This document shows positions 1 to 64,000 of a DNA stretch of 64,000 nucleotides, piece after piece. Positions within the stretch are counted from its first letter, which is position 1. Each line of letters begins with the position of its first letter. The translations under genes were made by a program, and so were the position numbers. This DNA comes from an uncultured Methanosarcinales archaeon (GTDB lineage Archaea > Nanobdellota > Nanobdellia > Woesearchaeales > JACPBV01), in the NCBI GenBank assembly GCA_964618315.1, contig CAZTWQ010000001.1, forward strand, positions 6,877 to 70,876, written 5' to 3'. Below the pieces are notes generated by a model. The model was not told the origin of the DNA and made no database searches. It saw only the letters and a program-made list of their open reading frames with translations.

Positions 1-62
1 ATAAATGTTTTGTTTAATGGGCTAATATTTAAGAATATTAGAATAAAATAGAGAAAGAGAAT

Positions 63-1001
63 CTATTCGTCATCCATACAGCCACAAACAGGCAGTTCAT
101 TGTTTATATATTCATAAACATTGTATGCTGCCTTTACCCCCTCTGCAACACCAGTTATTGCTTGTTTGAATTTAGAATTGGTAATATCCCCTGCTGCATA
201 AACCCCATTTAGGTTTGTTGCAGAATCGTCATTTGTGATTATGTATCCTTTTTTGTCAATACTTACACCAATCTGCTTTGCTAGATCTGAAATAGGGGTG
301 TGACCTATCGCAACAAAGACTGCATCTAGTTTTAGTTCTTTAGACCCGTTGTATTCTTTATCTAAAGTAACTGAATTTACGAACTTGTCACCTTTTATTT
401 CAATGATGTTTGTGTTGTTGATTATTTGTATTTTTTTATTTTCTTGAACTCTTTTAAGGTTGATTGGTTCTGCACGAATCTTTTCATTTCTGTAGATAAT
501 GTATACTTGAGTCCCATATTTGGATAATAATAAAGATTCTTTTGCTGCTGAATCTGAACCACCAACTATTGCAAGGACTTTATCTTTGTAGACTGGGGCG
601 TCACATAGTGCACAGTAATGTACCCCTTTGTTTTCAAACTCTTTTTCTCCAGGAACATTTAGTTTTTTCCATTCTGTTCCTGTTGCAAAGATTATTGTTT
701 TTGTTTGTAATGTTTTGTCTTTGGTTTTTACTTTGAAACAGCCGTCTTTGCATTTCTCTACATTATTTACTTTTTTTTGTATGATTTCAATATCATAGTC
801 TTGGGCGTGTTCCTGCACTTTATCAAAAAGATCCATACCAGAAATCTGTTTAAAGCCAGGGTAATTAGCGATGTCATCTGTTAAGATTATTGTACCACCT
901 ACTTTTTCCCCAACAACTGCAGTTTTAAGCTGGAATCTACCACAATATATTGCTGCACCTAATCCAGCTATCCCTCCACCCACTATAATTACATCATACA
1001 T
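63..1001 (-). CDS. trxB: NADPH-dependent thioredoxin reductase
   Basis: N-terminal FAD motif VIIVGGGIAGLGAA, redox-active CALC dithiol and a second GGSDSA NAD(P)-binding motif; 312 aa fits TrxR. Confidence 0.85.
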   Translation of the reverse strand: MYDVIIVGGGIAGLGAAIYCGRFQLKTAVVGEKVGGTIILTDDIANYPGFKQISGMDLFDKVQEHAQDYDIEIIQKKVNNVEKCKDGCFKVKTKDKTLQTKTIIFATGTEWKKLNVPGEKEFENKGVHYCALCDAPVYKDKVLAIVGGSDSAAKESLLLSKYGTQVYIIYRNEKIRAEPINLKRVQENKKIQIINNTNIIEIKGDKFVNSVTLDKEYNGSKELKLDAVFVAIGHTPISDLAKQIGVSIDKKGYIITNDDSATNLNGVYAAGDITNSKFKQAITGVAEGVKAAYNVYEYINNELPVCGCMDDE

Positions 1002-1023
1002 CTTTATTTTAATCCTAGTCTTT

Positions 1024-1266
1024 CTATTCCTTTAGTCCTAATGCTGCTGTTATTGCTTCAACATCAAATCCAACTATTGCATCATGACCTTCTATAGATA
1101 TAACTGGTACGCCTGATTGTCCAGATTCTTCAATCATCTTATTTCTTGCTTCTTCGTCTTCTGCTACGTTCTTGTCTTCAAACTCTATCTTCTTTTCTTT
1201 TAGAAAATCTTTTGCTTTGTGGCACCAAGGACAAGTTGATGTTGAATAAACTGTTACTTTTACCAT
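1024..1266 (-). CDS. glutaredoxin/NrdH-like small thioredoxin-fold protein
   Basis: 80 aa with a CPWC active-site motif and a Grx-like C-terminal GVPV motif; lies immediately downstream of trxB on the same strand. Confidence 0.7.
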   Translation of the reverse strand: MVKVTVYSTSTCPWCHKAKDFLKEKKIEFEDKNVAEDEEARNKMIEESGQSGVPVISIEGHDAIVGFDVEAITAALGLKE

Positions 1267-1338
1267 TTTTACATACCTCCTATTTAGTCTTAGTTTATAT
1301 TCTAGGTTTATATACTTTTCTACTTAGTATTATTAGTC

Positions 1339-1458
1339 TTATTTGTCTGAGTCTTTAGCGCATTTAAGACAATAATACATAGTATCTGAATCATGGTTTT
1401 CTAATTTCTCTCCGCATAATTCACATGCGTTTTTTGTTTTTGAATGTTTATCTGTCAT
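1339..1458 (-). CDS. small zinc-ribbon protein (two CxxC pairs), 39 aa
   Basis: Hand-translated ORF MTDKHSKTKNACELCGEKLENHDSDTMYYCLKCAKDSDK; absent from the ORF track because it is under 60 aa. The CxxC...CxxC spacing is typical of a zinc ribbon. Confidence 0.4.
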   Translation of the reverse strand: MTDKHSKTKNACELCGEKLENHDSDTMYYCLKCAKDSDK

Positions 1459-1483
1459 GTTTATTACCCCTCCTATAATTTGT

Positions 1484-1621
1484 TTATTCAAGATGCTTCC
1501 CACAACATTTGCATTTGAAAGAAAGCTGGCTATCTAATTGGCCTACATCACCGTAAGCTTCTGTTTGTTGTTCATTATCAGCTAAGTCGCATACTGTTCC
1601 GCAATCACATTTAAATTCCAT
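1484..1621 (-). CDS. small Cys-rich protein (7 Cys), 45 aa
   Basis: Hand-translated ORF MEFKCDCGTVCDLADNEQQTEAYGDVGQLDSQLSFKCKCCGKHLE, co-oriented with the redox cluster. Confidence 0.35.
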   Translation of the reverse strand: MEFKCDCGTVCDLADNEQQTEAYGDVGQLDSQLSFKCKCCGKHLE

Positions 1622-2059
1622 TTTTTAAAAACACTCTGTTTTTTAAACTTTTAGAAAAGCTTTGCTTTTCTAAACGGTTGAGGAACTTTGTTCCTAAAAC
1701 CGACAAAAATCTTTAAGATTTCTGTAGTTTTATTGCCTCATATTATTTTTTATAATGATTAATGAATATGATAAGATTAGTAAAAAGAAAAAAAGAAAAA
1801 ATATGTTTGTTTAGAATGTTATCCACATCCGCCGCAACCGTCTCCAATCATGGTAAATCACCTCTGTTTGTTTTTATAATGCTTAGCAAACAGACAAAGA
1901 AAAGGGGTTAATTTGCCTGTTTACCTAATGATATATAAGTTAACAAACTATAACAAATCTCTGTTAAACAATTAAATAAAAAGTTTAATAGTTAAATAAA
2001 TAAAAATAAAATAGACTGGACTAAACAGCCCTGCCCATTATACTAAAAACAGATCTGAT

Positions 2060-2578
2060 CTATTTTAATCGCTCTTCTGAAAGATGAAGATGGTCTGTTT
2101 CTACCTCTACAAAAGCTTTGAAAATCTCTTTAACACGTTCGTTTTCTGATTCTTCTGCTGCTTTTTTGTAGAATTCAATTGCTCTAGTCTCCCTTGCATG
2201 AGAATCTTCCAAATCTGCCTTATAGTCAGGTGAGCAAGTGTCATCTGCTTCTGGAACATCATCTAGTTTTAGTATCTTTTTCCATACAGAAGCATGTTCT
2301 GCTTCTACTTTGCCTAAAGCTTTGAATAGTTTTTGACCTTCTAGTTCTTTTACTTGTTTTGCTGCACAGAAATAGAATGCTACATTGCTTACTTCTACTT
2401 GTAAAGCGTGTTCTGCATTTGCTTTGTCTTTTTCGTTTAATTCTACATCAAATTCTGCTTTTGCTTCATTGAATTCTTTGATGTATTTTTGTTTTGCCCC
2501 ACAAAAAGGACAGTTTGATGGAGCTTCATCCCCGATATATGGGTCTCCACAAATTTCACAACGCCATAGTTTTACCAT
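2060..2578 (-). CDS. reverse rubrerythrin (N-terminal rubredoxin-like domain plus ferritin-like diiron domain)
   Basis: N-terminal CxxC...CPFC rubredoxin-like motif followed by E..E..H diiron motifs (AEHAL, VEAEHA, VETDH). Confidence 0.8.
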   Translation of the reverse strand: MVKLWRCEICGDPYIGDEAPSNCPFCGAKQKYIKEFNEAKAEFDVELNEKDKANAEHALQVEVSNVAFYFCAAKQVKELEGQKLFKALGKVEAEHASVWKKILKLDDVPEADDTCSPDYKADLEDSHARETRAIEFYKKAAEESENERVKEIFKAFVEVETDHLHLSEERLK

Positions 2579-2646
2579 TTTAAGTACCTCCTTAAAAGAA
2601 TGATTTAGGTAATAGGGTATTTTTTAAATAGTTTATTATTAATAAT

Positions 2647-2913
2647 CTACTTTTTAACAAATAAACCGCACCAACACATCCCCTTATTTTTCCATGTGTC
2701 TTGTGCTTTAAAATTGCAAGGGCAGATTAGTTCTAAATCTCTTTGTCTAGTGTTGTCCTTTAATCTGCATGGGCAAAGTTTTAGTTTGTGTTTTTCTTCA
2801 TTTGCTAAAACTCCTTTTATGACCATATCAACATGTTCTTTATCTGGATTTAGCTGAAAATCATTATTGTTTGTGAAGTTTTCCCATGCTTGCCTTAATT
2901 GATCTGGATTCAT
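2647..2913 (-). CDS. ferredoxin:thioredoxin reductase catalytic-subunit-like protein
   Basis: A CPC...CPC...CWC motif arrangement matches the FTR catalytic-chain pattern CPCx(n)CPCx(n)CHC. Confidence 0.6.
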   Translation of the reverse strand: MNPDQLRQAWENFTNNNDFQLNPDKEHVDMVIKGVLANEEKHKLKLCPCRLKDNTRQRDLELICPCNFKAQDTWKNKGMCWCGLFVKK

Positions 2914-3125
2914 AGTTCCATCACGTTCTTTGCTTCTTCTTTGTCAATTTCAACATAAACATTCTTTTGTTGACATGTTGGACATATCTCTGGTCCAGAA
3001 TTACCATAATGGATGTCGTTGCAAACTGTGCATCTAAAAAATCTCTTTCCCACTTCAGAAACACCTGCCACAATTAACGCATGGAGTGCACCTTCTGGAG
3101 TCAGGAGATTCATACTTAACTTCAT
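2910..3125 (-). CDS. rubredoxin-like zinc-ribbon domain protein, apparently split from the FTR-like gene
   Basis: C-terminal CTVC...CPTC motif; its stop overlaps the start of the FTR-like gene by 4 nt (ATGA). Confidence 0.45.
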   Translation of the reverse strand: MKLSMNLLTPEGALHALIVAGVSEVGKRFFRCTVCNDIHYGNSGPEICPTCQQKNVYVEIDKEEAKNVMEL

Positions 3126-3157
3126 TATTGTATTCTGTGTTTGTTTGATAATCCATT

Positions 3158-3562
3158 TTATTGACTAATCCATAATCCATGTACATTGCATAATGCTCTT
3201 GCAGTAATCTTAGTGTTTTCAGCTCCTTTTAGTTCCCACTCTGCTTCGGGTTTTTCTCCTGGACTTGGCCTATATCCAGCTAAAACATCCCCATCCCCTA
3301 ATACTTGTATTAGTTCTATATAGTGGTTTTCTTCCATAGGGTGTGGGATAGATCCAACTTTGACTTTGACTTTGTCACCATTTACTTCTACTACAGGAAC
3401 ATGTTTTTCTTTTCCTTCTTCAGTCCCTGTTTTTGGTTCCATTAATTTCATTGGTTGTCCGCAACAAATTAATTCACCGGACCCTGCATCTAAAACTGAA
3501 ACAACATTACCACATAATTCACATTTATAAATTGCATTTTGTTCTGCCATCTTAACCCCCAT
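3158..3562 (-). CDS. dfx: desulfoferrodoxin (2Fe superoxide reductase)
   Basis: N-terminal desulforedoxin motif CELCGN...CCGQPM followed by an SOR domain with KHVPVV and His ligands. Confidence 0.8.
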   Translation of the reverse strand: MGVKMAEQNAIYKCELCGNVVSVLDAGSGELICCGQPMKLMEPKTGTEEGKEKHVPVVEVNGDKVKVKVGSIPHPMEENHYIELIQVLGDGDVLAGYRPSPGEKPEAEWELKGAENTKITARALCNVHGLWISQ

Positions 3563-4046
3563 CCAAACCCCATTCTTCCTCTTCTGAGAAGAAAGAAACT
3601 GGGTCTTTAATATAATCTAATGCTTTTTGTATTAGTTCATAATGGGCATTTTCCTGTTCCATCAAGAAAATGAAAAAGCCCTTTAATTCTTCATTATCTG
3701 TTTTTTCTGATTGTTCCTTATAGAAGTTATAAGCACTTTGTTCCATCTCCATAGCAACTTCATGTGCTTTTATGTCGTTATCACTTAATTCTGTTTTTTC
3801 TTTGAACTCAGATACTGTTGATGTAAAGAATTGTTTAGTATCTGCTAATTTGTCCCCATTTAGTTCTACCGCCCCTTGTTCCATGTATTTTTTAATCTCA
3901 TCTATATGGTTGACTTCTTGTTCTGCTAAATAATTAAATGTCTTTTTTACTATGGGATTTTGTGTTTTTTCTGACGTTTCTTTGTAGATATCGTGACCTT
4001 TTTGTTCGTTATCTAATGCTATTTGCAATGCTTCTTTTAGTTCCAT
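3552..4046 (-). CDS. ferritin-like diiron protein (rubrerythrin family, no rubredoxin domain)
   Basis: Repeated E..E..H motifs (AEQEVNH, MEMEQSAY, MEQENAHYE) in a four-helix-bundle-like 164-aa protein. Confidence 0.6.
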   Translation of the reverse strand: MELKEALQIALDNEQKGHDIYKETSEKTQNPIVKKTFNYLAEQEVNHIDEIKKYMEQGAVELNGDKLADTKQFFTSTVSEFKEKTELSDNDIKAHEVAMEMEQSAYNFYKEQSEKTDNEELKGFFIFLMEQENAHYELIQKALDYIKDPVSFFSEEEEWGLDGG

Positions 4047-4050
4047 TTTA

Positions 4051-4170
4051 TCATACCTCCTTTTTAGTCTCTTCTAGTTCATCATGACATTCGCATGAAC
4101 TGTCCTTGCACCCACATACCTTACAAACTCGCTTATCGCCAAAATCAAAACATTCTTTTTTTGTTTCCAT
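4051..4170 (-). CDS. small Cys-rich peptide (39 aa)
   Basis: Hand-translated METKKECFDFGDKRVCKVCGCKDSSCECHDELEETKKGV; under 60 aa and not in the ORF track. Confidence 0.3.
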   Translation of the reverse strand: METKKECFDFGDKRVCKVCGCKDSSCECHDELEETKKEV

Positions 4171-4172
4171 TT

Positions 4173-4298
4173 TTATTCTATCAATTCCATGGGCTGACCG
4201 CAACAAACTAATTCTCCACCACCTGCTTTAGTTACAGTAACCTCATTTCCACACATGTTACACTTATATTTTTCACCTTCTTTTTTTACAACTACCAT
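4173..4298 (-). CDS. dsr: desulforedoxin (41 aa)
   Basis: Hand-translated [41 protein letters not shown]. The CxxC...CC spacing and the GQPM motif match desulforedoxin and the Dfx N-domain. Confidence 0.6.
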
Positions 4299-4308
4299 AA
4301 AAAACACC

Positions 4309-4809
4309 TCATTCTATCTTTTTGAATTGTTCTTTGTTTGCACTACATACCGGACAAGTATCTGGTGCTTCGCCTTCTACTGTATGGCCGCAGATTTGAC
4401 AAACATAAATGTCTTTTTCTTCTAAATCTTTTTCTTGTTTTACTGATTCTAGTGCTTTTTGATATAATCCAGCATGAGTTTTCTCAACAGTATTAGCTTT
4501 ACTGAAACTGATCTTTGCTGCCTGGTTCCCCTCTGATTCTGCTTCTTCAATCATTTTTGGATACATCTCAGTAAATTCATGAGTTTCTCCGTCTATCGCT
4601 TCCTGCAGGTTTTCTGCAGTTGTTTTAATCCCATCTAAAACCTTTAAATGGTTATGTGCATGAACTGTTTCTGCATCTGCTGCTGCTCTAAATAATTTAG
4701 CTACTTGTTTAAGGTCTTCTTGGTCTGCTTTTTTTGCAAAAGCAAGGTATTTTCTATTTGCCTGACTTTCTCCTGCGAAAGCTGATTTTAGATTATCTTC
4801 TGTAGTCAT
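4309..4809 (-). CDS. rbr: rubrerythrin
   Basis: N-terminal ferritin-like diiron motifs plus a C-terminal rubredoxin-like CQICGH...CPVCS motif. Confidence 0.85.
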
Positions 4810-4863
4810 TTTTTATCATCCCCCTATTAGTTTGTTTGTTTTTATTATTTTTATATTTTTCCA

Positions 4864-5034
4864 TTATTTAAGTTTTAGTATCTTTGGTTTGCAGATTAAT
4901 GTTTTTTCTGTTGTTATTAGACCGCAATCCTGGCAAATGTAGATTTGTTTAGTGTTATTTGTTTTAGGGTTGCATAAGTGGCCTGTGTTTGGTGTTTTGT
5001 AACCACATGTTTTGCATATGTGCTTATTTTCCAT
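4864..5034 (-). CDS. small zinc-ribbon protein (56 aa)
   Basis: Hand-translated MENKHICKTCGYKTPNTGHLCNPKTNNTKQIYICQDCGLITTEKTLICKPKILKLK. Confidence 0.4.
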   Translation of the reverse strand: MENKHICKTCGYKTPNTGHLCNPKTNNTKQIYICQDCGLITTEKTLICKPKILKLK

Positions 5035-5174
5035 TTTACTTATTGATACTAAGGGGATAATAATAAATTAGCCCTTATATATTAAACAAAAAGTTTATAT
5101 ATTAAATAGATATTTACTTTATACTAGTAAATTATTATTTTATGTAATTTCAGAGAGAATTTCAACAACAAAGG

Positions 5175-5864
5175 TTGTTGAAATGGGTTGTTTTAAAGGA
5201 AAATAAGCGAGGTTGGTTTTATATGACACATACTGTAATAGCGGCTGTTGGAGAGAATATGGATTCATTATTTGTTGGAATACGGGAGTTTCCTACTAAA
5301 CGGATTATTTTGATATCTCCGGATGATAACTTAGAATTGGCTGAGAAAACAAAGAAAGATCTTGAAAAGTTTAAGATTCCAGTGGTTATAAAGAAAGTTT
5401 CTGGAAATCCGTGGGAGGCTATGTTTGAGGCTGTAAAGCAGATAAAGGAAGAAGAAGGTGATGATAAACAGCTTATAATAAATGCTGCTTCAGGTGATGC
5501 TGGTGCTAATAAATGCGCCCTTTGTTCTGCTGCATTTGTCAATGGGTTAAAGGCATTTACTGTACATAAAGATAATGTTATGTTAATGCCAATATTGAAG
5601 TTTTCTTATTATAAGATATTAACTGATAAGAAAATGGATATATTGAAGTTTTTGCATAAGAACAAAGATTGCTGTGCTTCTCTGGATGAATTGGGCAAGA
5701 AGTTGAAGATGAGTTTGCCTCTTGTCTCTTATCATATAAACGGCAATCTCAAGTCTGAGGGGCTTAAGGAGATGGGTCTAGTTATGGCTGATGAATGGAA
5801 AGGGAAGATAAAGATTAGTTTGACATTACTTGGTAAGCTGCTTGTTAAAGGGTATGTTAAGTAG
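5175..5864 (+). CDS. putative transcriptional regulator with a Rossmann-like (CARF/Csa3-like) N-domain and a C-terminal winged HTH
   Basis: The N-terminus (VIAAVGENMDSLFVGIREFPTKRIILISPDD) looks like a ligand-binding Rossmann domain; the C-terminus (LKFLHKNKDCCASLDELGKKLKMSLPLVSYHINGNLKSEGL) looks like a wHTH. The real start may be Met16, near position 5220. Confidence 0.4.
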   Translation: MLKWVVLKENKRGWFYMTHTVIAAVGENMDSLFVGIREFPTKRIILISPDDNLELAEKTKKDLEKFKIPVVIKKVSGNPWEAMFEAVKQIKEEEGDDKQLIINAASGDAGANKCALCSAAFVNGLKAFTVHKDNVMLMPILKFSYYKILTDKKMDILKFLHKNKDCCASLDELGKKLKMSLPLVSYHINGNLKSEGLKEMGLVMADEWKGKIKISLTLLGKLLVKGYVK

Positions 5865-5976
5865 GGGTGGATATAGACTTTCCCTGTCTAAATAAGATTA
5901 AATAGTTTTTATTTATTACTCTTAAATAGTTAAGTTTTTATACTAAACAAGTATTTCTTTTGAATTAGAATTTAAG

Positions 5977-7116
5977 ATGAATGAAATAGATGATCAAGTC
6001 AGGATAGATATGGGAGAATTAGGGGCAGCAATAGGAGATAGAGTTTTATCTAGTCGTTGGATTGATAATCCAGACGAAGTAGATGGACATGAAGAATTCT
6101 TAGTTGGACTTGAAAGGAAGTTAGATGCTTTAACTGATGATAGGTTAAGGGGTAATATGGGGTGTGCTTCAAATAAATCTAAAAGGCCATATGATAGATT
6201 GAGAGAAAGGAAAGATCACCATTCTAAACATACTAACTATCCTATCCCTAGTCAAAGATTAACAGACCGTGTTCCTGAACATCTTATCCCTTATATAGGG
6301 GATAGAAGGGGTTTGATTGTTCGATTAACTTTAGTAAATAAGAAACAAGTTTATGCTGCTGAAAGAGATATAAATGCTGGCAGAACTGATGTTTTTGATT
6401 ATAAGTTTACAAAGGGAACTAAGAGAGAAAGGCAAGCCCTTTTAGATGTTCAAAAGGAACGGACTTTATCATATGGGGGGGTCGAGAATAAAAGAGTAGT
6501 TCTTACAAGAGAAGATGCACTACGAGCTATAGAGGGAGTTTATCAAGGATACCACAATCATACTGATTTTATATTTCATCCACAGGCAATAAGATATAAG
6601 AAACACTTAAAAGCTGCACAGGTTGCACGAGAATGTGAGACTATTGATGGAATAGCTGATGATATTTCTAAAGGGATTATTTATGATGAAACTAAACTTG
6701 TTATTTTAAGTACTAAAGAAGCAGTATTGCATGCGCTTGAATATGCTAATAATGATGTATACTTTGATACAGATAAAGTTGAATTCGAAAGTGTGTATTG
6801 GACTGAAGGTTATGTTAATGAGTTAACAACCAAAGTTCATGAACAAATGTGTGAACGTGAAGGAATTGTCGCAGACAATCCTAACGATTCAGAAGAAACC
6901 TCAAGACGTGATGAAAAATCAGATGGGATAAGGTCTGAAGGTTATAAGGGAATGCAAACGCTGAGGGATTGTCCTGCAGATTCCAGTAATGGGATGGATC
7001 ACTTAATGGTCCCTGAAATGCAGCCACATAAACAGAGACTTTTAAGAATGAGGGGGGGATATCATATAACTCTGACTGCGATGAATGGGGGGGATTTTAG
7101 TAGATTGAATCGATAA
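5977..7116 (+). CDS. hypothetical protein (ORFan) with atypical composition
   Basis: 379-aa ORF in a region visibly more GC-rich than its neighbours; rich in Arg, Asp and Gly; no recognisable motif. Confidence 0.5.
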   Translation: MNEIDDQVRIDMGELGAAIGDRVLSSRWIDNPDEVDGHEEFLVGLERKLDALTDDRLRGNMGCASNKSKRPYDRLRERKDHHSKHTNYPIPSQRLTDRVPEHLIPYIGDRRGLIVRLTLVNKKQVYAAERDINAGRTDVFDYKFTKGTKRERQALLDVQKERTLSYGGVENKRVVLTREDALRAIEGVYQGYHNHTDFIFHPQAIRYKKHLKAAQVARECETIDGIADDISKGIIYDETKLVILSTKEAVLHALEYANNDVYFDTDKVEFESVYWTEGYVNELTTKVHEQMCEREGIVADNPNDSEETSRRDEKSDGIRSEGYKGMQTLRDCPADSSNGMDHLMVPEMQPHKQRLLRMRGGYHITLTAMNGGDFSRLNR

Positions 7117-7272
7117 GATTCGTTCTTTTTCATTAAAAAAACTTTTTTTCTAGAAATAGTTTAGGTAATGTGTGTTAGTTTCTCCTACCTAGGGAATCCC
7201 CATGAAAACCATAAAGTTTATATATAAGTCTATATATATTATTATATAAATTCATATAAATAGGTGATTTAA

Positions 7273-7536
7273 ATGCAAGAGTTAGAAATTATACATTATC
7301 CAAACTTAAAAACTGTATTGATGGTAGAAGATGTTCTAAAGAAAGCTAATAATCTTATGACAAGAGAAGGACTAAAGAAAAAATTACCTAATAAAGTAAT
7401 GCACCAAACTTTGAATGTTATACTTAAATATTTAGAAAATAGTGGAAAAATATTAGATGGAAGAAAGGGAATATTATGGACATATAATCCAAGCCCTAAA
7501 TTAGATAAAGCAATAAAAGATGGGGTTGAATTATAA
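7273..7536 (+). CDS. putative wHTH protein / antitoxin-like partner
   Basis: 87 aa with an HTH-like helix pair and wing; its end overlaps the downstream RelE-like ORF by 17 nt. Confidence 0.35.
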   Translation: MQELEIIHYPNLKTVLMVEDVLKKANNLMTREGLKKKLPNKVMHQTLNVILKYLENSGKILDGRKGILWTYNPSPKLDKAIKDGVEL

Positions 7537-7969
7537 TGCAAGCAAAAATTGTAAATTTTTGGTGCACAAAAAATCAAAAGGTGATTTTTTAGTGTTTAAG
7601 GGTAAACCTACAAAAGTTGTTATTACTGGTAAAGCTAAGGAAGAATTTGATGATTTGAATAAGTTAGTAGGTGAGGAAATTACTAAAGGAATTACAAGCA
7701 GTGATCATCAAACATTACTCAATTCCATAAAGCAGAAAATTGAATTATTGAGGGATAATCCTGAATATGGAATCCATATCTCTAAAGATAGAATCCCTAA
7801 AGAATACATTAGAGATTATGACGTTAATAATTTATGGAAAGTCAATCTTTCTGGGGCTTGGAGAATGGTTTATACTATGAGGGGTAGTGATGTAGAGATT
7901 CTTTCTTTGATATTAGACCTAATGAATCATAAAGACTACAATAAGAAGTTTGGTTATAAAGATAAATAG
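7520..7969 (+). CDS. RelE/ParE-family toxin-like protein with an N-terminal extension
   Basis: The C-terminal segment LWKVNLSGAWRMVYTMRGSDVEILSLILDLMNHKDY resembles the RelE/ParE core; it is coupled to the upstream small ORF. Confidence 0.45.
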   Translation: MGLNYNASKNCKFLVHKKSKGDFLVFKGKPTKVVITGKAKEEFDDLNKLVGEEITKGITSSDHQTLLNSIKQKIELLRDNPEYGIHISKDRIPKEYIRDYDVNNLWKVNLSGAWRMVYTMRGSDVEILSLILDLMNHKDYNKKFGYKDK

Positions 7970-8039
7970 TTTTCTTGGGCCCTTAATATTTAGGAAGTCT
8001 TTTTTGAATTGAATATAAATTAAATAATTATTTCTTGTA

Positions 8040-9992
8040 TCATGTTAATATCCCTAAGATAGGGAATACATAATTTGATAATGCCCCGAAGATTAAAGCA
8101 ATTATTATTGTTGCCAGAATTATATATGTTGCTCTTTTCCAACCTACTTCTCTGCCAAGAACAGCTATCGTGGCTACACAAGGTATGTATAATGATGTCA
8201 CTAAGCTGAATACGAAAATCTGTAATGGGGTTAAGAATGATAAGAGGTTACTTGTGCCGCCTATTGCAATCAGCATCTCTAAAGCCATCTCTTTTCTAAA
8301 GATTCCAAATAGTAATGTGATTCCTGCACTTGCTGGCAGGCCTAATAATCCCTGCATGATCGGTTCAAAAGGTTTCATTAAATAAATCAATAGATTGTAT
8401 TCTGTTAGTATGCCGATTAATGCTGCTCCTGCGATTAAAAGTGGGAATGCGATGTAAACAAAATCCTTAAGTCTTATCCATGTTTTTTTTATTATACCTT
8501 TTATAGATGGTAATCTGAAAGGGGGCATCTCTAGTATTAATCCTGTGTGTTCGCCAGGTAATAGTTTTCCTAAGACATATCCTGCTGCAAAGATTACGAT
8601 CAAGTCTATTGCATATATTAATAATGCAAATTGCCAGCCTACATATTTTGCAGTTGCCCCTAATATTACTGCAGTTACTGCAGAACATGGTACTAAACAG
8701 ACCATCACTATTGTTATGAAACGCTCTCTGAATGAAGATAATGTTCTTGTTGAAAGGATTGCAGGTACGTTGCAGCCAAAGCCAAGCATCATAGGTATGG
8801 TTGATTTACCATGTAGTTTTAATCTGTGCATTACCCTATCTAATAAATATGCCATCCTTGTTAAATATCCTGAATCTTCTAAGATACCCATCATTATGTA
8901 GAATACTGTGATATAAGGGATTGCTATTGCTAAGCCTGATTCTATACCAACTATGAAGCCATGTTCAAGAAGAACTTTTATGAAATTAATAGGGATTGTA
9001 CCTATTATAATTCTGAATATAGGTGCAATGTAAGTTTGAAAAGAGTTTATTAAGACTTGTTCAAGGTTGCCTCCAACTGTGAAAAGAGTATAGAACATTA
9101 TAGCTAATATTGATATTAAGATTGGAATTCCTGTTTTTGGTTCTATTGTCAGTCTGCTTAATCTTTCTCTGAGATTTATATTATTCTTTTTTCCTATCTG
9201 TGTTACTTTTTTTGCAATCAAAGATGATTCCCCATGACGATCTTTTGATATGTATGTAGGAATATCATGGAATTTTTTGTATCTTGAGATTGTCTTTTCT
9301 ACCCTTCCTTTTCGCCTTATTTCATGCCATGGAAGGGAACTACCTTCCAGAAGATCCAATATAATTTCCCGTTTGTTTTCTGTTAATACTTTTAGATCCT
9401 GGATAAGGTTTTCTATATGATCATCATATTTTGGTTTAAAGTAATTGAATCTAATCTTTTTGTTGATTACTTCTTCACATTTTTTTGCGAGTTTTTCTAT
9501 GCCTTTTCCGTTTAAGCAGTCTACTTCTACAACTGGAACTCCAAGTGTTTTGCTTAATTCTTTTGAGTTTATTATAATGCCTTTGTCCCTTGCTTCTTCT
9601 ATAAAATTTAGGGCTATAACTACAGGTAATTTATGCTCTATCAATTGTAATGTGAGATATAGGTTTCTTTCAAGATTGTTTGCATCTATCACATTTACTA
9701 TAACTGATGGTTTTCGGCATATGATATAATCTCTTGTCACTTTTTCATCTTCAGAAGACTCGCCAAAAGAATAAGATCCAGGCAGATCTGTTATCTTTAT
9801 ATCCTTAAAATATTTTAGATTTGTCAATCCACTCATGACATCTACTGTAGTTCCTGGATAGTTAGAGACTGTTGCACCAATGCCTGTAAATTGATTAAAG
9901 AGGCAGCTTTTACCAACATTGGGGTTAGCTACTAAAGCTATCTCTTTACTAAATTTTAGTTCATCTAATTTAGGTATAGTATGACATTTCAT
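8040..9992 (-). CDS. feoB: ferrous iron transporter FeoB
   Basis: N-terminal G-domain (GNPNVGKS, DLPG) followed by a polytopic membrane domain; 650 aa. Confidence 0.9.
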   Translation of the reverse strand: MKCHTIPKLDELKFSKEIALVANPNVGKSCLFNQFTGIGATVSNYPGTTVDVMSGLTNLKYFKDIKITDLPGSYSFGESSEDEKVTRDYIICRKPSVIVNVIDANNLERNLYLTLQLIEHKLPVVIALNFIEEARDKGIIINSKELSKTLGVPVVEVDCLNGKGIEKLAKKCEEVINKKIRFNYFKPKYDDHIENLIQDLKVLTENKREIILDLLEGSSLPWHEIRRKGRVEKTISRYKKFHDIPTYISKDRHGESSLIAKKVTQIGKKNNINLRERLSRLTIEPKTGIPILISILAIMFYTLFTVGGNLEQVLINSFQTYIAPIFRIIIGTIPINFIKVLLEHGFIVGIESGLAIAIPYITVFYIMMGILEDSGYLTRMAYLLDRVMHRLKLHGKSTIPMMLGFGCNVPAILSTRTLSSFRERFITIVMVCLVPCSAVTAVILGATAKYVGWQFALLIYAIDLIVIFAAGYVLGKLLPGEHTGLILEMPPFRLPSIKGIIKKTWIRLKDFVYIAFPLLIAGAALIGILTEYNLLIYLMKPFEPIMQGLLGLPASAGITLLFGIFRKEMALEMLIAIGGTSNLLSFLTPLQIFVFSLVTSLYIPCVATIAVLGREVGWKRATYIILATIIIALIFGALSNYVFPILGILT

Positions 9993-10633
9993 TCTTCTTG
10001 TTTTTTGACATATATCTTACTGCAGATCTCGTCACCTAATGCTACTTTAGATCCTTTTATCTGAAGTTCAATAGGGCCTTTTTTTATCTTGTTGAGTATT
10101 TTTATTTTTGTTTCCGGGACTAAACCAAGAGAGTTTATCCTTTCAAGTGTTTGTTTGTTCTTGATATTTGTAAACAATACTGTGGCTTCTTTTCCAACGC
10201 AGATATTTCCAAGAAAGCATGCTTTTTTATCACTCTCAGGGATTTTGTCTCCATGCGGACATGTTTTCGGATTTTTTAGGAGCTTGTCTAGTTTTTCTAC
10301 TGCTTCTTTAGAAACACCATGCTCTAACTTGTCTGCTTCGTTATGGATCTTTTTCTTGTTTATCCCCAATATCTTTAATAAGAAGTTTTCCAGAATTTTA
10401 TGTTTGTATAATATTTTTTCTGCTTCCCCTATGCCTTTTTTTGTCAGGTTGATGCTGCTGTATAGTTTATAATCGATTAGATTGTCTTTAGCAAGCTTTT
10501 TTACCATTTCATTGACACTTGCTTTGGAGATGCTAAGGTGGTTAGCTAACTCAACAGATCTTATAGCCCGATTTTTATCTTTTTGTATCTTGTATATTGC
10601 TTTAAGATAATCTTCTTTACTTATATCTTTCAT
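9989..10633 (-). CDS. DtxR/MntR-family metal-dependent repressor fused to a FeoA domain
   Basis: N-terminal DtxR-type HTH (DYLKAIY...SVELANHLSISKASVNEMVKKL), a metal-binding region and a C-terminal SH3-like FeoA domain; overlaps feoB by 4 nt. Confidence 0.8.
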   Translation of the reverse strand: MKDISKEDYLKAIYKIQKDKNRAIRSVELANHLSISKASVNEMVKKLAKDNLIDYKLYSSINLTKKGIGEAEKILYKHKILENFLLKILGINKKKIHNEADKLEHGVSKEAVEKLDKLLKNPKTCPHGDKIPESDKKACFLGNICVGKEATVLFTNIKNKQTLERINSLGLVPETKIKILNKIKKGPIELQIKGSKVALGDEICSKIYVKKQEE

Positions 10634-10636
10634 AAA

Positions 10637-10690
10637 GTTAGGTGTGGCTAACTAATATATAAAGGTTATGATTGTTAGGTGTGGCTAACT
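10637..10690. promoter_or_regulatory. two direct copies of a DtxR-box-like site (GTTAGGTGTGGCTAACT), 37 bp apart, upstream of the dtxR-feoA/feoB operon
   Basis: Copies at 10637..10653 and 10674..10690; about 13 of 19 positions match the DtxR consensus TWAGGTWAGSCTWACCTWA. Confidence 0.4.
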
Positions 10691-11063
10691 TTATAGAACA
10701 AGAAAATTTCATAAATCATAGAGATTGTAAAATTTTTAGAAATCAAAGATCTCTAAACAGTTTAAAAATCTTTGATTTTTAAAATTTTCTCTAGTTAATA
10801 AAGTTAAAAACTTTGTTTTTATACTTTATAAACAATTTAGAAAAAAATGAAAAAAATAAGGCAAAGATGTTCTAGGGGGACTAGACATCTCTTTGCCTTC
10901 AGAGGTGTTTGTTTTTAGTATGATTGATCCTTGGTTTGAGGAAACCAAAGCCCAATTATCTTAAATCACTATATAATGTATGAGGTAGGCATTTATTAAT
11001 ACATTATGAAATGATGATAAAGAACAAGAATCCATAAAGTTTATAAAGAGAAAATGGGTATGT

Positions 11064-11750
11064 ATGAGTATGGCATATATATTTGGTCCAAGTTGGTTCT
11101 ATGGGATTGATTATGTATTTGACTTAGTTTCAGTTATAGTTGGTCTGCTTATATCTTATTTTTCATATAAGACTTATAGATATACATCACAAAAGAAATA
11201 CCTTTATTTTGCTTCTTCGTTTTTTTTAGTAGCTATAGCTTTTGTAAGTAAGATATTAGCAACTATACCAGTTTATTCCAAGGAATTGCAGGTTGAAACT
11301 GTTGGGCTGGTGACGGTCACTTCTCAGATTATTAAGAAGGCTGTTTGGGCAAATCAATTCGGGATATCCATTGCTCGTTTGGTAATGTTGGTTGCTTTTT
11401 TGATACTATTACTAGTCGCTTTAAAGGTAAAGGATAAAAAAATAATTGCATTGTTTGTGTATTTTCTTATAATATCTACAACTTTAGTGAGTCAATCATA
11501 TATTGTATTTCATCTGACTTTGTTGATTATGATGGGGATATTGTTTTTGAATTATAAATGCAATTATCTGAAAAAGAAAAGTTTTAATTCTAAATTAGTT
11601 ATGAGTTCATTCTTTTTATTACTTGTAAGCCAGATATTTTTTGTATTTGAGGGATTAGTAGAGCATTTCTATGTAATGGGTGAGAGTGTACAATTATTAG
11701 GTTACTTAACATTATTATTTGCTATGGGAAAGATGTTGTTGAAAAAATGA
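11064..11750 (+). CDS. hypothetical polytopic membrane protein
   Basis: 228 aa with several hydrophobic segments. Confidence 0.45.
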   Translation: MSMAYIFGPSWFYGIDYVFDLVSVIVGLLISYFSYKTYRYTSQKKYLYFASSFFLVAIAFVSKILATIPVYSKELQVETVGLVTVTSQIIKKAVWANQFGISIARLVMLVAFLILLLVALKVKDKKIIALFVYFLIISTTLVSQSYIVFHLTLLIMMGILFLNYKCNYLKKKSFNSKLVMSSFFLLLVSQIFFVFEGLVEHFYVMGESVQLLGYLTLLFAMGKMLLKK

Positions 11751-11795
11751 TAATTTCAAACTCCTAAAAATTAGGAGATTTTTGGGAGATTTAAT

Positions 11796-12068
11796 ATGGG
11801 TGTCCGTAGAACAAAAATTGAGATAATATATGACATTTTAACGGCTATACAAAAAAAAGGTGGTAGGATTAAGCCGACGCACCTACTTTATAAGTCAAAC
11901 TTATCATATAAGAAGATGTTGGAGTATGTTGGTGAGTTGATGAGCAAAGATATGGTGGGTGAAGAGGAAGAGAAAGGGAAGAAGATGTATACTCTAACTG
12001 ATAAAGGTGCTAATTATATTCAGGAGTTTAAGAAGATTAAAGAGTTTAGTGATTCTTTTGGGTTGTAA
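11796..12068 (+). CDS. small winged-helix DNA-binding protein
   Basis: 90 aa with a helix-turn-helix and a wing (YKSNLSYKKMLEYVGELMSKDMV). Confidence 0.45.
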   Translation: MGVRRTKIEIIYDILTAIQKKGGRIKPTHLLYKSNLSYKKMLEYVGELMSKDMVGEEEEKGKKMYTLTDKGANYIQEFKKIKEFSDSFGL

Positions 12069-12198
12069 TGAGCTCATAAATTTCATGAGTGTGGAGAATT
12101 ATTTCTGTCCAGAAGATATTATTTCACAATTGTTTTCTACAATTGGTATGTAGAATAAGTATAAAAATGTTATTCAAAACTCACCATCTTCTTCATTT

Positions 12199-12636
12199 TT
12201 AAATAAACCTAATATGAGAATCACAAACTAAATGAGTAAACTGCCCAAACCAAAAACCAACAAAAGCCCAAGACGCAGTAATAATATTAAAAAAACCGTA
12301 ATAGATAAAAATAAGTGAAAACAAGAAAACTAACATAAATGAGGTAAAAGTAATCCCAACCATACTATGTAAAGTATTCCTATGACCTTTTCTTCTACCT
12401 GTAACGCTACTTAAGAAAAATTCAAACAACCTCATTAAGTAAGCTATTGGAAATAAAACAGTAAAGAATATCCTAGAACCCCTATTGTTACTATCAGAAT
12501 CAGGGAGTATTAAACCTATATTAAAAAGAAGAGCACCAAACATAAAACTTTGTTGATATAATTTAGAATAATTGTCGAGGTATCCTCCACCAACTACAAA
12601 AAAGATTAATATAAAGATAACTATACCTCCTACCAA
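12199..12636 (-). CDS. hypothetical membrane protein
   Basis: 145 aa and strongly hydrophobic. Confidence 0.4.
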   Translation of the reverse strand: MVGGIVIFILIFFVVGGGYLDNYSKLYQQSFMFGALLFNIGLILPDSDSNNRGSRIFFTVLFPIAYLMRLFEFFLSSVTGRRKGHRNTLHSMVGITFTSFMLVFLFSLIFIYYGFFNIITASWAFVGFWFGQFTHLVCDSHIRFI

Positions 12637-12650
12637 TATATGTTCTTTAC

Positions 12651-12938
12651 CTAAAATTCAAACCGCCTTGTTTTTTTTCTTTTAATGTATAAATCCCTAA
12701 TATTCCTTAATGAATAAAACACAATAAAGAATAAGAAGAAAAACATAACAAAAGAGTAACCTACAAATTCAGCTAAACTCCCAATTGGAGCTTTAGGCAT
12801 ATTTACAAGAATCTTCAAACCACCCAGAACGGTGAAGAAAGTTCCAACGAATAAAGCCACATAGTAAACCTTTTTTTCTTCCTCTTTATATTTAACAAGC
12901 CCTTTTAACCATTTCATTTTAAACATCCCTAAATTCAT
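12651..12938 (-). CDS. hypothetical membrane protein
   Basis: 95 aa with two TM segments. Confidence 0.4.
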   Translation of the reverse strand: MNLGMFKMKWLKGLVKYKEEEKKVYYVALFVGTFFTVLGGLKILVNMPKAPIGSLAEFVGYSFVMFFFLFFIVFYSLRNIRDLYIKRKKTRRFEF

Positions 12939-13090
12939 CCTATAGACGAGAATAGGTATTTAAACTTTCCTAAAAAAACGTCCGTTTATTTGACTAGGGG
13001 TTATTTATAAATAACTTGGGTGTTTTTGAAGTACTCTTTTTTCTATGTTAAGTTACTAATAAACCAGAATCCCTAACATAATTACATAAA

Positions 13091-14137
13091 TTATCCTGAA
13101 TAATCATATTTATTCATTTTAAATCCAGAATTAACCCTATGTCTTATTGTGCTTGGAGGTATATTAATTAGGGGTGATATTTTATAAGGAGTTAATCCTT
13201 TTTCTGTTAATTCTTTTATTCTTATATTCTGATTATTTATCTTTTCAAATCTTTTTTGATAATGATTTAAAGCATTCGAAAGTTTTTTTCTTTTTTCAGG
13301 ATGAGTAAATCCAATTAGTTTACTATATCTAAGGATTGATTTATTGCGGCCTATTGTGATAGTTGGTTCAGAAATCCTAGATTGAATTCCTAAGTCTTCC
13401 AATAGGGATTTGATGAATAGGAGCTCTTCCTCGCACTTTTGTGATCCACTAACAGAAAACATGCCTTTTTTTAGATTGAAATGGACACAACCTTCATCAT
13501 CAAAGAAAGCCTTTAGATATATTTTTTTGTATTCATCATTAGTTATTATGATAGTTTTATCAAAATTAAGAATATCTAAATGCATTAATTTGGAAGAGTA
13601 AATAAGTTGAGTTACTCCTGAACCTACTTTTGATCTTGTTGGTTTTAATCCATAAACAAAGCCCATATCATTTTCAAATTCACTTAATAATTCTTGATTT
13701 TTGTTTATGTAACTAATTACATAAGAGTTATTTTTACTAACATAACCATCAAATATTGAATGTGCATAGATCCTTACTTTTTCTTTGGTTATTTTATCAA
13801 ATCCTTTTTTAAGGGGTTTAGGATAGATAGGAAATTGAACTTTCCCCTTAATGCAATCTTTTATGAAATTTATAGAATGGCCTGTAATTTTTCTAACTTT
13901 TCTTAGAGATTTAACTTTGTTATAAATCTTACATAGATTGTCAACTTTTTGGTTTTTCTTAATTCCTGCTATTTCACTATTAGATTTTATATGAATTCCA
14001 CCCTTGATTAATCTTTTCTTAATGCCTTCTCTTGAAAGTCCAAACTTTTTTGCTAAATTAGTTAATGTTATTCTTTTATCTAAGACATATATTTTTTCAA
14101 TTTCTTTAATTATTTCTTCTGATATTTTTTTTATCAT
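13091..14137 (-). CDS. LAGLIDADG-type homing-endonuclease-like protein with N- and C-terminal HTH domains
   Basis: Two LAGLIDADG-like motifs (HSIFDGYVS and KAFFDDEGCV), an N-terminal HTH (LTNLAKKFGLSREGIKKRL) and a C-terminal HTH (GLTPYKISPLINIPPSTIRHRV). Confidence 0.6.
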   Translation of the reverse strand: MIKKISEEIIKEIEKIYVLDKRITLTNLAKKFGLSREGIKKRLIKGGIHIKSNSEIAGIKKNQKVDNLCKIYNKVKSLRKVRKITGHSINFIKDCIKGKVQFPIYPKPLKKGFDKITKEKVRIYAHSIFDGYVSKNNSYVISYINKNQELLSEFENDMGFVYGLKPTRSKVGSGVTQLIYSSKLMHLDILNFDKTIIITNDEYKKIYLKAFFDDEGCVHFNLKKGMFSVSGSQKCEEELLFIKSLLEDLGIQSRISEPTITIGRNKSILRYSKLIGFTHPEKRKKLSNALNHYQKRFEKINNQNIRIKELTEKGLTPYKISPLINIPPSTIRHRVNSGFKMNKYDYSG

Positions 14138-14299
14138 CTTAAATCACCTCCATTTAAGATTTCTTTTAATTTATTGGAAGAAATCAGGGGGGTTGAAAAA
14201 AGATACCTGAAAGCTAAACTCCATAATTGATTTTTGTGTCTGAAAGATCAAAAATCATTATTTAGGAGTTTTGCATGGTCTCTTTTTTATTAAGAGTGT

Positions 14300-14430
14300 A
14301 GAATTACTCATTTATATATCCTGCGGGGGTGTCTGGCAAGTGGCAAGTGGGTGCCTAAAACTACTGTAACCATTAAATTTAGGCTCTAGAAGGCTTCTCG
14401 CACTTGCCAAAATTTTGGCAAGTGGGATGA
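14300..14430 (+). other. conserved upstream module A: TATA-like box followed by an array of GGCAAGTG motifs (two direct, one inverted, one direct); possible divergent ncRNA or operator array
   Basis: TTTATATAT at 14311; TGGCAAGTGGCAAGTGG at 14334..14350; CACTTGCCAAAATTTTGGCAAGTGGG at 14401..14426. Roughly 80% identical to the module at 41930..42055. Confidence 0.4.
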
Positions 14431-14440
14431 TTAACTTGAG

Positions 14441-15121
14441 TTATTTCTTCTTAGGTTCCTTTACAGAACCTCTTAAATACCAAACTAGAAGGTACACAAA
14501 TGGTGTGTCTGCTAACGCTAAAACTACTTTTAGAAGATAGTATGGAATTATTAATGTGAAAAGGTATGCCACATTGAACTTAGGGCTTGTGTTTAGGGTC
14601 TGTGGGAGCCAAGGTATGTAGTATAATGCTATGAACATGAACAGGACTGAATCCAGGAATTGTGATACTATGGTTGATGCGTTGTTTCTTAGCCATAGCC
14701 ATTTTCCTTTTGTCTTTTGTTTCCAGAAGTTGAATGCCCATACATCATGGAGCTGGCTGACTATAAATGCTAGTATAGATGCTATGAAGAACCTTAAAGA
14801 CATTCCAAAAACGGGGGTGTATTGTTCTGCCTGAACATAGCTTCTTGCAGCAAAAGGCAGTTTTACAGCTATTGCTGTAATTATTAAAACAAATAACATA
14901 CAGATAAAGCCAACCCATACGAACATCTTTGTTTTTTCTTTTCCATGGACTTCTTCAACTGCATCTGTTATCAAGAATGTTATGGGGTAAGCAAATATTC
15001 CCACACTTACCTGAATAACCCAGAATTGTGTGATCTTGCCACCTATCAGATTAGCAGCTATCAGTGAAGCTACAAATAGACCAAGTAGAAGATTTGTTTT
15101 AGATTTTAAGTCCCACTTCAT
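14441..15121 (-). CDS. yhhQ: queuosine/archaeosine precursor transporter (YhhQ/VUT family, DUF165)
   Basis: AYPITFLITDAVEEVHG matches the YhhQ signature (FPxTFxxTDxxxEVYG); 226 aa, polytopic. Confidence 0.7.
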   Translation of the reverse strand: MKWDLKSKTNLLLGLFVASLIAANLIGGKITQFWVIQVSVGIFAYPITFLITDAVEEVHGKEKTKMFVWVGFICMLFVLIITAIAVKLPFAARSYVQAEQYTPVFGMSLRFFIASILAFIVSQLHDVWAFNFWKQKTKGKWLWLRNNASTIVSQFLDSVLFMFIALYYIPWLPQTLNTSPKFNVAYLFTLIIPYYLLKVVLALADTPFVYLLVWYLRGSVKEPKKK

Positions 15122-15227
15122 AGCAGGTTAGAAGATTGATGCGTTATTTATAAGCGTTTCTGTGGAGAATAATTAAAATATATTCCAAGCGAAGATTATT
15201 GAATATTTGTTTGGCTTTGCTATATTA

Positions 15228-16283
15228 TCAAGGCAATAAGCCAGAGAATAGAATTACTATGAAAATGGTGTATAATATAAGAAATATTATCCCTTCTGTG
15301 CGCCTGATCTTCCAATAACTTTTGATAAACATTAAGAGCAAGATAGTCATAGCTATCATAAATGGGGCTGAATATAGTAAGGTTGATTTGATGATTGTTA
15401 ATGGTGCTATTAATCCTGAAATGCCTATAACTAAGAAGATATTTGCAATGTTAGATCCAATAACATTACCTATAGCTATATTACCATAGCCTTTTCTTGC
15501 AGCTGATATTGAGACGCTTAGTTCTGGCAGGGATGTGCCTAACGCTATAATGCTTATGCCTATAAATGTTTGAGGTATGTTTAATATTTTTGCAAAAAAT
15601 ACTGCTTCTTGTACCAGATATTTTGCACCAAAGACAACTGCTGCTCCTGCAATTGCTGAAATAAGCAAGTCTTTGATCAGGGCTTCTTTGAATAATTGTT
15701 TTATTTCTGTTTTTTGTTTTCTTGTTATTTTGTTTTCTTTATTAGCTTTTGACATCAATCTATCTTTTATCGTAAATATATACTGGAATTTGAAGAAATA
15801 TTTTATGAATTCATTGAAATGATATTTTTCCCCTAATTCTGGTTTTAGTTCAATCAGGAAAAGGATGTAAGCAAAATAAAGTATAATGAAGATTATGGAT
15901 TCTAATTTTGAGATATTGCTGTTCAAAGCAAATACATAGAATAATAATGCTGCAAATAACATGATATATCCATCTCTTTTGAGCATATCTTCTTTTGTTT
16001 TGATTACTGCTATTGTTGCTGCTACCCCTATTATCAATCCTATATTTGCTATATTTGATCCAACTACATTGCCTATGACAATCCCGCTTTGGTTTTTTAG
16101 GGAAGCTATTACTGAAGAAGCTAATTCTGGTATGGATGTGCCTAGTGCGACTAATGTTAAACCTATGACAAACTCTGAGACGCCCAGTTTTTCTGCTATA
16201 GATGCAGCTGATTTTACGAAGAAGTCTGATCCTTTGACTAATAAGATCAAACCTGCTATGAAAATTAATATGTTTATTATCAT
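15228..16283 (-). CDS. Ca2+/Na+ antiporter (CaCA family, YrbG-like)
   Basis: Two alpha-repeat motifs (GTSIPELASSV, GTSLPELSVS; GNVVGSNIANIGL, GNVIGSNIANIFL). Confidence 0.8.
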   Translation of the reverse strand: MIINILIFIAGLILLVKGSDFFVKSAASIAEKLGVSEFVIGLTLVALGTSIPELASSVIASLKNQSGIVIGNVVGSNIANIGLIIGVAATIAVIKTKEDMLKRDGYIMLFAALLFYVFALNSNISKLESIIFIILYFAYILFLIELKPELGEKYHFNEFIKYFFKFQYIFTIKDRLMSKANKENKITRKQKTEIKQLFKEALIKDLLISAIAGAAVVFGAKYLVQEAVFFAKILNIPQTFIGISIIALGTSLPELSVSISAARKGYGNIAIGNVIGSNIANIFLVIGISGLIAPLTIIKSTLLYSAPFMIAMTILLLMFIKSYWKIRRTEGIIFLILYTIFIVILFSGLLP

Positions 16284-17050
16284 GGATTAAACTCCGTTTT
16301 ATTAATTTTTAGTAAAAAATATAATCCAACAAAAAACATCGCTATATTTAGCCATTGACCCATGGTCAATCCTAGGATAAATCCTATGCTTCCGGGGTCT
16401 TTTACAAATTCTATCATGAATCTTATTGATGAGTATAGTAAAACAAATGACCAAAACAGAGTTCCTTTCTTTAATTGTTTTTCTTTTAGGTTCCATAGGA
16501 TTGTAAATATTATTAAGTTTTTTAGGCTCTCATAGATTTGGGATGGGTGTCTGCAACCAGTATAGTTTTTGAAATATACGCACCAGGGCAGGCTTGTGAT
16601 TCTTCCAACTAATTCACTGTTTATGAAGTTGGCTATTCTTCCTAAGAAAAGGCCGAATGCTAATGGGATGACTGTAATATCTGCTAGATCATATAAATCT
16701 ATGTGCTTTTTTTTGCAGAATAAGTAACCTGCTAATACTGCTCCAACCAAACCACCATGGAAGCTTAATCCTCCCTGCCATATTGCTATCATCTTTAATG
16801 GATTTGCTGCATAATAAGCTGGTTCGTAGAAGATTATCTCAAATAATCTTGCTCCCAGAATGGTACCTATAATCAAGTAGAAGATATAATCTGCAATGTC
16901 GTCTTTGGTTAGATTGAGGTTTCTTTTGTTAGCTATATGATATATGATGAAATATGCAATCAGAAAACCTAAAGCGTAGATAATACCATAATATCTAATC
17001 TCTAATGGTCCTATCCTAAATAATGTTGGGTCTATATTATGGTAAAACAT
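16280..17050 (-). CDS. lgt: prolipoprotein diacylglyceryl transferase
   Basis: Lgt signature GGLSFHGGLVGAVLAGY and GRIANFINSE; 256 aa with 7 TM segments. Confidence 0.8.
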   Translation of the reverse strand: MFYHNIDPTLFRIGPLEIRYYGIIYALGFLIAYFIIYHIANKRNLNLTKDDIADYIFYLIIGTILGARLFEIIFYEPAYYAANPLKMIAIWQGGLSFHGGLVGAVLAGYLFCKKKHIDLYDLADITVIPLAFGLFLGRIANFINSELVGRITSLPWCVYFKNYTGCRHPSQIYESLKNLIIFTILWNLKEKQLKKGTLFWSFVLLYSSIRFMIEFVKDPGSIGFILGLTMGQWLNIAMFFVGLYFLLKINKTEFNP

Positions 17051-17855
17051 TTTTGTTTATTCTCCCATAGAAATATATCCTATTAAATGATATCAATAAG
17101 TAAATAAATATTATTGAGGATATTTGGAAGATTTTTAGATATGCAGAACCATAATTAATTAGAATCTGTTGGTTTTTAGTGACTAAAAACTTAAAGATGA
17201 AATGTAGAATATTGTATATTATGAGGTAGATTAGAGTGATAGCTATGTTAAATATGATGAACTGATAGTATATCTTTAATTTATGGAAAGTTATCTTAAA
17301 GCTATCCTTAATCAGATGTTTTCTTTGGTCATGGATGAATAATGTGTGGCTGATATTAATGGTGGAGTAAAAGAAAAATATGAAGATGGGGATCAATATA
17401 ACTAAAAGGTATTTTAGGAAGTCTCTTGTTAAGGTTAATGATAATATAGTGAGTGAGATTAAGCCTGTAAATACAAAAATTGCAGAGATTGCCAGGTTAA
17501 GTGTGTAGAACTTACCCAGGGATTTGAAAGTAAATCTGGTTTTCTCGTGTATCTCCCTTATTAAATTCAAGATTATCATCTTGATCATTGAATAAATAAA
17601 GATAATAAAGATATAATATACTAATGGGTAGATTATTACAAATAATAACAGATTTAATTGAGTTTTGAAAATATCCATTAATTGTTGTGCATCTGCAGGT
17701 ATGAATGACGCAAGGTATTTTCCTAAAAAGATAAAAATTGTCAAGAAAACAAAATCCAAGATAATAGTATATAGGTATAGATTAGGAGTTTTCTTAATAA
17801 TCGTTAGTGCATTAAATACAGATGAATTTAAGAATGCTTTTTTGAATTTGTTCAT
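17037..17855 (-). CDS. hypothetical polytopic membrane protein
   Basis: 272 aa and very hydrophobic. Confidence 0.45.
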   Translation of the reverse strand: MNKFKKAFLNSSVFNALTIIKKTPNLYLYTIILDFVFLTIFIFLGKYLASFIPADAQQLMDIFKTQLNLLLFVIIYPLVYYIFIIFIYSMIKMIILNLIREIHEKTRFTFKSLGKFYTLNLAISAIFVFTGLISLTILSLTLTRDFLKYLLVILIPIFIFFFYSTINISHTLFIHDQRKHLIKDSFKITFHKLKIYYQFIIFNIAITLIYLIIYNILHFIFKFLVTKNQQILINYGSAYLKIFQISSIIFIYLLISFNRIYFYGRINKNVLP

Positions 17856-17926
17856 TATGATATTATGTACCTAGCTTTTTTATAAACATTTTGTTTTATT
17901 GGCATTTGAAGAAGAAATGAATAAGG

Positions 17927-18089
17927 GGCTGCGTTGAAAATCTCACTACGTTCGGGTTGCCATCGGGTTCGCTTCTTGAAGTTGGTATGGATAACTGACA
18001 TTCCCCGTAAGGGACCTCCCCCTTGTCAGTTTGAAGTGATTATCTATCAAGCTCACGAATTGATGGCGACCTATATTTTCAACGCAGCC
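17927..18089. mobile_element. MITE-like element E1 (163 bp, about 15-bp TIR GGCTGCGTTGAAAAT, degenerate TSD)
   Basis: Its core is about 90% identical to E2 (36713..36875). Perfect terminal inverted repeats GGCTGCGTTGAAAAT / ATTTTCAACGCAGCC. Flanks GAATAAG / GGATAAG look like a decayed TSD. Confidence 0.45.
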
Positions 18090-18166
18090 ATGGATAAGAA
18101 GAAACTTTTTATTTATACCTTATAAACAACACAATGTTTATAAATGTCAATAAAACCTTTTAAGAA

Positions 18167-18634
18167 ATGGTAAAAAAAGATACAATAAAAACAATCATTT
18201 CTATTGCTGTTATCATAGTTTTAGCTATTATCATCACCAGTGTAAATAATATGGTTTTTTCTAAATCGTTGGGTGAATTAGAGACTGGGGCCAGGGTTGA
18301 GTCTGGCGTATCTGAAGGTGGAGATGAATTAAATTCAAATGGTGATTATAGTGGATGTTTTAGTCATAGTCAAGATACAGTAGTTTTTGTATATTCTAAT
18401 TCCTGCCCTTATTGTAATCAAATGAAGCCAATAGTAAAAGAGCTTGAAAGTGATGGATATAAGTTTTATTGGGCAGAGGGGTCTGATAAGGAAGCGAGAG
18501 AAATTATAGATGGATGTTTTAGTGATTTAACAGGGGGTTATGTACCTCAGGTGATATGCCCTGCAACTGGAAAAGAACAGACTGGGGCCATGGATAAATC
18601 TAGTTTGAAGAGATTTGCTGATAACTGCAAATAG
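18167..18634 (+). CDS. membrane-anchored thioredoxin-fold thiol-disulfide oxidoreductase
   Basis: N-terminal TM anchor followed by a CPYC active site (VFVYSNSCPYCNQMKP). Confidence 0.6.
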   Translation: MVKKDTIKTIISIAVIIVLAIIITSVNNMVFSKSLGELETGARVESGVSEGGDELNSNGDYSGCFSHSQDTVVFVYSNSCPYCNQMKPIVKELESDGYKFYWAEGSDKEAREIIDGCFSDLTGGYVPQVICPATGKEQTGAMDKSSLKRFADNCK

Positions 18635-18639
18635 AAATA

Positions 18640-18834
18640 TTATCCTTTTAATGCTTGATTTATTTTCTTTTTAAATTTATTAAACCTTTGATCAAATAGG
18701 GTTTTGTTTGCACCTTGCTGTAACGCAAGCATTCTTGCTAAGATCGATAAGTCAATCATCTCTTTTACAGCGTGAGGGTCTTTATCTTCTTTTAAGTCAT
18801 TTATTTCTACCAAGTGTTCCTGAATCTGCAACAT
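18640..18834 (-). CDS. hypothetical small protein
   Basis: 64-aa ORF with no recognisable motif. Confidence 0.25.
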   Translation of the reverse strand: MLQIQEHLVEINDLKEDKDPHAVKEMIDLSILARMLALQQGANKTLFDQRFNKFKKKINQALKG

Positions 18835-19049
18835 AAGAAATTCATAATAATCATCTTCTTTTGGAAATTGTTTTTGATTTAACTTATGTAATGACTTAAG
18901 TCCTGTTAGATTTAGAATAATAAACCACCCCCGATTTTCATAATTGATTTTGAGATTGATGATTTATATACTTTTGGTTGAGTAATTGGAGACTAAACTA
19001 TAAGAACGAATCTTAATATATCAAATAGGATAAAAAGAAAAGTAGTATA

Positions 19050-19997
19050 CTAATTAGTACTTAAATGATCATAACCATGTTTTTTTATCTTTGTCTCTTT
19101 TCCTCTGCTGTATAGATATGCACCTTTTCTTTTGGTTATTTCGCCCACTAGAAAGCCCTTTACCTTGTTTAGGTTTTTTTCAGAAACTGTAAAGACTAAT
19201 TCAAAATCTTCCCCACCATATAATGCATAATCTAGCGGGTCTTTTTTTGCTGCTTTTGCTGCCTGCCTTGTTTCTTGTTTTATCGGGATGTTGTCTTTGA
19301 AGATTATTGCTCCCATGTTACTTTGCTCGCAGATATGTTTTACTTCTGATGCCAGACCATCTGAGACGTCAATCATAGCATGGATGTATTTTAAGAATGG
19401 TTTTACTTTATGGAATTTTGATTTTGGCTCCAGATGTTTAAGTTTTACTTTATCATGACCTTTGATGTTCTTGCGAAATAGGTTTAAACCTGCTGTAGAA
19501 GAACCAAGGTCTCCGCTTACTAAGATGAAATCTCCAGGTTTTGCATGAGATCTTAGACAGAGGTTTTCTTTTTTTACTTCGCCAATCATATCAATACCAA
19601 TGACTAATTCTTTTCCATGAGTTATGTTGCCGCCAATGATTTCTACTTTATGTTTTTTTCCTGAACTCCTCATCCCCTTGTATATTCTTTCTATTATCTC
19701 TACATCCAGGTTTTTTGGCAGGACTAATGAGACTAAAGCGTATTTGGGATTAGCACCCATTGAACCTATGTCTGAAACATTGATCTCGATGGCTTTTTTT
19801 CCTATCTGTTCTGGTGTGAAGTATTTTAATGAGAAATGGTCGCCTTCTACAATTGTGTCTGTGGTTATTGTTAAGAGTTTGTTTCCTACCTTTATTACAG
19901 CGGCGTCATCGCCTATGCCTTTTAGGATGTTTTTGTCTTTGGTCTTTTGAGATATTCTTTTTATTAAGTCGAATTCGCTGATTTGGTTTAATTTCAT
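19050..19997 (-). CDS. thiL: thiamine-monophosphate kinase
   Basis: PurM-like fold with GDDAAVI, TTDTIVEGDHF and DVSDGL motifs. Confidence 0.8.
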   Translation of the reverse strand: MKLNQISEFDLIKRISQKTKDKNILKGIGDDAAVIKVGNKLLTITTDTIVEGDHFSLKYFTPEQIGKKAIEINVSDIGSMGANPKYALVSLVLPKNLDVEIIERIYKGMRSSGKKHKVEIIGGNITHGKELVIGIDMIGEVKKENLCLRSHAKPGDFILVSGDLGSSTAGLNLFRKNIKGHDKVKLKHLEPKSKFHKVKPFLKYIHAMIDVSDGLASEVKHICEQSNMGAIIFKDNIPIKQETRQAAKAAKKDPLDYALYGGEDFELVFTVSEKNLNKVKGFLVGEITKRKGAYLYSRGKETKIKKHGYDHLSTN

Positions 19998-20052
19998 TTT
20001 GAGTTAAATTAATTTTGATTAGAATATAAATGTTTTGATTGGATGAAATAAT

Positions 20053-20466
20053 ATGGTTTTTAGATGGGCATTTTCCGATAATTATTTATATCAACAAAAT
20101 TATTACAGAATTATGGATGAAACTAATAATCCACCACCTAGAAAAGATATTGTCATAGGGATGATTGTAATTGTCCTACTTAATATATATCTAACCCTTT
20201 CAGGTTTTGGTCAGGCAATCCCCCATAAATTCAGATATAATTATCTCTTTTATATTGCAGGAGCATTAGCATCTATCAATTTAGTGTTATCTGCAATACA
20301 ATTATTCAAAAAGCAAAAAAATCTGAATATGGTCCTAACGATTATCTTTATTGTACTTATTACAAGTGCTTTGACTGAAAACGGTCTTTTTCAGAATATT
20401 ATATTATTTGCTGGGCTTTTATATCTTGGGTATATTGTGAAGTTAAAGAGACGTTTGAGTAATTAG
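20053..20466 (+). CDS. hypothetical membrane protein
   Basis: 137 aa with 4 hydrophobic segments. Confidence 0.4.
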   Translation: MVFRWAFSDNYLYQQNYYRIMDETNNPPPRKDIVIGMIVIVLLNIYLTLSGFGQAIPHKFRYNYLFYIAGALASINLVLSAIQLFKKQKNLNMVLTIIFIVLITSALTENGLFQNIILFAGLLYLGYIVKLKRRLSN

Positions 20467-20499
20467 TCGAATACCATTAGCCCTATGTTGAGGTATCAC

Positions 20500-20751
20500 T
20501 TATTCTTTAGAATCACTTTTTAGAACAGTTGGTGAAGTTAAAATAGATTTAATCATAAATACTCCCGCTATTGCAATCAATAGACCGACAAATCTAGAGA
20601 AAATTCCCTTTGTGTATGTTGATGAAGTACCTGGAGTGCCACCACCTATACCCGTAATCAAACTGTATATTCCTACGCTTATCAGTAAAATTGCCAGGAT
20701 TCCATGTCCAATCTCCTCTTTTTTGGTATATTCCATGTTATGCAAACTCAT
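20500..20751 (-). CDS. hypothetical small membrane protein
   Basis: 83 aa with 2 TM segments. Confidence 0.35.
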   Translation of the reverse strand: MSLHNMEYTKKEEIGHGILAILLISVGIYSLITGIGGGTPGTSSTYTKGIFSRFVGLLIAIAGVFMIKSILTSPTVLKSDSKE

Positions 20752-20752
20752 C

Positions 20753-21634
20753 TTATATTGATATGGTTAAAATCAGGTTAGCAACATATTTTAAAATAAA
20801 AGATAATAGAATAAATACTAAGACAGGTATTAAATACAATAAGAGCAGTTTAAGTGTCTTATCTTCCCTTTTAAAGTAGAAAATTACATAAGGAATATTA
20901 AACGATATGAATGCTAAAACAAAGGCAATATTTGCATTAAAAATCTCAGAACTAAATAAACTGACAATTCCTGTTGTACCTAATGGATTACCAGCAGAAA
21001 GTTGAGATAGTTGTGCAGATAATTTTGAAATGATTGTTCCAATCATGCTATTGGTTGCAAATATCAATCCTAAAAGAGAGGAAAAAATCACTCCAGTGGT
21101 CAAATATTTCTTAGAATTGTCACTTACTTTGTTAAACATGTAAGCTATGAGTAATCCAACTACAAATGTACTGATTGAGATTAATGCATAAAAAAGGACA
21201 TTCCCCATTGCAGTAAATGATTTAAGTAATGGGAATACAGTTAAAATCAATAATCCAATAGGTGATAAAAGGAAAATAGTCATTAAAATCCCATACAAAT
21301 TTCTTTTTTTGATATAAATTATTATCGACCCTCCAAAAAGCAAAGGGAAAATTAAATTAACAAATTTTGATTTGATCAATGATATAATAATTCCTGCAAC
21401 TAATTGTAATGAAAAAATTACAAGAAGAATATAGAATATAACCATAAACAATGTTCCTTTTTGAGATAAAAATTGATTAAATCCAAGATTGGAATTTTCT
21501 CTAGGTGGATTTATAGCCTCGTTTACATCTGATGGTTTATATCCTTGCTTTAAAAGAGATTGCCTTAATTGATCCTTAGAATAACCTTGTTCTTCTTTTG
21601 ATTTAATCCAATCGATAATTCTTTTATCAACCAT
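20753..21634 (-). CDS. hypothetical membrane protein with an N-terminal cytoplasmic domain
   Basis: 293 aa; soluble N-terminal 45 aa followed by multiple TM segments. Confidence 0.45.
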   Translation of the reverse strand: MVDKRIIDWIKSKEEQGYSKDQLRQSLLKQGYKPSDVNEAINPPRENSNLGFNQFLSQKGTLFMVIFYILLVIFSLQLVAGIIISLIKSKFVNLIFPLLFGGSIIIYIKKRNLYGILMTIFLLSPIGLLILTVFPLLKSFTAMGNVLFYALISISTFVVGLLIAYMFNKVSDNSKKYLTTGVIFSSLLGLIFATNSMIGTIISKLSAQLSQLSAGNPLGTTGIVSLFSSEIFNANIAFVLAFISFNIPYVIFYFKREDKTLKLLLLYLIPVLVFILLSFILKYVANLILTISI

Positions 21635-21770
21635 TATAAATATAGCATAAAAGAGGTATATAAATGTTTTTAAAATGAGCTGGCCATTTTAATTATTAGC
21701 TATTGAGGATGATGGAAACTGATTATGGTTAGATTCTATGACATTGAAATCTAAAACCTTTAGAAATCGA

Positions 21771-23030
21771 TTATTTCAGTTCCTTATTTATCTTAACAGA
21801 GCAGAACTTACCACACATAGAACATACTTCTTCCCCTTCGGGTTTGCATTCTGCCCTGAACTTTTTGGCTGTTTCTGGGTCTATGGCTAATTCCATCATC
21901 TTGTTCCAGTCAAGATCTGCTCTTGCTCCTGACATCTTATCGTCCCAGTCTCTTGCGCCTTTTATCCCTTTTGCGATGTCTGCTGCATGTGCTGCTATTT
22001 TTGAAGCAATGACGCCTTGTTTTACATCTTCGATATTTGGTAAACCTAGGTGTTCTTTGGGCGTCACAAAACATAAAAAAGATGCACCATGCATCGCAGC
22101 TAATGTTCCTCCAATAGCTGATGTTATATGATCATAGCCAGGTGCTATATCTGTTACCAAAGGACCTAGAACATAGAACGGTGCGTTGTTGCACATCTCT
22201 TTTTGAAGTTTCATGTTGTGTTCGATCTGATCCATGGGTACATGACCCGGACCCTCAATAATTGATTGGACGTTTTCATCAAATGCTTTTTTTTGCAGTT
22301 CACCTAATGTTTTTAATTCATGAAGCTGTGCTTTATCTGTTGCATCTTTTAGGCAGCCAGGTCTTAAACCATCACCTAAGCTTAAAGTAACGTCATATTT
22401 TTTTGTCCAGAAAAGAATCTTATCGAATGATTCATATAAGGGATTTTCACGATTGTTATGTTCCATCCATTTAACTAAGAATGAACCTCCCCTACTTACA
22501 ACACCCATTGTTCTTTTTTTGATTAATTTTATTGAGTCTTTTGTAAGGCCGCAATGTACTGTTATAAAATCAACACCATCCTGGATATGTTTTTTTATCC
22601 CTTTGATCAGATCGCTTTCTGTCAAATCAACTATCGTGTCATTTTCGATTGCTGCCTGATATATTGGAACGGTACCAATCGGAACTTCTGAATTTTTTAT
22701 TATTAATCGTCTTACTTCATCTATGTTTCCGCCAGTGCTTAGATCCATCACAGTATCTGCACCGTATTTGACTGCTATTTTTAGTTTTTCTAGTTCTTCG
22801 CCTATATCATGTTTTGTTTGACTGGTGCCTATGTTGGCATTGATCTTTGTTCTAAGACCTTCTCCAATACCCAATGGTTTTACATTAGAATGTAATGTTG
22901 ATGCTGTGATTACTGCTCTGCCTTGCGCTATCAATCTCATCAATTCTTTTGGTTTTAGATTTTCATCTCTAGCGATATCTTCCATCTCTTTGCTTATATC
23001 GTTGAATTTTGCTTGTTCTAATTGTGTCAT
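21771..23030 (-). CDS. thiC: phosphomethylpyrimidine synthase
   Basis: C-terminal CSMCGKFCS motif and a conserved ThiC core; 419 aa. Confidence 0.9.
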   Translation of the reverse strand: MTQLEQAKFNDISKEMEDIARDENLKPKELMRLIAQGRAVITASTLHSNVKPLGIGEGLRTKINANIGTSQTKHDIGEELEKLKIAVKYGADTVMDLSTGGNIDEVRRLIIKNSEVPIGTVPIYQAAIENDTIVDLTESDLIKGIKKHIQDGVDFITVHCGLTKDSIKLIKKRTMGVVSRGGSFLVKWMEHNNRENPLYESFDKILFWTKKYDVTLSLGDGLRPGCLKDATDKAQLHELKTLGELQKKAFDENVQSIIEGPGHVPMDQIEHNMKLQKEMCNNAPFYVLGPLVTDIAPGYDHITSAIGGTLAAMHGASFLCFVTPKEHLGLPNIEDVKQGVIASKIAAHAADIAKGIKGARDWDDKMSGARADLDWNKMMELAIDPETAKKFRAECKPEGEEVCSMCGKFCSVKINKELK

Positions 23031-23266
23031 TTTGTTTTAGCTAAATGGGTTAGAGGGGGATTTTAATTCTTTATCAGTACATATTCTTTTTATATAATGT
23101 TCACTTAATTGCATAGTTGTTAAGATATGTTATCCCCCTAGTTTACTAAATCAATAAACAGGGACTATATTAAAATGTTGTGTTTTTAAAAATCCAGAAA
23201 TAGGGGGGTTTAATCCTAGATAATAAACTATCATCACCGGATTTTTTATCTTTGTATATATGATGA

Positions 23267-23824
23267 TCAGACACTATTATTAGTTAATCTCTTTTTAGAG
23301 TATTGAACTCCAAAAGCTAGAATTCCACCTAAGATAGCTGTGTAGAACTGGAATATGCCCATAGAAGTTAAGAACAATAAAGGTACTAAATTTAGGCTGA
23401 ATAATATATAAGCTACTAGGAATAAGAATGATGCTTTTATTATTGATCCTATAATTAAAGTTATTGCATAGTTTACTTTCTTGTTTAGGTTTAGTGCTTT
23501 AAATGCAAAAATCAATATTGAATTTCCAATCCATATAAAAGGTATCATGTAGAGTAAGAAGATTGTAAATGGACCAAATAACACTCCTCGTGATAGTGCA
23601 CCTAGTGTGGGTGCGATTATTATCGGCAATAACTTATAGCCTTTGATGTTTAAAGCAGATGTTATTAGTAATGCATTGATTAATATGCCTACAACAATCT
23701 GAGGATGGCCTATCATCAACGGCAAAAAGAATGAAACTATTGAGTAAATGATTATCTCAAACAACTCTGTTTTGTAGCCTAATAGATAATCTTGTTTGTT
23801 CATTATTTTGTTTAGATATTCCAT
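23267..23824 (-). CDS. hypothetical polytopic membrane protein, possibly a vitamin/precursor uptake S-component
   Basis: 185 aa with 5-6 TM segments; sits next to thiC. The transporter role is a guess. Confidence 0.35.
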   Translation of the reverse strand: MEYLNKIMNKQDYLLGYKTELFEIIIYSIVSFFLPLMIGHPQIVVGILINALLITSALNIKGYKLLPIIIAPTLGALSRGVLFGPFTIFLLYMIPFIWIGNSILIFAFKALNLNKKVNYAITLIIGSIIKASFLFLVAYILFSLNLVPLLFLTSMGIFQFYTAILGGILAFGVQYSKKRLTNNSV

Positions 23825-23923
23825 TGTATCGTTGAAGGAAATTAGCTTGTTTAAATAATTTTTGTTTAACTATATTTTCAATCCCCGAAAATCTTAAATA
23901 CTATTACAAAACTGTTTATTTTC

Positions 23924-24364
23924 ATGTTAAGAGGGAGGCATATTTTTGACAAAGGGGCTTCAAAATTACTCATTTCTAGACTTAGAAATATACAAAAAAA
24001 AGAAGGTTACTTATCTGAAGAGAATCTGAAAGGAGTATCAAAAGAAACAAAAATACCTATAACAAGGGTATATGAAGTGGCTACATTCTATTCATTTTTT
24101 AATGTGAAGAAAAAAGGCAAGCATGTAATCAGATTATGTAACTCCCCTGCATGTCTTGTTAATGGTTCTGAGAATATATTAGATATATTTGAGAAATTAT
24201 TAGGTATTAAATTAGGACAGACAACAGAAGATGGGAATTTTACTCTAGAAACCACTTCATGTATAGGGTGCTGTGATGAAAGCCCAGCAGCTTTAGTAGA
24301 TGAAAAAGCACATACTAATCTTAATGAAGATAAAATAAAAGAGATAATCGAAAAATGCAAGTAA
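23924..24364 (+). CDS. NuoE-like [2Fe-2S] subunit of bifurcating [FeFe]-hydrogenase (HydC)
   Basis: NuoE-type Cys pattern CNSPAC...TSCIGCC. Confidence 0.8.
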   Translation: MLRGRHIFDKGASKLLISRLRNIQKKEGYLSEENLKGVSKETKIPITRVYEVATFYSFFNVKKKGKHVIRLCNSPACLVNGSENILDIFEKLLGIKLGQTTEDGNFTLETTSCIGCCDESPAALVDEKAHTNLNEDKIKEIIEKCK

Positions 24365-25458
24365 CTAAAAAAACAGAGTTTAAGGGATTTGAAAAAGCAG
24401 TAAATTTGAAGCCAGAAGAAGTTATACAGGTAGTTAAAAAATCAGGATTAAAAGGGAGGGGGGGAGCAAACTTCTCAACAGGTCTAAAATGGGAATTTAC
24501 AAGAAAAAGTCCAAATCCTACTAAAGTTGTTATATGCAATGCTGATGAAGGGGAGCCAGGCACTTTTAAGGATAAATTAATACTTACAGAGAACCCATCT
24601 ATTGTAATTGAAGGGATAGCGATTGCAGCTTATGCAATTGGAGCTAAATTTGCTTATATCTATTTAAGAGCAGAATACGAGTATTTGAAGGAAAATCTTG
24701 AAAAAGCAATAGAAGAATATAAGGCTGAGTTGGACAAGATAGAATTAAATATTGATATTGTGATGGGTGCTGGAGCTTATATTTGTGGTGATGAAACTGC
24801 AATAATGAATTCTATACAAGAGCTTAGAGGAGAGCCACATGCAAAACCACCATATCCAGTTGAATCAGGGTTATGTAATTATCCAACTACAATAAATAAT
24901 GTTGCTACATTGGCAAATGTTCCCTTGATAATGTTAGATGAATGGGATGATCTAAGATTATATTCATTATCAGGTAATTTAGATAGTCCAGGGGTTTATG
25001 AGATGCCTTTAGGAATAACTACTAAAGAACTTATTGAGAAAGGAACCCCTAAAGAAGAGATAAAAGCATTATTCTTTGGATGTGCAGGTGGTTGTTTACC
25101 TTATGATCCTGAAATGAAACTGGATGTTGAATCAGTAAATGAAAAAGGTGCAATGCTTGGGAGTTGCACTGTTATTGCAATTGGAAAAAGCCAAAGCATA
25201 CCTAAAATCTGTAAGAATATAGCTGAATTTTTTGTTCATGAAAGTTGTGGTAAATGTACTCCTTGTAGGGAAGGTAATTTTAGAGTTTTAGAGATAATCA
25301 ATAAGATTGTTGAAAATAAAGCAGATGAAGATGATTTGAATGCATTGGAGGATCTTGCTATTTTTATCAACAAAACTTCATTATGTGGATTAGGACAAGC
25401 ATCTAACACACACATAAAAACAGCACTAAAATATTTTAGAGAGGAATTTACAAAATGA
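24355..25458 (+). CDS. NuoF-like NADH-binding FMN/[4Fe-4S] subunit (HydB, minimal form)
   Basis: GRGGANFSTGLKW, FMN and NADH motifs and ESCGKCTPCREG; lacks the N-terminal thioredoxin-like and C-terminal ferredoxin domains present in the second copy. Confidence 0.8.
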   Translation: MQVTKKTEFKGFEKAVNLKPEEVIQVVKKSGLKGRGGANFSTGLKWEFTRKSPNPTKVVICNADEGEPGTFKDKLILTENPSIVIEGIAIAAYAIGAKFAYIYLRAEYEYLKENLEKAIEEYKAELDKIELNIDIVMGAGAYICGDETAIMNSIQELRGEPHAKPPYPVESGLCNYPTTINNVATLANVPLIMLDEWDDLRLYSLSGNLDSPGVYEMPLGITTKELIEKGTPKEEIKALFFGCAGGCLPYDPEMKLDVESVNEKGAMLGSCTVIAIGKSQSIPKICKNIAEFFVHESCGKCTPCREGNFRVLEIINKIVENKADEDDLNALEDLAIFINKTSLCGLGQASNTHIKTALKYFREEFTK

Positions 25459-27152
25459 GCCAGATTATGATAAATGGGGTTCAATTTGAGGCAAAAGAAG
25501 GGGAGACTATCCTTGAATTATGCAAAAGAAACAATGTAGAGATACCTCACCTTTGTTACCATCCTGATCTAGAAGCTCAAGCAAGATGTAGGATATGTGT
25601 TGTGAGTGTAAATGGTAAATTAGTCACTTCATGTAATACAAAAGTAATTGATGGTATGAACATAATAACAGAGAATGATGAGATAATAAAAGCAAGGAAA
25701 TTGAATATGGAATTGCTGCTTGCTAACCATGATGCTAAGTTAGAGGATAATGAGTTAGGTAAAGTTGCAAAAAAATTAGGTGTAGATAAAAGCAGGTTTG
25801 ATAAAATTCAAGATAAAACAGTTGATGATAGCAGTGCAGGGATACATCATGATAACAATAAATGCATATTGTGTGGGAGATGCGTACAAAAATGCCAAAC
25901 TATTCAAAGTGTTTTTGCAATAGGATTTGAAAACAGAGGACACTATACTGAAGTAAACCCTTACTTTAATCACGGATTAGGTGATGTTTCATGTGTTCTT
26001 TGCGGTCAATGTACAAATGTCTGCCCTTCTCAGGCATTGATGGAAAAAGATTATACTAAAGAAGTTACAGATGCTATAAATGATTCTGATAAGGTAGTTA
26101 TTGTACAGACAGCACCTTCAATAAGAGGTACACTAGGGGAGACTCAAGGTATGGAGCCAGGAAGTTTAGTAACTGGAAAGATGGTCGCTGCTTTAAGAAA
26201 ATTAGGTTTTGATAAAGTACTAGATACAAACTTTACAGCTGATTTAACAATAGTTGAGGAAGGAAATGAACTTATTCAAAGGGTGAAAAATAAGGGGGTA
26301 CTCCCACAGATAACTTCATGCAGCCCTGGTTGGGTAAAATTTATAGAGCATTTTTATCCTGAACTCCTACCTAATTTAAGTTCATGTAAGAGTCCTCAGC
26401 AAATGTTTGGGACTTTGTTAAAGACATATTATGCTAAAAAGAATAATATTGATCCTTCTAAGATAGTTTCGGTTTCAATAATGCCTTGTATAGCTAAGAA
26501 ATACGAGATGAACAGGCCGGAGATGAAAGATTCTGGTTTTAAAGATGTTGATTATTCCTTAACTACGAGGGAGCTTGGAAGGATGATAAAAGACGCAGGG
26601 ATTGATTTTGCTAATCTAGAAGATGATAAATTCGATCCTATAATGGGTGAGTCAACTGGTGCTGCAGCAATATTTGGAGCTACTGGTGGTGTAATGGAAG
26701 CCGCTTTGCGTACAGCTGTAGATATTTTAGAAGGAAAAGATCTTCAAGAGATAGAATATACTGGAGTTAGAGGATTAAAAGGAATAAAAGAAGCAACAGT
26801 TAAGGTTGCTGGTATTGATGTTAGTGTAGCTGTTGCTCATGGCCTAGGAAATGCAAGAGCACTTATGGAAATGGTCAAGAAATATCCTTCAAAATATCAT
26901 TTTATAGAAATAATGGCATGTCCTGGTGGATGTGTTGGTGGAGGGGGTCAACCAGCCCCTACTAATTCTGAAGTTGTAAAGAAAAGATCAGAAGCACTTT
27001 ATGCGGAAGATAAGGGCTTAACTTATAGAAAATCACATAAGAACCCTGAAATAATCCAGCTTTATGAAGAGTTCTTAAAAGAGTATGGTTCGCATAAAGC
27101 ACATGAATTATTGCATACAAAATACACAGCAATGAATGAATTAGGGGATTAG
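25455..27152 (+). CDS. hydA: [FeFe]-hydrogenase catalytic subunit HydA (copy 1, non-canonical L1 motif)
   Basis: N-terminal 2Fe-2S plus two [4Fe-4S] motifs. H-cluster motif L2 MPCIAKKYE and L3 EIMACPGGCVGGGGQP are present, but L1 reads TSCSPGW instead of the canonical TSCCPxW. Confidence 0.85.
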   Translation: MSQIMINGVQFEAKEGETILELCKRNNVEIPHLCYHPDLEAQARCRICVVSVNGKLVTSCNTKVIDGMNIITENDEIIKARKLNMELLLANHDAKLEDNELGKVAKKLGVDKSRFDKIQDKTVDDSSAGIHHDNNKCILCGRCVQKCQTIQSVFAIGFENRGHYTEVNPYFNHGLGDVSCVLCGQCTNVCPSQALMEKDYTKEVTDAINDSDKVVIVQTAPSIRGTLGETQGMEPGSLVTGKMVAALRKLGFDKVLDTNFTADLTIVEEGNELIQRVKNKGVLPQITSCSPGWVKFIEHFYPELLPNLSSCKSPQQMFGTLLKTYYAKKNNIDPSKIVSVSIMPCIAKKYEMNRPEMKDSGFKDVDYSLTTRELGRMIKDAGIDFANLEDDKFDPIMGESTGAAAIFGATGGVMEAALRTAVDILEGKDLQEIEYTGVRGLKGIKEATVKVAGIDVSVAVAHGLGNARALMEMVKKYPSKYHFIEIMACPGGCVGGGGQPAPTNSEVVKKRSEALYAEDKGLTYRKSHKNPEIIQLYEEFLKEYGSHKAHELLHTKYTAMNELGD

Positions 27153-27296
27153 TGGTAGTTAATTTCTATTTTTATTTTTGTGGTAATTAAACAATATATC
27201 AGTTTCTAATAAGTTATGTGGAGTATAAAATAATAAATTAAATAATGTGGTAATTAAACTAAAATAAAAAGCTTTTTATAAGAGTGGTAATTAAAC
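27152..27296. promoter_or_regulatory. four direct copies of a 13-bp motif GTGGTAATTAAAC (the first copy is degenerate) between the two hydrogenase modules
   Basis: Copies at 27152 (GTGGTAGTTAATT), 27180, 27247 and 27284, ending 7 nt before the ATG of the second hydC. Confidence 0.35.
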
Positions 27297-27302
27297 TATT
27301 TT

Positions 27303-27908
27303 ATGCCTTATCTTAAACAAGTAACAATAAACAATAATGAATACTATTACCTATTCCATACAGTAAGAGTAGGGGATAAATTCAAAAAATTAAGCAAGTA
27401 TGTAGGTAAGAATAAGCCATCGGATAATGAATTAGGTAGATTAAAAAAAGAATTCCTTAAAGAAATAAATAAAGAGCCTGTTGAATTTGAAGAAGAAGTT
27501 CCAAAAGTTAATGTTGTTGAAGAATTGCAAGATCTGCAAGATAAAGAGGGGTATCTATCTAAAGAAAGTATGATCAAAATTTCAAAAGAGAAAGATATAC
27601 CTGGTGTTAAGCTCTATGGTGTTGCAACTTTTTATTCTCAATTTAGACTAAAACAAAAAGCAAAGAATACAATAAGTGTTTGTAGGGGAACTGCATGTCA
27701 TGTTAAGGGTTCTGATTCTTTATTAGAATATCTGGAAGAAATTCTAGAAATAAAATCTGGGCAGACAACAAAAGATGGAAAAATAAACCTGGAGTGTGTT
27801 AATTGTATAGGTGCTTGTGCAAAAGCTCCTGCGATTATGGTTAATGATGAAGTGTATGGTGAATTAACCAAAGAAAAAGTGAAAAAAATAATTGAAGGAC
27901 TAAAATGA
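27303..27908 (+). CDS. NuoE-like [2Fe-2S] subunit (HydC copy 2) with an N-terminal extension
   Basis: CRGTACHVKGS...CVNCIGACAKAP; the roughly 70-aa N-terminal extension is of uncertain reality. Confidence 0.75.
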   Translation: MPYLKQVTINNNEYYYLFHTVRVGDKFKKLSKYVGKNKPSDNELGRLKKEFLKEINKEPVEFEEEVPKVNVVEELQDLQDKEGYLSKESMIKISKEKDIPGVKLYGVATFYSQFRLKQKAKNTISVCRGTACHVKGSDSLLEYLEEILEIKSGQTTKDGKINLECVNCIGACAKAPAIMVNDEVYGELTKEKVKKIIEGLK

Positions 27909-29632
27909 AAATTACAGTTGGATTAGCAACATGTGGAATTTCCGCAGGAGGGATGCCTGTTTTTGAAGCTTTGAAGAATGAGGGTTTTGAAGTAGAAAAA
28001 GTTGGATGTATAGGTATGTGTTATAATGAGCCATTAGTAACTGTCATTGAAGGTGATAAAAGAGAAGTTTATGGTTTGGTTACAAAAGATAATGTGCAAA
28101 AGTTGATTGATTGTCTTAAGAAAGAAGAAGTGTGTAAAGAACTATTCATAACTGATAATATTAATGAACTTGATTTCTATAAGAAACAAAAAAGATTAGT
28201 AATGGAAAATTGTGGTTTGATAAATCCATTAAGTTTGGAACAATACAAAGAAAATGAAGGGTATAAGGGGTTGAAAAAAGCTTTAGATATTGAACCTAAT
28301 CAGGTTATAGAAAATATAAAGAGTTCGGGGTTAAGAGGTAGAGGGGGGGCAGGTTTTCCTGTAGGACTTAAGTGGAGTTTTATTGTAGACAAAAAGGGGA
28401 AGAAATATCTAATCTGTAATGGAGATGAAGGTGATCCTGGAGCATTTATGAATCGTACAATAATGGAATCTGATCCCTTTAAGCTTATAGAAGGTATGAC
28501 AATAGCAGCATATGCCATAGGTTCTGATGAAGGTATCATATATACTAGGGCAGAATATCCTTTGGCAATAAAGACCTTAGAAAAAGCAATTAAAATAGCA
28601 AATGATAATAATCTTCTTGGAGATAATATATTGGGAAAGAAGAATTTTAACTTTAAGTTATATATCAAAAAAGGTGCAGGAGCTTTTGTTTGTGGAGAAG
28701 AAACTGCTTTGATAAATTCAATAGAAGGTAAGAGAGGTATGCCTAGGCCAAGACCACCTTATCCTACTGATTGTGGGTTGTATGGAAAGCCAACTGTAAT
28801 AAACAATGTAGGGACACTCAGCCATATAGCTACAATAATGAAAATAGGTGTTGATGAATATATCAAGATTGGTACTGAGAAAACAAAAGGGACTAAAGTT
28901 ATATGCTTAGCGGGGAAGATAAAAAGAGCAGGAGTTATTGAAGTTCCAATGGGTATTCTGTTAAGAGACATAATATTTGAGATTGGGGGTGGTGTTCCAG
29001 AAGGAACTAAGTTTAAAGCTGTACTATCTGGTGGACCTGCAGGGGGATGTGTACCTGAACAACATTTAGATATCCCGCTAGACTATGAACCATTACAGGA
29101 ACTAGGGGCAATAATGGGTTCAGGAGGCATAGTTGTCATAAACGATAAATCATGCATGGTTGATGTTGCAAGATATTTTATGAGTTTCACACAAGAAGAA
29201 AGCTGCGGCAAATGCACCCCTTGTAGAGAAGGGACAATGCGTTTACTTGAGATGCTAACACAAATAACCAGAGGTGTTGGTGGAAGAGAAGATATCAATA
29301 AAATAAAATTATTGTCTGAATTTGTCAGGGATAATGCATTATGTGGTCTTGGACAGAATGCTCCTAACCCCATACTTTCTACATTAAGGTTTTTTGAAAA
29401 TGAATATATAGATCATCTGGAAAAGAAAAAATGTCCTGCAAAAGCATGTAAAGGTCTTGTAAAATATAGTATAACCGAGAAATGTATTGGTTGTGGGAAC
29501 TGCGCAAGGCATTGCCCTGTTGAGGCTATATCCGGTAACTTAAAAGAGAAACATGTGATTGAACAAAGTAAATGTGTAAAATGTGGGAAGTGTTATGAAG
29601 CATGCGCTTTTGATGCTATTGAGAAAAAATGA
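27905..29632 (+). CDS. NuoF-like subunit (HydB copy 2, full-length, with C-terminal 2x[4Fe-4S] ferredoxin domain)
   Basis: GRGGAGFPVGLKW, ESCGKCTPCREG, and a C-terminal CIGCGNCARHCP...CVKCGKCYEACA. Confidence 0.85.
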   Translation: MKITVGLATCGISAGGMPVFEALKNEGFEVEKVGCIGMCYNEPLVTVIEGDKREVYGLVTKDNVQKLIDCLKKEEVCKELFITDNINELDFYKKQKRLVMENCGLINPLSLEQYKENEGYKGLKKALDIEPNQVIENIKSSGLRGRGGAGFPVGLKWSFIVDKKGKKYLICNGDEGDPGAFMNRTIMESDPFKLIEGMTIAAYAIGSDEGIIYTRAEYPLAIKTLEKAIKIANDNNLLGDNILGKKNFNFKLYIKKGAGAFVCGEETALINSIEGKRGMPRPRPPYPTDCGLYGKPTVINNVGTLSHIATIMKIGVDEYIKIGTEKTKGTKVICLAGKIKRAGVIEVPMGILLRDIIFEIGGGVPEGTKFKAVLSGGPAGGCVPEQHLDIPLDYEPLQELGAIMGSGGIVVINDKSCMVDVARYFMSFTQEESCGKCTPCREGTMRLLEMLTQITRGVGGREDINKIKLLSEFVRDNALCGLGQNAPNPILSTLRFFENEYIDHLEKKKCPAKACKGLVKYSITEKCIGCGNCARHCPVEAISGNLKEKHVIEQSKCVKCGKCYEACAFDAIEKK

Positions 29633-31338
29633 ATAAAATAAAGATTAGGTTGAATAGTGTAGATGTTGAATGTAAAGAAGGGGATATGATTATAGATGTA
29701 GCTAAGAAAAATGGTATTGACATACCCCACTTCTGCCATAATGGCAGGCTAGAAAGGATAGGTGCATGTAGGATATGTGTTGTTGAACAAAAAGGAAAAC
29801 AAAAATTAGTTGCTTCTTGTTGTACTCCGGTTAATGAGGGGATGGAAATAGTTACACACACCCCCAGAGTTTTGGAGGCAAGAAGGATTAATATTGAGCT
29901 TTTGCTTGCAAACCATGATTTGAATTGTACAACCTGCAAGGAAAATCTAATCTGTAAACTACAAAGATATGCTGAAGAGTTAATGGTAAGAGATATAAGG
30001 TTTGAGGGAGAAAAAAGATGGGAGGATGTTGATAATTCAAGTGTTTCTATAAGGAGGGATAATAATAAATGCATACTTTGTGAACAATGTGTTAGGATAT
30101 GTAGCAATATACAGACAGTACATGCTATTGGATTACAGAACAGGGGTTTTAACACAAAGGTTGCACCCCCATTTAATACTCCAATAAACAAGAGTTCTTG
30201 TGTAAAATGCGGTCAGTGTGTTGTTGCTTGTCCAACAGCTGCATTAACTGAAAAAAGTGATATACAACCAGTTATAGATGCACTCAACTCTGATAAATAT
30301 TTAGTTGCACAAACTGCTCCTTCTATCCGTGCTACATTAGGCGAATGTTTTGGGATGCCTGCTGGAACATCTGTAACGGGCAAGATGGTTGCTGCTTTGA
30401 GGAAGATAGGTTTCAAGAAAGTTTTTGATACTGACTTAGCTGCTGATATTTGCATAATAGAAGAAGCAACAGAATTTGTTAAGAGATTTAAAGATAAAAA
30501 AAATTTACCTATGATAACAACTTGTTGTCCTGCATGGATCAAGTTTGGAGAACAGTTCTTTTTTGAGCAGCTTAACCACATGTCTTCATGTAGAAGTCCC
30601 CAAGCAATACTTGCCTCTTTGATCAAAACCTATTTTGCAAAGAAGATGAAAGTAGATCCAAAAGATATTATCTTGGTAGATATTATGCCCTGCACAGCAA
30701 AGAAATTTGAAATATTGAGACCTGAGTTCAAAGGAGAAGCAGATTATGTTTTGACCACAATAGAGCTTGCTAAGCTTATAAAACAACTTGATGTAGATTT
30801 TGTTAATCTTAATGATGAAGATTTTGATAATCCATTGGGTGAAAGCACAGGAGCAGGAGCAATATTTGGCCATACTGGGGGAGTAATGGAAGCTGCTTTG
30901 CGTACTGTAGCTGATTGGGTCAGTGGAAAAAATCTAAAGAAGATAGATTATAAAGATATAAGAAATATGGAAACAATGAAAGAGGCTGAACTTAAGATAG
31001 GTGGTGAAAATGTGAGGATAGCTGTTGTCCATACACTAGGTGAAGCCCGTAAATTGATGAATCAGATCAAGGCAGGGAAGAGCCCATATCATTTTATTGA
31101 GATTATGGCATGTTATGGTGGTTGTATTGGGGGAGGAGGACAACCCCCACCACATAATAAGAAAACCTTAGCTAAAAGGACTAAAGCATTAATTGATGTT
31201 GATGAAAGGAAAAAGATAAGAAAATCCCATAAAAATCAATCTGCACTTAAGATCTACAAAGAATATCTAGGGGAGTTTGGGAGTGAAAGAGCACATAAAC
31301 TGCTGCATACAACTTATTCTAAGAAAGAATATATCTAG
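29629..31338 (+). CDS. hydA: [FeFe]-hydrogenase catalytic subunit HydA (copy 2, canonical)
   Basis: L1 TTCCPAW, L2 MPCTAKKFE and L3 EIMACYGGCIGGGGQP, plus the N-terminal FeS domains. Confidence 0.85.
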   Translation: MNKIKIRLNSVDVECKEGDMIIDVAKKNGIDIPHFCHNGRLERIGACRICVVEQKGKQKLVASCCTPVNEGMEIVTHTPRVLEARRINIELLLANHDLNCTTCKENLICKLQRYAEELMVRDIRFEGEKRWEDVDNSSVSIRRDNNKCILCEQCVRICSNIQTVHAIGLQNRGFNTKVAPPFNTPINKSSCVKCGQCVVACPTAALTEKSDIQPVIDALNSDKYLVAQTAPSIRATLGECFGMPAGTSVTGKMVAALRKIGFKKVFDTDLAADICIIEEATEFVKRFKDKKNLPMITTCCPAWIKFGEQFFFEQLNHMSSCRSPQAILASLIKTYFAKKMKVDPKDIILVDIMPCTAKKFEILRPEFKGEADYVLTTIELAKLIKQLDVDFVNLNDEDFDNPLGESTGAGAIFGHTGGVMEAALRTVADWVSGKNLKKIDYKDIRNMETMKEAELKIGGENVRIAVVHTLGEARKLMNQIKAGKSPYHFIEIMACYGGCIGGGGQPPPHNKKTLAKRTKALIDVDERKKIRKSHKNQSALKIYKEYLGEFGSERAHKLLHTTYSKKEYI

Positions 31339-31539
31339 AATAGAATCCAATATATAATGAAAAGATTAACTTTTCTAAATAGTATTGGAAATTATCTTTA
31401 CAATAAGTTTAAATATAGAACTTGGTTTCTCCCTATTAACATGATGGTAAATTGTATATGTTGCTGTTAGAATTCTTCATTGTTTTAGTTAATTGTTTAT
31501 TTAAAATTAAATTTTTATTTTTCAGAAACACGAGGTACT

Positions 31540-32316
31540 ATGAAAACGCAAAATTTAACTCAAAAATTGAACTTTTATGAATTGATTGGAGTTATTTTGG
31601 GGGATGGATGTATAAAATACTATCCTTCACATAAAGTATATACCCTAGAAATAACTGGAGATGCAAAAGATGATCAAGAATATTTTAGTAAATTATCGAA
31701 GTTAATTACAAGTATAACTAATAAAACTCCAACTGTTAGAATAAGCATAGATAAGAAAAAGCGAGCCTTGAGATTAGAATTACACAGTAAAAAGTTTTTG
31801 GAGTTTTTATTGAACGATGTAGGAATAACTAATAAAAAGAAATCATTCAATGCAGAAATCCCTAAGAAGTACCTAGAGTGGAAATATAGTAAACATATTA
31901 TTAGAGGCATATTTGAAACAGATGGTTCACTTTATTTTTCAAAATCAAAAAAGATTAAATACACTTCTTATCCAAGGATAGAAATTAAGACATCTAGTAA
32001 AAAATTAGCTTTGCAAATATTTGAATTGCTCAAACAAAAAGCTTTTAAAGTACAAAAGAGACCTAGCAAAACAGATAAGACAATTAGAGTCTATCTTAGT
32101 GGATCTGAAATGCTTAATAAATGGTTAAAAGAAATCGGTTTTTCAAGTATGAAAAAATACAGTAAATATTTGTTTTGGAAAAAATTTGGTTATTATATTC
32201 CAAAAACACCTTATAAGAAAAGAATGATTCTCATAAGGGAGCATGGCCAAGTGGCTAAGGCGTCCGCCTGCAGAGCGGATATTCGGGGGTTCAAATCCCT
32301 CTGCTCCCTCTTATAA
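31540..32316 (+). CDS. LAGLIDADG-type homing-endonuclease-like protein (paralog 2); the ORF reads through tRNA-Cys
   Basis: Motifs IGVILGDGCI and IRGIFETDGSL. The last 27 codons or so are encoded by the tRNA-Cys sequence, so the true C-terminus is uncertain. Confidence 0.5.
   Translation: MKTQNLTQKLNFYELIGVILGDGCIKYYPSHKVYTLEITGDAKDDQEYFSKLSKLITSITNKTPTVRISIDKKKRALRLELHSKKFLEFLLNDVGITNKKKSFNAEIPKKYLEWKYSKHIIRGIFETDGSLYFSKSKKIKYTSYPRIEIKTSSKKLALQIFELLKQKAFKVQKRPSKTDKTIRVYLSGSEMLNKWLKEIGFSSMKKYSKYLFWKKFGYYIPKTPYKKRMILIREHGQVAKASACRADIRGFKSLCSLL
32237..32308 (+). tRNA. tRNA-Cys (GCA)
   Basis: Hand-folded cloverleaf: acceptor GGGAGCA/TGCTCCC, anticodon stem TCCGC/GCGGA with loop CTGCAGA, T-loop TTCAAAT; 72 nt with no encoded CCA; immediately upstream of cysS. 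Confidence 0.8.
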
Positions 32317-32348
32317 TTCAAAAAATATATAAGTATATCAGGATTTAA

Positions 32349-33746
32349 GTGATAAATATGTTAAAACTATACAATACACTAGGCAGAAAGAAAGACGTTT
32401 TTGAGCCTATCAATAAGAAAGAAGTAGGGATGTATAGTTGCGGGCCTACTGTTTATAACTTTGCCCACATAGGTAATTTTAGGGCTTATATAGTTGCAGA
32501 TCTTCTGAAAAAATATCTTAAGTTTAAAGGATTTAATGTAAAGCATGTAATGAATATTACAGATGTTGATGATAAGACAATAAAGGGCTCTATACAAGAG
32601 AAGATTTCTTTGAAAAAGTATACTAAGAAATATACTGATGCATTTCTTAGTGATCTTAAAACATTAAATATCTCAGAAGCAGATATATTCCCAAGGGCAA
32701 CAGATCATATCAATGAGATGGTTGCAATGATTCAGAAGCTTAGCGACAAGGGACTTGCATATAAAGGAGAAGACGGGTCATGGTATTATAGTGTTTCTAA
32801 GTTTAAGAACTATGGAAAGCTTTCAAGACTTAAGTTTGAAGGGTTGAAAGAAGGTGCAAGAGTAAAACAAGATGATTATGATAAAGATCAGGCTCAGGAT
32901 TTTGCTTTGTGGAAAGGTTATTCTAAAGAAGATGGTGATGTTTTTTGGGAAACTTCGCTGGGTAAAGGTCGTCCTGGGTGGCATATTGAATGCAGTGCAA
33001 TGAATACTAAGTATTTAGGTAATGGTTTTGATATACATACTGGTGGAATTGACCTAGTGTTTCCACACCATGAAAATGAGATAGCTCAAGCAGAAGGATG
33101 TACTGAAAGCCCTTATGTAAACTATTGGGTGCATAATGAGCATCTACTTGTTGATGGGAAGAAAATGAGCAAGTCACTAGGTAATTTTTATACTCTTCGT
33201 GATCTGCTTGATAAAGGGTATAGTGCAGTTGCTATAAGATATCTTTTGTTGAGTACGCATTATAGGCAGCAAGCTAATTTTACATTTAAGGCTCTTGAGG
33301 GAGCTAAAGGTGCTGTTGATAAGCTCAATAATTTTATATTTGTCTTAGGGGGCATGGATTGTGATGAAGATGTTGGCAATATAGATGAACTTATCAAAGA
33401 GACCAGAGCTGCTTTTGAGATGAAGATGGACGATGATTTGAATATTTCTGGTGGGTTAGCTGTTATCTTTGACTTCATGAGTGATGTCAACAAGCTTCGC
33501 CTGAGCAAGGACGATGCTTCAAAGGTAATTTCATTTATGAAAGAAGTTGATGCTATATTGGGTGTTATGGATTTTAAAAAGAATGATGAGAATATTCCTA
33601 AAGATATAGAGAGTCTGATCAAGTCGAGAGAAGACGCCAGAAAGAATAAAGATTTTGATAAGGCGGATAAGATAAGGGATGATCTAAAGGAAAAAGGGAT
33701 TGAATTGATAGATACTCCTGAAGGAGTCCGGTGGAAGAAGGTTTAA
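32349..33746 (+). CDS. cysS: cysteinyl-tRNA synthetase
   Basis: HIGN and KMSKS class-I motifs and a CysRS zinc-site context; 465 aa. Confidence 0.9.
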
Positions 33747-33817
33747 ATATTATATAAAATATATAAATATAGAAAGATTTAAAAAATATAATTGATTCTT
33801 CTTATAAAGGTGATATT

Positions 33818-34168
33818 ATGACTGTAGTTTTACCAGGTATTAATATAGGGGTTGGAAATTATGCTGTACTTTGTTCTGATAGTGAATTAGATGAAGGAGA
33901 TGTGCCTAGTTTTGTCAGTGATTTAGATGCTCCTTTACCAGATAAACTTAATCCATTGAACATAGATCAAGTTGTTGATGCTATTGTAGCTAGATTAGCT
34001 GATGGCAGGAAAGTTGGTAAAGAAGTATTTAATATGGCAAGGGATTGGTTAATTGAGAAAAGGCAATCGTTTGCTGAGATGGGTCTTGATCCTGAATCTA
34101 ATTTTAGAGATTCTTATGGGATAGAATGGGATAAACTTGAGAGTTATGAGGGGCATTATACCCTATAA
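33818..34168 (+). CDS. hypothetical acidic protein with atypical composition
   Basis: 116 aa with no recognisable motif; locally higher GC. Confidence 0.35.
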   Translation: MTVVLPGINIGVGNYAVLCSDSELDEGDVPSFVSDLDAPLPDKLNPLNIDQVVDAIVARLADGRKVGKEVFNMARDWLIEKRQSFAEMGLDPESNFRDSYGIEWDKLESYEGHYTL

Positions 34169-34183
34169 TGATTTGAATATAAT

Positions 34184-36610
34184 TCATAGTTCTAATTCAA
34201 CTTCATAATCTATTTCAGAATCATCTTTTAATTTTTCATAAGATATGTTTTCTGCTTTAGTTGTTGCAATTATGTCGTCTTTGACTGATTCGAAATCTTT
34301 TTCTGAGATCTTGCCTTTGATTAATAAGTTTTTTAATGGGGTTTTTAGGCTTAGGTTTTTGTCTGATTTTGCCTGTCTGGATTTTTGAGCAGCATAAACT
34401 ACTAACTCACCTATTTTTTCTGCTGTTTCATCTGTGATTATTGGCTCTGGCCATTTTGAGATATGGATGCTTTTTGCAGAGTCTGATCTATTGAAATATA
34501 ATTGATATATCTCTTCTGTAATGTAAGGCATTATTGGAGCTACCATCTTTAAGATTGCTAATAATGTAGTATGAAGTGCATATTGTGCGCTTAATCTTTG
34601 TTCTTTTCCCCTTTGATCTGGATTGTATAATCTATCTTTGGCTATCTCTAGGTAATTGTCACATAGTTCATGCCAGAAGAAATTCTCTACATCTGCTTTT
34701 GTTCTATTATATTCATATTTTTTGAATGAATCTGTAGAGGTTTTTATTATTTTGCTTAGTTTTGATAATATCCATTTGTCGACTGGTTCTAGTTTTTCTG
34801 GCTTGTCCCCTTTGTAATCTTCTAAGTGCATAATTGCAAATTTAGAAGCATTCCATAATTTTGTAATGAATTTTTGGGCTGTAACTAAATCTTTTTCCTG
34901 GAATGGAAGATCTTCACCTAGTTTTGATCCTGCTGCCCAGAATCTTAAAGCGTCTGCATTGTATTTTTCGATCATAACTTGGGGTTCAATAACATTACCT
35001 TTACTTTTGGACATCTTTTTTCCTTTTGGATCTAGAGCCCAACCTGTTACCATACAATCTTTCCAGGGATTTACTTTATTGTGTAATTGTGATTTTACAA
35101 CTGTGTTGAATAACCAAAATGTGATTATGTCATGACCTTGCGGCCGCATTGACATAGGGTAGATCTTATCATATAGTTCTGGAACTAATGATGCTGTAAT
35201 CTGAGGTGTTAATGATGATGTTGCCCATGTGTTTATTATGTCTTTTTCTGGTATGAATTCTGTTGAACCACATTTTGGGCATTTGTCAACTGGTGGTTTG
35301 TCTGTCAATGGATCAACTGGAAGTTGTTTTTCATCTGCTAAGATAATTTCATCACATTCTTTGCAATACCATACTGGGAATGGAATTCCAAAAGGAAGTT
35401 GTCTTGAGATGCACCAATCCCACTGTAATCCCTTAACCCAATTATCATATCTGTTTTTCATATGATGTGGGAACCATCCAAGTTTTTCTCCCCATTTCTC
35501 CATCTGAGGTTTTAGGTCCAGGTATTTTACAAACCATTGTTTTGAATGGATGAATTCTATAGGGGTTCCGCATCTTTCATGTGTGTTTACTGGGTGATTG
35601 ATCGGTTCTTGACTCAATAGTAATTTTTGATCTTTCATATCTTCAATAATCATCTTTCTTGCAGTCACTATAGTATTGCCTTCGTACTTGCCAGCAAGTT
35701 CTGTCATCTTTCCGTCTTTTCCAATAGCTTCTTTTATAGGAAGTTTGTGTATCTTTTGCCATTCACAATCTGTTGAATCTCCAAATGTACAGCACATAAC
35801 TAATCCTGTACCCTTTTCTGGATCTGCTTTTTTATCTTCTAATATTGGGACTTCGAAATCAAATAACGGAACTTTTGCTGTTTTTCCCTTAAGTTTTTGG
35901 TATCTTGCATCATCAGGATGGTAGAAAACTGCAACACAAGCTGGTAAAAGTTCTGGTCTTGTTGTTGCTATGATCAATTCTTCTTCTTTCCCATTATTGT
36001 CTACTTTGAATACAATATCATTGAAGAAAGATGAAATTTCTTTATCTTCACATTCAACCTGGGAGATTGCAGTCCTGCATTTTGGACAGTGCATTGCTGG
36101 TGCTTCTGTCCGGTATTCTCGCCCATCGTTGTATAGATCTATGAATGATTTCTGTGATATTTTCTGACAGTGTTCATTTATGGTTGTGTAGAATAAGTCA
36201 AAATCACAACTAGTGCCTATCCTTTTCCAATCTTCGATATATTTAGGCCTTATCTCTTTTTTTAGTGTTTCTAAGCATAGTTTTACAAATTCTTTTCTAC
36301 CTAGATCATGGGCTCTTACTTTTTTTTCCTTTTCTATCAATAATTTAGTGGGTAGTCCGTTGTCGTCTGTGCCAAAAGGATAGAATATGTTAAAACCCTG
36401 CATTCTTTTGAATCTTGCAATAAAATCCATCTGCGAGTACATAAAAGCATGACCCAGATGCATCTTTCCAGAAACGGTTGGTGGAGGAGTATCTATCGAA
36501 AAGATCTCTGCCTTTGATTCTTTATTGAATTTGTAGACCTTATTTTCTTCCCAAAACTTCTGCCATTTTGGTTCTGATTCTTTGGGGTCGTATCTTTTTG
36601 GTAATTCCAT
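34184..36610 (-). CDS. valS: valyl-tRNA synthetase
   Basis: HMGHAF (HIGH-like) and KMSKSKGN motifs plus an editing domain; 808 aa. Confidence 0.9.
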   Translation of the reverse strand: MELPKRYDPKESEPKWQKFWEENKVYKFNKESKAEIFSIDTPPPTVSGKMHLGHAFMYSQMDFIARFKRMQGFNIFYPFGTDDNGLPTKLLIEKEKKVRAHDLGRKEFVKLCLETLKKEIRPKYIEDWKRIGTSCDFDLFYTTINEHCQKISQKSFIDLYNDGREYRTEAPAMHCPKCRTAISQVECEDKEISSFFNDIVFKVDNNGKEEELIIATTRPELLPACVAVFYHPDDARYQKLKGKTAKVPLFDFEVPILEDKKADPEKGTGLVMCCTFGDSTDCEWQKIHKLPIKEAIGKDGKMTELAGKYEGNTIVTARKMIIEDMKDQKLLLSQEPINHPVNTHERCGTPIEFIHSKQWFVKYLDLKPQMEKWGEKLGWFPHHMKNRYDNWVKGLQWDWCISRQLPFGIPFPVWYCKECDEIILADEKQLPVDPLTDKPPVDKCPKCGSTEFIPEKDIINTWATSSLTPQITASLVPELYDKIYPMSMRPQGHDIITFWLFNTVVKSQLHNKVNPWKDCMVTGWALDPKGKKMSKSKGNVIEPQVMIEKYNADALRFWAAGSKLGEDLPFQEKDLVTAQKFITKLWNASKFAIMHLEDYKGDKPEKLEPVDKWILSKLSKIIKTSTDSFKKYEYNRTKADVENFFWHELCDNYLEIAKDRLYNPDQRGKEQRLSAQYALHTTLLAILKMVAPIMPYITEEIYQLYFNRSDSAKSIHISKWPEPIITDETAEKIGELVVYAAQKSRQAKSDKNLSLKTPLKNLLIKGKISEKDFESVKDDIIATTKAENISYEKLKDDSEIDYEVELEL

Positions 36611-36712
36611 AATAAGTTAGAGAATAAGGTTATTGTATATAAATGTTTTTGGAATAAAAGAGTAAAGATTAGATCAAACTTTAGAAAAATTTAATAGTCT
36701 TTTGAGAAAAAG

Positions 36713-36875
36713 GGCTTAGTAGAAAATCTCCCGTTGGTCGGGTTGCCATCGGGTTCGCTTCTTGAAGTTGGTATAGATAACTGACATTCCCCGTAAGGGA
36801 CTTCCCCCTTGCCAGTTAGATGTATCTATTTAAGAAGCTCATAAATTGATGGCAACCTATATTTTCTACTAAGCC
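36713..36875. mobile_element. MITE-like element E2 (163 bp) with 19-bp TIR GGCTTAGTAGAAAA... and a perfect 9-bp TSD GAGAAAAAG
   Basis: TSD copies at 36704..36712 and 36876..36884; termini GGCTTAGTAGAAAAT / ATTTTCTACTAAGCC; internal sequence homologous to E1. Confidence 0.55.
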
Positions 36876-36920
36876 GAGAAAAAGAGAATATTAATAAACA
36901 TAAGTTGCTTACTAGTTTCT

Positions 36921-38126
36921 ATGATTCCGTTTACTAAGAAGTATGTCCCTAAGTCTTTAAAGGATATAAAGGGGCATGATAAATCTGCGAGAGAATTAAA
37001 GGAAATAATTACTAATTTTAAGAAGCAGAAGAAGAAAGCTACATGGGTATATGGACCATCAGGCAGTGGAAAGACTTCTATCGCTTATGCTATGGCTAAT
37101 GAGTTTAATTATGAGATTATAGAAGTAAATGCTTCTGATTCAAGGAACAAAGATGAGATAAACCAGAAAGTTGGGGGGGCTATTTTACAGCATTCTTTGT
37201 TTTCTAAAGGGAAGATAATACTTGTGGATGAGATAGATGGATTGTCTGGGATGAAGGATAGGGGTGGGATGCAGGCTTTGATCAAGCTGATCGAGAAAAG
37301 CCAATTTCCAATAATATTAACTGCAACAAACCCTTGGGATTATAAGTTTAATTCTTTAAGAAAGAAATGTAACTTGATAGAGTTAGAACCCATAGGCTAT
37401 CTGGATATAACCTCTGTTTTGAAGGATATATGCTCTAAAGAGAATATCAAATATGAGCTAGATGTACTTAAGTCATTAGCAAGGAGGGCTGGTGGAGATT
37501 GCAGAGCTGCTGTCAATGATCTGCAGACCTTAACTGAATTGACAAAAGAACTGACTAAAGAGAGCCTAGATGAGTTAGAGCAGAGAAGTCAAGAAGAATC
37601 TATGCCAAATGCTTTGCTTCGTGTGTTTAAGACTACAGATCCTAAAGTAGCAATAGGTGCTTTTGACAATATTAAGGAAGATCTAAGTCAGCAATTATTA
37701 TGGATAGATGAGAATCTACCTCATGAGTATAGCAAGCCAGAAGATCTGGCAAGAGCTTATGATAAGATAAGCAAGGCAGATGTTTTTAATCGACGTATCA
37801 GAAGGTGGCAGCATTGGAGATTCTTAGTCTATATCAATGCGTTAATCACTGCAGGGGTGGCTGTTTCTAAAGATGAAAAATACAAGAAATTTGTGAAGTA
37901 TAAGCCAACTGGAAGAATATTGAAGTTATGGTGGGCTAAACAGAAAAGCATGAAGAAAAAAGCTATTGCTGCTAAGATTGCAGAAAAGACACATAGTTCT
38001 ACAAAGGATATTATCAAAGATATTGAATATTTTAAGACTATATTTAAGAAGAACAAAGAGATGGGTAACAATATAGCTGAATATGCTGATCTTTCTAAAG
38101 AAGAAGTGATATGGCTAAAGAAATGA
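36921..38126 (+). CDS. rfcL: replication factor C large subunit (clamp loader)
   Basis: AAA+ Walker A GPSGSGKTS, a DEID Walker B, and an RFC-box-like N-terminus (KYVPKSLKDIKGHDK). Confidence 0.7.
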   Translation: MIPFTKKYVPKSLKDIKGHDKSARELKEIITNFKKQKKKATWVYGPSGSGKTSIAYAMANEFNYEIIEVNASDSRNKDEINQKVGGAILQHSLFSKGKIILVDEIDGLSGMKDRGGMQALIKLIEKSQFPIILTATNPWDYKFNSLRKKCNLIELEPIGYLDITSVLKDICSKENIKYELDVLKSLARRAGGDCRAAVNDLQTLTELTKELTKESLDELEQRSQEESMPNALLRVFKTTDPKVAIGAFDNIKEDLSQQLLWIDENLPHEYSKPEDLARAYDKISKADVFNRRIRRWQHWRFLVYINALITAGVAVSKDEKYKKFVKYKPTGRILKLWWAKQKSMKKKAIAAKIAEKTHSSTKDIIKDIEYFKTIFKKNKEMGNNIAEYADLSKEEVIWLKK

Positions 38127-38190
38127 TCTGTATCTAATCCATATCAGTAATTCAATTATCATCGTCAAATTCTTTTTTGTAGATGATAAA

Positions 38191-38332
38191 GGCTTAGTAG
38201 AAAAAGTCCTACTACGCTGACTGGAACACCACACTAAAGTGTGGCAACCCAGTAAGCTCCGTCCTGGCCATGCCATGAATACCTCTGGTATTAATGGCAT
38301 TCATGGCACAGACGGACTTTTTCTACTAAGCC
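38191..38332. mobile_element. MITE-like element E3 (142 bp) with the same TIR as E2, a different core, and a perfect 9-bp TSD GATGATAAA
   Basis: TSD copies at 38182..38190 and 38333..38341; 19-bp perfect TIR GGCTTAGTAGAAAAAGTCC / GGACTTTTTCTACTAAGCC; the core carries an extended internal hairpin (CCATGAAT...ATTCATGG). Confidence 0.55.
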
Positions 38333-38358
38333 GATGATAAACATAAATATTTATATAT

Positions 38359-39810
38359 GTGTATATTTTCCGTGAATATATGGTATTAACAATAGAAGAT
38401 ATGTCGGTCTTTTGCAAGAAGAAGGGTTTTGTTTATCCTAATAGTGAACTTTATGGTGGATATGCTGGATTTTTTGATTATGGGCCGTTAGGAGTAGAGC
38501 TAAAGAATAATATCAAATCTGCTTTTTGGAAGACTTTTGTACATAAGAGAGATGATGTTGTAGGTATAGATGGAACAATAATAACAAATCCTAAAGTATG
38601 GAAAGCATCAGGGCATGTAGATTCTTTTACTGATTATATCTATAAATGTGATAAATGTAAATTATTGATCAAAGGTGATAATGATAAAGGATTGAAATGC
38701 ACTAAGTGTGGTGCTGATCTAGAGAGTCAAGGTCAGTTCAATCTTATGTTCACTACCCAAGTTGGACCTATTAAAGGGGATGTTTCTTATTTAAGGCCAG
38801 AGACTGCCCAAGTTATCTTTACAAACTATAAATTAGTACAAGAAGGTGCTCGTAAAAAATTGCCTTTTGGTATTGCTCAAGTCGGCAAGGCTTTTAGAAA
38901 TGAGATATCTCCACGTGATTTCTTATTTCGATCTAGGGAGTTTGAGCAGTTTGAAATAGAATTTTTTGTGCATCCAGATAAAACAAATGATTGCCCTTAT
39001 GTTAAAGAAGTTGAGAATATTAAATTGCAAATCTTAACACAGAAGAACCAGGAGAATGATGAAGACCATATCGAGATGACTATCAAGGATATTGTAGATA
39101 AAAAAGTTGCTTCTCAATGGCATGCTTATTGGCTAGCTAAATATTATCAATTTTTTATCGATATAGGGATAAATCCAAGTAATTTAAGGCTTCGTGAACA
39201 TCTAAAAGATGAATTAGCGCATTATGCTTCTGCATGCTTTGATATTGAATATAAATTTCCATTTGGATGGAAAGAGATACATGGAAATGCAGATAGAGGG
39301 CAGTTTGATTTAAAGCAACATATGGAAGCGTCTAAAACTTCGTTGGAGTATTATGACGAAGAAAGTAAGGGGAAAGTTATTCCTTATGTCGCTTCAGAGC
39401 CCTCTCAGGGTATTGATAGGGCATTTTTAGCGTTTATGTTTGAAGCTTATAATGACGATAAAGACAGAGGGAATGTTGTTTTGAAGTTGGATTCCAGGTT
39501 AGCTCCTGTTAAAGTGGGTGTTTTTCCCTTGGTTAATAAGTTGAATGATAAGGCAAAAGAGATATTTGGTTTATTGAATGATGAGTTTAATTGCGCCTAT
39601 GATAAATCTGGTTCTGTTGGTCGTAGGTATGCTAGAGCTGATGAGATGGGAGTACCTTATTGTGTTACTATTGATTTTGATACATTGGAAAAAGGAGATT
39701 GTACTATAAGGGATAGGGATTCGACTAAGCAAATTAGGGTTAAAGTAGAGGATATAGTTAAGGTTTTGAGTGGTTTATTGAAGAATAAATTAAAATTTAA
39801 TGAAATATAG
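38359..39810 (+). CDS. glyS: glycyl-tRNA synthetase (archaeal/eukaryal alpha2 type)
   Basis: Class II motifs with the YGGYAGFFDYGPLG N-terminal signature; the start is probably an internal Met near 38380. Confidence 0.85.
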   Translation: MYIFREYMVLTIEDMSVFCKKKGFVYPNSELYGGYAGFFDYGPLGVELKNNIKSAFWKTFVHKRDDVVGIDGTIITNPKVWKASGHVDSFTDYIYKCDKCKLLIKGDNDKGLKCTKCGADLESQGQFNLMFTTQVGPIKGDVSYLRPETAQVIFTNYKLVQEGARKKLPFGIAQVGKAFRNEISPRDFLFRSREFEQFEIEFFVHPDKTNDCPYVKEVENIKLQILTQKNQENDEDHIEMTIKDIVDKKVASQWHAYWLAKYYQFFIDIGINPSNLRLREHLKDELAHYASACFDIEYKFPFGWKEIHGNADRGQFDLKQHMEASKTSLEYYDEESKGKVIPYVASEPSQGIDRAFLAFMFEAYNDDKDRGNVVLKLDSRLAPVKVGVFPLVNKLNDKAKEIFGLLNDEFNCAYDKSGSVGRRYARADEMGVPYCVTIDFDTLEKGDCTIRDRDSTKQIRVKVEDIVKVLSGLLKNKLKFNEI

Positions 39811-39831
39811 AATAAATGGAGGATATTTAAA

Positions 39832-40248
39832 ATGGCAATAAAAGATTTACAGGCAAGACAAGGACAGGTTGATTTGATAGTAGAGATTGTTGAGAAAGGG
39901 GATATCAGAGAGTTTGAGAAATTTGGCAAGGCTGGAAGGGTATGCAATGTTAAGATAAAAGATGCTACTGGTGAAATGAGTCTGACATTATGGAATGAGC
40001 AGATTGAACAAGTTAAGGTTGGAGCTAAGGTTCACATCATCAATGGTTGGGTAAGTGAATGGCAAGGTGAAAAACAGCTTTCAACTGGTAAGTTTGGACA
40101 ATTAGAAGTTGTTGGAGATGGTGCAGAGACTACTGAGGGTGAGATTCCAAATAAGAAAGACGTTACAAGTGATGAAGGTGAGAAGAGCCTTACAGAAGAT
40201 GAGAAACTAGGGGAAGAAGTTATTAAGGATGAAGAAGAGATAATGTGA
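39832..40248 (+). CDS. single-stranded DNA-binding protein (OB-fold, RPA-like) with an acidic tail
   Basis: OB-fold region (RVCNVKIKDATGEMSLTLWNEQ...GWVSEWQGEKQLS) followed by an acidic C-terminus. Confidence 0.7.
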   Translation: MAIKDLQARQGQVDLIVEIVEKGDIREFEKFGKAGRVCNVKIKDATGEMSLTLWNEQIEQVKVGAKVHIINGWVSEWQGEKQLSTGKFGQLEVVGDGAETTEGEIPNKKDVTSDEGEKSLTEDEKLGEEVIKDEEEIM

Positions 40249-40252
40249 TATG

Positions 40253-40744
40253 TTAGAACTTTTGTAGTGCTTGTTCATAAGCTTTTGATAAACTAAGTGG
40301 GTCGTTGTTTGCTGGCCAAGAAGGCATCCTGACTACTCTTTCGTCTGGAAAACCATATTTATTATCTTCTATTAATACATAATCTTTAGGGTTTCCTAGT
40401 TCACCTAGATTTTTTCTTACATTATCCCCAACAAATGAATATATTTTTCCTGTTCTAACTAATCTGCCCTGCTCAAGGTCTGCATATTCAAAATGATGCT
40501 CCATAGTTTCATGATTAATTATGCCAAGGATAATCCGATCAAAAAGAGTCAATACAGATCCAACATCCAGAAACTCCACTAAACCTGCAGTGCCTTGCTC
40601 CATCCCAGCCATAGTCCATAGAGTGGTTGAATCAAAATCATATCTTGCCCTAAGCAATACTTCCATGAATTCAGGATGAGCATTCCCTGGAGGTAGCTCG
40701 TCAATAAGAACACCTTCAAGATCAAAAACAATTCCCAGTGGCAT
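40253..40744 (-). CDS. HAD-superfamily phosphatase (NIF/FCP1-like)
   Basis: Motif I at the N-terminus (IVFDLEGVLID) and a late DNKYGFPDERVV motif; locally higher GC. Confidence 0.5.
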   Translation of the reverse strand: MPLGIVFDLEGVLIDELPPGNAHPEFMEVLLRARYDFDSTTLWTMAGMEQGTAGLVEFLDVGSVLTLFDRIILGIINHETMEHHFEYADLEQGRLVRTGKIYSFVGDNVRKNLGELGNPKDYVLIEDNKYGFPDERVVRMPSWPANNDPLSLSKAYEQALQKF

Positions 40745-40852
40745 TTCAATATAGAAATGGGATAATAAATAAAAAGGTATCTTAATTGAGTGTAGATATG
40801 AGGGTTAAAATAATAATGTTTATATAGGGTTATTTAATTCTATAGTCTTGAT

Positions 40853-40998
40853 GGGGCTGTAGCTCAGCCTGGGAGAGCACTAGACTGAAGTTCCTATGAT
40901 CTGCAGAGGCTTTTGCCGATGAAGAGCAGAGATCTAGGTGTCCTGGGAAGTCGCAATACCATGTGCGTCTTGGGAAAATTCAAATTCCGGCAGCCCCA
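40853..40998 (+). tRNA. tRNA-Phe (GAA) with a canonical 41-nt intron at position 37/38 and a predicted second intron of about 31 nt in the T-arm
   Basis: 5' half GGGGCTGTAGCTCAGCCTGGGAGAGCACTAGACTGAAG; exon 2 A-TCTAG-GTGTC-CTGGG; exon 3 TTCAAATTCCGG-CAGCCCC-A. The mature length would be 74 nt with a standard cloverleaf. Confidence 0.7.
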
Positions 40999-41765
40999 CT
41001 CTTTTTTAAACCTTTTATTATTTTAGGGGGTCTTCCTTTTTTACTTGTGATTGTTCCACTTTTTAGATATTCTTCATACTTATTAAGATGTCTTTGGTTT
41101 CTAAAACCAATTAATTTCATCCATAATTGAAGGTTTTGACGACCACTTAATCTTAATCTGCTTTCAATCCAAGTTTTTCCAAACCTTTTATCAAAATTTC
41201 TATCTTCTGGAATAAAGTCAACATTAAAACCTAATTTTTCTAGAAATTTTGAGAATAGTATGATTATTTTTTTATCCACTAAACTTAAAGATATTACTGG
41301 GTAATGTGGATATTTCTTTCTATTTCTATAGAGCATTAAAGAAAAATCTGTATCTGCTAATCCCTTAAGGGTGTGTAGAAGATAATCTTGGTTATTGAGT
41401 ATCCAATTTGGAATTTTAATATTCCTACTATGATGTTTATAGTATCCCATTCCCTTAATGAAATTGAATAATCCTAGTGAACTGAAGTTAATTTCTATTA
41501 AATTCTTATATTTCCTTTGGATAATTTTAACATTTATGTTAAAAAGGTTTTTGATTAAATTTTTTACATAGTGAAAATAATCATAATCTAATCTAGAATC
41601 TCCTGATACAGATATGATATTATATCTAGTATTAAAGCTAACATGCCCATCTCCTGCCAGTATACCAATAAACTCTGCTAATTTTTTAGATGGTCCCTTA
41701 GGTAAAACTAAGCCTCGTTTTCTATCTACATGACTAAATTCTATTTTTGATATATCAAATTCCAT
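40980..41765 (-). CDS. LAGLIDADG-type homing-endonuclease-like protein (paralog 3)
   Basis: Motifs IGILAGDGHVS and LKGLADTDFS; the 3' end overlaps the 3' end of tRNA-Phe on the opposite strand by about 19 nt. Confidence 0.55.
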   Translation of the reverse strand: MEFDISKIEFSHVDRKRGLVLPKGPSKKLAEFIGILAGDGHVSFNTRYNIISVSGDSRLDYDYFHYVKNLIKNLFNINVKIIQRKYKNLIEINFSSLGLFNFIKGMGYYKHHSRNIKIPNWILNNQDYLLHTLKGLADTDFSLMLYRNRKKYPHYPVISLSLVDKKIIILFSKFLEKLGFNVDFIPEDRNFDKRFGKTWIESRLRLSGRQNLQLWMKLIGFRNQRHLNKYEEYLKSGTITSKKGRPPKIIKGLKKSGAAGI

Positions 41766-41929
41766 CTTAAATCACCTCCATTAAGATTTCTTTTCATTTA
41801 TTGAAAGAAATTCTTGGAGATTTGAAAAAAGAGGTCAAAGAGCGAAACTCTGTAATTGATTTTCTAGAAAGTGGAAAATCATTATTTAACAGTTTTGCGT
41901 GAACTCTTTTTTATTAAGAATGTAAAAAT

Positions 41930-42055
41930 ACTAGTTTATATATCTGGCGGAGGTGGTTGGCAAGTGGCAAGTGGGGGTGCTAAAACAGCTAATTCATTAG
42001 AATTTAAATGATAGAAGGCTTCTCGTCACTTGCCAAAATGTTGGCAAGTGAGATT
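41930..42055 (+). other. conserved upstream module B (paralog of module A): TATA-like box plus a GGCAAGTG motif array
   Basis: TTTATATAT at 41936; TTGGCAAGTGGCAAGTGGG at 41957..41975; CACTTGCCAAAATGTTGGCAAGTG at 42027..42050. The whole 41766..42070 stretch is homologous to 14138..14440. Confidence 0.4.
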
Positions 42056-42160
42056 AATGAATTATTATCCCAAAATAACAGCAAGATTTATAGACCTTAA
42101 CGCATTTCCATTATAAATAAACGGCAAGGAATTAAAATAAAAATTTAATATAAGGCTAAC

Positions 42161-42421
42161 ATGACAATTCTATCATCATTAGCAACGGTCTTTGGAGTAG
42201 TTAATGGATTTGCTAATTTTCCCCAGATCTATAAGATTTTTAAGAAAAAAAGTGCAAAAGATATAGCTGCAATTACTTATATGATATTAACTGTTGGTAC
42301 TGTTGTTTGGCTTCTCTATGGGTTTGAGATAAGAAGTATCCCTGTAATTGTAATGAATGGTCTAGCACTTATTGAATTTATATTGATTCTAATTGGATGT
42401 TATATGTATGGTAAGGGTTAA
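42161..42421 (+). CDS. SemiSWEET/PQ-loop family small transporter
   Basis: 86 aa with 3 TM segments and the PQ-loop motif FANFPQIYKIFKKKSAKDI. Confidence 0.6.
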   Translation: MTILSSLATVFGVVNGFANFPQIYKIFKKKSAKDIAAITYMILTVGTVVWLLYGFEIRSIPVIVMNGLALIEFILILIGCYMYGKG

Positions 42422-42482
42422 GGGAGTTTAAATTTGTATTGTAATTACAGTTTTGCTGCCCTTCATTATTTTGAATCTTAAT

Positions 42483-43076
42483 TTAATCTAAAATTAGTTG
42501 AACCTGTTCTGCAGATTGTTGTTTAGAATTCAAATACTGGCGGCATTTAGCTAAAACATAATCTGAAGAAAAATAATGTGATTTCTGAAAAGAATCTCTA
42601 AAAGCTCTGGCTTCGTCAGGTTGAATTACATGATCCTGATCTAAGTCCATCCTACCTGCTAACAGACTATCCATACATTCTTGAGTGGTTTGCTGTCCCT
42701 CTCTGATTTTGATAACATATCTATCCCCTATCTGATATAATTCATTATCTTCAACTTTGCCAAGAGGTTTTGGCATTTTTTCTGAACTGACCATAATTCC
42801 AAAAAGAACTGATCTTAGATCACCCCTAGTATATTGTGTTTCTAATAAGCCAAATGATTTTATAATCTTGCCCCTTAAATCAGCATATATTTTGGCAAAA
42901 TGCACATATGGATCTTCTCCTTGATTAATGTAAGGTACGAGCCTAGGATTTAGAGAGCTAGAGCTCATAACAACATCTAAGGGTTGAGTTTGTGGAGTCT
43001 GCTGACTTTCTGCGATTGCAGGACTTGCAGCTGCCATACTTGCCATCAAGGCCCTTGTTGCTAAGTAATTCGTCAT
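42483..43076 (-). CDS. hypothetical secreted protein with atypical composition
   Basis: N-terminal signal-peptide-like MASMAAASPAIA, a Gln/Thr-rich region and no recognisable motif; higher GC. Confidence 0.4.
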   Translation of the reverse strand: MTNYLATRALMASMAAASPAIAESQQTPQTQPLDVVMSSSSLNPRLVPYINQGEDPYVHFAKIYADLRGKIIKSFGLLETQYTRGDLRSVLFGIMVSSEKMPKPLGKVEDNELYQIGDRYVIKIREGQQTTQECMDSLLAGRMDLDQDHVIQPDEARAFRDSFQKSHYFSSDYVLAKCRQYLNSKQQSAEQVQLILD

Positions 43077-43242
43077 TTTTTAGTTTATTAGTTGATATAG
43101 ATATAAGGCAAACATCACCTATTTATAAATCTTACTATTTATTACTACCTATAAGTGACAATTTATTAATTTAGAAAACATAATTATAGTAAACGAAATA
43201 TCATAATATCAATAATCTTTTTGATCACTACATTCTTAAGAA

Positions 43243-45423
43243 CTAACCTAATAAACTTACAGTCATAATCCTATTTGCAATCAAGTTGAATATTAACATT
43301 ATCGTTGCAGAAACAATTGTGTAAAGTATTGTTGCCCTGACCATGTTCTGGCCTAATAGGTATCTTTCATTCAGTTTATCAGATCCATTTTCAATCCCAT
43401 TTGCAAGGATAGTTAAGATGTATGTTATTTGCACAACATATAATCCCACGATTACCTGGAAATAGAAAGTAGGAACTCCTTGCCCGAAGAAACCAGTCGC
43501 TAAGGCTCCACCAGCCCCTGATTCTGCTCCGCCTAATTGAGTCATTTGCATGGATAATTTACCTAAGATAGTAGTTACCATCGAAGTTATACCTATAACA
43601 ATTCCTGCAATGACTGGTGTTAAGAATTTTATCTGAGAATTCATAGAAGCTATCACTTCAGCCATTAAATCTTTTAGGCGTTCATTTACTTTATGGATCT
43701 CTTTTAAGTATCGAGATATATTTATGAGGGCCATTGCCGCCACCCTAGGTCCTTTTTTTACCGATTCAATGAGAACTTTCATTGAGCTTTTTATTAATTG
43801 TGATGGAAAATAGATTAATGCCCCATGCCTTGGGTTAAATATTGCTTCTGCTACACCCATGCCAAGTTTCCTAACATTAGAGGATACTGACTGGAAAAAT
43901 GCACCTGAGATTGTTCCCTGCATACTTACTGCAACCTTACCAAATGCTGTTTCTGCAGGCAAACCGTCGCCTAACCTATTGCCTAATTGGAAGAGTCCAG
44001 AAGCAAATTCCTGCTCTAATGCTTCTGTTTTACGTCTTATCCCTATGACATTCTTGCTTTTCAGCTTATAATAATAACCTATAGAAAAACCGAATGCAAT
44101 TACAAAAAATAAACTTAACATAGAAGCACCTAAACCGAATGGACCAGTTACTTTGCCGCTTTCAGAGGTCCTATAGTCCAATAGACAAAATGCCCTTAAG
44201 CATGTTGAGGTTTCATCAATATCTCCAAAGCCAAGATTTGCTTCGTCAGAAATAAACCAACGTAAATATATAGGGCTTATGCCCACCATAAAAAGCATCA
44301 ATCCAATTATTACACATACTATGAGGGGGCTTATTTTAATCTCTTTTTTTCCAAATTTCATCAGTATTCCAGCATATTTCTTATATTCTGGAAGTTCACT
44401 TATATCTGTATCACCATATCCAGTTGGTCTTTTGGCTAAGATTGTTTTGCCCAAGTAAAAAACCAAAATAGGCAACCCCACATTATAGATCAATGAGATA
44501 TAATACCATTTTACGTCTGATAAAAAGCTGACTACTAAAGGGAGGATTACTAATCCGAGGATAGGGAGTATAATACCTAACATATGGAGCATGGTAATTG
44601 GTGATTTTAGGTTTTGAGCGTAATGCAACATCCTTTCATATGTTTCAGTCAATATAACATCTAATGATTTATCTAGGGTTGCAACTCTTTTCTCTTCATC
44701 CCCTTCATATAATGATGCTTCTATCAGATGGAATGCTTCGATAAACTCCAAGTTCCATTTTCTCCAGGTCTGAAGGTAGATTTCCAGAGATTCTTTTATT
44801 GTTGAACACTTTTCTGTCTCTACATCCCATAATACTTTTTTTAAATCTAAGCTTAATGGGGGGGCAACGTGATCTGATGCAAATCTTAAAGCTAATTCAA
44901 GGTTAGATGTGTGGCGCATATAAGTGACGACATAGAATACGCATAATACCATCTGATTAGATGATTTAAGACGCCATGTATTTGCAATGAACATGGGCAA
45001 TTTCCCTAATGGACCGATCAAAGAAACGCCCAATATAAGGAAGAATATGACGAAAAAGAATGATTTTAATAGAAGAATAGAAAAAAGAGATACCATAATT
45101 ATAAATAATATTGGCGCAATCATGGCAAAAGATGTTGCACCAACAGGAGTTACATTTAAATGGCATATGCCGATTGATTCCTGCAGTTCTTGCTCTTTTT
45201 TCTTATCTGGCGCTATCTTTACTATATTTTCAAAAGAATTGCAAAGTTTTTCATAAAGTGTCAGATGTCCTTGAATATATTCCTGCCTAAATTGATTGTA
45301 TTCTCGGGTAAGAACCCCTTTTTCAGGGCTTTGATCTGTGGTTTCGTCAACTGGGCCTAGTTCTGCCTCTATCTTTTTCTTATACTTATCTATTAAATCT
45401 CCCATCCCTCGTTCATCCGACAT
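43243..45423 (-). CDS. type IV pilus/archaellum assembly membrane platform protein (FlaJ/TadC/PilC-like)
   Basis: 726-aa polytopic membrane protein directly downstream of the FlaI-like ATPase, with a duplicated T2SS-F-like architecture. Confidence 0.65.
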   Translation of the reverse strand: MSDERGMGDLIDKYKKKIEAELGPVDETTDQSPEKGVLTREYNQFRQEYIQGHLTLYEKLCNSFENIVKIAPDKKKEQELQESIGICHLNVTPVGATSFAMIAPILFIIMVSLFSILLLKSFFFVIFFLILGVSLIGPLGKLPMFIANTWRLKSSNQMVLCVFYVVTYMRHTSNLELALRFASDHVAPPLSLDLKKVLWDVETEKCSTIKESLEIYLQTWRKWNLEFIEAFHLIEASLYEGDEEKRVATLDKSLDVILTETYERMLHYAQNLKSPITMLHMLGIILPILGLVILPLVVSFLSDVKWYYISLIYNVGLPILVFYLGKTILAKRPTGYGDTDISELPEYKKYAGILMKFGKKEIKISPLIVCVIIGLMLFMVGISPIYLRWFISDEANLGFGDIDETSTCLRAFCLLDYRTSESGKVTGPFGLGASMLSLFFVIAFGFSIGYYYKLKSKNVIGIRRKTEALEQEFASGLFQLGNRLGDGLPAETAFGKVAVSMQGTISGAFFQSVSSNVRKLGMGVAEAIFNPRHGALIYFPSQLIKSSMKVLIESVKKGPRVAAMALINISRYLKEIHKVNERLKDLMAEVIASMNSQIKFLTPVIAGIVIGITSMVTTILGKLSMQMTQLGGAESGAGGALATGFFGQGVPTFYFQVIVGLYVVQITYILTILANGIENGSDKLNERYLLGQNMVRATILYTIVSATIMLIFNLIANRIMTVSLLG

Positions 45424-45430
45424 TTTAGAA

Positions 45431-47713
45431 CTATATCTCTTTCTTTTTTATGCTTCTTTTTAACCATTCATTCCATTCAAAAAATATTCTTTTTGAATCT
45501 AATGAACCAACTTCTTCTTTTACGTTATCTGATATCCTATGAAATTCATCATTTGATTGTATTACAAACTTTGCTTCTAATAATGAAAGATCTTTCTGTT
45601 TAACAGCAAAATTTACCATCGCTTCTTTGGTTTTAGCTCTGAGCATTATATTATCCCATACTGCATCCCAATTGCCTGCCCAGTCTTTTACAGAACCGGC
45701 TATAGATTTTAGAAGTTCAGAATCCCCATTTATCAAATCGTTTGAGGGTTGCAGTTCGTCTGTTTTACTGTCATATTTCATCAGATCAGAAAATCCATTT
45801 TCTAGTGATGGGTCTTGCTCCCATTGTTTTCTTACTTCTGTTATCTGTGTTATTCTCCTCCATTTATGCAGACCATCTGCTGAACGTATAGGATTTGCTA
45901 CTACAATCAAGTCTGTTGCTTTAAAGCTTGTTCTAGGAACTTCCAAATCATTAACTACCCTATCAAAAACACCATATGGTGAATCTCCGTGAATAGTCCC
46001 TGCCACAACATTTGCCAATGCACCAACACGCATTGCTTCATAAAGTGATTTGGCCTCTGTCGAACGTACTTCACCCACAATTAAACATGAATCTCCCAGT
46101 CTTAGTGTTGTTCTTATCCCTTCTTCTGCTGAAACTTCTGCAGTTCCTTTTGACATTGCTGATGCTACTTTCATCTGTTGAATGTTATAACCAAGTTTTC
46201 TTAATGCAGTGGAAGGTAATTCTAATGTATCTTCTATAGTGATCAGCCGATATTTTCTCATTATTTCTATCAACATAGCTCCAAGTAAAGATGTTTTACC
46301 TGCAGACCTTGTTCCTGCTACTAACATTGTCCTAGACCCATCTATAATAAAGCTTAATATTCCTGCAGCTAATGGATTCAACATTTTGTTGTGGACAAAC
46401 AAAGGCAATGTCCAAGGATCATCCCTATGCCTTCTAAATGCATAAGCTAACCCAGTCGGATCTAAAGGGGCAGTAATGGCGGCTACTCTAGCACGTGCAC
46501 CAGGTATTTCTAATTCTGTATCTAAAATAGGATTTGCTTCATCTAAGGGTCTACCTGAAATCATCCTAAGTTTAGATGCCCAAGAATCTGCTTCTGTTAC
46601 TACGGGCATCACGTTTGTTTTACAATCCCCAAAATCAGCATGAACAAGGAACATAGGTATCTCACCCATAGGGGAGTTTATAGTTATGTCCTGTACTTTT
46701 GGGTCTTTTAGCAATACCTCTATCAGCCCAAATCCAACTGTGTACCTTACTAAAATATTTGTTAATTCATCAACATCTTTTGGCTTTAGCCTTATTTTCT
46801 TAAATTCTGCTAATTCTTCTATTAAATCACGACCAATATTATAAAAGACATTTCGCATCCTTTCTGGGTCAACAAATTCGCTTTTCTTTGGCTTATGCTC
46901 TGTCATAATTTTCCTTGCAGAATCAAGTATTTCGTATTTGTCTTCGCTTAATCTAAATTCGGGAGGATTTATATGGTAAAGGTATTGTATTGTATCTGGT
47001 AATTTAAATATTGTAACTTCTGTGTTGTCAACTATATAAGAATCCAGCTCTTCTCCTTCTTCTGGGAATTTTGACATTAGTTTTGTGAAAAGGAAATCTG
47101 GTTTGATCAATGGTTTAAACACAGTCCTATAAATATCCCTAGAGCCTACTTTGTATCCTGCTAAGTGGGGTTTTACTGTTGATATAAGTTGTGTTGATTC
47201 CAGAAGTTGGATAAGGTGAGTCAGTATTCCAAGGTATTTTGGCTGGCATCTTCTGCATCTAGGATCTTTTCCTTTTTGATATTTTATATTTTCATCCCTT
47301 AATAATCTCCTTAAATCGACGTAAGCGCCTATTGGATCTGATCTTAAAAGATTAGATGCTATATTTCTAACATCTGAGTACCACTTGGCAACGCATTTTG
47401 TACAAGTTGGGTCATATACAAATGCGTTATAACTAAGAACCTCTTTTTGTTTTACTAATTTTTTGTATAGGTCTGCTATCCCCTTTAGGAAGGTTGTTTG
47501 AGAGTAATCATATTCTATATTTCTTTTTTGAAAGTAAACAATCTTAGTTACTGTACCTGCTTCATTAAGAATGTCACAAGTTTTGGACATGGTTACAGGA
47601 TCATCTTCTAAAGAAGGGACTTTTGTATAAGATTCACAATTAATCTGAAGAATGACGTCATCTCCTTCACGGAGTATATCATATGAAAATGGCTTTTTGT
47701 CAAATAATGGCAT
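45431..47713 (-). CDS. type IV secretion/pilus assembly ATPase (FlaI/VirB11/PilB-like) with a long N-terminal extension
   Basis: Walker A GTRSAGKTS and a Walker B/Asp-box in the C-terminal half; 760 aa, against roughly 550 aa typical for FlaI. Confidence 0.8.
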   Translation of the reverse strand: MPLFDKKPFSYDILREGDDVILQINCESYTKVPSLEDDPVTMSKTCDILNEAGTVTKIVYFQKRNIEYDYSQTTFLKGIADLYKKLVKQKEVLSYNAFVYDPTCTKCVAKWYSDVRNIASNLLRSDPIGAYVDLRRLLRDENIKYQKGKDPRCRRCQPKYLGILTHLIQLLESTQLISTVKPHLAGYKVGSRDIYRTVFKPLIKPDFLFTKLMSKFPEEGEELDSYIVDNTEVTIFKLPDTIQYLYHINPPEFRLSEDKYEILDSARKIMTEHKPKKSEFVDPERMRNVFYNIGRDLIEELAEFKKIRLKPKDVDELTNILVRYTVGFGLIEVLLKDPKVQDITINSPMGEIPMFLVHADFGDCKTNVMPVVTEADSWASKLRMISGRPLDEANPILDTELEIPGARARVAAITAPLDPTGLAYAFRRHRDDPWTLPLFVHNKMLNPLAAGILSFIIDGSRTMLVAGTRSAGKTSLLGAMLIEIMRKYRLITIEDTLELPSTALRKLGYNIQQMKVASAMSKGTAEVSAEEGIRTTLRLGDSCLIVGEVRSTEAKSLYEAMRVGALANVVAGTIHGDSPYGVFDRVVNDLEVPRTSFKATDLIVVANPIRSADGLHKWRRITQITEVRKQWEQDPSLENGFSDLMKYDSKTDELQPSNDLINGDSELLKSIAGSVKDWAGNWDAVWDNIMLRAKTKEAMVNFAVKQKDLSLLEAKFVIQSNDEFHRISDNVKEEVGSLDSKRIFFEWNEWLKRSIKKKEI

Positions 47714-47784
47714 AATCTATCACTTCCCTTTTTGATTATATTATATTTAAGGAAAAACCAACAACTATGCTGATGGTTTTTTCT

Positions 47785-47928
47785 CTACTTGCTCTTTTTT
47801 TTTAAATTTTCCAATGCGACTTCTATAAGATGGGACTTGTTTCTGAATCTAGTCTTGTCTTTAAGTTTGATATTTATCCACTTAACTAAATCTTCATCAA
47901 TTGTAGCTGAAATTGGCTTTTTTGACAT
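47785..47928 (-). CDS. ribbon-helix-helix (CopG/Arc-like) DNA-binding protein, 47 aa
   Basis: Hand-translated MSKKPISATIDEDLVKWINIKLKDKTRFRNKSHLIEVALENLKKKSK; lies immediately upstream of the pilus ATPase gene on the same strand. Confidence 0.5.
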   Translation of the reverse strand: MSKKPISATIDEDLVKWINIKLKDKTRFRNKSHLIEVALENLKKKSK

Positions 47929-48050
47929 AATCAAAGGTATATTATAATATATAGTTTATAATACTTCCTATTATTCTATATTATAAAATATATTTTATAA
48001 TATAGTTAGAAATAATTAAATCTGAATTTAGGGGTTATTTATTATTAAAC

Positions 48051-48617
48051 TTAGAAGAAAGCCTGAAAAATACTTGAAATGAAATGAAATCCATCAAATC
48101 CTGGCAAAGGAAGCATATTAAATATACATAAGAACATATTTATCTTCCCCATTGGAACTATTATCTTATAGTATTTTCTATTTACTAGACTGTATTTGAC
48201 TACTGCTATAGCTGCTAACCAAAGAATAAGATTTGTTAATGGTCCTGCTACCGATACTAAAGCGGATTGCAATGCTGGAAGTGGGGTGTGAGAGACGTAA
48301 CCCCCTACAAAGAATAATAATGGAAATCTCATCATCTTTAGTAAGATTACGATAGCATACATACCATAAGGTGCATGTAATGTTGCTGTTGCTCCGAATG
48401 ATAATGCAACAAATTTATGGGCTAACTCGTGAAAAACAACTGCGGGTGCTGTAATCATCGCTGCAAATTTAATATTCTCAATCAAAGGTGATTTTCTATA
48501 GAATTTTAATGGGTCATAGCCTTCTAAAGGTTCTCTTTTAAAATAATCAGAGAAAATATAACCTATTGCAAAGGTCATAATAAAAATATCTATTATTTCT
48601 GCTAATGAGATTATCAT
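48051..48617 (-). CDS. site-2-protease-like M50 family membrane metalloprotease
   Basis: HELAH zinc motif and a FNMLPLPGFDG motif in a 188-aa polytopic protein. Confidence 0.65.
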   Translation of the reverse strand: MIISLAEIIDIFIMTFAIGYIFSDYFKREPLEGYDPLKFYRKSPLIENIKFAAMITAPAVVFHELAHKFVALSFGATATLHAPYGMYAIVILLKMMRFPLLFFVGGYVSHTPLPALQSALVSVAGPLTNLILWLAAIAVVKYSLVNRKYYKIIVPMGKINMFLCIFNMLPLPGFDGFHFISSIFQAFF

Positions 48618-48650
48618 TCTTAGGCATTATTAGATTTATTTATTTGTCAT

Positions 48651-49466
48651 TTACTCAGGCAACAAATGTTCTGGAATGTTTACATCAGAATCTTGTACCC
48701 TATTTAATGATGTTTCTGTGAAGAAATATGATTTTTCTTCTTGTTCTATGCTATAGATAAAACCAAAATTAGAGTCTATAACTACCTGGCCTATATTAGT
48801 ATTAAGCTTAAAGCTTTGCTTACCAAAATAAGATCCTTCATCTATCTTCTCTGCCCCTTCTATCTCCTTAATCCAATCTAAGGGGGTTTTTATATAAGCA
48901 GTGTCATAATCCAAGTCTTCTATCTTTCCAGTAAATTTCCCACAACTAGAATAGACTATGCAGTATTTTTCTGCTGTTGCCTTCTCAGTATCTATATAGA
49001 TAACATATTCATCTGATATATAATCTAATTTTATTTTATTATCTTTAACATAAATCTCATATTGCTTGCCAGATGGTGATTTGTATCTATATGAATAGCT
49101 ATTTATCTTTCTTTCTGCTACATCATTAAGCTGCTCTATCAATGATTCTTCTATTGAGGCGTCTTCACTAAGTTCTTCTGCTGTATCCCCTGATGTTTCT
49201 TCAGTTATATCTTCAACCAATATCTCTGGTTGTTCTTCTTCAGGTTCTACTATTGGCTCTTCTGCCAGTTCATTGCATTCTCCGTTTTCACATCCGTTTT
49301 CACAATCAGTTATTTGTTTAAATGTACAATCAGTGGTTCTATATGCTAAAGTATTTTCAGTTGGACAAATCCATTTTTCAGTACAAGATTTTGTAATTTC
49401 TGACTCTGATTTGCAGCCAATAAATAACATAATAATTGCTAAGATTATTAGATATTTGTATTTCAT
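48651..49466 (-). CDS. lipoprotein (bacterial-type lipobox LFIGC), function unknown
   Basis: Signal peptide MKYKYLIILAIIMLFIGC with a lipobox Cys; the C-terminal domain is paralogous to 49542..50285. Confidence 0.55.
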   Translation of the reverse strand: MKYKYLIILAIIMLFIGCKSESEITKSCTEKWICPTENTLAYRTTDCTFKQITDCENGCENGECNELAEEPIVEPEEEQPEILVEDITEETSGDTAEELSEDASIEESLIEQLNDVAERKINSYSYRYKSPSGKQYEIYVKDNKIKLDYISDEYVIYIDTEKATAEKYCIVYSSCGKFTGKIEDLDYDTAYIKTPLDWIKEIEGAEKIDEGSYFGKQSFKLNTNIGQVVIDSNFGFIYSIEQEEKSYFFTETSLNRVQDSDVNIPEHLLPE

Positions 49467-49541
49467 TGTATCACCATTTAAGACTTAAGGAGAATTCTAT
49501 TTAAAGTTTTTGGATTGAGGATTAAAAAATAATATAAAAAA

Positions 49542-50285
49542 TTAAATAATTGAGTTAAGGGGTATTACAGCTTCTTCTTTTACTGAATTAAAAGATACGT
49601 CTGTGAATTCGCATGTTTTTTCACTGCCCTCCACTTTATATATGAATCCATAGTAAGATTCTAATATTACTTTTCCAACATTTGTCTGTAAATATAAAGA
49701 GTCTCTGGATTCTACTACCCTTTCACCTATTTTTTCGGCTTCTGTTATTTGATTGGCCCAATCTATTGGTGTGTTAATATGTTCCTCAGTATAATCAAGA
49801 TCTTTTATCTTTCCGAATGTGCCGCTACATCTCGAACGTGGCTCACAGTAACCTTGTGCAGTCTTTTTATCTGTATCCAGATAAATAGTGTTATAAAATT
49901 TACCATCACCAACATTTATTATCGCTGGAAGGATTATCTTTGTATTATTCCCTTTAACATGGGTCTTATAGAGAAGATCACTACCATATTCCCTGTAATT
50001 ATAAGAATAACTTTCTAATTTTGTCTCTGATTTAGCTAAAATTTCATTTATTTCATCAGGTATATCTTCTGATGATTGTTTAGGCTTGGGTTTTGGGGAT
50101 TGTATCTCTGCAGATGGTTCAGGGGTTGAATCTGGTGATTGCACTCCATCAGAGGGTTCAGGTGTTGGCTCTTGAATTGTTGTTGGTTTATCTATTCTTG
50201 TTATTGTTACTTCCTGTTTTGCACAACCTATCAATAAGATCAGAACTAATAATATGGAATATGTGTATTTTGTCATAAAGACCAC
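49542..50285 (-). CDS. lipoprotein (lipobox LLIGC), paralog of 48651..49466
   Basis: Signal peptide ...LVLILLIGCAKQ; shares a C-terminal motif series with its neighbour (YxIYxDTxKxTAxxYC...GKIxDLDY...TPxDW). Confidence 0.55.
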   Translation of the reverse strand: MVFMTKYTYSILLVLILLIGCAKQEVTITRIDKPTTIQEPTPEPSDGVQSPDSTPEPSAEIQSPKPKPKQSSEDIPDEINEILAKSETKLESYSYNYREYGSDLLYKTHVKGNNTKIILPAIINVGDGKFYNTIYLDTDKKTAQGYCEPRSRCSGTFGKIKDLDYTEEHINTPIDWANQITEAEKIGERVVESRDSLYLQTNVGKVILESYYGFIYKVEGSEKTCEFTDVSFNSVKEEAVIPLNSII

Positions 50286-50403
50286 CTCGTGTTTAATATG
50301 TTAATGAAGTTATTAAAATAAAAGTATTAAAACCTTTGGGTTTTTAGAAAGCTCTGCTTTCTAAACCGTTAGGAATTTTTTAAATTCCTAAAGTTTAATC
50401 CGT

Positions 50404-50811
50404 TTGAAAATATGTTATTTCCAAAAGTATATAAACATTACAAAATACCTATTAATCATGACAGATTTAATCGCTTGTTTATCTTCAGGAAAAGGAACAT
50501 GGGGGCATGTTGCTAAGGTAATTGAGGGGAAGGAATGGAACAAGGTTTATTTGATTACTAATGAAGCTGGGAAGGATGCTTTTAAGAAAGATAATGTTGA
50601 ATCAATAGTTATTGATAATAAAAAGACTATTTCTGAGCTTGCTTTAGACATTAAGGGTGCGCTTAATGGTAAGATTAATGATCTAGAGGTTGCCTTGAAT
50701 ATTGTTTCTGGAGAAGGAAAAGAGCATATGGCAGTTGTTTCTGCTTTGCTTCAGTTAGGGTTGGGTATAAGATTAGTGGCTTTGACTCCTGAAGGAGTTA
50801 AGACGATTTAA
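50404..50811 (+). CDS. hypothetical Rossmann-like small protein
   Basis: The start is likely at MTDLIACLSSGKGTWGHV (about 50458); no firm family assignment. Confidence 0.35.
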   Translation: MKICYFQKYINITKYLLIMTDLIACLSSGKGTWGHVAKVIEGKEWNKVYLITNEAGKDAFKKDNVESIVIDNKKTISELALDIKGALNGKINDLEVALNIVSGEGKEHMAVVSALLQLGLGIRLVALTPEGVKTI

Positions 50812-51401
50812 TTTTTAGAGATGTAAACCCTATAACCTGATTTTTTGGCTATTGCTTCTACGTTACCAAAGACTTCTTTCATCTTTGCTTCTAAGGATTT
50901 TCCACCTTTTTTATGTCTAGCTACTATCTGCAGTAAGCCACCTTTTTTTAGATGGTCTTTTGCTTTTTCTATCATTTCAAAACATATTTCTTTTCCTGCT
51001 AATTGAGGGGGGTTTGCTATTATGGTGTTGAACTTTTCTTTTATGTTACTATAGATATTAGATTTCCTTATTTTTGCATTGTATATGTTATTTAGATGGA
51101 CGTTTCTTCTGATTAGTTTTATTGCCCTTTCATTTATGTCAGTCATTAGAACTTTAGTTTCTGGGAATGCTTTTGCAATTGCTATTCCAACTGGACCATA
51201 ACCACAACCTAAATCTAAGATTTCCCAATTAGATTCTATAATGCAATTATTTATCAATACTAAAGTGCCTTTGTCTATCTTGCCTATGGCAAAAACACCA
51301 GAACCAGTTTGAAATTTTAGGTTATTTCCCCTTAAATGTACTTCAATTTCTGTTATTCTTAATTCAGATGTCTGTTTTTCAGAATAATAATGCTCAGTCA
51401 T
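50808..51401 (-). CDS. class I SAM-dependent methyltransferase (RsmC/small MTase domain-like)
   Basis: SAM-binding ILDLGCGYGPVG, an acidic TDIN motif and the IANPP motif typical of N-methylases. Confidence 0.75.
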   Translation of the reverse strand: MTEHYYSEKQTSELRITEIEVHLRGNNLKFQTGSGVFAIGKIDKGTLVLINNCIIESNWEILDLGCGYGPVGIAIAKAFPETKVLMTDINERAIKLIRRNVHLNNIYNAKIRKSNIYSNIKEKFNTIIANPPQLAGKEICFEMIEKAKDHLKKGGLLQIVARHKKGGKSLEAKMKEVFGNVEAIAKKSGYRVYISKN

Positions 51402-51406
51402 TTAGG

Positions 51407-52141
51407 TTATACCATTATCCCATATAAATTTAATAATAACCTGTCAATTGCTCTGACCACTTCTGGGCCTATGCCCTGAACTATTATACAGTTATCGTCA
51501 AAGATAACTTTTGTCTCGGGTTCTTGTTTTATGTACAAAACAGGCTTGTCTGTATTGTCACAAGTTATGATTGGTCGGGTTTCACATGCTGATGTTTCAT
51601 TTTTATCGCATGCTGCAATAGGTAGTTTGTTGAATGCTTTTACTATGCTTTGATCAAACTCACCAACAGCTAATGCTACATATTGCAACTCAGTGCCTAA
51701 TGGATCAAAAGTTACGTATATCCCTTTTATAGAATTAAATGTAGTGGTATTAAGCTGACCTTCAATAGGTATGTCTTCAATATCGTTAGGGCTATAATGC
51801 AATGGAATATTAAATAAGTTGGTTCCTGCAACATTCTGCACCTGAGTGTACCATAAACCATTTGCAAAAACAAAGCTATAGCCATTGTAAAGATAGCCTT
51901 GATTGGAGTTTAATTCTTCTTTTAGATTTAATAAATGTAATTCGTCTATTGTTTGAGGTTGTTCTTTTTGAAAAAATCTGAAGCTGATTATAAATGCAAG
52001 AAGTATTATTATCGCTATTGCTGCACCAATCAAAATCCAATCAGAGGTTTTTTTCTCAGATTCAACCTCTTCGTGCATATCTTCTATTTCTCCTTTTAAG
52101 TCATCTACTTTTGTTTCTTTTATCTCTTCCAAATAAATCAC
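51407..52141 (-). CDS. hypothetical N-terminally membrane-anchored protein
   Basis: Acidic N-terminus, one TM segment, then an extracytoplasmic domain paralogous to 52138..52713. Confidence 0.45.
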   Translation of the reverse strand: MIYLEEIKETKVDDLKGEIEDMHEEVESEKKTSDWILIGAAIAIIILLAFIISFRFFQKEQPQTIDELHLLNLKEELNSNQGYLYNGYSFVFANGLWYTQVQNVAGTNLFNIPLHYSPNDIEDIPIEGQLNTTTFNSIKGIYVTFDPLGTELQYVALAVGEFDQSIVKAFNKLPIAACDKNETSACETRPIITCDNTDKPVLYIKQEPETKVIFDDNCIIVQGIGPEVVRAIDRLLLNLYGIMV

Positions 52142-52713
52142 CCAATGATACCTAAGATAGAATATACTAATCTATCTTTGATCCTAAGAATATCATAACT
52201 ATTTCTTGCTTCTGCTATTATACAATTGTTTTCTAATTTAACCTGAGTTTGATTTGATCTTTTAAAAAATATGATTGGTACGGATTGTGTTGCGTCTTCG
52301 CAAGTTATTATAGGTGCATTAAATGTGCTGTTTGTGGTAAAGCCGCCCCTTAAATAAATATTAGAGCTAGCTAATGCCTGATTCATATTATATTGCGCTA
52401 ATGCTATCTCTTCTAGGAATGTATCATTTACAATGGATGTTGTATCTATCTCTGCCTTGTTAGATAATAAGTTTAAGATATCCTGACTAACTTCGATGCC
52501 CTCTACTTCTGAAGGAAAATAATCAAATATAATCCTATTGCTATTTATTACAGCTGACCACCCAGATTGAGTTCTTATGAATTTTACATCATTATATCTA
52601 AATTGGTCTGTTTCCCCACTGTATAGAAAACCAGCAATAGAGCTAATCATGATGAATGCTATAAAGAATACTAGAACAGCACCCCATTTGGATTTTTTTT
52701 CTTTTCTTGGCAT
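52138..52713 (-). CDS. hypothetical N-terminally membrane-anchored protein (paralog)
   Basis: Shares a C-terminal motif with its neighbour (PIITC(D/E)...NCII...LGI); overlaps the upstream gene by 4 nt. Confidence 0.45.
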   Translation of the reverse strand: MPRKEKKSKWGAVLVFFIAFIMISSIAGFLYSGETDQFRYNDVKFIRTQSGWSAVINSNRIIFDYFPSEVEGIEVSQDILNLLSNKAEIDTTSIVNDTFLEEIALAQYNMNQALASSNIYLRGGFTTNSTFNAPIITCEDATQSVPIIFFKRSNQTQVKLENNCIIAEARNSYDILRIKDRLVYSILGIIG

Positions 52714-52948
52714 ACTTATAATCAGTTTTTTTAGTTCATATTTAAAACTTTTTAAAATCTAAAAGATTTTAAAACGGTTTGAAAAATAAGGATTTTCAAA
52801 ACTTTTTAAATTTTAAAACGATTTGAAAAGTATATCTTTTCATTTCTTTAGATTTATATTGGACATGTGGTATATATATTTTTATGTATATTATTATATA
52901 TATTAATATAGAAACATTTAAATAGTACTTATATGTAGAAATAAATAT

Positions 52949-53101
52949 ATGTCTAATAAATCTATTCTCCAATTTCCAAATAACAAGCAGTTTATGGTTA
53001 CTTTACCAAAAGGTCTTGTGCTTGCTAAAGGATGGAAACATGGCGACAAATTAGAATTTGTGATAGATAATAAAGGGGATATTGTTATTAAAAAAGGATG
53101 A
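52949..53101 (+). CDS. AbrB/MazE-like (SpoVT-AbrB fold) small DNA-binding protein, 50 aa
   Basis: Hand-translated MSNKSILQFPNNKQFMVTLPKGLVLAKGWKHGDKLEFVIDNKGDIVIKKG; replaces the spurious minus-strand ORF 52918..53139. Confidence 0.5.
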   Translation: MSNKSILQFPNNKQFMVTLPKGLVLAKGWKHGDKLEFVIDNKGDIVIKKG

Positions 53102-53106
53102 TAAAA

Positions 53107-53798
53107 TGAAAGACATAGTAATAAGATTAGATAATGCATGGAAGATCTATAAGATGGGTGATATAGAAGTACCTGCTTTAAGAGGGATAAACTTAGAAGT
53201 AAGAAGGGGTGAGTTTCTTGCTATAATGGGGCCTTCTGGAAGTGGTAAGTCAACTGCTATGAATATGGTGGGTTGTTTGGATGTTCCTTCAAGGGGTAGG
53301 GTATTTTTAGAGGGTCAGGATATTGCAAAACTATCTGAGTCTGATCTTGCTCAAATAAGGGGCAAAAAGATAGGATTTATCTTTCAGCAGTTTAACTTGA
53401 TTCCAACATTAAGTGCTGTTGAAAATGTTGCTTTGCCTATGATGTTTCAGAATACTTCCAGAGAAGAAAGATTGAATAAAGCAAGAAAGCTTTTGGAGAT
53501 GGTTGATTTGGGTGAAAGAGTAGACCATAAGCCCAATGAATTAAGTGGGGGGCAGCAACAGAGAGTTGCAATAGCAAGATCTTTAGTAAACGATCCTGAG
53601 ATGCTTTTAGCAGATGAACCTACTGGAAATTTAGATTCTAAATCAGGTCATAATGTTATTGATTTTTTGAAGGATTTGCATAAAAGAGAGAAGAAAACAA
53701 TTGTAATGGTAACGCATGATGAAGACATAGCAAAACATGCACAAAGAGTAGAGTATCTGGGTGATGGTCAAATAGTAAAAAGAAAAAAACATTTTTGA
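53107..53798 (+). CDS. ABC transporter ATP-binding protein (MacB/LolD-like)
   Basis: Walker A GPSGSGKST, signature LSGGQQQRVAIARSL and Walker B LLADEPTGNLD. The start is set at MKDIVIRL (53107) rather than at the ORF-track start. Confidence 0.85.
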
Positions 53799-55186
53799 GA
53801 ATATTAAATGATGTGATTATAAATCAAAACCCTTGGGCAGGGTATGTGAATAAATCAAAGAAATTTGAGGTGAATGAAATGAATAATAGAAAAATGATGT
53901 TTAGTGTTTTGTTGTTGAGCTTGATATTAGGAAGTTTAAGTGTTTTTGGTGCAACAAGCACATTAGTAGGAAGAACACAGTTATACTTTCATGATGTGAG
54001 TGTGACTATGGTGAATTATGATCCTGATCCTGCAGAAGCAGGAAGGTATGTTACTATAAGGTTTAAGGTAGAGAATAGCGGAGGGGAGACTGCTGAGGAT
54101 ATTACCTTAGAGTTACTGTCCCAATATCCATTTTCATTAGATAAAGGCGAGAATGCTGTAAAGGATATAGGTTCTGTCAGAAGCAGACAGATGGGTGATA
54201 CAGGAGTAATAGTAGACTATAAGCTAAAGATAGATGAGAATGCACTTGAGGGAAATAATGAAATCGAGATAAGATACAAAATCAGTAATGGTGGTTGGAT
54301 AACACCTGAGCCTTTTGAGATTAATATAAATCCACATGATATACTTTTGAGTGTAGCTAGTGTTGATGCTCCTGAAATGATCAAACCTGGAGATGTAAGC
54401 AAGATTGATGTTAACCTGGATAACCTAGCATTGACATTTATCAAAGAAGTGAAGGTAAAGTTAAACCTAGATGATGTACCATTTGCACCCATTGGATCTA
54501 CTGATAAAAAAATCATAAAACAGATGGAAGCAGACTCTAAAGCTACTGCCAGTTTTAATCTTATGGCTGAACCTGATGCAGAATCTAACCTGTATAAAGT
54601 TCCAATTGAGATTGAGTTCTTTGATAGATTAGGAACATTACATACTAAAGAAGAAGTAGTTGGATTAATAATTGGAGCAAAGCCTGATTTGAGTATTGTA
54701 ATGGATGACTCTGAATTGTATGTAGGGGGGGGAATTGGTGATGTTGCAATAAAATTTGTGAACAAAGGAGTGACGGACATAAAATTCCTAAATGTTTTGT
54801 TGAAAGAAAGCAGGGATTACAATATATTATCTCAAAAAGAAGTGTATGTAGGTAATATAGATTCTGATGATTACGAGTCAGCTGAGTTTAAGCTAGCTAT
54901 GGGTAAGATAAAAGGCAGTGAAGTAATGCTTCCCTTGCTTATTGAGTATAAGGATTCTAATAACAATGAATACAAGAAAGATATTAAGATGCCATTAAAA
55001 CTCTATTCCACATCAGAAGCCAAAGCACTGGGTTTAAAAGAAGGGAGTAAAGGTGTTGGTATGTTTATAATGTTGATCATTGTAATAGGCGGGTTCTTTA
55101 TCTACAAAAGGCGGAAAAAGAAAAAAGATGGTAAGAAAGAAGAAGGTGTTACTGGTTTTCAAATGCCTTTTTTTAAGAAGAAATAA
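53795..55186 (+). CDS. large extracytoplasmic protein with a C-terminal TM anchor, associated with the MacB-type ABC operon
   Basis: Signal or TM segment near MNNRKMMFSVLLLSLILGS (the likely real start is about 53878), a beta-rich body, and a C-terminal hydrophobic anchor followed by KRRKKKK. Confidence 0.5.
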   Translation: MRILNDVIINQNPWAGYVNKSKKFEVNEMNNRKMMFSVLLLSLILGSLSVFGATSTLVGRTQLYFHDVSVTMVNYDPDPAEAGRYVTIRFKVENSGGETAEDITLELLSQYPFSLDKGENAVKDIGSVRSRQMGDTGVIVDYKLKIDENALEGNNEIEIRYKISNGGWITPEPFEININPHDILLSVASVDAPEMIKPGDVSKIDVNLDNLALTFIKEVKVKLNLDDVPFAPIGSTDKKIIKQMEADSKATASFNLMAEPDAESNLYKVPIEIEFFDRLGTLHTKEEVVGLIIGAKPDLSIVMDDSELYVGGGIGDVAIKFVNKGVTDIKFLNVLLKESRDYNILSQKEVYVGNIDSDDYESAEFKLAMGKIKGSEVMLPLLIEYKDSNNNEYKKDIKMPLKLYSTSEAKALGLKEGSKGVGMFIMLIIVIGGFFIYKRRKKKKDGKKEEGVTGFQMPFFKKK

Positions 55187-55227
55187 GTGTTGAGGTCAAT
55201 ACTTAGTAAATGAGGTGTTTTAATTAA

Positions 55228-56445
55228 ATGATAAAAGATTATCTTATTTTTTCTTTTAATAGCCTTAAATCCAGAAAACTAAGAAGCTGGTTAACAGTAC
55301 TAGGTATACTTATAGGTATAACTGCTGTTGTTGCTTTGATAGGGTTGGGGGAGGGGCTTAAGGCTGCTATAAATTCTCAATTTGGTATTAGTGCTACTGA
55401 AGTACTTACAGTACAGGCTGGAGGATTATCTGCAGCAGGACCACCAGGGACTGGTGTTGTTAATCCATTAACACAAGAAGATACAGATGCTATAATGAAA
55501 TTGAGTGTTGTTGAGAGAGCTATTCCGAGAAATATGGAAACTGGTAAACTAGAGTTTAATGATAATGTTGTTTTTGGAATGTCAATAGGCGTTCCTGATG
55601 GGGAAGATAGGAAATTTACATATGATGCACTAGAACTGGAGATAGAAGAAGGCAGGCTACTTAAGGATGGAGATACTATGAAAGTAGTTCTTGGAAATAA
55701 TTTTTATACAGACAACGTTGGGCTTGATAAAACAGTTATGGCTGGGGATACTGTATTGATACAAGATAAGAAATTTGATGTAGTAGGCATAATAAAAAAG
55801 AAAGGAAGTTTCATATTTGATAATATGGTTGTAATGAATGAAGATGTTTTGAATGATATATTTGAGATTGATAATGAAGTCGATATTATTGCAGTGCAGG
55901 TAAAAGATAAGTCATTAATGCAAAAAGGAAAAGAAGATATAGAGAAATTATTAAGGAAAAGAAGGAATGTTAAAGAAGGTGAGGAGGATTTTTCTGTAGA
56001 GACACCTGACTCTGCTATGTCTGACATTAATTCTATATTGACGGGAGTACAGATATTTATCGCTATAATTGCAAGTATATCTATAATTGTTGGTTCTATA
56101 GGGATTACAAATACCATGTTTACATCTGTTACTGAGAGAAAAAAACAGATAGGGATAATGAAATCGATTGGTGCAAGAAATTCAGATATATTTTATCTTT
56201 TTTCCATAGAATCTGGAATGTTAGGGATGGTTGGGGGATTTATAGGGACTGTTATCGGTGGGTTTATCTCATTTGTGGGTACTATGGGTATAAATATATT
56301 CATAGGCGCAAACATACAACCACAAATTAATCTTATTTTAATATTTGGTGCATTGATGGGGAGTTTCTTAATAGGATCTATTGCAGGGACTGTTCCTGCA
56401 ATGAGGGCTGCAGAACTTAAACCAGTGGATGCTTTAAGACAATGA
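55228..56445 (+). CDS. ABC transporter permease, FtsX/MacB-type
   Basis: N-terminal TM segment, a large periplasmic-type domain and a C-terminal 3-TM FtsX domain. Confidence 0.8.
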   Translation: MIKDYLIFSFNSLKSRKLRSWLTVLGILIGITAVVALIGLGEGLKAAINSQFGISATEVLTVQAGGLSAAGPPGTGVVNPLTQEDTDAIMKLSVVERAIPRNMETGKLEFNDNVVFGMSIGVPDGEDRKFTYDALELEIEEGRLLKDGDTMKVVLGNNFYTDNVGLDKTVMAGDTVLIQDKKFDVVGIIKKKGSFIFDNMVVMNEDVLNDIFEIDNEVDIIAVQVKDKSLMQKGKEDIEKLLRKRRNVKEGEEDFSVETPDSAMSDINSILTGVQIFIAIIASISIIVGSIGITNTMFTSVTERKKQIGIMKSIGARNSDIFYLFSIESGMLGMVGGFIGTVIGGFISFVGTMGINIFIGANIQPQINLILIFGALMGSFLIGSIAGTVPAMRAAELKPVDALRQ

Positions 56446-57653
56446 AGATAGAAATAGTAAAATATGCTTTGAAGAACCTTTGGCTTAGAAAAGCAAGGAG
56501 TTTTCTTACTGTGCTCTCTATTATGATAGGTATTTCTGCAATTTTTATATTTGCAAGTTTCGGTCTGGGGTTGTATAAATATGTTGAAGATATCGCTTCA
56601 GAATCAGGGGTTGATATATTTTGGGTACAAGGAAAAGGGAATAGTGCACCCGGACTAGATGATTCATTTAAGCTTGAGGATAAGGATCTAAGGGCTGTTG
56701 ACAGGACTAACGGAGTTGAGATAGCTACTGGAATGTATGTAAAAGTCGCTGAGGTCGAGAAAGATAGAGTAAAAAGATATGTTTATCTGATGGGATATTC
56801 TGATGAAAGAGAAGAGATCAAATTAGTCGAATCATTGATGACTGTTAAGATGGAAAAGGGGAGACAATTTCGTAAAGGGGATATTGGCAAGGCAATATTA
56901 GGTTATAATTATCTTGTTCCTGATAAAATCTTTTCTAAGCCCTATAAAATGGGGGATAAAGTGGAGATCAATGGGAGAAAGTTTGATATTGTAGGGTTTT
57001 ATGAATCTGTAGGTAATCCTGGCGACGATTCTAATGTTTACTTAGTTCAAGATGATGCAAAAGCATTGTTTGAAATCAATTCTTATGGGATGATTATGGC
57101 TAGAGTCCATGATAAAGATGAGATGGATAATGTGGTAAACAGAGCAGAAAAAAAATTACGAAATGTTCGTGACCTGGAAGAGGGAAAGGAAGATTTTTCT
57201 GTCCAGTCTTTTGCAGATGCACTTGAGACATTCACAAGCGTACTAAATATAATAGTGGGATTCATATTTTTGATAGTCATAATATCTGCTATTGTAGCTT
57301 CTGTAAATACTGCAAATACTATGATTACTTCAGTTCTTGAAAGGACAAGAGAGATTGGTGTGATGAAATCAATCGGTGCGACTAATGATAATATCAAGAA
57401 TATATTTATCCTTGAATCTGCTGTAATTGGTTTTGTTGCTGGTTTTTTTGGAGTGGTAGTGGGTTGGCTTTTAGCCTATAGCAGTGGTCAAGCATTAGAT
57501 GGTTTAGGTTGGGGTTTTCTTATGCCCACTTTCCCTTTAGCATTATGGACTGGGTGTATATTATTATCTACATTAGTCGGGATGTTTTCTGGATTTGTTC
57601 CTGCTTATTATGCGTCTAAGCAGAAGCCTGTAGAGGCATTACGATATGAATAA
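56442..57653 (+). CDS. ABC transporter permease, FtsX/MacB-type (second copy)
   Basis: Same architecture as the upstream permease; 4-nt overlap suggests translational coupling. Confidence 0.8.
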   Translation: MKIEIVKYALKNLWLRKARSFLTVLSIMIGISAIFIFASFGLGLYKYVEDIASESGVDIFWVQGKGNSAPGLDDSFKLEDKDLRAVDRTNGVEIATGMYVKVAEVEKDRVKRYVYLMGYSDEREEIKLVESLMTVKMEKGRQFRKGDIGKAILGYNYLVPDKIFSKPYKMGDKVEINGRKFDIVGFYESVGNPGDDSNVYLVQDDAKALFEINSYGMIMARVHDKDEMDNVVNRAEKKLRNVRDLEEGKEDFSVQSFADALETFTSVLNIIVGFIFLIVIISAIVASVNTANTMITSVLERTREIGVMKSIGATNDNIKNIFILESAVIGFVAGFFGVVVGWLLAYSSGQALDGLGWGFLMPTFPLALWTGCILLSTLVGMFSGFVPAYYASKQKPVEALRYE

Positions 57654-57706
57654 ATTGATTTCTGGAATACATTAAATTAATAAACAGATGGCTGTTTTTT
57701 ATTTTT

Positions 57707-59062
57707 ATGAGAAAAGATCTTACTACAGGTAGTATAACCAAGACTATATTAGTTACTGCTATGCCTATGGTGTTAGCATTGCTGCTTCGTACTGGATTTA
57801 ATATAGTTGATGCTATTTATGTGGGTAGGATTTCAGCAGAGGCAATAGCTGCTGTTTCTTTAGCGTTTCCAATAATGTTTTTTATCCATGCTATTGGTGG
57901 GGGAGTTGATGTTGGTGTTACTTCACTTATTGCAAGATATATGGGTGCTAAAAAGGTTGAAAAGGCAGATAATGTTGCTGAGCATGGGTTGCTAAGTGGT
58001 TTAGTATTAGGTATAGTGTTTATGATTTTGGGGTTAATATTCGGTAAGAATTTATTGATGTTAATGGGGGCAGGTTCATTATTAGACTTGTCCTTAGATT
58101 ATTTGAATATTATATTTATTGGAACTCTTTTTATGATGTTGTTCTTTATTGGAAATGGGATATTTAGAGGGGAAGGAGATATGAAGACACCCATGATAAT
58201 TATGGTGATTGCTACTGTGATTAACATCATATTAGATCCAATATTTATCTTTGTTCTAGGACTAGGTGTTAAAGGTGCAGCTATTGCAACTTTGATATCT
58301 GAAGTGATTGGTTGTATATTGGTCATAGGTGCTTTATTTATGGGAAAATCATCTATTAAAATAAGACTTAGAGATTTCAAGTTTGATTTCTCAATTATAA
58401 AGAAAATATTTAAGATAGGAATACCTTCATCTTTATCTCAAGTAAGTATGTCTATCAGCTTGTTTGTTATGACACGGATAGTCTCTTCTTTTGGACCTTA
58501 TGCTATTGCTGCTTGGGGAATTATATTTAGAGTGGATAGTGTAGCAGTTTTGCCTGCAATAGGTTTGATGATAGCTTTGATCTCTTTAGTTGGACAGAAT
58601 GTAGGTGCTAAGAAATTTGATAGGGCAGAGAAGATGGTCTATAGAACATCAATTATTGCAGGAATATTTACTGGAGTTATTGGCCTAGTGTTCTTTGCTT
58701 TTCCTACAGCAATAATGTCAATCTTTAATACAAATCCCGAAGTTATTAGATATGGTGTAATGTATCTAAGGTCTGTTACATTAGTTTATGCTTTTGTTGG
58801 AGTTGGGATAAGTATAAATGGTGGCTTTTTAGGTGCCGGAGATGCTATAACTGCATTATTCTTGACCTTATTGAGAGTTATGATAATTACAATTCCTGTT
58901 GCTTTGATACTGGCTTTTGGGTTTAAACTAGGGATATTAGGGGTATGGTTGTCTTTTTTGGTCTCTACTCTGATTTCAACCAGTACTGCATTGTTGTTGT
59001 TTAGAACAGGAAGATGGAAGAAAGCGCATATTAAGAAAGAAGATGTTCCTATTGTTGGTTAA
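57707..59062 (+). CDS. MATE-family multidrug efflux transporter
   Basis: 12-TM protein of 451 aa with MATE-like N- and C-terminal repeats. Confidence 0.8.
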   Translation: MRKDLTTGSITKTILVTAMPMVLALLLRTGFNIVDAIYVGRISAEAIAAVSLAFPIMFFIHAIGGGVDVGVTSLIARYMGAKKVEKADNVAEHGLLSGLVLGIVFMILGLIFGKNLLMLMGAGSLLDLSLDYLNIIFIGTLFMMLFFIGNGIFRGEGDMKTPMIIMVIATVINIILDPIFIFVLGLGVKGAAIATLISEVIGCILVIGALFMGKSSIKIRLRDFKFDFSIIKKIFKIGIPSSLSQVSMSISLFVMTRIVSSFGPYAIAAWGIIFRVDSVAVLPAIGLMIALISLVGQNVGAKKFDRAEKMVYRTSIIAGIFTGVIGLVFFAFPTAIMSIFNTNPEVIRYGVMYLRSVTLVYAFVGVGISINGGFLGAGDAITALFLTLLRVMIITIPVALILAFGFKLGILGVWLSFLVSTLISTSTALLLFRTGRWKKAHIKKEDVPIVG

Positions 59063-59993
59063 TTCTTTTTAGGTATTGGTTTAGTTTTATTTTAATATTA
59101 TCTTTTAGTTTGTTGTTTATTTTAAGTTGGTTTAGTTCTTTGTCTATATTTATCTTGGGTGGTTTTGTCAGGGTTCCTTTGAATGTTCTTTTTGCTAATT
59201 TTGCTTGTCTTTCTATTTCTTTTGCGTATTTTGTGTTGAACTTTCTTATGCTAGGGAATTTTGTGATTGTGTCTGCTCCTGCGTTTAAGAGTTTATGTAT
59301 TTCGTTTAAATGAGTAAGCCAAGAACCAACTACTATCTTTAGTTTAGGGAATTCTTTTCTTGTTTTCTGAATCCATTTTACATAGTATGGTGTTTTTGGT
59401 ACGGGTTTGTTTTCGAAAATGGTATCTTTTTGTGGTTTTAACCTGTAGAATGTGATTCTTTGTATATTGTGTTTTTTTATGAATTGTTTTAGGTGTTTGA
59501 AGTCATCTAATGTTTCTCCTAATCCTATTATTATTGTGATTGTTTTTTTTATGTTTAGTTTTGTTGCTAATTTGAACATATCTTCTATTTTGTTTAGAGG
59601 TTTACTTGGGCAGATTGTGTCTCTTAGTTTTGGTGTGATGCATTCTACTGTTCCGCAGACACCTTCTATGTAGGGTTTGAATAAAGTTAGTTGTGTTTTG
59701 TTTAAAGTTCCAAGGTTTAGCCATTGTTTTTGGTTGGTTATCTCCTTTATTGTTTTTATTATATTTAGTAGTTCTTTGTTGTTGAATGTGTCACAGCCTC
59801 CGCTTATGAATTCAACTTTCCAGCCTGCTGCTTTGCATATGATTGCTTCTGCGAAGATTGATGATAATGACCTGCGGTCTTTTTTAGGGTCTTGTTGGGT
59901 GTGTTTTCTGCTGCTTAAGTAGCAGAACTGGCAGTCTCTTTTGCTGCAGTACCAACTGATGAAAATTGCCCTTTCGAACTGTGTTGTTTTCAT
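59049..59993 (-). CDS. radical SAM protein (BioB/HydE-like core)
   Basis: CSKRDCQFC (CxxxCxxC) near the N-terminus and a TIM-barrel-like body; 314 aa. Confidence 0.6.
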   Translation of the reverse strand: MKTTQFERAIFISWYCSKRDCQFCYLSSRKHTQQDPKKDRRSLSSIFAEAIICKAAGWKVEFISGGCDTFNNKELLNIIKTIKEITNQKQWLNLGTLNKTQLTLFKPYIEGVCGTVECITPKLRDTICPSKPLNKIEDMFKLATKLNIKKTITIIIGLGETLDDFKHLKQFIKKHNIQRITFYRLKPQKDTIFENKPVPKTPYYVKWIQKTRKEFPKLKIVVGSWLTHLNEIHKLLNAGADTITKFPSIRKFNTKYAKEIERQAKLAKRTFKGTLTKPPKINIDKELNQLKINNKLKDNIKIKLNQYLKRINQQ

Positions 59994-60144
59994 AATGCTT
60001 CAGAATGAATGTGGCTATAAAAAGGTTGAGGTTGTGCAAGGGTGTTGTGCTGAGTCATGACATATGTCACCACCATTAAAATAGTATTGAAGAATTCCTA
60101 AAAGGCTATTTTACATTTAATCTGCCCAATTACTAGTTCGCTGA

Positions 60145-61020
60145 CTACGATGAACGAATCTCCACCATATGGTCAATATAGGATACACAATCTTCCTTAC
60201 TGGAAGTATTAATTATGAAATTACATATATTAACATCCATTGTTCTAAAAGCAACACCCCTGTAACATTCATCCCCTTTAGAACCAGCTTTCTTACAGTT
60301 AGAATAATCCCCATTTTGGAAGGCAATAGACCTATAACACTCAAATTTTTTACTAGTATTATTGACTAATTTCTCGCAATAAGAATCATTTAATGTATTT
60401 TCTGCAACCCTAACATAACATGATTCTTTATTTTTATTATTTTCAGTAATATTTATTTCACAATCTTCTATCCTAGGGGCTAGGACCATTCTGTTAAAAT
60501 CCAAATTTTTAACAGAATCTGTATAATTAAAGTCTATAGGGGGTAATTTATGGTAAACATGAACATAATGATTCACATCATAATACAGAAATAAATTAAC
60601 ACCCCAGTCTATAGAAGAATCAATTCCAGAGTGCACCTCCAATTCCTTAAATATGAGTCTAAACAAACCTTTCTTGTAATTAATTGTTAGAAACTGAGGT
60701 GCATTAATGGAATAAGAATCACCATCAAACATCCAACCATTATTTTCTAAATATTCCTTATATTTTATACGTGTCCCATTTATCATAACAGAACTTGTAT
60801 AAAAGCTACACCTTATACTAAAACTAGATGTCCAACTGTTGTATTCGTAATGGTAATTTTTGCATATGCCATCTTTTGAGAAAATAGGTATTTTATCAAA
60901 CTCATTATCCATCCTAGAGTGAATTATGGGCCTTAGGATTAAATGAAATAATATGGATTGCCAAAAGACTAGGAGTACCATGATTATAACAATAATCCAC
61001 CCTAGATATTTCTTTTTCAT
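60145..61020 (-). CDS. hypothetical membrane-anchored protein with a C-terminal Cys-containing tandem repeat
   Basis: N-terminal TM segment; four roughly 20-aa repeats of the form (E/D)xCYxx(V/I)AxxxxDxxxC. Confidence 0.45.
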   Translation of the reverse strand: MKKKYLGWIIVIIMVLLVFWQSILFHLILRPIIHSRMDNEFDKIPIFSKDGICKNYHYEYNSWTSSFSIRCSFYTSSVMINGTRIKYKEYLENNGWMFDGDSYSINAPQFLTINYKKGLFRLIFKELEVHSGIDSSIDWGVNLFLYYDVNHYVHVYHKLPPIDFNYTDSVKNLDFNRMVLAPRIEDCEINITENNKNKESCYVRVAENTLNDSYCEKLVNNTSKKFECYRSIAFQNGDYSNCKKAGSKGDECYRGVAFRTMDVNICNFIINTSSKEDCVSYIDHMVEIRSS

Positions 61021-61080
61021 ACTGAAACAATATTATAAATATTATAAAAGGTTTTCTAAAAAACTTTATTTAAAAAAGCC

Positions 61081-61176
61081 CTTGGGAAGAGTTGCACTCC
61101 CGACCTGCTGATTACGAATGCTGAGTTGAAGATAAACAACTGTCAGCCGCAATAGCTACTATGCTACAAGGGCATG
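61081..61176 (-). ncRNA. tRNA-like structured RNA candidate (possibly an intron-containing tRNA), followed by a T-run
   Basis: On the minus strand there is a perfect 7-bp terminal helix (GCCCTTG/CAAGGGC), a D-arm-like segment and an anticodon-arm-like hairpin (GCTGA...TCAGC) around a CAGTTG loop. It is followed by TTTTTT. Confidence 0.3.
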
Positions 61177-61199
61177 ATAAAAGTGAAGAAACAATGGAG

Positions 61200-61343
61200 C
61201 TATTTAAGATTTTTCAATAGCTCTTCTTTCGTCGTAAATTTCTTTTGACATTCTGAACAGACTGGTTTTTTACCTATGTAAGTGCCATCTAGTTTACCTA
61301 AGAAGGTGTTTTCTATCTTTTTAGAGCATATTGAACATTTCAT
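61200..61343 (-). CDS. small zinc-ribbon protein, 47 aa
   Basis: Hand-translated MKCSICSKKIENTFLGKLDGTYIGKKPVCSECQKKFTTKEELLKNLK. Confidence 0.35.
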   Translation of the reverse strand: MKCSICSKKIENTFLGKLDGTYIGKKPVCSECQKKFTTKEELLKNLK

Positions 61344-61390
61344 AGGTAATAGAATATTTAATTTATTTATTAAGTTATTGGAAAAATAGA

Positions 61391-62329
61391 TTATCTAGCT
61401 TGATAAACTGCAACAACTTCTACGCCAGCTACAAAATTATCTGGAATCTGGGTTATATTAGCAAATATGCCTGTGCTGCTTGGATTAGGATAATGGTCAT
61501 TTTCAACAGGTCTTACTGCGCCTACACCCTCAGCCTGGTATACTTCTGTTCTTACTGGATTGAAACATAATGTATAATAATTATCATTTGGGCCATTAGA
61601 TTTAATATCATGGGGGTGAGCTAGAAATTGGCCAAGATTAAATCTAGTATCGACAACATCTCTCCAATTAGCCCTACCATCTCTTGTTAATGTTGTTGTT
61701 AATCTTTCAAAAAGACCAGCCATTATATCGTTATACTCTGTTGATGTTAATTCAGTAACGGACTTGTCTGCCTTAGCAAAATCATATAGGAGAAGAAAGT
61801 CAAGATCACCAACTGAGATTATGCGTTCTGTTTGTTTGGTTGAACCCCTCATCGCCATCCTGTGATAATCTGCATAAGCCTGACAAAAAGGAGATAGATC
61901 TAAACCTGATTGATTGTCAACTGCTAAAGCATCTGTTTCAGTAAGCCACCCATCCCTACAGACATCAGAAAGATACAGGTCATGAGAATTATCAAGAGTA
62001 CTTGCTGATTGTGTTCCATTTGGGGCATGCTCTGGTTTGATATATGTTGCAGCATGGACTATCTGCCTTAATTCCATACCAGCAGATCTAAATACGCCAT
62101 TAATGTTATACCACTTTCTTGTTTTTTGTGCTGCTAAATCACCAACAGCTACAACCTGACCCTTTGCATCTATAGAAGCAGTACCTGAAAGAAATAATAA
62201 TTTGGCTAGTCCTGCTCCTGGATTTTCGAATGATACAAGTGTCCCTCTTGAAAAACCTGAACCATATGATGTAGCTTCAGGCATTCCTTCTGGAAAGCCT
62301 ATCTGTTTTATCTCTAGATTAGTTGACAT
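61391..62329 (-). CDS. hypothetical protein with atypical composition, N-terminal RidA/YjgF-like segment
   Basis: LLFLSGTASIDAKGQVVAVGDLAAQ weakly resembles RidA; the region has higher GC and the protein is Thr/Asp/Asn-rich. Confidence 0.35.
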   Translation of the reverse strand: MSTNLEIKQIGFPEGMPEATSYGSGFSRGTLVSFENPGAGLAKLLFLSGTASIDAKGQVVAVGDLAAQKTRKWYNINGVFRSAGMELRQIVHAATYIKPEHAPNGTQSASTLDNSHDLYLSDVCRDGWLTETDALAVDNQSGLDLSPFCQAYADYHRMAMRGSTKQTERIISVGDLDFLLLYDFAKADKSVTELTSTEYNDIMAGLFERLTTTLTRDGRANWRDVVDTRFNLGQFLAHPHDIKSNGPNDNYYTLCFNPVRTEVYQAEGVGAVRPVENDHYPNPSSTGIFANITQIPDNFVAGVEVVAVYQAR

Positions 62330-62427
62330 GATATTAACCTTTACTGATAAGAATGCGTTCCCTCTTTTAAACCTTACTTAATAGATAGTGCAAAAGTTTA
62401 TTAATGGTAATATAACTTTATAGTACT

Positions 62428-64000
62428 ATGACAAGAATAGCTATAATACAGAAAGAGAAATGCAACCCTGTTGGATGCGGAGGGTATCTTTGTATTAGGG
62501 TGTGCCCTATAAATAAGATGGGGGAAGAGTGTATTGTTGAAAGTGATGACAATAAACCTAAGATAAATGAAGAACTTTGCAATGGGTGTGGTATATGCCC
62601 TCATCGTTGTCCATTTGAAGCTATTTCAATCATCAATTTACCTGAAGAACTTGATAAACCACCTATACATCAATATGGGGAGAATGGGTTTCATCTTTAT
62701 TCGCTGCCAACACCGATATTTGGTAAGGTTGTGGGGATTGTAGGTGTTAATGGTATTGGGAAGAGTACTGCGATCAAGATATTAGCTGGTGTTCTTGAAC
62801 CAAATCTAGGTAAATTAGATAATACGAAGACAGATTATGATGAAGTAGTCAAATATTTCAAAGGTACGGAAGCGCAGGTATTTTTTGAGAAGGTGAAGGA
62901 TAAAAAGATTAAGATTAGCTATAAGCCTCAGCATGTTGATTTGATTCCTAAACAGACTAAAGGCAAGGTTAAAGATCTATTGAAGAAAGTTGATGAGAAA
63001 AAGCAGCTTGAGAAGATAGCTAAAGAATTAGGGATAGAAAAGATACTTGACAATGATATTTCTAAGATTTCTGGTGGTGAGCTACAGAGAGTTGCGATAG
63101 CTGCTACTGTCTTGAAAAAAGCAAATTTGTATATTTTTGATGAACCTTCGTCTTACCTAGATATCAAACAAAGATTGAAGATAGCTAAATTTATCAAATC
63201 ATTGGCTGATGAAGATACATCTGTTGTTGTTATTGAGCATGATCTGATTGTGATGGATTATATGGCTGATCTGATCCATATAATGTATGGTAAGGAAGGT
63301 TGTTATGGTATTGTTTCACAACTAAAGGCTGCAAAAGCAGGTATAAATTCTTATCTTGAGGGTTATATACGAGAAGATAATATAAGGTTTAGAGACCATA
63401 AGATTAAGTTTGAAGTTAGACCACCAGAAAAGAAATGCAAAGAGAATATATTAACAGAGTGGCCTGCTATGGAAAAGACATTAGGGAAGTTTAAGTTAAA
63501 AGCTAGTGAAGGAAGTGTAAATAAGCATGAGATAGCAGGAATAATAGGGGAGAATGGAATAGGTAAAACATCTTTTGTTAAACTATTGGCTGGTGTTATT
63601 AAGCCAGATAAGGGAGATGTTAATAGCAAGATTGTAGTTTCTTACAAACCGCAGAAGTTAGAAGCAGACTCTGATGAGGTGGTCATGATTGTCTTGCAGG
63701 AAGCTATCAAGAAACATACTAAAGATATTATCAATCCATTGGGGTTGAAGGGTATGTTTATGAAGAAACTTTCTGAGCTTTCTGGTGGTGAGTTGCAGCG
63801 GGTTTCAATTGCACTTGCTTTATCTAAGAAATGTGATTTATGTTTACTGGATGAACCTAGTGCTTATCTGGATGTTGAACAAAGGTTGATTGTTTCTAAG
63901 ATAATCAAGAATGTTGCAGAAGCTTCTGGAATCTCTATCTTAGTTGTAGATCATGATCTTTTGTTTATTGATTATTTATCCGATAGGTTGATTGTTTTTG
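62428..64000 (+). CDS. abcE1: ABCE1 / RNase L inhibitor-type ATPase (4Fe-4S plus twin ABC), 3'-partial at the window edge
   Basis: N-terminal 2x[4Fe-4S] motifs (CNPVGCGGYLCIRVCP, CNGCGICPHRCP) followed by two ABC domains (GVNGIGKST, LSGGELQRV). Not in the ORF track because no stop codon falls within the window. Confidence 0.85.
   Translation, partial: MTRIAIIQKEKCNPVGCGGYLCIRVCPINKMGEECIVESDDNKPKINEELCNGCGICPHRCPFEAISIINLPEELDKPPIHQYGENGFHLYSLPTPIFGKVVGIVGVNGIGKSTAIKILAGVLEPNLGKLDNTKTDYDEVVKYFKGTEAQVFFEKVKDKKIKISYKPQHVDLIPKQTKGKVKDLLKKVDEKKQLEKIAKELGIEKILDNDISKISGGELQRVAIAATVLKKANLYIFDEPSSYLDIKQRLKIAKFIKSLADEDTSVVVIEHDLIVMDYMADLIHIMYGKEGCYGIVSQLKAAKAGINSYLEGYIREDNIRFRDHKIKFEVRPPEKKCKENILTEWPAMEKTLGKFKLKASEGSVNKHEIAGIIGENGIGKTSFVKLLAGVIKPDKGDVNSKIVVSYKPQKLEADSDEVVMIVLQEAIKKHTKDIINPLGLKGMFMKKLSELSGGELQRVSIALALSKKCDLCLLDEPSAYLDVEQRLIVSKIIKNVAEASGISILVVDHDLLFIDYLSDRLIVF

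Follow-up and report, generated by a model that had tools for sequence, protein, structure and literature searches.

Three open reading frames on the forward strand lie between two conserved genes in the 64,000-nt stretch of DNA analysed here (the window), and their extents are as given in the first-pass annotation, i.e. 5977-7116 (379 aa, here ORF379), 7273-7536 (87 aa, ORF87) and 7520-7969 (149 aa, from an in-frame ATG at 7520), the last having a shorter family form of 125 aa (ORF125). The left border, outside the islet, is a 213-aa forward-strand gene (5223..5864) whose family start is ATG 5223 rather than TTG 5175, the start of the longest ORF. Its product has a CARF N-domain and a C-terminal winged helix of the Csa3/CARF3-like type, with PADLOC matches to CARF3 (7.2e-19, residues 22-224), CasR (6.4e-11) and Csa3 (1.2e-6), a Pfam match to HTH_24 at 150-189, and a PF19810 score of 25.8 bits that is under the 30-bit cutoff. 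There are 939 homologues, mostly of 209-213 aa and from DPANN MAGs, and the gene turned out, as judged from sequence, to be a conserved resident and not a member of the islet. (Its CARF-wHTH identity had been overlooked earlier.) The right border, also outside, is feoB (8040..9992, reverse strand), convergent with the small gene pair, and synteny of feoB and its regulator is shared with the genome that is nearest by FeoB (L002).

Comparison was with five sister loci (L016, L018, L019, L020 and L025; four CARF lineages, 87-92% identical), in all of which the order of a reverse-strand rubrerythrin cluster followed by the forward-strand CARF gene is kept. Similarity of the window to the sisters stops at the CARF stop codon. 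In the sisters the next gene, convergent and 0-24 nt further on, is an unrelated one (ACS-GNAT, a histone deacetylase or a gene of 443 aa); no ORF of the sister loci matches ORF379. At the syntenic site ORF379 and the downstream pair are absent from all five, and the block is also absent from L002, where other genes follow feoB. Presence or absence in sister genomes was a check that the first-pass annotation had itself proposed, and its outcome is that expected of a horizontally acquired island. With ORF379 and the pair missing from five of five sister loci, 5865-8039 is therefore taken to be DNA inserted in this lineage specifically, at a hotspot of gene flux. The customary hallmarks of a genomic island (integrase, tRNA target, direct repeats) were not encountered: 5865-8039 has no significant flanking direct repeats and no convincing att site, no integrase is present between 5175 and 9992, and the only tRNA reported is at 32237. 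Derivation of the islet as a relic of sister genes (ACS-GNAT, HDAC, DUF134, AsnC) was considered and discarded, no trace of them being found in any frame.

ORF379 (5977..7116, forward strand) is preceded by an AT-rich spacer (5865..5976, 22% GC) that lacks similarity to the sister loci compared and contains TATA-like runs, with TTTTTATA at about 5934; it is the putative promoter. On the 3′ side a spacer with T-runs (7117..7194), which separates ORF379 from the pair and is outside the DNA similarity to other copies of the latter, may serve as an archaeal terminator-like element. (The model behind a sigma-70 promoter/terminator scan is not applicable to archaea.) One gene caller picked M12 (6010) as the start, which would give 368 aa. 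The predicted protein is highly charged (pI 6.0, GRAVY -0.81) with no hydrophobic segment, properties of a soluble, cytoplasmic protein. In 100 simulated 64-kb sequences the longest stop-free stretch was 197 aa with the composition of the window and 212 aa with that of ORF379, and, judging from length versus chance, codon periodicity and native codon usage, this is a genuine protein-coding gene. A search of 5.8e9 clusters together with exhaustive phmmer (about 15 billion proteins) yielded its own near-identical copies only (self-matches P0001, P0003 and P0004, all one gene), and all known copies are at least 99% identical. A 2877-aa protein (P0002, E 9.5e-6) was rejected as a homologue, its 32-residue match being inflated by 12 repeats; a 378-aa gene (L021) and the 443-aa gene of L025 proved unrelated on comparison, and a candidate internal duplication (residues 172-190 versus 240-256) is not significant (BLASTP E 0.13). 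Neither Pfam, also when queried with five sub-segments, nor NCBIfam, PADLOC (no family at E<=1), PHROG, PDB, or phage, plasmid or viral sets gave a match. The description of ORF379 as an ORFan with no recognisable motif is borne out, and it is one more long, well-formed ORFan in DPANN dark matter. The accompanying suggestion of a role in defence or abortive infection found no support: ORF379 has neither a PADLOC match nor a homologue, and thus matches no protein model of the known anti-phage defence systems.

The rise in GC content that first drew attention to ORF379 is real but small overall. Its GC is 36.6% versus a window mean of 33.3%, a value reached or exceeded by 6.9% of windows of equal length, and the neighbouring CARF gene and feoB have 35.5% and 33.7%. 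The last 156 nt (6961-7116) do have 42.9%, reached or exceeded in 2% of equal-length windows, whereas the surroundings put at about 30% are intergenic spacers (22-24%) and two small genes (26-30%). By codon position the values for ORF379 are GC1 0.511 > GC2 0.363 > GC3 0.224, the last being under the window mean of 0.260, and for synonymous codons its log-likelihood of -0.922 exceeds the median of -0.949. Arg makes up 9.2% of its residues, more than in any other of the 51 ORFs compared (mean 3.2%), and Asp+Glu is 17.4%. As the GC excess is confined to codon positions 1 and 2, it reflects amino-acid composition. Profiles of GC and codon usage, the check that had been envisaged for foreign DNA, thus show native GC3 and synonymous usage with no foreign nucleotide signature, and because of this composition does not point to a foreign origin. 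More generally, where GC goes up locally in an AT-rich genome, amino-acid content may be the sole cause, and GC3 and codon usage should therefore be checked before horizontal transfer is invoked.

The GC-rich 3′ tail of ORF379 (7052..7093, forward strand) merits separate mention. It has G7 runs at 7052-7058 and 7087-7093, and three of the eight runs of seven or more Gs in the window fall within ORF379. Over 17.1 kb, contig ERZ23491324 scaffold_110 differs from the window by seven substitutions only, all of them in 7074-7090, i.e. within 17 nt and 9-15 codons before the stop, with four residues changed (LTAMNGGDF versus LVWMNWWDF). In a further contig, L013, there is a synonymous SNP at 7095. 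The 90% cluster of ORF379 contains just two C-terminal versions, and a DNA pattern for the tail with a 17 N spacer matched the window and six other loci. The same pattern gave no match in a metagenome collection from which these contigs are evidently missing. No donor for the variant patch was found elsewhere in the window. Neither Rfam (no match at gathering or E<=1) nor folding z-scores (+0.24 and -0.07) point to structured RNA in the tail. The bases replaced are G, A and C and show no preference for adenine; all changes are toward A/T beside G-runs, as would fit a sequencing or assembly artefact. The patch at 7074-7090 is an oddity.

Downstream is a two-gene cassette of roughly 790 bp, delimited by blastn at 7195..7980 on the forward strand and comprising a promoter region, ORF87 and ORF125. 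Its DNA is 84% identical to the copies in L021 and L022 and 73-76% identical to those in L023 and L024. The 84%-identical copies, in which the promoter region is included, adjoin an IS200-type TnpA and a ParE pair, and further copies adjoin ThsB-TIR or RNA polymerase genes, which makes four unrelated contexts in all. In viral contigs the cassette was not found. The proposal that all three genes form one cassette was not upheld: the conserved mobile DNA leaves out ORF379, and no ORF379-like neighbour is present beside the other copies examined. What is left, with defined boundaries, is a small and very widely shared RelE/ParE-like unit. ORF87 (7273..7536, forward strand), the candidate antitoxin, shares 82-85% identity with the gene that precedes the toxin gene in L021, L023 and L024. 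It has no Pfam or NCBIfam match, its best leads being the AbiEi N-terminus in PADLOC (E 0.015, weak) and a PHROG (E 0.08), and it is without a significant match to known antitoxin or winged-helix families; the helix/strand pattern of its sequence suggests a winged helix. ORF125 (7592..7969, forward strand), the RelE/ParE-like candidate toxin, has 399 homologues; identity is 76-90% for the 120 of them that were listed, and almost all of these have 125 aa.

The overlapping ends ascribed to the pair are a feature of its relatives and, with the family start, not of the window. In L021-L024 the two genes overlap by 1-4 nt (TAATG). The 125-aa homologues all start at the codon that corresponds to GTG 7592 of the window, 55 nt past the ORF87 stop; initiation at the in-frame ATG 7520, which no other lineage has, would be needed for an overlap here and for the 149-aa form. 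A DNA alignment places a lineage-specific insertion of about 55 nt (7538..7591, forward strand) between the ancestral TAATG stop/start and the toxin gene, and blastn similarity to other copies covers only 7195-7538 and 7590-7980. This extension, common to the window and its closest relatives (P0125-P0127), repeats the ribosome-binding motif AAGGTGATTT, so that two copies are present (repeat D18). Given two small co-oriented genes that overlap in relatives and a patchy distribution in unrelated contexts, the reading of the pair as a toxin-antitoxin-type arrangement has held up, its architecture and distribution being those of a mobile type II module.

The RelE/ParE affinity of ORF125 is consistent but below cutoff throughout. 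A signal of the kind claimed is present, but every score is under its curated threshold: PF05016 16.1 bits (23), PF24732 18.7 (24.4; E 1.7e-3) and TIGR02385 22.8 (27.9; E 9.7e-5). Such weak matches come up in each of three model libraries, PF05016 is matched by 25 of the 27 members of the family (best E 2.8e-4, again below cutoffs), and two members have been named RelE or RelE/ParE by JGI and NCBI. Alignment of ORF125 with a bona fide ParE by hhalign brings the expected motif into register at E 0.067. An AF2 model from a 27-sequence alignment is of low confidence (pLDDT 51); it has helices in 14-55 and strands at 60-63, 78-86, 89-97 and 102-105, an order that would be compatible with a RelE/ParE fold. 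A Foldseek comparison of it with PDB gave no match with E<0.4, and a profile search of PDB was empty. Since current family models miss the toxin of this cassette at their thresholds, a dedicated model is justified.

The reading that we favour, with a probability of about 0.6, is that 5865-8039 represents a lineage-specific insertion, at a gene-flux hotspot, of two independent units, namely ORF379 as cargo and a likely toxin-antitoxin cassette. The insertion would have occurred between the conserved CARF-wHTH gene and feoB of a low-GC DPANN archaeon (Nanoarchaeota/Woesearchaeota-type). ORF379, with promoter-like and terminator-like signals of its own, may be the cargo of a mobile element or virus, as yet unsampled, whose DPANN hosts are AT-rich to a similar degree, and the pattern of its charges hints at an accessory factor that binds nucleic acid or protein. 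The cassette moves among DPANN lineages with its own promoter and is most likely a type II toxin-antitoxin module, in which ORF87 would repress the promoter and neutralise a 125-aa toxin of RelE/ParE fold. The latter is probably a RelE-type ribosome-dependent mRNA endonuclease, an activity that we infer because basic residues are conserved and the C-terminus has the motif H-[RK]-D-Y. The islet is an ordinary product of gene flux and not a demonstrated defence system; it also documents that, in DPANN archaea, the DNA 3′ of a conserved regulator gene of the CARF type is a hotspot of gene flux.

Several other explanations deserve weighing. One, close to the original proposal, is that ORF379 and the pair were acquired as a single defence or abortive-infection cassette with ORF379 as effector and the toxin-antitoxin module as stabiliser. 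The three genes are neighbours with one orientation and are jointly absent from the sisters, toxin-antitoxin modules are frequent in defence islands, and one other copy of the pair adjoins a ThsB-TIR gene. However, the exclusion of ORF379 from the conserved mobile unit, its lack of a PADLOC match, of counterparts beside the other copies examined and of any homologue in about 15 billion proteins, and the 156-nt spacer with T-runs and a separate putative promoter region between it and the pair make this unlikely. Also improbable is that ORF379 is functionless, whether recent, decaying or spurious, e.g. a remnant of rearranged DNA. The same want of homologues could be so explained, as could the ambiguous start (M1 or M12) and an unfolded, unusable single-sequence AF2 model (pLDDT 34), and there are no diverged copies that could reveal purifying selection. 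But its length is about twice that of the longest chance ORF, codon-position periodicity is strong and codon usage native, sister genes have left no remnant, and, in spite of three G7 runs, the sequence is unchanged and free of frameshifts on at least 24 contigs, which come from several samples.

Pairing of ORF379, as effector or target, with the CARF-wHTH protein in a ligand-responsive system is suggested by the position of that gene, which immediately precedes ORF379 in the same orientation at a distance of 112 nt. It is very unlikely, as the regulator family is itself conserved and all sisters have it with the divergent rubrerythrin cluster and then unrelated convergent genes, while a conserved 27-nt motif in front of the regulator gene has a single occurrence in the window, which is not upstream of ORF379. 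Directed hypermutation of the tail, whether diversity-generating retroelement-like or other, with ORF379 as a diversified binding protein, has in its favour that all seven substitutions are inside 17 nt with four residues changed, the additional SNP at 7095, the share of G-runs in ORF379, and that diversity-generating retroelements are common in DPANN. Yet a Pfam scan of 24 window ORFs revealed no reverse transcriptase, the tail (6801-7300) has no template-like repeat elsewhere in the 64 kb, the changed bases are without adenine specificity, only two C-terminal versions are on record, exactly the same protein is on at least 24 contigs, and the direction of change would fit an artefact. A diversity-generating retroelement proper was consequently rejected, and the broader idea is extremely improbable. 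Improbable too, finally, is the combination in which ORF379 belongs to a new family that evolves fast and had not been sampled before, e.g. as a virus- or host-interaction protein or defence effector of one DPANN population, with the patch a real, locally targeted polymorphism of a binding surface, and in which, separately, the 87/125 pair is a DPANN-specific mobile module with a role other than classical RelE/ParE addiction.

Among known systems, the targets of diversity-generating retroelements resemble ORF379 in clustered non-synonymous differences near the C-terminus and in the DPANN setting, but here there is one variant versus at least 24 identical copies, and no reverse transcriptase, template repeat or adenine specificity. 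With AbiE-type abortive infection the link is the faint match of ORF87 to the winged-helix N-terminus of AbiEi; the cassette differs in having no AbiEii nucleotidyltransferase, the partner being RelE/ParE-like, and ORF379 is without a PADLOC match. Integrated mobile elements and viruses are the source to which lineage-specific ORFans of archaea are generally ascribed, and typical ones are short, AT-rich and of atypical codon usage. ORF379 is like them in its lack of homologues, restriction to one population and position in a variable locus beside a mobile cassette. It differs in its 379 aa, slightly higher GC (Arg/Asp/Glu/Gly) and native codon usage, and its locus differs in that searches gave neither an integrase nor an att site nor a viral match.

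The closest parallel is with RelE/ParE type II toxin-antitoxin systems (PF05016 ParE_toxin, PF24732 ParE_like, TIGR02385 RelE_StbE). The cassette is like these in having a small upstream putative DNA-binding gene and then a toxin-sized gene of about 125 aa, in the stop/start overlap of its relatives, and in mobility across many unrelated contexts. The ORF125 motifs, LWK-x-x-L-x-G-x-WR-x-x-Y and the C-terminal H-[RK]-D-Y, presumably resemble the RelE/ParE family core. However, ORF125 is about 35 aa longer than classical RelE/ParE, scores below cutoff, and has no solved structure detectable by sequence profile; its partner ORF87, putatively a winged-helix protein, matches no known antitoxin family, and in the window the genes are uncoupled by the 55-nt insertion and the toxin start is GTG. 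A further difference is the high conservation (76-90%) of the pair across DPANN phyla, which is unusually tight for a toxin-antitoxin module and could reflect another conserved role.

The organism of the window (33.3% GC, low-GC archaeal sequence) is a DPANN archaeon, since near homologues of two window proteins carry Nanoarchaeota, Woesearchaeota or Aenigmarchaeota names and, among genomes, its FeoB is matched best by a MAG named 'Nanoarchaeota archaeon' (77% identity). From left to right, 5175-9992 contains the rubrerythrin/desulfoferrodoxin cluster (-), a 213-aa regulator with CARF3 and winged-helix domains (ATG 5223-5864, +), the 379-codon ORF379 (5977-7116, +), the 87-codon ORF87 (7273-7536, +), a RelE/ParE-like ORF (7520 or 7592-7969, +) and, convergent with the last, feoB followed by a DtxR/FeoA-type regulator gene (-). 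All the ORFs named in the first-pass annotation are present. In L014, a contig of the population, feoB has a single substitution (9363-9370; window 9368) and is called as two genes, of 439 and 208 aa, which points to a nonsense allele or else an error in sequencing.

In Markov simulations of 64 kb the longest ORF was only 197 aa with window composition and 212 aa with that of ORF379, so ORF379 cannot be a product of chance here. The rise in GC earlier taken as a mark of foreign origin exists but is modest: ORF379 has 36.6% GC, equalled or surpassed by 6.9% of same-size windows, the resident genes flanking the islet have 35.5% and 33.7%, and 42.9% is reached only in the final 156 nt (equalled or surpassed by 2% of same-size windows). 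The surplus, confined to codon positions 1 and 2 (0.511 and 0.363), reflects amino-acid content, with Arg at 9.2% the maximum among 51 ORFs (mean 3.2%) and Asp plus Glu at 17.4%. GC3 is lower than the mean (0.224 vs 0.260), and leave-one-out synonymous-codon likelihood is slightly above the median. Composition thus shows a true coding region whose mutational signature is native; it does not point to a foreign segment, and the compositional case for foreignness falls. The protein is hydrophilic (GRAVY -0.81, pI 6.0) with no membrane segment, and its single-sequence AF2 model, with a pLDDT of 34, is not informative.

A word-indexed search of 5.8 billion clusters matched ORF379 to itself only. 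Exhaustive phmmer of 1.84 billion representatives added solely a 2877-aa protein, rejected as a relative: a 32-residue chance match had been counted across 12 repeats of this giant repeat protein. Pfam, NCBIfam, PADLOC, PHROGs, PDB sequences, IMG/VR viral contigs, GenBank phages and plasmids gave no match. The 90% cluster holds three entries, namely the window version, carried by at least 24 contigs of several samples, that protein with its start called at M12, and one variant. By these searches ORF379 is a true ORFan, long and well-formed.

Variation at its 3′ end calls for separate consideration. Over the 17,116 nt that it shares with the window, ERZ23491324 scaffold_110 (locus L001), a public contig from this population, has differences confined to 7074-7090 (11098-11114 in L001), where seven ungapped substitutions in 17 nt replace LTAMNGGDF by LVWMNWWDF (T367V, A368W, G371W, G372W). 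Five other contigs are 99.98-100% identical to the window; one of the three SNPs is synonymous, at 7095, 5 nt past the patch. Two G7 runs flank the patch, and ORF379, 1.8% of the window, holds three of its eight runs of at least seven Gs (6475-6481, 7052-7058, 7087-7093), each encoding Gly-Gly with a GGG codon and none varying in length among the six contigs compared. A variable region of retroelement type was rejected: no template repeat was found in the window and no RT among 24 window ORFs scanned, the changes are not adenine-specific, and a single variant stands against at least 24 identical copies. The patch is either a real local polymorphism or an artefact near G7 runs; since every change runs toward A/T beside homopolymers, the simplest explanation is an artefact of assembly or sequencing. 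No structured-RNA signal was found in the tail.

The five sister loci (L016, L018, L019, L020 and L025), with a regulator copy 87-92% identical, retain the layout of regulator and divergent rubrerythrin cluster. A convergent gene begins 0-24 nt past the regulator: ACS-GNAT in L016 (feoB 5 kb farther along), histone deacetylase in L018, L019 and L020, and, in L025, a 443-aa gene that is unrelated and matches LysM weakly. The position directly 3′ of the regulator gene is 5865 in the window, 8666 in L016, 8635 in L018, 8641 in L020 and 6654 in L025. In L002, the nearest locus by FeoB (77% identical), OsmC, DUF134 and PdaD come after feoB. All six loci lack ORF379 at this site, and none of their ORFs of 50 aa or more matches it in any frame. 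Because of this, and because window-sister similarity ends at the regulator stop codon, 5865-8039 is a lineage-specific insertion at a site of gene-content turnover. It is not marked by any integrase, tRNA or flanking repeat. The position 3′ of the regulator gene is a local turnover hotspot, where the gene present changes with almost every close relative.

The regulator itself (Csa3-like, DUF6293/PF19810; PADLOC 7.2e-19) belongs to a large family well conserved in DPANN, with 939 matches, the 120 listed being 56-100% identical. Its divergent pairing with the rubrerythrin/desulfoferrodoxin/thioredoxin-reductase cluster (2060-5864) is kept in every sister genome examined, and the protein may regulate oxidative-stress genes in response to a ligand. 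The intervening spacer has a 27-nt motif, TATTAAACAAAAAGTTTAWATATTAAA, kept in sisters L016, L018, L020 and L025. As the window has a single copy of this motif (5080-5106), and none upstream of ORF379, its placement argues against control of ORF379 by the regulator. A perfect 11-bp inverted repeat, ATTTCAACAAC-AAAG-GTTGTTGAAAT (5159-5184), 39 nt 5′ of the regulator ATG, is not conserved in sister loci. No CRISPR-like array turned up when the window was scanned for tandem repeats.

The downstream pair is a separate, widely travelling mobile cassette (7195-7980). Its RelE/ParE-like ORF has 399 homologues, of which the 120 listed are 76-90% identical, almost all 125 aa long and starting MFKGKP. 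In four other copies (L021-L024) the homologue always follows an 85-87-aa gene 82-85% identical to ORF87. Their contexts are an IS200-type TnpA and a ParE pair (L021, L022), unannotated genes (L023), and ThsB-TIR and RNA polymerase genes (L024). The DNA match to L021/L022 (84%) covers 7195-7538 and 7590-7980 only, so the unit includes a promoter region of ~78 nt at its front, ends 11 nt past the stop and excludes ORF379. Across these MAGs, labelled Woesearchaeota, Aenigmarchaeota and Nanoarchaeota, protein identity of the pair is 76-90% and its DNA identity, promoter included, 73-84%. Recent exchange between DPANN lineages is suggested. No current Pfam or NCBIfam model reaches threshold for the pair. 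The overlapping ends previously described hold for relatives (1-4 nt); in the window, overlap depends on ATG 7520, which gives a 149-aa form and arises from a lineage-specific codon change in ORF87. Here and in the closest relatives a 55-nt insertion (7538-7591) parts the genes, GTG 7592 replaces the ancestral ATG, and a second AAGGTGATTT motif precedes it.

The 125-aa product from GTG 7592 is probably, though unproven, a RelE/ParE-superfamily toxin. Three independent models agree weakly with that earlier assignment, all under curated cutoffs: TIGR02385 (9.7e-5), PF24732 (1.7e-3) and, for 25 of 27 family members, PF05016 (best 2.8e-4). hhalign with a bona fide ParE aligned the expected WR..Y core, non-significantly. 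A PDB profile search gave nothing; an AF2 model from a shallow alignment (pLDDT 51) has a compatible helix/strand order and no informative Foldseek match. Judged by catalytic motifs, it would presumably be a RelE-type mRNA endonuclease. ORF87 has no significant match in Pfam, NCBIfam, PADLOC or PHROGs and, by its sequence pattern, is putatively a winged-helix protein.

Elsewhere, three free-standing LAGLIDADG homing-endonuclease-like ORFs lie at 13091-14137 (-), 31540-32316 (+) and 40980-41765 (-). Two have following flanks 73-85% identical (14154-14351 vs 41781-41975), and that at 31540-32316 overlaps the window's only tRNA gene (32237-32309). A 177-nt direct repeat (83% identity) occurs 18.8 kb apart, at 17923-18099 and 36709-36885.

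No link of ORF379 with the pair or with defence was found. ORF379 and ORF87 are parted by 156 nt of AT-rich spacer containing T-runs and a conserved promoter region of the pair's own, and no PADLOC defence model matches ORF379. The original observation is borne out in part, and so is its interpretation. A single acquired cassette with a defence or abortive-infection role, as first proposed, is not supported: the mobile unit excludes ORF379, and evidence for the role is absent. The islet is lineage-specific and made up of two pieces with no relation to each other, a long ORFan and a widely travelling RelE/ParE-like cassette, a pattern ordinary for DPANN genomes.

What the first reader, a model, noticed from the sequence alone, without database searches (positions are those of the whole stretch)
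13091..14137. Family of three free-standing LAGLIDADG+HTH genes, two of them sitting against tRNA genes
Paralogs lie at 13091..14137, 31540..32316 and 40980..41765, each with two LAGLIDADG-like motifs plus HTH segments. One ORF reads straight through tRNA-Cys, with its last 27 codons or so encoded by the tRNA. Another overlaps the 3' end of an intron-containing tRNA-Phe on the opposite strand. Free-standing homing-endonuclease-like genes are normally found inside introns or inteins, not next to tRNA loci. They could be domesticated regulators, remnants of tRNA-associated mobile units, or endonucleases acting on the adjacent tRNA genes.
Basis: partly seen in the sequence, partly recalled or inferred. 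Interest (0 to 1): 0.7.

Follow-up and report, generated by a model that had tools for sequence, protein, structure and literature searches.

The report
Homing-endonuclease genes docked against tRNA genes
In this small-genome (DPANN/Woesearchaeota-type) archaeon, intact free-standing LAGLIDADG endonuclease genes sit directly against particular tRNA genes, and related genomes show each branch of the family tied to one tRNA species, which points to selfish nucleases that use tRNA genes as landing sites.

Summary
ORF2 (31540..32316, +) runs through tRNA-Cys(GCA) (32237..32310). ORF3 (40980..41765, -) overlaps by 19 nt the 3' end of a two-intron tRNA-Phe(GAA) (40853..40998, +).

ORF2 and ORF3 are true paralogs (29% identity). 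ORF1 (13091..14137, -) is a separate HTH-LAGLIDADG-HTH family. It abuts no tRNA; it abuts the 3' end of a Vut_1 transporter gene.

The tRNA adjacency recurs:
- All 22 ORF2-family loci abut tRNA-Cys.
- The ORF3 clade abuts tRNA-Phe.
- Other clades abut initiator-type tRNA-Met, Thr, His, Asn and others.
- tRNA density at the ORF 3' end is about 18 times that elsewhere in the loci.

Both catalytic aspartates are essentially invariant. The predicted folds match I-DmoI and I-Tsp061I. The tRNA-encoded tails are variable and predicted disordered, so they look incidental. Some copies are frameshifted, and one locus shows an empty tRNA-Arg/tRNA-Cys site.

Best reading: free-standing homing endonuclease genes specialised on tRNA genes, comparable to phage T4 SegB. 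No cleavage has been shown.

The leader hides the ribosome-binding site and has no Rfam match.

The parts
31540..32316 (+). ORF2, a 258-aa monomeric double-motif LAGLIDADG protein of the tRNA-Cys-linked clade. The conserved part ends near residue 232; residues 233-258 are templated by tRNA-Cys.
   Evidence: AF2 mean pLDDT is 88.6, with the tail 236-258 below 50. Foldseek top hits are the TliVMA intein endonuclease, I-Tsp061I, I-SceI and I-DmoI.
32237..32310 (+). tRNA-Cys(GCA), without an intron in this genome, starting inside ORF2 codon 233. A TATA-like CCTTATAAG at 32209..32217 lies within ORF2 codons.
   Evidence: Every ORF2-family locus has a tRNA-Cys at this position, with 0-3 introns.
32349..33746 (+). 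Cysteinyl-tRNA synthetase gene directly downstream of tRNA-Cys. It is context, not part of the element.
   Evidence: The synteny is kept only in the closest relatives L001, L002 and L018.
40853..40998 (+). tRNA-Phe(GAA) with two inferred introns: about 40891..40931 in the anticodon loop (37/38) and about 40948..40978 between the T-stem 5' strand and the T-loop. A TATA box TTTATATA lies about 30 nt upstream.
   Evidence: Sequence. Infernal on the small region gives 28.6 bits, model positions 1-71, with insertions of 44 and 40 nt. Exact intron borders were read by eye and are not validated.
40980..41765 (-). ORF3, a 261-aa LAGLIDADG protein of the tRNA-Phe-linked clade. Its last 19 nt, stop codon included, are antisense to the T-loop, T-stem and acceptor 3' strand of tRNA-Phe. 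It has a C-terminal AT-hook-like KKGRPPK.
   Evidence: Homolog tails of the form '..G-x-x-G-I*' are antisense tRNA 3' ends.
41766..41917 (-). 5' leader of ORF3. The three-helix structured core is at 41821..41917, followed by a hairpin that pairs the Shine-Dalgarno GGAGG.
   Evidence: Alignments A5 and A8, covariation test, covariance model hit of 89.8 bits, MFE z-score -3.7.
41918..42050 (-). Promoter and operator module of ORF3: TATA at 41935..41943, tandem GGCAAGTG at 41959..41975, and a 24-bp near-palindrome CACTTGCCAAAATGTTGGCAAGTG (one central mismatch) at 42027..42050.
13091..14137 (-). ORF1, 348 aa: two N-terminal HTH bundles, a double-motif LAGLIDADG core (118-274), a long helix and a C-terminal HTH. 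It is a separate family and is not tRNA-linked.
   Evidence: AF2 mean pLDDT 84.7. Foldseek hits PI-PfuI, I-Tsp061I and I-DmoI, with WhiA lower in the list.
14138..14293 (-). 5' leader of ORF1, homologous to the ORF3 leader (79% identity over about 290 nt, promoter included). The structured core is at 14192..14293, followed by the hairpin that sequesters the Shine-Dalgarno sequence.
   Evidence: 94.2 bits; z-score -4.3.
14294..14428 (-). Promoter and operator module of ORF1: TATA at 14311..14319, tandem GGCAAGTG at 14335..14351, and the perfect 24-bp palindrome CACTTGCCAAAATTTTGGCAAGTG at 14401..14424.
14441..15121 (-). Vut_1 (YhhQ-like queuosine-precursor transporter family) gene. Its 3' end abuts the ORF1 cassette. 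It is the conserved neighbour of the ORF1 family.
   Evidence: The cassette abuts the Vut_1 3' end in both orientations across genomes.

Best explanation
ORF2 and ORF3 are free-standing LAGLIDADG homing endonuclease genes from a large, diversified family in DPANN archaea. Each lineage of the family is docked against one particular tRNA gene.

Proposed mechanism (inferred, not shown):
1. The enzyme recognises a long DNA site in or at the edge of the cognate tRNA gene in genomes that lack the cassette.
2. It makes a double-strand break there.
3. Recombinational repair from a cassette-bearing copy co-converts the adjacent endonuclease gene. This is 'intronless homing', as described for phage T4 Seg and Mob enzymes.
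4. Tight apposition of the ORF's 3' end to the tRNA maximises co-conversion. It also explains why reading frames spill into the tRNA sequence: sense strand for tRNA-Cys, antisense for tRNA-Phe.

ORF1 is a second, HTH-decorated LAGLIDADG family that does the same at the 3' end of the Vut_1 gene.

Expression of ORF1 and ORF3 is probably kept low. They share a portable promoter/operator and a structured leader RNA that occludes the ribosome-binding site.

What is shown:
- gene structure and predicted fold;
- conservation of the active-site residues;
- clade-specific, recurrent tRNA linkage;
- decay of some copies;
- one empty site;
- covariation in the leader.

What is inferred:
- nuclease activity;
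- the target site;
- homing itself;
- the regulatory role of the leader.
For: - Fold and active site. Pfam LAGLIDADG_2, _3 and _WhiA hits. AF2 models with mean pLDDT 88.6 and 84.7 match I-Tsp061I, I-DmoI, I-SceI and PI-PfuI. The catalytic Asp are kept in 85/86 and 86/86 relatives and are invariant in alignments A2, A3 and A7.
- Recurrent adjacency. 58 of 95 usable loci have an automatically called tRNA at the ORF 3' end, a density of 2.44 per kb against 0.14 per kb elsewhere. Cases the software missed and I inspected by eye turned out to be multi-intron tRNAs.
- Clade specificity. All 21 ORF2-family genome loci plus the window abut tRNA-Cys. Thirteen ORF3-clade loci abut tRNA-Phe. Another clade abuts an initiator-type tRNA-Met. 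The NJ tree groups by tRNA identity.
- The HEG-tRNA pair outlasts the surrounding synteny.
- Filled versus empty site. L046 has tRNA-Arg(TCT) and tRNA-Cys about 50 nt apart. Seven ORF2-family loci have the gene between those two tRNAs.
- Decay, as expected for selfish endonuclease genes. Homologs in L017, L018 and L021 are frameshifted, and ORF3 is split in one population variant, L110.
- The tRNA-encoded tails are not conserved and are predicted disordered.
- The ORF1 cassette abuts the Vut_1 3' end in either orientation, as expected for site-specific insertion.
- Two unrelated endonuclease families share the same 5' module, which is modular exchange typical of mobile genes.
Against: - No cleavage, target site or homing event is demonstrated.
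- No empty site was found within the same population. The one empty site, L046, comes from a distant genome.
- The ORF2/tRNA-Cys linkage persists from 100% down to 44% protein identity with the active site intact. That could equally reflect long vertical retention under host-level selection, i.e. a domesticated function.
- The family is essentially absent from viral contigs, so no vector for horizontal spread is evident.
- Frameshifts in metagenome-assembled genomes can be assembly errors. L110 has only about 5x coverage.
- How the resident tRNA allele escapes cleavage is unknown.
Confidence: 0.6

Rival explanations
1. Domesticated LAGLIDADG proteins. The genes are host genes retained vertically. 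They bind, and perhaps nick, DNA at their neighbouring tRNA locus to serve the host, for example in transcription control of the tRNA (as WhiA is a LAGLIDADG-derived regulator), in locus maintenance, or in protecting tRNA genes from integrating elements.
For: The ORF2/tRNA-Cys pairing is conserved across 22 loci from 100% down to 44% identity. Core residues are under strong purifying selection. Reduced DPANN genomes nevertheless keep several copies; this 64-kb window alone has three. Expression control is elaborate, with an operator plus a structured leader. The ORF2 coding end contains the probable tRNA-Cys TATA region. ORF1 carries three HTH modules and its model also resembles WhiA, though more weakly.
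Against: WhiA-type domestication goes with loss of the catalytic acids, whereas here they are invariant. Several copies are frameshifted or split. One window tRNA, tRNA-Thr at 61077..61173, has no such gene beside it. The same tRNA-Cys can carry an endonuclease gene of a different clade on its other side, or none between tRNA-Arg and tRNA-Cys. There are many lineages for many tRNAs but no universal set.
Confidence: 0.2
2. Collaborative (trans) homing of tRNA introns. The endonuclease cleaves the intron-less allele of the adjacent tRNA gene at an intron insertion site. The small archaeal intron interrupts the recognition site and gives immunity. Intron and endonuclease gene then spread together, as with F-CphI and the psbA intron in cyanophage, or mobE and I-TevIII in T4.
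For: Adjacent tRNAs are often heavily interrupted, with up to three or four insertions. Insertions between the T-stem and T-loop, the part of the tRNA nearest a convergent endonuclease gene, occur in the window tRNA-Phe and in the whole tRNA-Met clade. T-arm introns were found in 10/46 adjacent tRNAs, all convergent, against 4/43 elsewhere. The phage precedents are in PMC6083498 and PMC2790892.
Against: That enrichment is not significant (Fisher p=0.15). Overall intron frequency is no higher in adjacent tRNAs (33/51) than in other tRNAs (36/43). The window's tRNA-Cys and those of L008, L014, L015, L019 and L020 have no intron yet keep an intact endonuclease gene.
Confidence: 0.12
3. Coincidence or annotation artefact. 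Compact genomes place many genes next to tRNAs, and long mechanical ORFs simply run on into them.
For: The read-through tails themselves are incidental.
Against: There is an 18-fold excess of tRNAs at this one position across about 100 independent loci. The tRNA identity is clade-specific.
Confidence: 0.02

Closest known systems
Phage T4 SegB and other free-standing Seg/Mob homing endonucleases ('intronless homing')
   Same: A free-standing endonuclease gene lies between or against conserved genes. SegB lies inside the T4 tRNA gene cluster and promotes preferential inheritance of that region (my own knowledge; general review PMC2988022). An ORF2-type gene sitting between tRNA-Arg and tRNA-Cys is the same layout.
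   Different: SegB is a GIY-YIG enzyme in a phage. Here the enzymes are LAGLIDADG and sit in archaeal chromosomes, have diversified into many lineages each tied to one tRNA species, and lie at zero distance from or overlapping the tRNA gene. Activity has not been tested.
Archaeal intron-encoded LAGLIDADG endonucleases (I-DmoI, I-Tsp061I, I-PorI) and intein endonuclease domains (PI-PfuI)
   Same: These are the best structural matches. They share the monomeric two-motif architecture with both catalytic acids and an archaeal host.
   Different: Those enzymes are encoded inside rRNA introns or inteins, on the same strand as the host gene. The genes here are outside any intron or intein, have their own promoter and leader, and ORF3 is antisense to its tRNA.
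Collaborative or trans homing (F-CphI with the cyanophage psbA intron; T4 mobE with I-TevIII)
   Same: A free-standing endonuclease gene lies next to an intron-bearing gene (PMC6083498, PMC2790892). The window's tRNA-Phe has two introns beside ORF3.
   Different: No intron dependence is seen here, and the introns are of the archaeal splicing-endonuclease type rather than group I.
WhiA (bacterial LAGLIDADG-derived transcription factor with a C-terminal HTH)
   Same: ORF1 combines a double LAGLIDADG core with a C-terminal HTH. ORF2 hits Pfam LAGLIDADG_WhiA. WhiA appears among the fold matches for ORF1.
   Different: WhiA has lost the catalytic acids (my own knowledge; not tested here). ORF1, ORF2 and ORF3 keep them. 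ORF1 has two extra N-terminal HTH bundles. Matches to WhiA are weaker than those to active endonucleases.
Free-standing LAGLIDADG ORFs in fungal and algal organelle genomes
   Same: Intergenic LAGLIDADG genes, often near tRNA genes, have been reported in mitochondrial genomes (for example PMC7748670 and PMC6506933, seen only in the search listing).
   Different: No lineage-by-lineage tRNA specificity or overlap with the tRNA has been described there to my knowledge. The domain of life differs.

Membership tests
LAGLIDADG homing endonuclease (monomeric, two-motif) | Two LAGLIDADG helices in one chain | tested here: met
   Pfam PF03161, PF14528 and PF14527. Motifs: ORF2 LIGVILGDG and IIRGIFETDG; ORF3 FIGILAGDG and LKGLADTDF; ORF1 IYAHSIFDG and LKAFFDDEG.
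LAGLIDADG homing endonuclease (monomeric, two-motif) | Conserved acidic residue at the end of each motif (metal-binding active site) | tested here: met
   D39 in 85/86 and D140 in 86/86 relatives. D22 and D128 are invariant in A2. D130 and E215 are invariant in A7.
LAGLIDADG homing endonuclease (monomeric, two-motif) | Alpha-beta-beta-alpha-beta-beta-alpha fold repeated twice, forming a DNA-binding saddle | tested here: met
   AF2 secondary structure and confidence. Foldseek probability 1.00 to I-Tsp061I, I-DmoI, I-SceI and PI-PfuI.
LAGLIDADG homing endonuclease (monomeric, two-motif) | Site-specific double-strand cleavage of a long DNA target | not testable with these tools
   Needs purified protein and candidate substrates.
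Homing (mobile) endonuclease gene | Presence/absence polymorphism at a fixed site, with copying into empty alleles | tested here: inconclusive
   One distant empty tRNA-Arg/tRNA-Cys site (L046) against seven filled sites. The ORF1 cassette occurs in both orientations at the Vut_1 3' end. No empty site was found within the same population.
Homing (mobile) endonuclease gene | Degeneration of some copies after fixation | tested here: met
   Frameshifted copies in L017, L018 and L021 and a split ORF3 in L110. Assembly error cannot be excluded.
Intron- or intein-encoded endonuclease | ORF lies inside a self-splicing intron, an archaeal bulge-helix-bulge intron, or an intein | tested here: not met
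   ORF2 lies upstream of a complete tRNA (model positions 1-71). ORF3 is on the opposite strand to tRNA-Phe. Both ORF1 and ORF3 have their own TATA box and leader. No host reading frame is interrupted.
WhiA-type regulator | Degenerate LAGLIDADG domains lacking the catalytic acids, plus a C-terminal HTH | tested here: not met
   Catalytic acids are retained. ORF2 and ORF3 have no HTH. Only ORF1 has a C-terminal HTH.
Any Rfam RNA family (for the shared 5' leader) | Match to a curated covariance model | tested here: not met
   Only the tRNA-Cys locus scores in the window, at the gathering threshold or at E<=1.

The most novel reading that the evidence does not exclude
These nucleases could be the missing engine of archaeal tRNA-intron mobility. 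Each lineage would cut the intron-less form of 'its' tRNA gene, so that short archaeal introns (too small to carry a gene) and the neighbouring endonuclease gene spread together. The shared structured leader would be a new riboregulator that times expression. That would explain both the extreme intron load of DPANN tRNA genes and the unexplained gain and 'transposition' of archaeal tRNA introns.
Probability: 0.12. Interest if true: 0.9.

Novelty: new variant of a known kind. Interest (0 to 1): 0.7.

Why it matters
- Free-standing LAGLIDADG genes are known, but I found no description of a diversified archaeal family in which each lineage is locked onto one tRNA gene (literature searches).
- If the enzymes cut tRNA genes, tRNA loci in DPANN archaea are arenas of gene drive. 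That bears on why these tRNA genes are so fragmented by introns and why standard tRNA finders miss them.
- The family would also be a natural panel of meganucleases with related scaffolds and different, guessable targets.
- The shared leader is a candidate new structured RNA that controls selfish-gene expression in archaea.

Tried and rejected
- Default ARAGORN and whole-window Infernal missed tRNA-Phe. My brute-force intron removal followed by ARAGORN was noisy or empty. A small-region Infernal search settled it.
- PDB sequence searches for all three proteins found nothing useful. Fold search was needed.
- The idea that adjacent tRNAs are richer in introns was rejected: 33/51 adjacent against 36/43 elsewhere. 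T-arm introns are only suggestively enriched (p=0.15).
- A T-box-like reading of the leader, with a specifier matching the neighbouring tRNA's anticodon, was checked by eye in the P3 loops of leaders with known neighbours (sequences against identities). No consistent codon appeared.
- A k-turn in the leader's internal loop was considered. The loop sequence is not conserved.
- Carriage by viruses: only 2 weak hits in IMG/VR.
- ORF2 upstream region: no leader homolog and no tRNA-Arg in the window copy.
- ORF1-family loci: no tRNA found beside them.
- Same-population look-ups via the flanking proteins found no empty sites.
- An integrative element as the reason for tRNA linkage was considered. 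No integrase or island is present; the cassettes sit alone between housekeeping genes.

Full report
**What is in the window.** The window is low-GC (about 33%). Its close protein relatives are named Candidatus Woesearchaeota or Nanoarchaeota, so it comes from a DPANN-type archaeon.
- ORF2 (31540..32316, +) contains the whole of tRNA-Cys(GCA) (32237..32310). ARAGORN and Rfam both call it, at 65.4 bits.
- ORF3 (40980..41765, -) ends inside tRNA-Phe(GAA) (40853..40998, +).
- Standard tools miss that tRNA-Phe. An Infernal search of the small region aligns it over the full model at 28.6 bits (gathering score 29), with a 44-nt insertion in the anticodon loop and a 40-nt insertion before the T-loop.
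- ORF3's stop codon is the antisense of the T-loop, and the overlap is 19 nt.
- A third tRNA, tRNA-Thr with one intron at 61077..61173 (-), has no such neighbour.

**Are the three genes one family?** ORF2 and ORF3 are paralogs (29% identity, E=6e-20), and each hits the other's profile. ORF1 has no significant sequence similarity to either. It shares the fold: its AF2 model (mean pLDDT 84.7) shows two N-terminal helix-turn-helix bundles, a double LAGLIDADG core, a long helix and a C-terminal HTH. Its best fold matches are PI-PfuI, I-Tsp061I and I-DmoI. ORF2's model (mean pLDDT 88.6) matches the same active homing endonucleases and has no HTH. No solved structure is detectable by sequence alone.

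**Active sites.** The acidic residue that closes each LAGLIDADG motif is invariant in all three family alignments. In a broad set of 86 intact relatives it is present in 85/86 and 86/86 sequences. The motifs are therefore not degenerate.

**Is the tRNA adjacency recurrent?** Yes. I fetched 21 genome loci for the ORF2 family and 80 metagenome loci for the wider ORF3 superfamily, for which more than 354 relatives exist.
- I called tRNAs with ARAGORN in intron mode plus a simple acceptor/T-arm finder, whose false-positive rate is about 10% against shuffles.
- 58 of 95 usable loci have a tRNA starting within -100..+150 nt of the end of protein homology. That is 2.44 per kb against 0.14 per kb elsewhere in the same loci.
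- This is a lower bound. 'Negative' loci that I read by eye carry tRNAs with several or unusually placed introns: L001, L022 and L029, and a whole clade next to an initiator-type tRNA-Met with an insertion in the T-arm.

**Orientation.** Two layouts occur. In one, the ORF's 3' end meets the tRNA 5' end on the same strand (ORF2 type). In the other, it meets the tRNA 3' end convergently (ORF3 type). The conserved protein core ends 0-130 nt from the tRNA boundary.

**Clade specificity.**
- Every ORF2-family locus carries tRNA-Cys(GCA), recognisable by CTGCA in context, with 0-3 introns.
- Thirteen members of the ORF3 clade carry tRNA-Phe(GAA).
- A neighbour-joining tree of the proteins groups them by the identity of the adjacent tRNA: Cys, Phe, Met, His, a second convergent Cys pair, and so on.
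- Flanking protein genes are not conserved beyond the closest relatives. The endonuclease gene and the tRNA therefore stay together while the neighbourhood changes.

**The read-through is incidental.**
- Homolog C-termini differ. Many are recognisable translations of tRNA 5' halves ('GQVAKAS..') or of antisense 3' ends ('..GxxGI*').
- Some homologs stop before the tRNA.
- ORF2's tRNA-templated tail (residues 236-258) is predicted disordered.

**Signs of a selfish life cycle.**
- Three ORF2 homologs are frameshifted.
- One population variant has ORF3 split in two.
- In L046, tRNA-Arg(TCT) and tRNA-Cys lie about 50 nt apart with nothing between them. In seven ORF2-family loci the endonuclease gene sits between exactly those two tRNAs.
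- The ORF1 family always abuts the 3' end of a Vut_1 (YhhQ-like) transporter gene, in either orientation. Site-specific insertion would give that pattern.
- Against this, look-ups through flanking proteins found no empty site in the same population. The family is also nearly absent from viral contigs.

**Best explanation.** These are free-standing homing endonuclease genes that use tRNA genes (ORF2, ORF3) or the Vut_1 3' end (ORF1) as homing sites. The process would resemble 'intronless homing' by phage T4 Seg and Mob enzymes. SegB sits in the T4 tRNA cluster (my own knowledge; review PMC2988022). Cleavage, target and homing are all inferred. I put this at about 0.6.
- Main rival: domestication as locus-specific DNA-binding or nicking proteins (about 0.2). 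Deep conservation of the ORF2/tRNA-Cys pair favours it. Retained catalytic acids, decayed copies and the absence of such a gene beside some tRNAs count against it.
- Special case: trans homing that spreads the tRNA introns, on the precedents of F-CphI (PMC6083498) and mobE (PMC2790892). It is attractive but not supported statistically. Introns are no more frequent in adjacent tRNAs. T-arm introns are only suggestively enriched (10/46 against 4/43, p=0.15). Intron-less tRNA-Cys genes still keep intact endonuclease genes.

**An additional finding.** The roughly 300 nt upstream of ORF1 and of ORF3 are 79% identical to each other, although the proteins are unrelated in sequence. Homologous sequence precedes ORF1 homologs in other genomes. 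It also precedes about a quarter of the ORF3-like metagenome loci, where proteins share only about 30% identity yet an approximately 80-nt leader core is 80-87% identical.

The module, read in the sense direction, consists of:
- a 24-bp palindrome and tandem repeats of GGCAAGTG (CACTGGACA in other genomes);
- a TATA box;
- a roughly 100-nt three-helix RNA that starts at about the expected transcription start;
- a hairpin that pairs the Shine-Dalgarno GGAGG.

The three-helix structure is supported by covariation. 87.9% of cells are paired against 77.3% in shuffles. There are 64 double-change cells against 27.8, reached by 0 of 500 shuffles. Slid controls give 40-57%. A covariance model scores the sense strand at 70-105 bits and the antisense strand at 26-45 bits. 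No Rfam family matches. I read the module as a portable expression-control unit that keeps endonuclease translation low. That function is inferred.

**Novelty.** Three full-text searches found no paper linking LAGLIDADG genes to tRNA genes in DPANN archaea. I rate this a new variant of a known kind: free-standing homing endonuclease genes, here with lineage-by-lineage tRNA specificity, physical overlap with the tRNA, and a dedicated structured leader.

Noticed in passing
window 14138..14428 and 41766..42050 (sense strand is -): A shared promoter/operator plus structured 5' leader lies upstream of ORF1 and ORF3. The two copies are 79% identical, covariation supports the structure, the Shine-Dalgarno sequence is paired in a hairpin, and no Rfam family matches. 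The module also occurs upstream of many related endonuclease genes in other genomes.
   Followed up: yes
window 14335..14351, 14401..14424, 41959..41975, 42027..42050: GGCAAGTG half-sites occur as a tandem pair and as a 24-bp palindrome (perfect in the ORF1 copy, one central mismatch in the ORF3 copy) just upstream of the TATA boxes. Other genomes have CACTGGACA or CACTCGCCA repeats at the same place, and the palindrome is kept by compensating changes (L028). This is probably an operator for an unidentified DNA-binding protein; HTH-bearing ORF1 is a candidate.
   Followed up: partly
window 14441..15121 (-); L102-L108: The ORF1 family is always adjacent to the 3' end of a Vut_1 (YhhQ-like queuosine-precursor transporter) gene, in two opposite orientations across genomes.
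   Followed up: partly
window 40853..40998 (+); L001 4697..4817; L022 1108..1335; L043, L051, L078, L083 downstream of the ORF: tRNA genes in these organisms carry one to several introns at non-canonical positions, including between the T-stem and T-loop. ARAGORN and filtered Infernal miss many of them. tRNA-Cys is intron-less in the window but has two introns in the 68%-identical relative L001.
   Followed up: partly
window 61077..61173 (-): tRNA-Thr (ARAGORN anticodon call CGT) with one roughly 24-30-nt intron. Only intron-mode ARAGORN and small-region Infernal find it (42.6 bits). It has no LAGLIDADG neighbour.
   Followed up: yes
window 32209..32217: A TATA-like CCTTATAAG lies about 25 nt upstream of tRNA-Cys, inside the conserved P-Y-K-K codons of ORF2. 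The tRNA promoter, if this is it, is embedded in coding sequence. Alternatively the tRNA is co-transcribed with ORF2 and released by RNase P.
   Followed up: no
window 40980..41060 (ORF3 residues ~236-250): The close ORF3 clade has a C-terminal extension of about 25 aa with an AT-hook-like GRP motif (KKGRPPK, IGRPQLK). Other clades lack it.
   Followed up: no
L065 ~2860..2915: One leader copy carries an insertion of about 55 nt in the 3' strand of helix P2. The covariance model still finds it, at 56.5 bits.
   Followed up: no
L046 3772..3990 (-): tRNA-Arg(TCT) and tRNA-Cys(GCA) lie in tandem about 50 nt apart, with an endonuclease gene of a different clade convergent on the tRNA-Cys 3' end. 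Relative to the ORF2 family, this is an empty ORF2-type site.
   Followed up: yes

What the first reader, a model, noticed from the sequence alone, without database searches (positions are those of the whole stretch)
14138..14440. About 320-bp conserved non-coding module upstream of two LAGLIDADG paralogs, carrying a GGCAAGTG motif array and its own TATA box
14138..14440 and 41766..42070 are roughly 80% identical across the whole spacer, which is much more than neutral intergenic DNA would allow. Each contains TTTATATAT oriented away from the LAGLIDADG gene, then TGGCAAGTGGCAAGTGG about 25 nt downstream, then CACTTGCC-AAAAT(G/T)TT-GGCAAGTG. Two readings are possible: a divergently transcribed small RNA of about 100 nt whose 5' GGCAAGUG pairs with the downstream CACUUGCC, or an operator array of four binding sites for the adjacent HTH-LAGLIDADG protein.
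Basis: seen in the sequence. Interest (0 to 1): 0.65.

Follow-up and report, generated by a model that had tools for sequence, protein, structure and literature searches.

The report
Shared promoter-leader cassette of archaeal homing-endonuclease genes
The conserved 300-bp spacer is a portable control region, made of a promoter, a folded mRNA leader and an upstream repeat array, that very different homing-endonuclease genes share across tiny DPANN archaea; it is not primarily a small-RNA gene.

Summary
Window 14138-14440 and 41766-42070 are about 83% identical. Similarity starts exactly at the ATG of two minus-strand LAGLIDADG genes whose proteins are almost unrelated.

The module has two parts.

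(1) TATA to ATG (14138-14310; 41766-41934) is a structured 5' leader of the LAGLIDADG mRNA. A long hairpin starts at the predicted transcription start. Across 38 loci, 94.9% of its cells are paired and 9 pairs show compensatory changes. A second hairpin next to or covering the Shine-Dalgarno sequence follows. About 40 metagenomic loci carry this leader in front of ORFs with a mean 12% amino-acid identity, most of them LAGLIDADG. In close relatives the ORF alone is swapped, between the leader and the 3' end of an intron-containing tRNA gene.

(2) Beyond the TATA lies an array of an 8-mer: GGCAAGTG here, and GGCGAGTG, GTCCAGTG or GACCAGTG in other lineages. The first copy sits 14-16 nt from the TATA. 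The same array precedes xerA recombinase, DinD-like and other genes. The inverted arm is lost in an orthologous locus, and the middle has no conserved fold. I read the array as protein-binding regulatory sites, possibly for XerA.

The small-RNA reading is poorly supported. The operator reading is partly right, but the adjacent protein is an unlikely binder.

The parts
13091..14137 (-). LAGLIDADG ORF A (348 aa, N-terminal HTH-like region plus LAGLIDADG_3 domain); cargo of copy A
   Evidence: ORF list. Pfam LAGLIDADG_3 35.8 bits against a cut-off of 22.5; HTH_24 is weak. An ortholog with 76% aa identity sits in the syntenic locus L126.
14144..14151 (-). Shine-Dalgarno sequence GGAGGTGA, 6 nt before the ATG of ORF A
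   Evidence: Read from the sequence. Conserved in 38 aligned leaders.
14158..14192 (-). Leader hairpin 2 (GAUUUCUU/AAGAAAUC) flanked by a C-run that can pair with the SD; proposed translational control element
   Evidence: Read from the sequence. The predicted probability that the SD is paired is 0.79, but shuffled controls give 0.82, so this is not significant for this copy. Type X relatives have a contiguous 8-12 bp stem, CUCCAAAGU/ACUUUGGAG, that includes the SD.
14196..14288 (-). Long 5'-terminal leader hairpin (AAAAAAGAUACC...GGUCUCUUUUUU closing stem); its first base is the predicted start of the LAGLIDADG mRNA
   Evidence: nhmmer hit 14196-14288, 65 bits. RNAalifold predicts 29 pairs, 9 of them with double changes. 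94.9% of cells are paired and 0 of 500 shuffles reach the observed covariation; slid controls give 38-58%.
14311..14318 (.). TATA box TTTATATA, shared by copy A; probably used towards the LAGLIDADG gene and possibly in both directions
   Evidence: Read from the sequence. Fixed spacing to the hairpin base on one side and to the first 8-mer on the other in all loci. Leaderless genes in the window place the transcription start at the 23rd nt after the TATA.
14319..14334 (.). Conserved block next to the TATA (TCCTGCGG, CCTCACGC in relatives) plus a G/C-rich spacer; purine-rich on the minus strand, BRE-like for the LAGLIDADG direction
   Evidence: Alignments of 19 and 42 loci.
14335..14349 (+). Two overlapping direct copies of the 8-mer GGCAAGTG (promoter-proximal sites)
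   Evidence: The 8-mer differs by lineage (GGCGAGTG, GTCCAGTG, GACCAGTG, GTCTAGTG) but stays 14-16 nt from the TATA.
14350..14400 (.). Array middle (AAAAC...CTGTAA...AAATTT...TAGAAGGCTTCTC boxes); no conserved fold
   Evidence: One search finds no consensus pairs here. The region is not alignable in the orthologous locus L126.
14401..14424 (.). Perfect 24-bp palindrome CACTTGCCAAAATTTTGGCAAGTG: an inverted and a direct 8-mer (9-bp arms, 6-bp spacer)
   Evidence: In 20 arrays the spacer between the 9-bp arms is 6 bp in 11, 7 in 6, 8 in 2 and 9 in 1.
40853..40998 (+). tRNA-Phe(GAA) gene with two insertions; the far boundary of cassette B (ORF B ends inside its 3' end)
   Evidence: Infernal tRNA model, 28.6 bits, E = 0.0003, with insertions of 44 and 40 nt. 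Sequence read.
40980..41765 (-). LAGLIDADG ORF B (261 aa, two-domain enzyme); cargo of copy B
   Evidence: ORF list. Pfam LAGLIDADG_2 24.6 bits. AlphaFold model with pLDDT 91. Foldseek PDB hits to intein homing-endonuclease domains, I-Tsp061I, PI-PfuI and I-DmoI, E down to 7e-11. The acidic residues of both motifs (D39, D138/D140) are invariant in 35 homologs.
41772..41779 (-). Shine-Dalgarno sequence GGAGGTGA of ORF B
   Evidence: Read from the sequence; alignment.
41783..41819 (-). Leader hairpin 2 of copy B, with CUCCA able to pair with UGGAG of the SD
   Evidence: Read from the sequence. Predicted probability that the SD is paired is 0.97 against 0.79 in shuffles.
41825..41912 (-). Long 5'-terminal leader hairpin of copy B
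   Evidence: nhmmer hit 41825-41912, 69 bits.
41935..41942 (.). TATA box TTTATATA of copy B
   Evidence: Read from the sequence. The 23rd nt on the minus strand is 41912, the hairpin base.
41959..41973 (+). Two overlapping direct 8-mers GGCAAGTG of copy B
42027..42050 (.). Near-palindrome CACTTGCCAAAATGTTGGCAAGTG of copy B; similarity to the orthologous locus L130 stops at its outer edge

Best explanation
The module is a portable expression and control platform for free-standing homing-endonuclease genes of DPANN (Nanoarchaeota/Woesearchaeota) archaea.

One TATA box (14311-14318; 41935-41942) starts the LAGLIDADG mRNA about 23 nt away on the minus strand. The roughly 150-nt 5' UTR folds into two elements:
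- A long, sequence-conserved hairpin lies at the very 5' end. Its 3' arm ends in a U5-6 run. It is inferred to stabilise the mRNA, to attenuate transcription, or to serve as a protein handle.
- A second hairpin adjoins or includes the Shine-Dalgarno sequence. It is inferred to throttle translation of a potentially toxic nuclease.

Because the leader is nearly identical in all cassettes, it also gives homology for exchanging the ORF. Different endonuclease ORFs are found between the same leader and the same intron-containing tRNA gene.

Upstream of the promoter, on the side away from the gene, sits an array of a lineage-specific 8-mer (NNNNAGTG; GGCAAGTG here): two proximal copies at about -47 to -61, and a distal pair about 70-85 bp further out. 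I infer these are binding sites for a trans-acting DNA-binding protein that co-evolves with them. The factor would control this promoter together with those of xerA and other DNA-manipulating genes. XerA itself is the best candidate.

Shown: the conservation, the covariation of the long hairpin, the ORF swapping, the lineage-specific motif with fixed spacing, and the association with xerA promoters. Inferred: the transcription start, the effect of the hairpins, and protein binding to the 8-mers.
For: Leader:
- 42 unique loci share it.
- In alignment A2, RNAalifold predicts 29 pairs, 9 with compensatory double changes.
- 94.9% of cells are paired against 38-58% when the partner is slid, and 0 of 500 shuffles reach the observed covariation.
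- A protein-anchored, independently found relative (L213) has a diverged leader with several further compensatory changes: ACUUCC/GGAGU and AAUUCUU/AAGAAAUU.
- Apical loops vary from 8 to about 40 nt and include an extra inserted stem. This fits a folded strand and not a double-stranded DNA site.
- The hairpin base lies 23 nt from the TATA, and 23 nt is the TATA-to-start distance of leaderless genes in this window.
- In the SD hairpin, type X leaders have a contiguous 8-12 bp stem that includes the SD, with P of about 0.04 or less against shuffles in each of about 20 loci. U.G wobbles (UUCC/GGAG) on the mRNA strand occur in L180, L186 and L193.

Cargo:
- 39 ORFs behind the leader have a mean 12% aa identity. 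Pfam assigns 22 to LAGLIDADG_3, 3 to LAGLIDADG_2, 3 to the WhiA type, 2 to Hom_end, 1 to HNH_repeat and 1 to 23S_rRNA_IVP.
- ORF B has the homing-endonuclease fold.

ORF swapping:
- L147 and L131 are 88% identical in the flank and leader and about 69% identical beyond the ORF, but their ORFs are not alignable.

tRNA boundary:
- At least 9 of 31 cassettes abut a convergent intron-containing tRNA gene.

Array:
- The 8-mer differs by lineage at constant spacing.
- All four copies changed together in the orthologous locus L130.
- In XerA loci the same TATA is followed after 23 nt by an SD and ATG, so it serves the divergent gene there too.
- xerA homologs from 5 of 6 sampled lineages carry their lineage's 8-mer at the same distance from their TATA.
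Against: - No transcript data exist. The start site and even the direction of promoter use are inferred.
- The TATA reads TTTAWATA on the plus strand in nearly all loci, which is the canonical orientation for transcription away from the LAGLIDADG gene. The invariant AGTG lies at the predicted plus-strand start. A divergent transcript therefore cannot be excluded.
- In the long hairpin, A.C mismatches on the mRNA strand (45 cells, 31 of them at one conserved position) outnumber G.U pairs (9 cells). These would be G.U on the other strand.
- For the two window copies, SD sequestration is not statistically distinguishable from shuffled controls.
- The leader anchor used for retrieval fixed 19 nt of helix 2, so invariance of that arm is partly by construction.
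- Nothing shows that a protein binds the 8-mers. The spacer of the palindrome varies from 6 to 9 bp, which is awkward for a dimeric binder.
- Some LAGLIDADG homologs (L209, L211, and window 31540-32316) do without the module.
Confidence: 0.6

Rival explanations
1. The 8-mer array is a binding and recombination site of the XerA-type tyrosine recombinase. Two direct accessory copies lie next to the promoter, and an inverted pair with a 6-bp spacer forms a core, as in the internal resolution sites of Tn4430/Tn5401 or a multi-copy dif-like site. XerA would both autoregulate and recombine or rearrange DNA at these sites. This would make the cassettes mobilisable and the arrays hot spots for indels. 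It refines the best explanation rather than excluding it.
For: - 3 of 17 array loci found by an array-only search lie directly upstream of XerA-type genes (NCBIfam NF040815, 212-221 bits).
- xerA homologs of 50-71% identity from other lineages carry CACTTGCC x4 (L215), CACTGGTC x2 plus one inverted copy (L216/L217), CACTGGAC plus one inverted copy (L218) or CACTGGTC (L219), 14-16 nt from their TATA.
- The motif is uniform within a lineage and differs between lineages.
- The spacer is 6 bp in 11 of 20 palindromes, and the arms extend to 13 bp in L026.
- Similarity between window B and L130 ends at the outer edge of the array. There the window carries two extra genes (42051-43240), after which homology to L130 seems to resume. 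The resumption is my own reading of the printed L130 sequence, not a BLAST hit.
Against: - The arrays next to xerA in L215, L216 and L218 have no inverted pair with a short spacer, so they have no obvious crossover core.
- The spacer varies from 6 to 9 bp.
- Most GTCCAGTG cassettes have a single copy.
- The known archaeal dif is unique per genome, has 11-bp arms, and is not next to xerA (PMC2958812).
- Synteny runs straight through the array in window A versus L126 and in L147 versus L131/L204.
- The resemblance to the Tn4430/Tn5401 resolution sites is recalled from my own knowledge and was not tested.
Confidence: 0.3
2. The TATA box drives a divergent small RNA of about 85-92 nt on the plus strand (about 14341-14430). 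It starts at the second GGCAAGUG, and its ends pair (GGCAAGUG with CACUUGCC) or form a 3' hairpin. The LAGLIDADG genes merely sit next to a multi-copy sRNA gene.
For: - TTTAWATA is in canonical orientation for the plus strand in nearly all loci.
- The invariant AGTG coincides with the predicted plus-strand start (T at -1, G at +1), 22-24 nt from the TATA.
- The array length is constant: 82-86 nt from the first to the last 8-mer.
- G.U pairs occur on the plus strand in the 3' hairpins of L162 and L189 (GGAC/GUCU).
- L126 has a hairpin plus a T5 run after the last 8-mer.
- Folding z-scores of the plus strand are about -2.8.
Against: - There is no consensus structure apart from the palindrome required by the search.
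- The inverted arm is absent in the orthologous L126 and in L145, L194 and most GTCCAGTG loci.
- The middle is not conserved between orthologs.
- No consistent oligo-T terminator follows. In several GTCCAGTG loci a T6 run comes right after the first 8-mer.
- The minus strand folds about as well, with z-scores of -2.9 and -4.1.
- There is no Rfam match.
- Genome-wide identity of the 8-mer is not expected for a cis stem.
- L027 keeps the array without a TATA.
Confidence: 0.15
3. The GGCAAGTG array is an operator bound by the protein encoded next to it (the HTH-LAGLIDADG protein), giving autoregulation.
For: ORF A has an N-terminal HTH-like region, and many cargo ORFs carry HTH domains. The array lies just upstream of the promoter.
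Against: - ORF B has no detected HTH and is almost unrelated to ORF A, yet has the same array.
- The same array precedes XerA, DinD/Bro-N-like, four-helix-bundle and 37-aa genes.
- The 8-mer follows the host lineage and not the cargo protein: closely related flanks with swapped ORFs keep the same 8-mer.
Confidence: 0.07
4. The long inverted repeat in 14196-14288 acts as DNA (a cruciform or a palindromic protein site) or as an antisense plus-strand RNA, and not as the mRNA leader.
For: Watson-Crick covariation is the same on both strands. At the conserved position col 42/115, 31 of 38 sequences have A.C on the mRNA strand, which would be a G.U pair on the plus strand.
Against: - The apical loop varies from 8 to about 40 nt with an inserted extra stem, which is incompatible with a fixed-geometry double-stranded DNA site.
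- No promoter is available for a plus-strand transcript of this segment, because conservation stops at the ATG.
- The hairpin begins at the predicted minus-strand start.
- The neighbouring SD hairpin shows U.G wobbles on the mRNA strand.
Confidence: 0.08

Closest known systems
RBS-sequestering leader hairpins of phage T4-type homing-endonuclease genes (I-TevI, I-TevII, I-TevIII, segB, mobE; review PMC2988022)
   Same: A selfish endonuclease gene is preceded by a stable RNA hairpin that includes or abuts the Shine-Dalgarno sequence. The presumed purpose is to keep nuclease translation low or timed. The arrangement applies to free-standing genes as well as intron-encoded ones.
   Different: There is no sequence relationship. 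The host is archaeal. Here one leader sequence is shared by dozens of unrelated ORFs across genera, and it contains an additional long 5'-terminal hairpin. No second promoter that would start inside the hairpin and relieve repression was found. For the two window copies the sequestration is only predicted.
Free-standing homing endonucleases with intronless, trans or collaborative homing next to intron-containing genes (described for T-even phages and cyanophages; PMC2988022)
   Same: Free-standing endonuclease genes sit directly beside a conserved host gene that carries introns, here tRNA genes. The ORFs are exchanged while the flanks stay.
   Different: The partners here are archaeal tRNA genes with short insertions, presumably of the bulge-helix-bulge type, rather than group I introns. 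No cleavage site is known and homing has not been shown.
Archaeal XerA/dif chromosome-resolution system (PMC2958812)
   Same: The neighbouring recombinases are of the XerA type. The palindrome has inverted arms and most often a 6-bp spacer.
   Different: dif is unique per genome, has 11-bp arms, and is not next to xerA. Here there are several arrays per genome, the arms are 8-9 bp, the spacer ranges from 6 to 9 bp, extra direct copies are present, and the array is fused to a promoter.
Internal resolution sites of Tn4430/Tn5401 (TnpI tyrosine recombinase) and res sites of Tn3-family resolvases (from my own knowledge, not checked in the paper library)
   Same: A roughly 100-bp region lies next to the recombinase gene and overlaps its promoter. 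It contains a short recognition motif in two direct and two inverted copies.
   Different: Here the same array also precedes many non-recombinase genes. Several xerA-linked arrays lack an inverted pair. No transposon context was found.
Integrons in Archaea (attI/attC with IntI; PMC9668308)
   Same: A tyrosine recombinase is divergently placed from a structured repeat region. The gene content next to it is variable.
   Different: The recombinases score below the integron-integrase model, which they match in two separate stretches. The cassettes have their own promoters and leaders and are not in tandem arrays. The repeat layout is direct, direct, inverted, direct, which is not the R''-L''...L'-R' layout of attC.

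Membership tests
Any described RNA family (Rfam 15) | Match to a covariance model at or near the gathering score | tested here: not met
   The whole window at gathering threshold returns only tRNA-Cys. Window 14080-14480 in E-value mode returns only chance-level hits of at most 22 bits with E of at least 0.33.
RBS-sequestering translational-control hairpin of homing-endonuclease genes | The Shine-Dalgarno sequence lies inside a stable stem of the mRNA leader | tested here: inconclusive
   Met in type X relatives, which have a contiguous 8-12 bp stem CUCCAAAGU/ACUUUGGAG with P of about 0.04 or less against shuffles. For window copies A and B the pairing is interrupted. The predicted probability that the SD is paired is 0.79 and 0.97, against 0.82 and 0.79 in shuffles.
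RBS-sequestering translational-control hairpin of homing-endonuclease genes | An alternative promoter or condition that opens the hairpin | not tested
   No second TATA-like box is evident by eye between the shared TATA and the ATG. There are no expression data.
Structured cis-regulatory mRNA leader | Conserved base pairs with compensatory changes across independent sequences | tested here: met
   Of 30 pairs tested, 9 have double changes (36 cells against 8.3 expected). 0 of 500 shuffles reach the observed covariation, and slid controls give 38-58% paired. The protein-anchored relative L213 adds further compensatory changes.
LAGLIDADG homing endonuclease (the cargo genes) | LAGLIDADG motifs with conserved acidic residues and the alpha-beta-beta-alpha-beta-beta-alpha fold | tested here: met
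   ORF A hits Pfam LAGLIDADG_3 above its cut-off. The ORF B model has pLDDT 91, with Foldseek hits to I-Tsp061I, PI-PfuI, I-DmoI and intein endonuclease domains. G38-D39-G40 and D138/D140 are invariant in 35 homologs. Nuclease activity cannot be tested here.
Archaeal small non-coding RNA gene (reading 1) | Own promoter, defined 3' end or terminator, and conserved secondary structure | tested here: not met
   A promoter-like TATA is present. No consistent oligo-T tract follows. There is no consensus structure in the middle. The inverted arm is lost in an ortholog.
Archaeal dif site (XerA) | A single site per genome; 11-bp imperfect inverted arms with a fixed 6-bp spacer; not adjacent to xerA (PMC2958812) | tested here: not met
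   There are 2 arrays in 64 kb and 3-5 per MAG. The arms are 8-9 bp and the spacer ranges from 6 to 9 bp. The arrays lie adjacent to xerA.
Integron (attI/attC plus IntI) | IntI-specific additional domain; tandem promoterless cassettes each ending in an attC with R''-L''/L'-R' symmetry | tested here: not met
   The recombinases score 164-199 bits on TIGR02249 against a cut-off of 265, in two stretches. The cassettes carry their own TATA and leader. The motif layout is direct, direct, inverted, direct.
Recombinase-binding array of the Tn4430/Tn5401 resolution-site type | A short recombinase recognition motif in direct and inverted copies next to, and regulating, the recombinase gene | tested here: inconclusive
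   Arrays lie at the xerA promoter in 5 of 6 sampled lineages plus L012, L017 and L020. Binding, crossover and regulation cannot be tested with these tools.

The most novel reading that the evidence does not exclude
DPANN archaea may carry a family of mobile endonuclease cassettes that home to the 3' flank of tRNA genes and spread together with the short introns that interrupt those tRNAs. This would be collaborative homing applied to archaeal tRNA introns. Every cassette would use one conserved, previously undescribed leader RNA, which serves both as a riboregulator and as the homology arm for swapping the nuclease ORF. Its promoter would be wired, through lineage-specific XerA-recognised 8-mer arrays, to the chromosome-resolution or cell-cycle programme, so that cutting happens only when a sister copy is available for repair.
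Probability: 0.15. Interest if true: 0.85.

Novelty: new variant of a known kind. Interest (0 to 1): 0.62.

Why it matters
- It defines a widespread, apparently undescribed structured 5' leader in archaea that have almost no characterised regulatory RNAs. The leader is more conserved than the proteins it controls.
- It shows that unrelated homing-endonuclease ORFs are exchanged between a fixed leader and a fixed tRNA flank. This gives a concrete handle on how such genes persist and diversify in very small genomes.
- It links these selfish genes to xerA through a shared, lineage-specific promoter-proximal motif. That points to a testable regulon or recombination system.
- It places the cassettes next to multiply interrupted tRNA genes. 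This makes the long-standing question of how non-canonical archaeal tRNA introns spread directly testable.

Tried and rejected
- Recent segmental duplication. Rejected because the ORFs are unrelated and the module is conserved across MAGs and metagenomes.
- Viral origin. A scan of viral contigs for the palindrome gave 98 hits, but none matched the element profile beyond the hairpin.
- tRNA-like or cloverleaf fold, C/D-box or H/ACA sRNA for the array. No boxes or arms were found by inspection, and there is no Rfam hit.
- Replication origin or ORB elements. GTCCAGTGG resembles the ORB core TCCAGTGGA, which I recall from my own knowledge. Rejected because the GGAAA half and a correctly placed G-string are missing, there are too many copies per genome, and the A/T-rich spacer is only 6-9 bp. 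Five arrays do lie about 1.5 kb from cdc6, but on its 3' side.
- Transposon end. No second end or matching 8-mer was found beyond the ORFs.
- att duplication of the tRNA 3' end at the array. Not found.
- Thermodynamic test of SD sequestration. It does not discriminate, because shuffled pyrimidine-rich leaders also pair with the SD (0.86 against 0.75).
- ARAGORN, with or without its intron option, misses most of the interrupted tRNA genes.
- A literature search for the motif strings found nothing.
Full report
**The observation**

Similarity begins exactly at the start codons of two minus-strand ORFs (13091-14137 and 40980-41765). It ends about ten bases after the last GGCAAGTG. The 8-mer occurs eight times in the 64-kb window against 1.04 expected, and all eight copies lie in these two places.

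The ORFs are LAGLIDADG proteins. ORF A hits Pfam LAGLIDADG_3 above its cut-off. The ORF B model has pLDDT 91 and a homing-endonuclease fold. The two proteins share only 31% identity over 36 residues. The non-coding DNA is therefore far better conserved than the genes it precedes.

The window comes from an uncultured DPANN archaeon in a JGI metagenome sample, 3300024259. It has about 33% G+C.

**Distribution**

I ran two collection scans.
- A scan of species-representative genomes for the array pattern returned 17 true copies in four Nanoarchaeota/Woesearchaeota genomes assembled from metagenomes (MAGs), 3-5 per MAG, plus two contigs filed under other taxa.
- A scan of metagenomes for a 19-nt anchor inside the other half of the module returned 83 hits. 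About 50 of them carry the same TATA-to-ATG region, and 42 of those are unique.

A viral-contig scan found nothing beyond chance hairpins. The window itself holds only the two copies.

**Part 1: the segment between the TATA and the ATG is a structured mRNA leader**

I aligned 38 loci in mRNA sense. The segment has three features: a long hairpin, a short linker, and a second hairpin followed by GGAGGTGA, 5-8 nt and the ATG.

RNAalifold predicts 29 pairs in the long hairpin, nine of them with compensatory double changes. On a 30-pair structure, 94.9% of cells are standard pairs, against 38-58% when the partner is slid. None of 500 shuffles reaches the observed covariation. Helix 1 lies outside the retrieval anchor, and 7 of its 10 pairs show double changes.

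A relative found independently through protein homology (L213, 39% aa identity to ORF B) has a diverged leader with several further compensatory changes. The apical loop varies from 8 to about 40 nt and sometimes contains an extra stem. This fits a folded strand and not a double-stranded DNA site.

Leaderless genes in this window place the transcription start at the 23rd nt after the 8-bp TATA. Applied to the minus strand of the module, that rule gives 14288 and 41912, which are the first bases of the hairpin. The sequence next to the TATA on that side is conserved and purine-rich on the minus strand, as expected of a BRE. The plus-strand side upstream of the TATA is not conserved.

In XerA loci that share the array, the same TATA is followed after 23 nt by GGAGGTGATT-ATG. 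There the TATA box clearly serves the divergent gene.

The second hairpin contains the Shine-Dalgarno sequence in a contiguous 8-12 bp stem in the commonest leader type. U.G wobbles occur on the mRNA strand in three loci. In the two window copies the pairing is interrupted, and the thermodynamic test does not discriminate.

The 3' arm of the long hairpin ends in an invariant U5-6 run. I note this as a possible attenuator. That is inference only.

Translational control by hairpins that sequester the ribosome-binding site is well documented for phage homing-endonuclease genes (PMC2988022).

**The cargo is exchangeable**

The 39 ORFs behind the leader have a mean 12% aa identity. Pfam assigns 22 to LAGLIDADG_3, with smaller numbers to LAGLIDADG_2, the WhiA type and Hom_end. 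One ORF is a homing-endonuclease-associated repeat protein, one is a 23S-rRNA-IVS four-helix-bundle protein, and several are HTH-only proteins.

L147 and L131 are 88% identical in the flanking gene, the 8-mer, the promoter and the leader, and about 69% identical beyond the ORF. Their ORFs have different lengths and cannot be aligned. L204 holds the L131-type ORF at the same place. The replaced segment runs from the ATG to the 3' end of a tRNA gene.

At least 9 of 31 cassettes abut a convergent tRNA gene that carries insertions. In the window, ORF B ends inside tRNA-Phe (40853-40998), which has insertions of 44 and 40 nt. The pairing of tRNA-Phe with this LAGLIDADG family recurs at 39-45% aa identity, with or without the leader.

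**Part 2: the array**

The architecture is a TATA, 14-16 nt, one or two direct copies of an 8-mer, about 50 nt, and often an inverted copy and a further direct copy. The distance from the first to the last copy is 82-86 nt.

The 8-mer differs by lineage: GGCAAGTG, GGCGAGTG, GTCCAGTG, GTCTAGTG, GACTAGTG or GACCAGTG. Only AGTG is invariant. In L130, the ortholog of cassette B, all four copies changed at the same position.

Several results argue against a cis RNA stem.
- L126, the ortholog of cassette A, has lost the inverted arm, and its middle cannot be aligned. The TATA and the direct copies remain.
- RNAalifold on 20 arrays finds only the palindrome that the search demanded.
- No terminator is consistently present.
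- Most GTCCAGTG loci have one or two direct copies only.
- The motif is uniform across unrelated cassettes of a lineage.

I therefore read the 8-mers as sites for a trans-acting factor.

The genes found next to arrays in the array-anchored sample are:
- LAGLIDADG genes (8 of 17 loci);
- XerA-type recombinase genes (3);
- a conserved 37-39-aa ORF in a syntenic locus near cdc6 (5);
- DinD/Bro-N-like genes (1, plus one about 650 nt away at a locus already counted under the 37-aa ORF) and a four-helix-bundle gene (1).

As a test, I fetched xerA homologs of 44-71% identity from other lineages. Five of six carry their lineage's 8-mer at the same distance from their TATA, in tandem and/or with a distal copy. 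xerA is thus a constant member of this promoter class, and XerA is the obvious candidate reader.

The arrays are neither canonical dif sites (PMC2958812) nor integron sites (PMC9668308). Several xerA-linked arrays lack an inverted pair. A recombination role is therefore possible but less supported than a regulatory one.

A divergent plus-strand transcript cannot be excluded. The TATA reads TTTAWATA on that strand, and AGTG sits at the predicted start.

**Verdict**

The larger part is a conserved, structured 5' leader and promoter that acts as a common platform for exchangeable homing-endonuclease ORFs in DPANN archaea. The motif array is an upstream, lineage-specific recognition array shared with xerA and other genes.

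The small-RNA reading is weak. The operator reading is partly right, but it names the wrong binder.

All mechanistic steps remain inferred. This covers the start site, the effect of the hairpins and the binding of a protein to the 8-mers.

Noticed in passing
window 40853-40998 (+): A tRNA-Phe(GAA) gene is interrupted by two insertions, 44 nt in the anticodon loop and 40 nt in the T arm. It is missed by ARAGORN and falls just under the Rfam gathering score (28.6 against 29 bits). LAGLIDADG ORF B ends inside its 3' end on the other strand.
   Followed up: yes
L127, L130, L145, L147, L163, L180, L194, L204, L209, L213 (regions just after the LAGLIDADG stop codons): Convergent, intron-containing tRNA genes abut the 3' end of the endonuclease ORF in at least 9 of 31 leader-bearing cassettes. 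The same is seen in homologs of ORF B at 39-45% identity, always with tRNA-Phe. This suggests targeting of tRNA genes and possibly co-spread with tRNA introns.
   Followed up: partly
window 31540-32316 (+), with tRNA-Cys 32237-32310 (+) and CysRS 32349-33746 (+): A third LAGLIDADG ORF (258 aa; motifs LIGVILGDGCI and GIFETDGSLYF) has neither the conserved leader nor the array. Its reading frame runs through the tRNA-Cys gene on the same strand, directly upstream of the cysteinyl-tRNA synthetase gene.
   Followed up: partly
window 17927-18090 and 36713-36876 (+): Two copies (83% identical) of a roughly 165-nt intergenic element fold into a long rod (MFE -65.9 kcal/mol, z = -4.4). The terminal stem shows compensatory differences between the copies (GCGTTG/CAACGC against TAGTAG/CTACTA). 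There is no Rfam match, so this is a candidate undescribed structured RNA.
   Followed up: partly
L009, L011, L013, L019, L026 (about 140-270 nt from the array, opposite strand): A conserved 37-39-aa ORF (MVDLRKETIQDLFYKQVRKLTLSKAQSFDLQFSDAWIN) has an SD and shows synonymous variation in five MAGs. It is divergent from an array, in a syntenic locus ordered LMW phosphatase, ORF, array, acylphosphatase, cdc6. It has its own structured leader (AAGGCAGG...CCUGCCUU plus an ACACACCCCCUUGUGU hairpin). It may be a small regulator.
   Followed up: partly
L212 1900-3260: A 388-aa LAGLIDADG ORF (30% identical to ORF B) lies between a tRNA-like 5' piece (GCCCCCATGGTATAGCCTGGATAGCAT) and a tRNA-Arg(GCG)-like 3' piece, all on the same strand, on a 1.37-Mb contig. 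It may be an endonuclease gene inside a tRNA intron, or two tRNA fragments.
   Followed up: no
window 42051-43240 compared with L130: Relative to the orthologous locus L130, the window carries two extra genes directly at the outer edge of array B: a SemiSWEET gene at 42161-42421 and a 197-aa ORF at 42483-43076. By my own reading of the printed L130 sequence, not by a BLAST hit, homology seems to resume in the C-terminus of the 726-aa membrane protein. The window also has an extra 163-aa ORF (40253-40744) between the SSB-like gene and tRNA-Phe.
   Followed up: partly
L016 500-690 and L018 6810-6883: The array pattern also hit a Cytophagaceae contig, where it is a 41-bp tandem repeat containing GGCAAGTG and CACTTGCC, and a Dehalococcoidia chromosome. 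Both look unrelated to the archaeal element.
   Followed up: no
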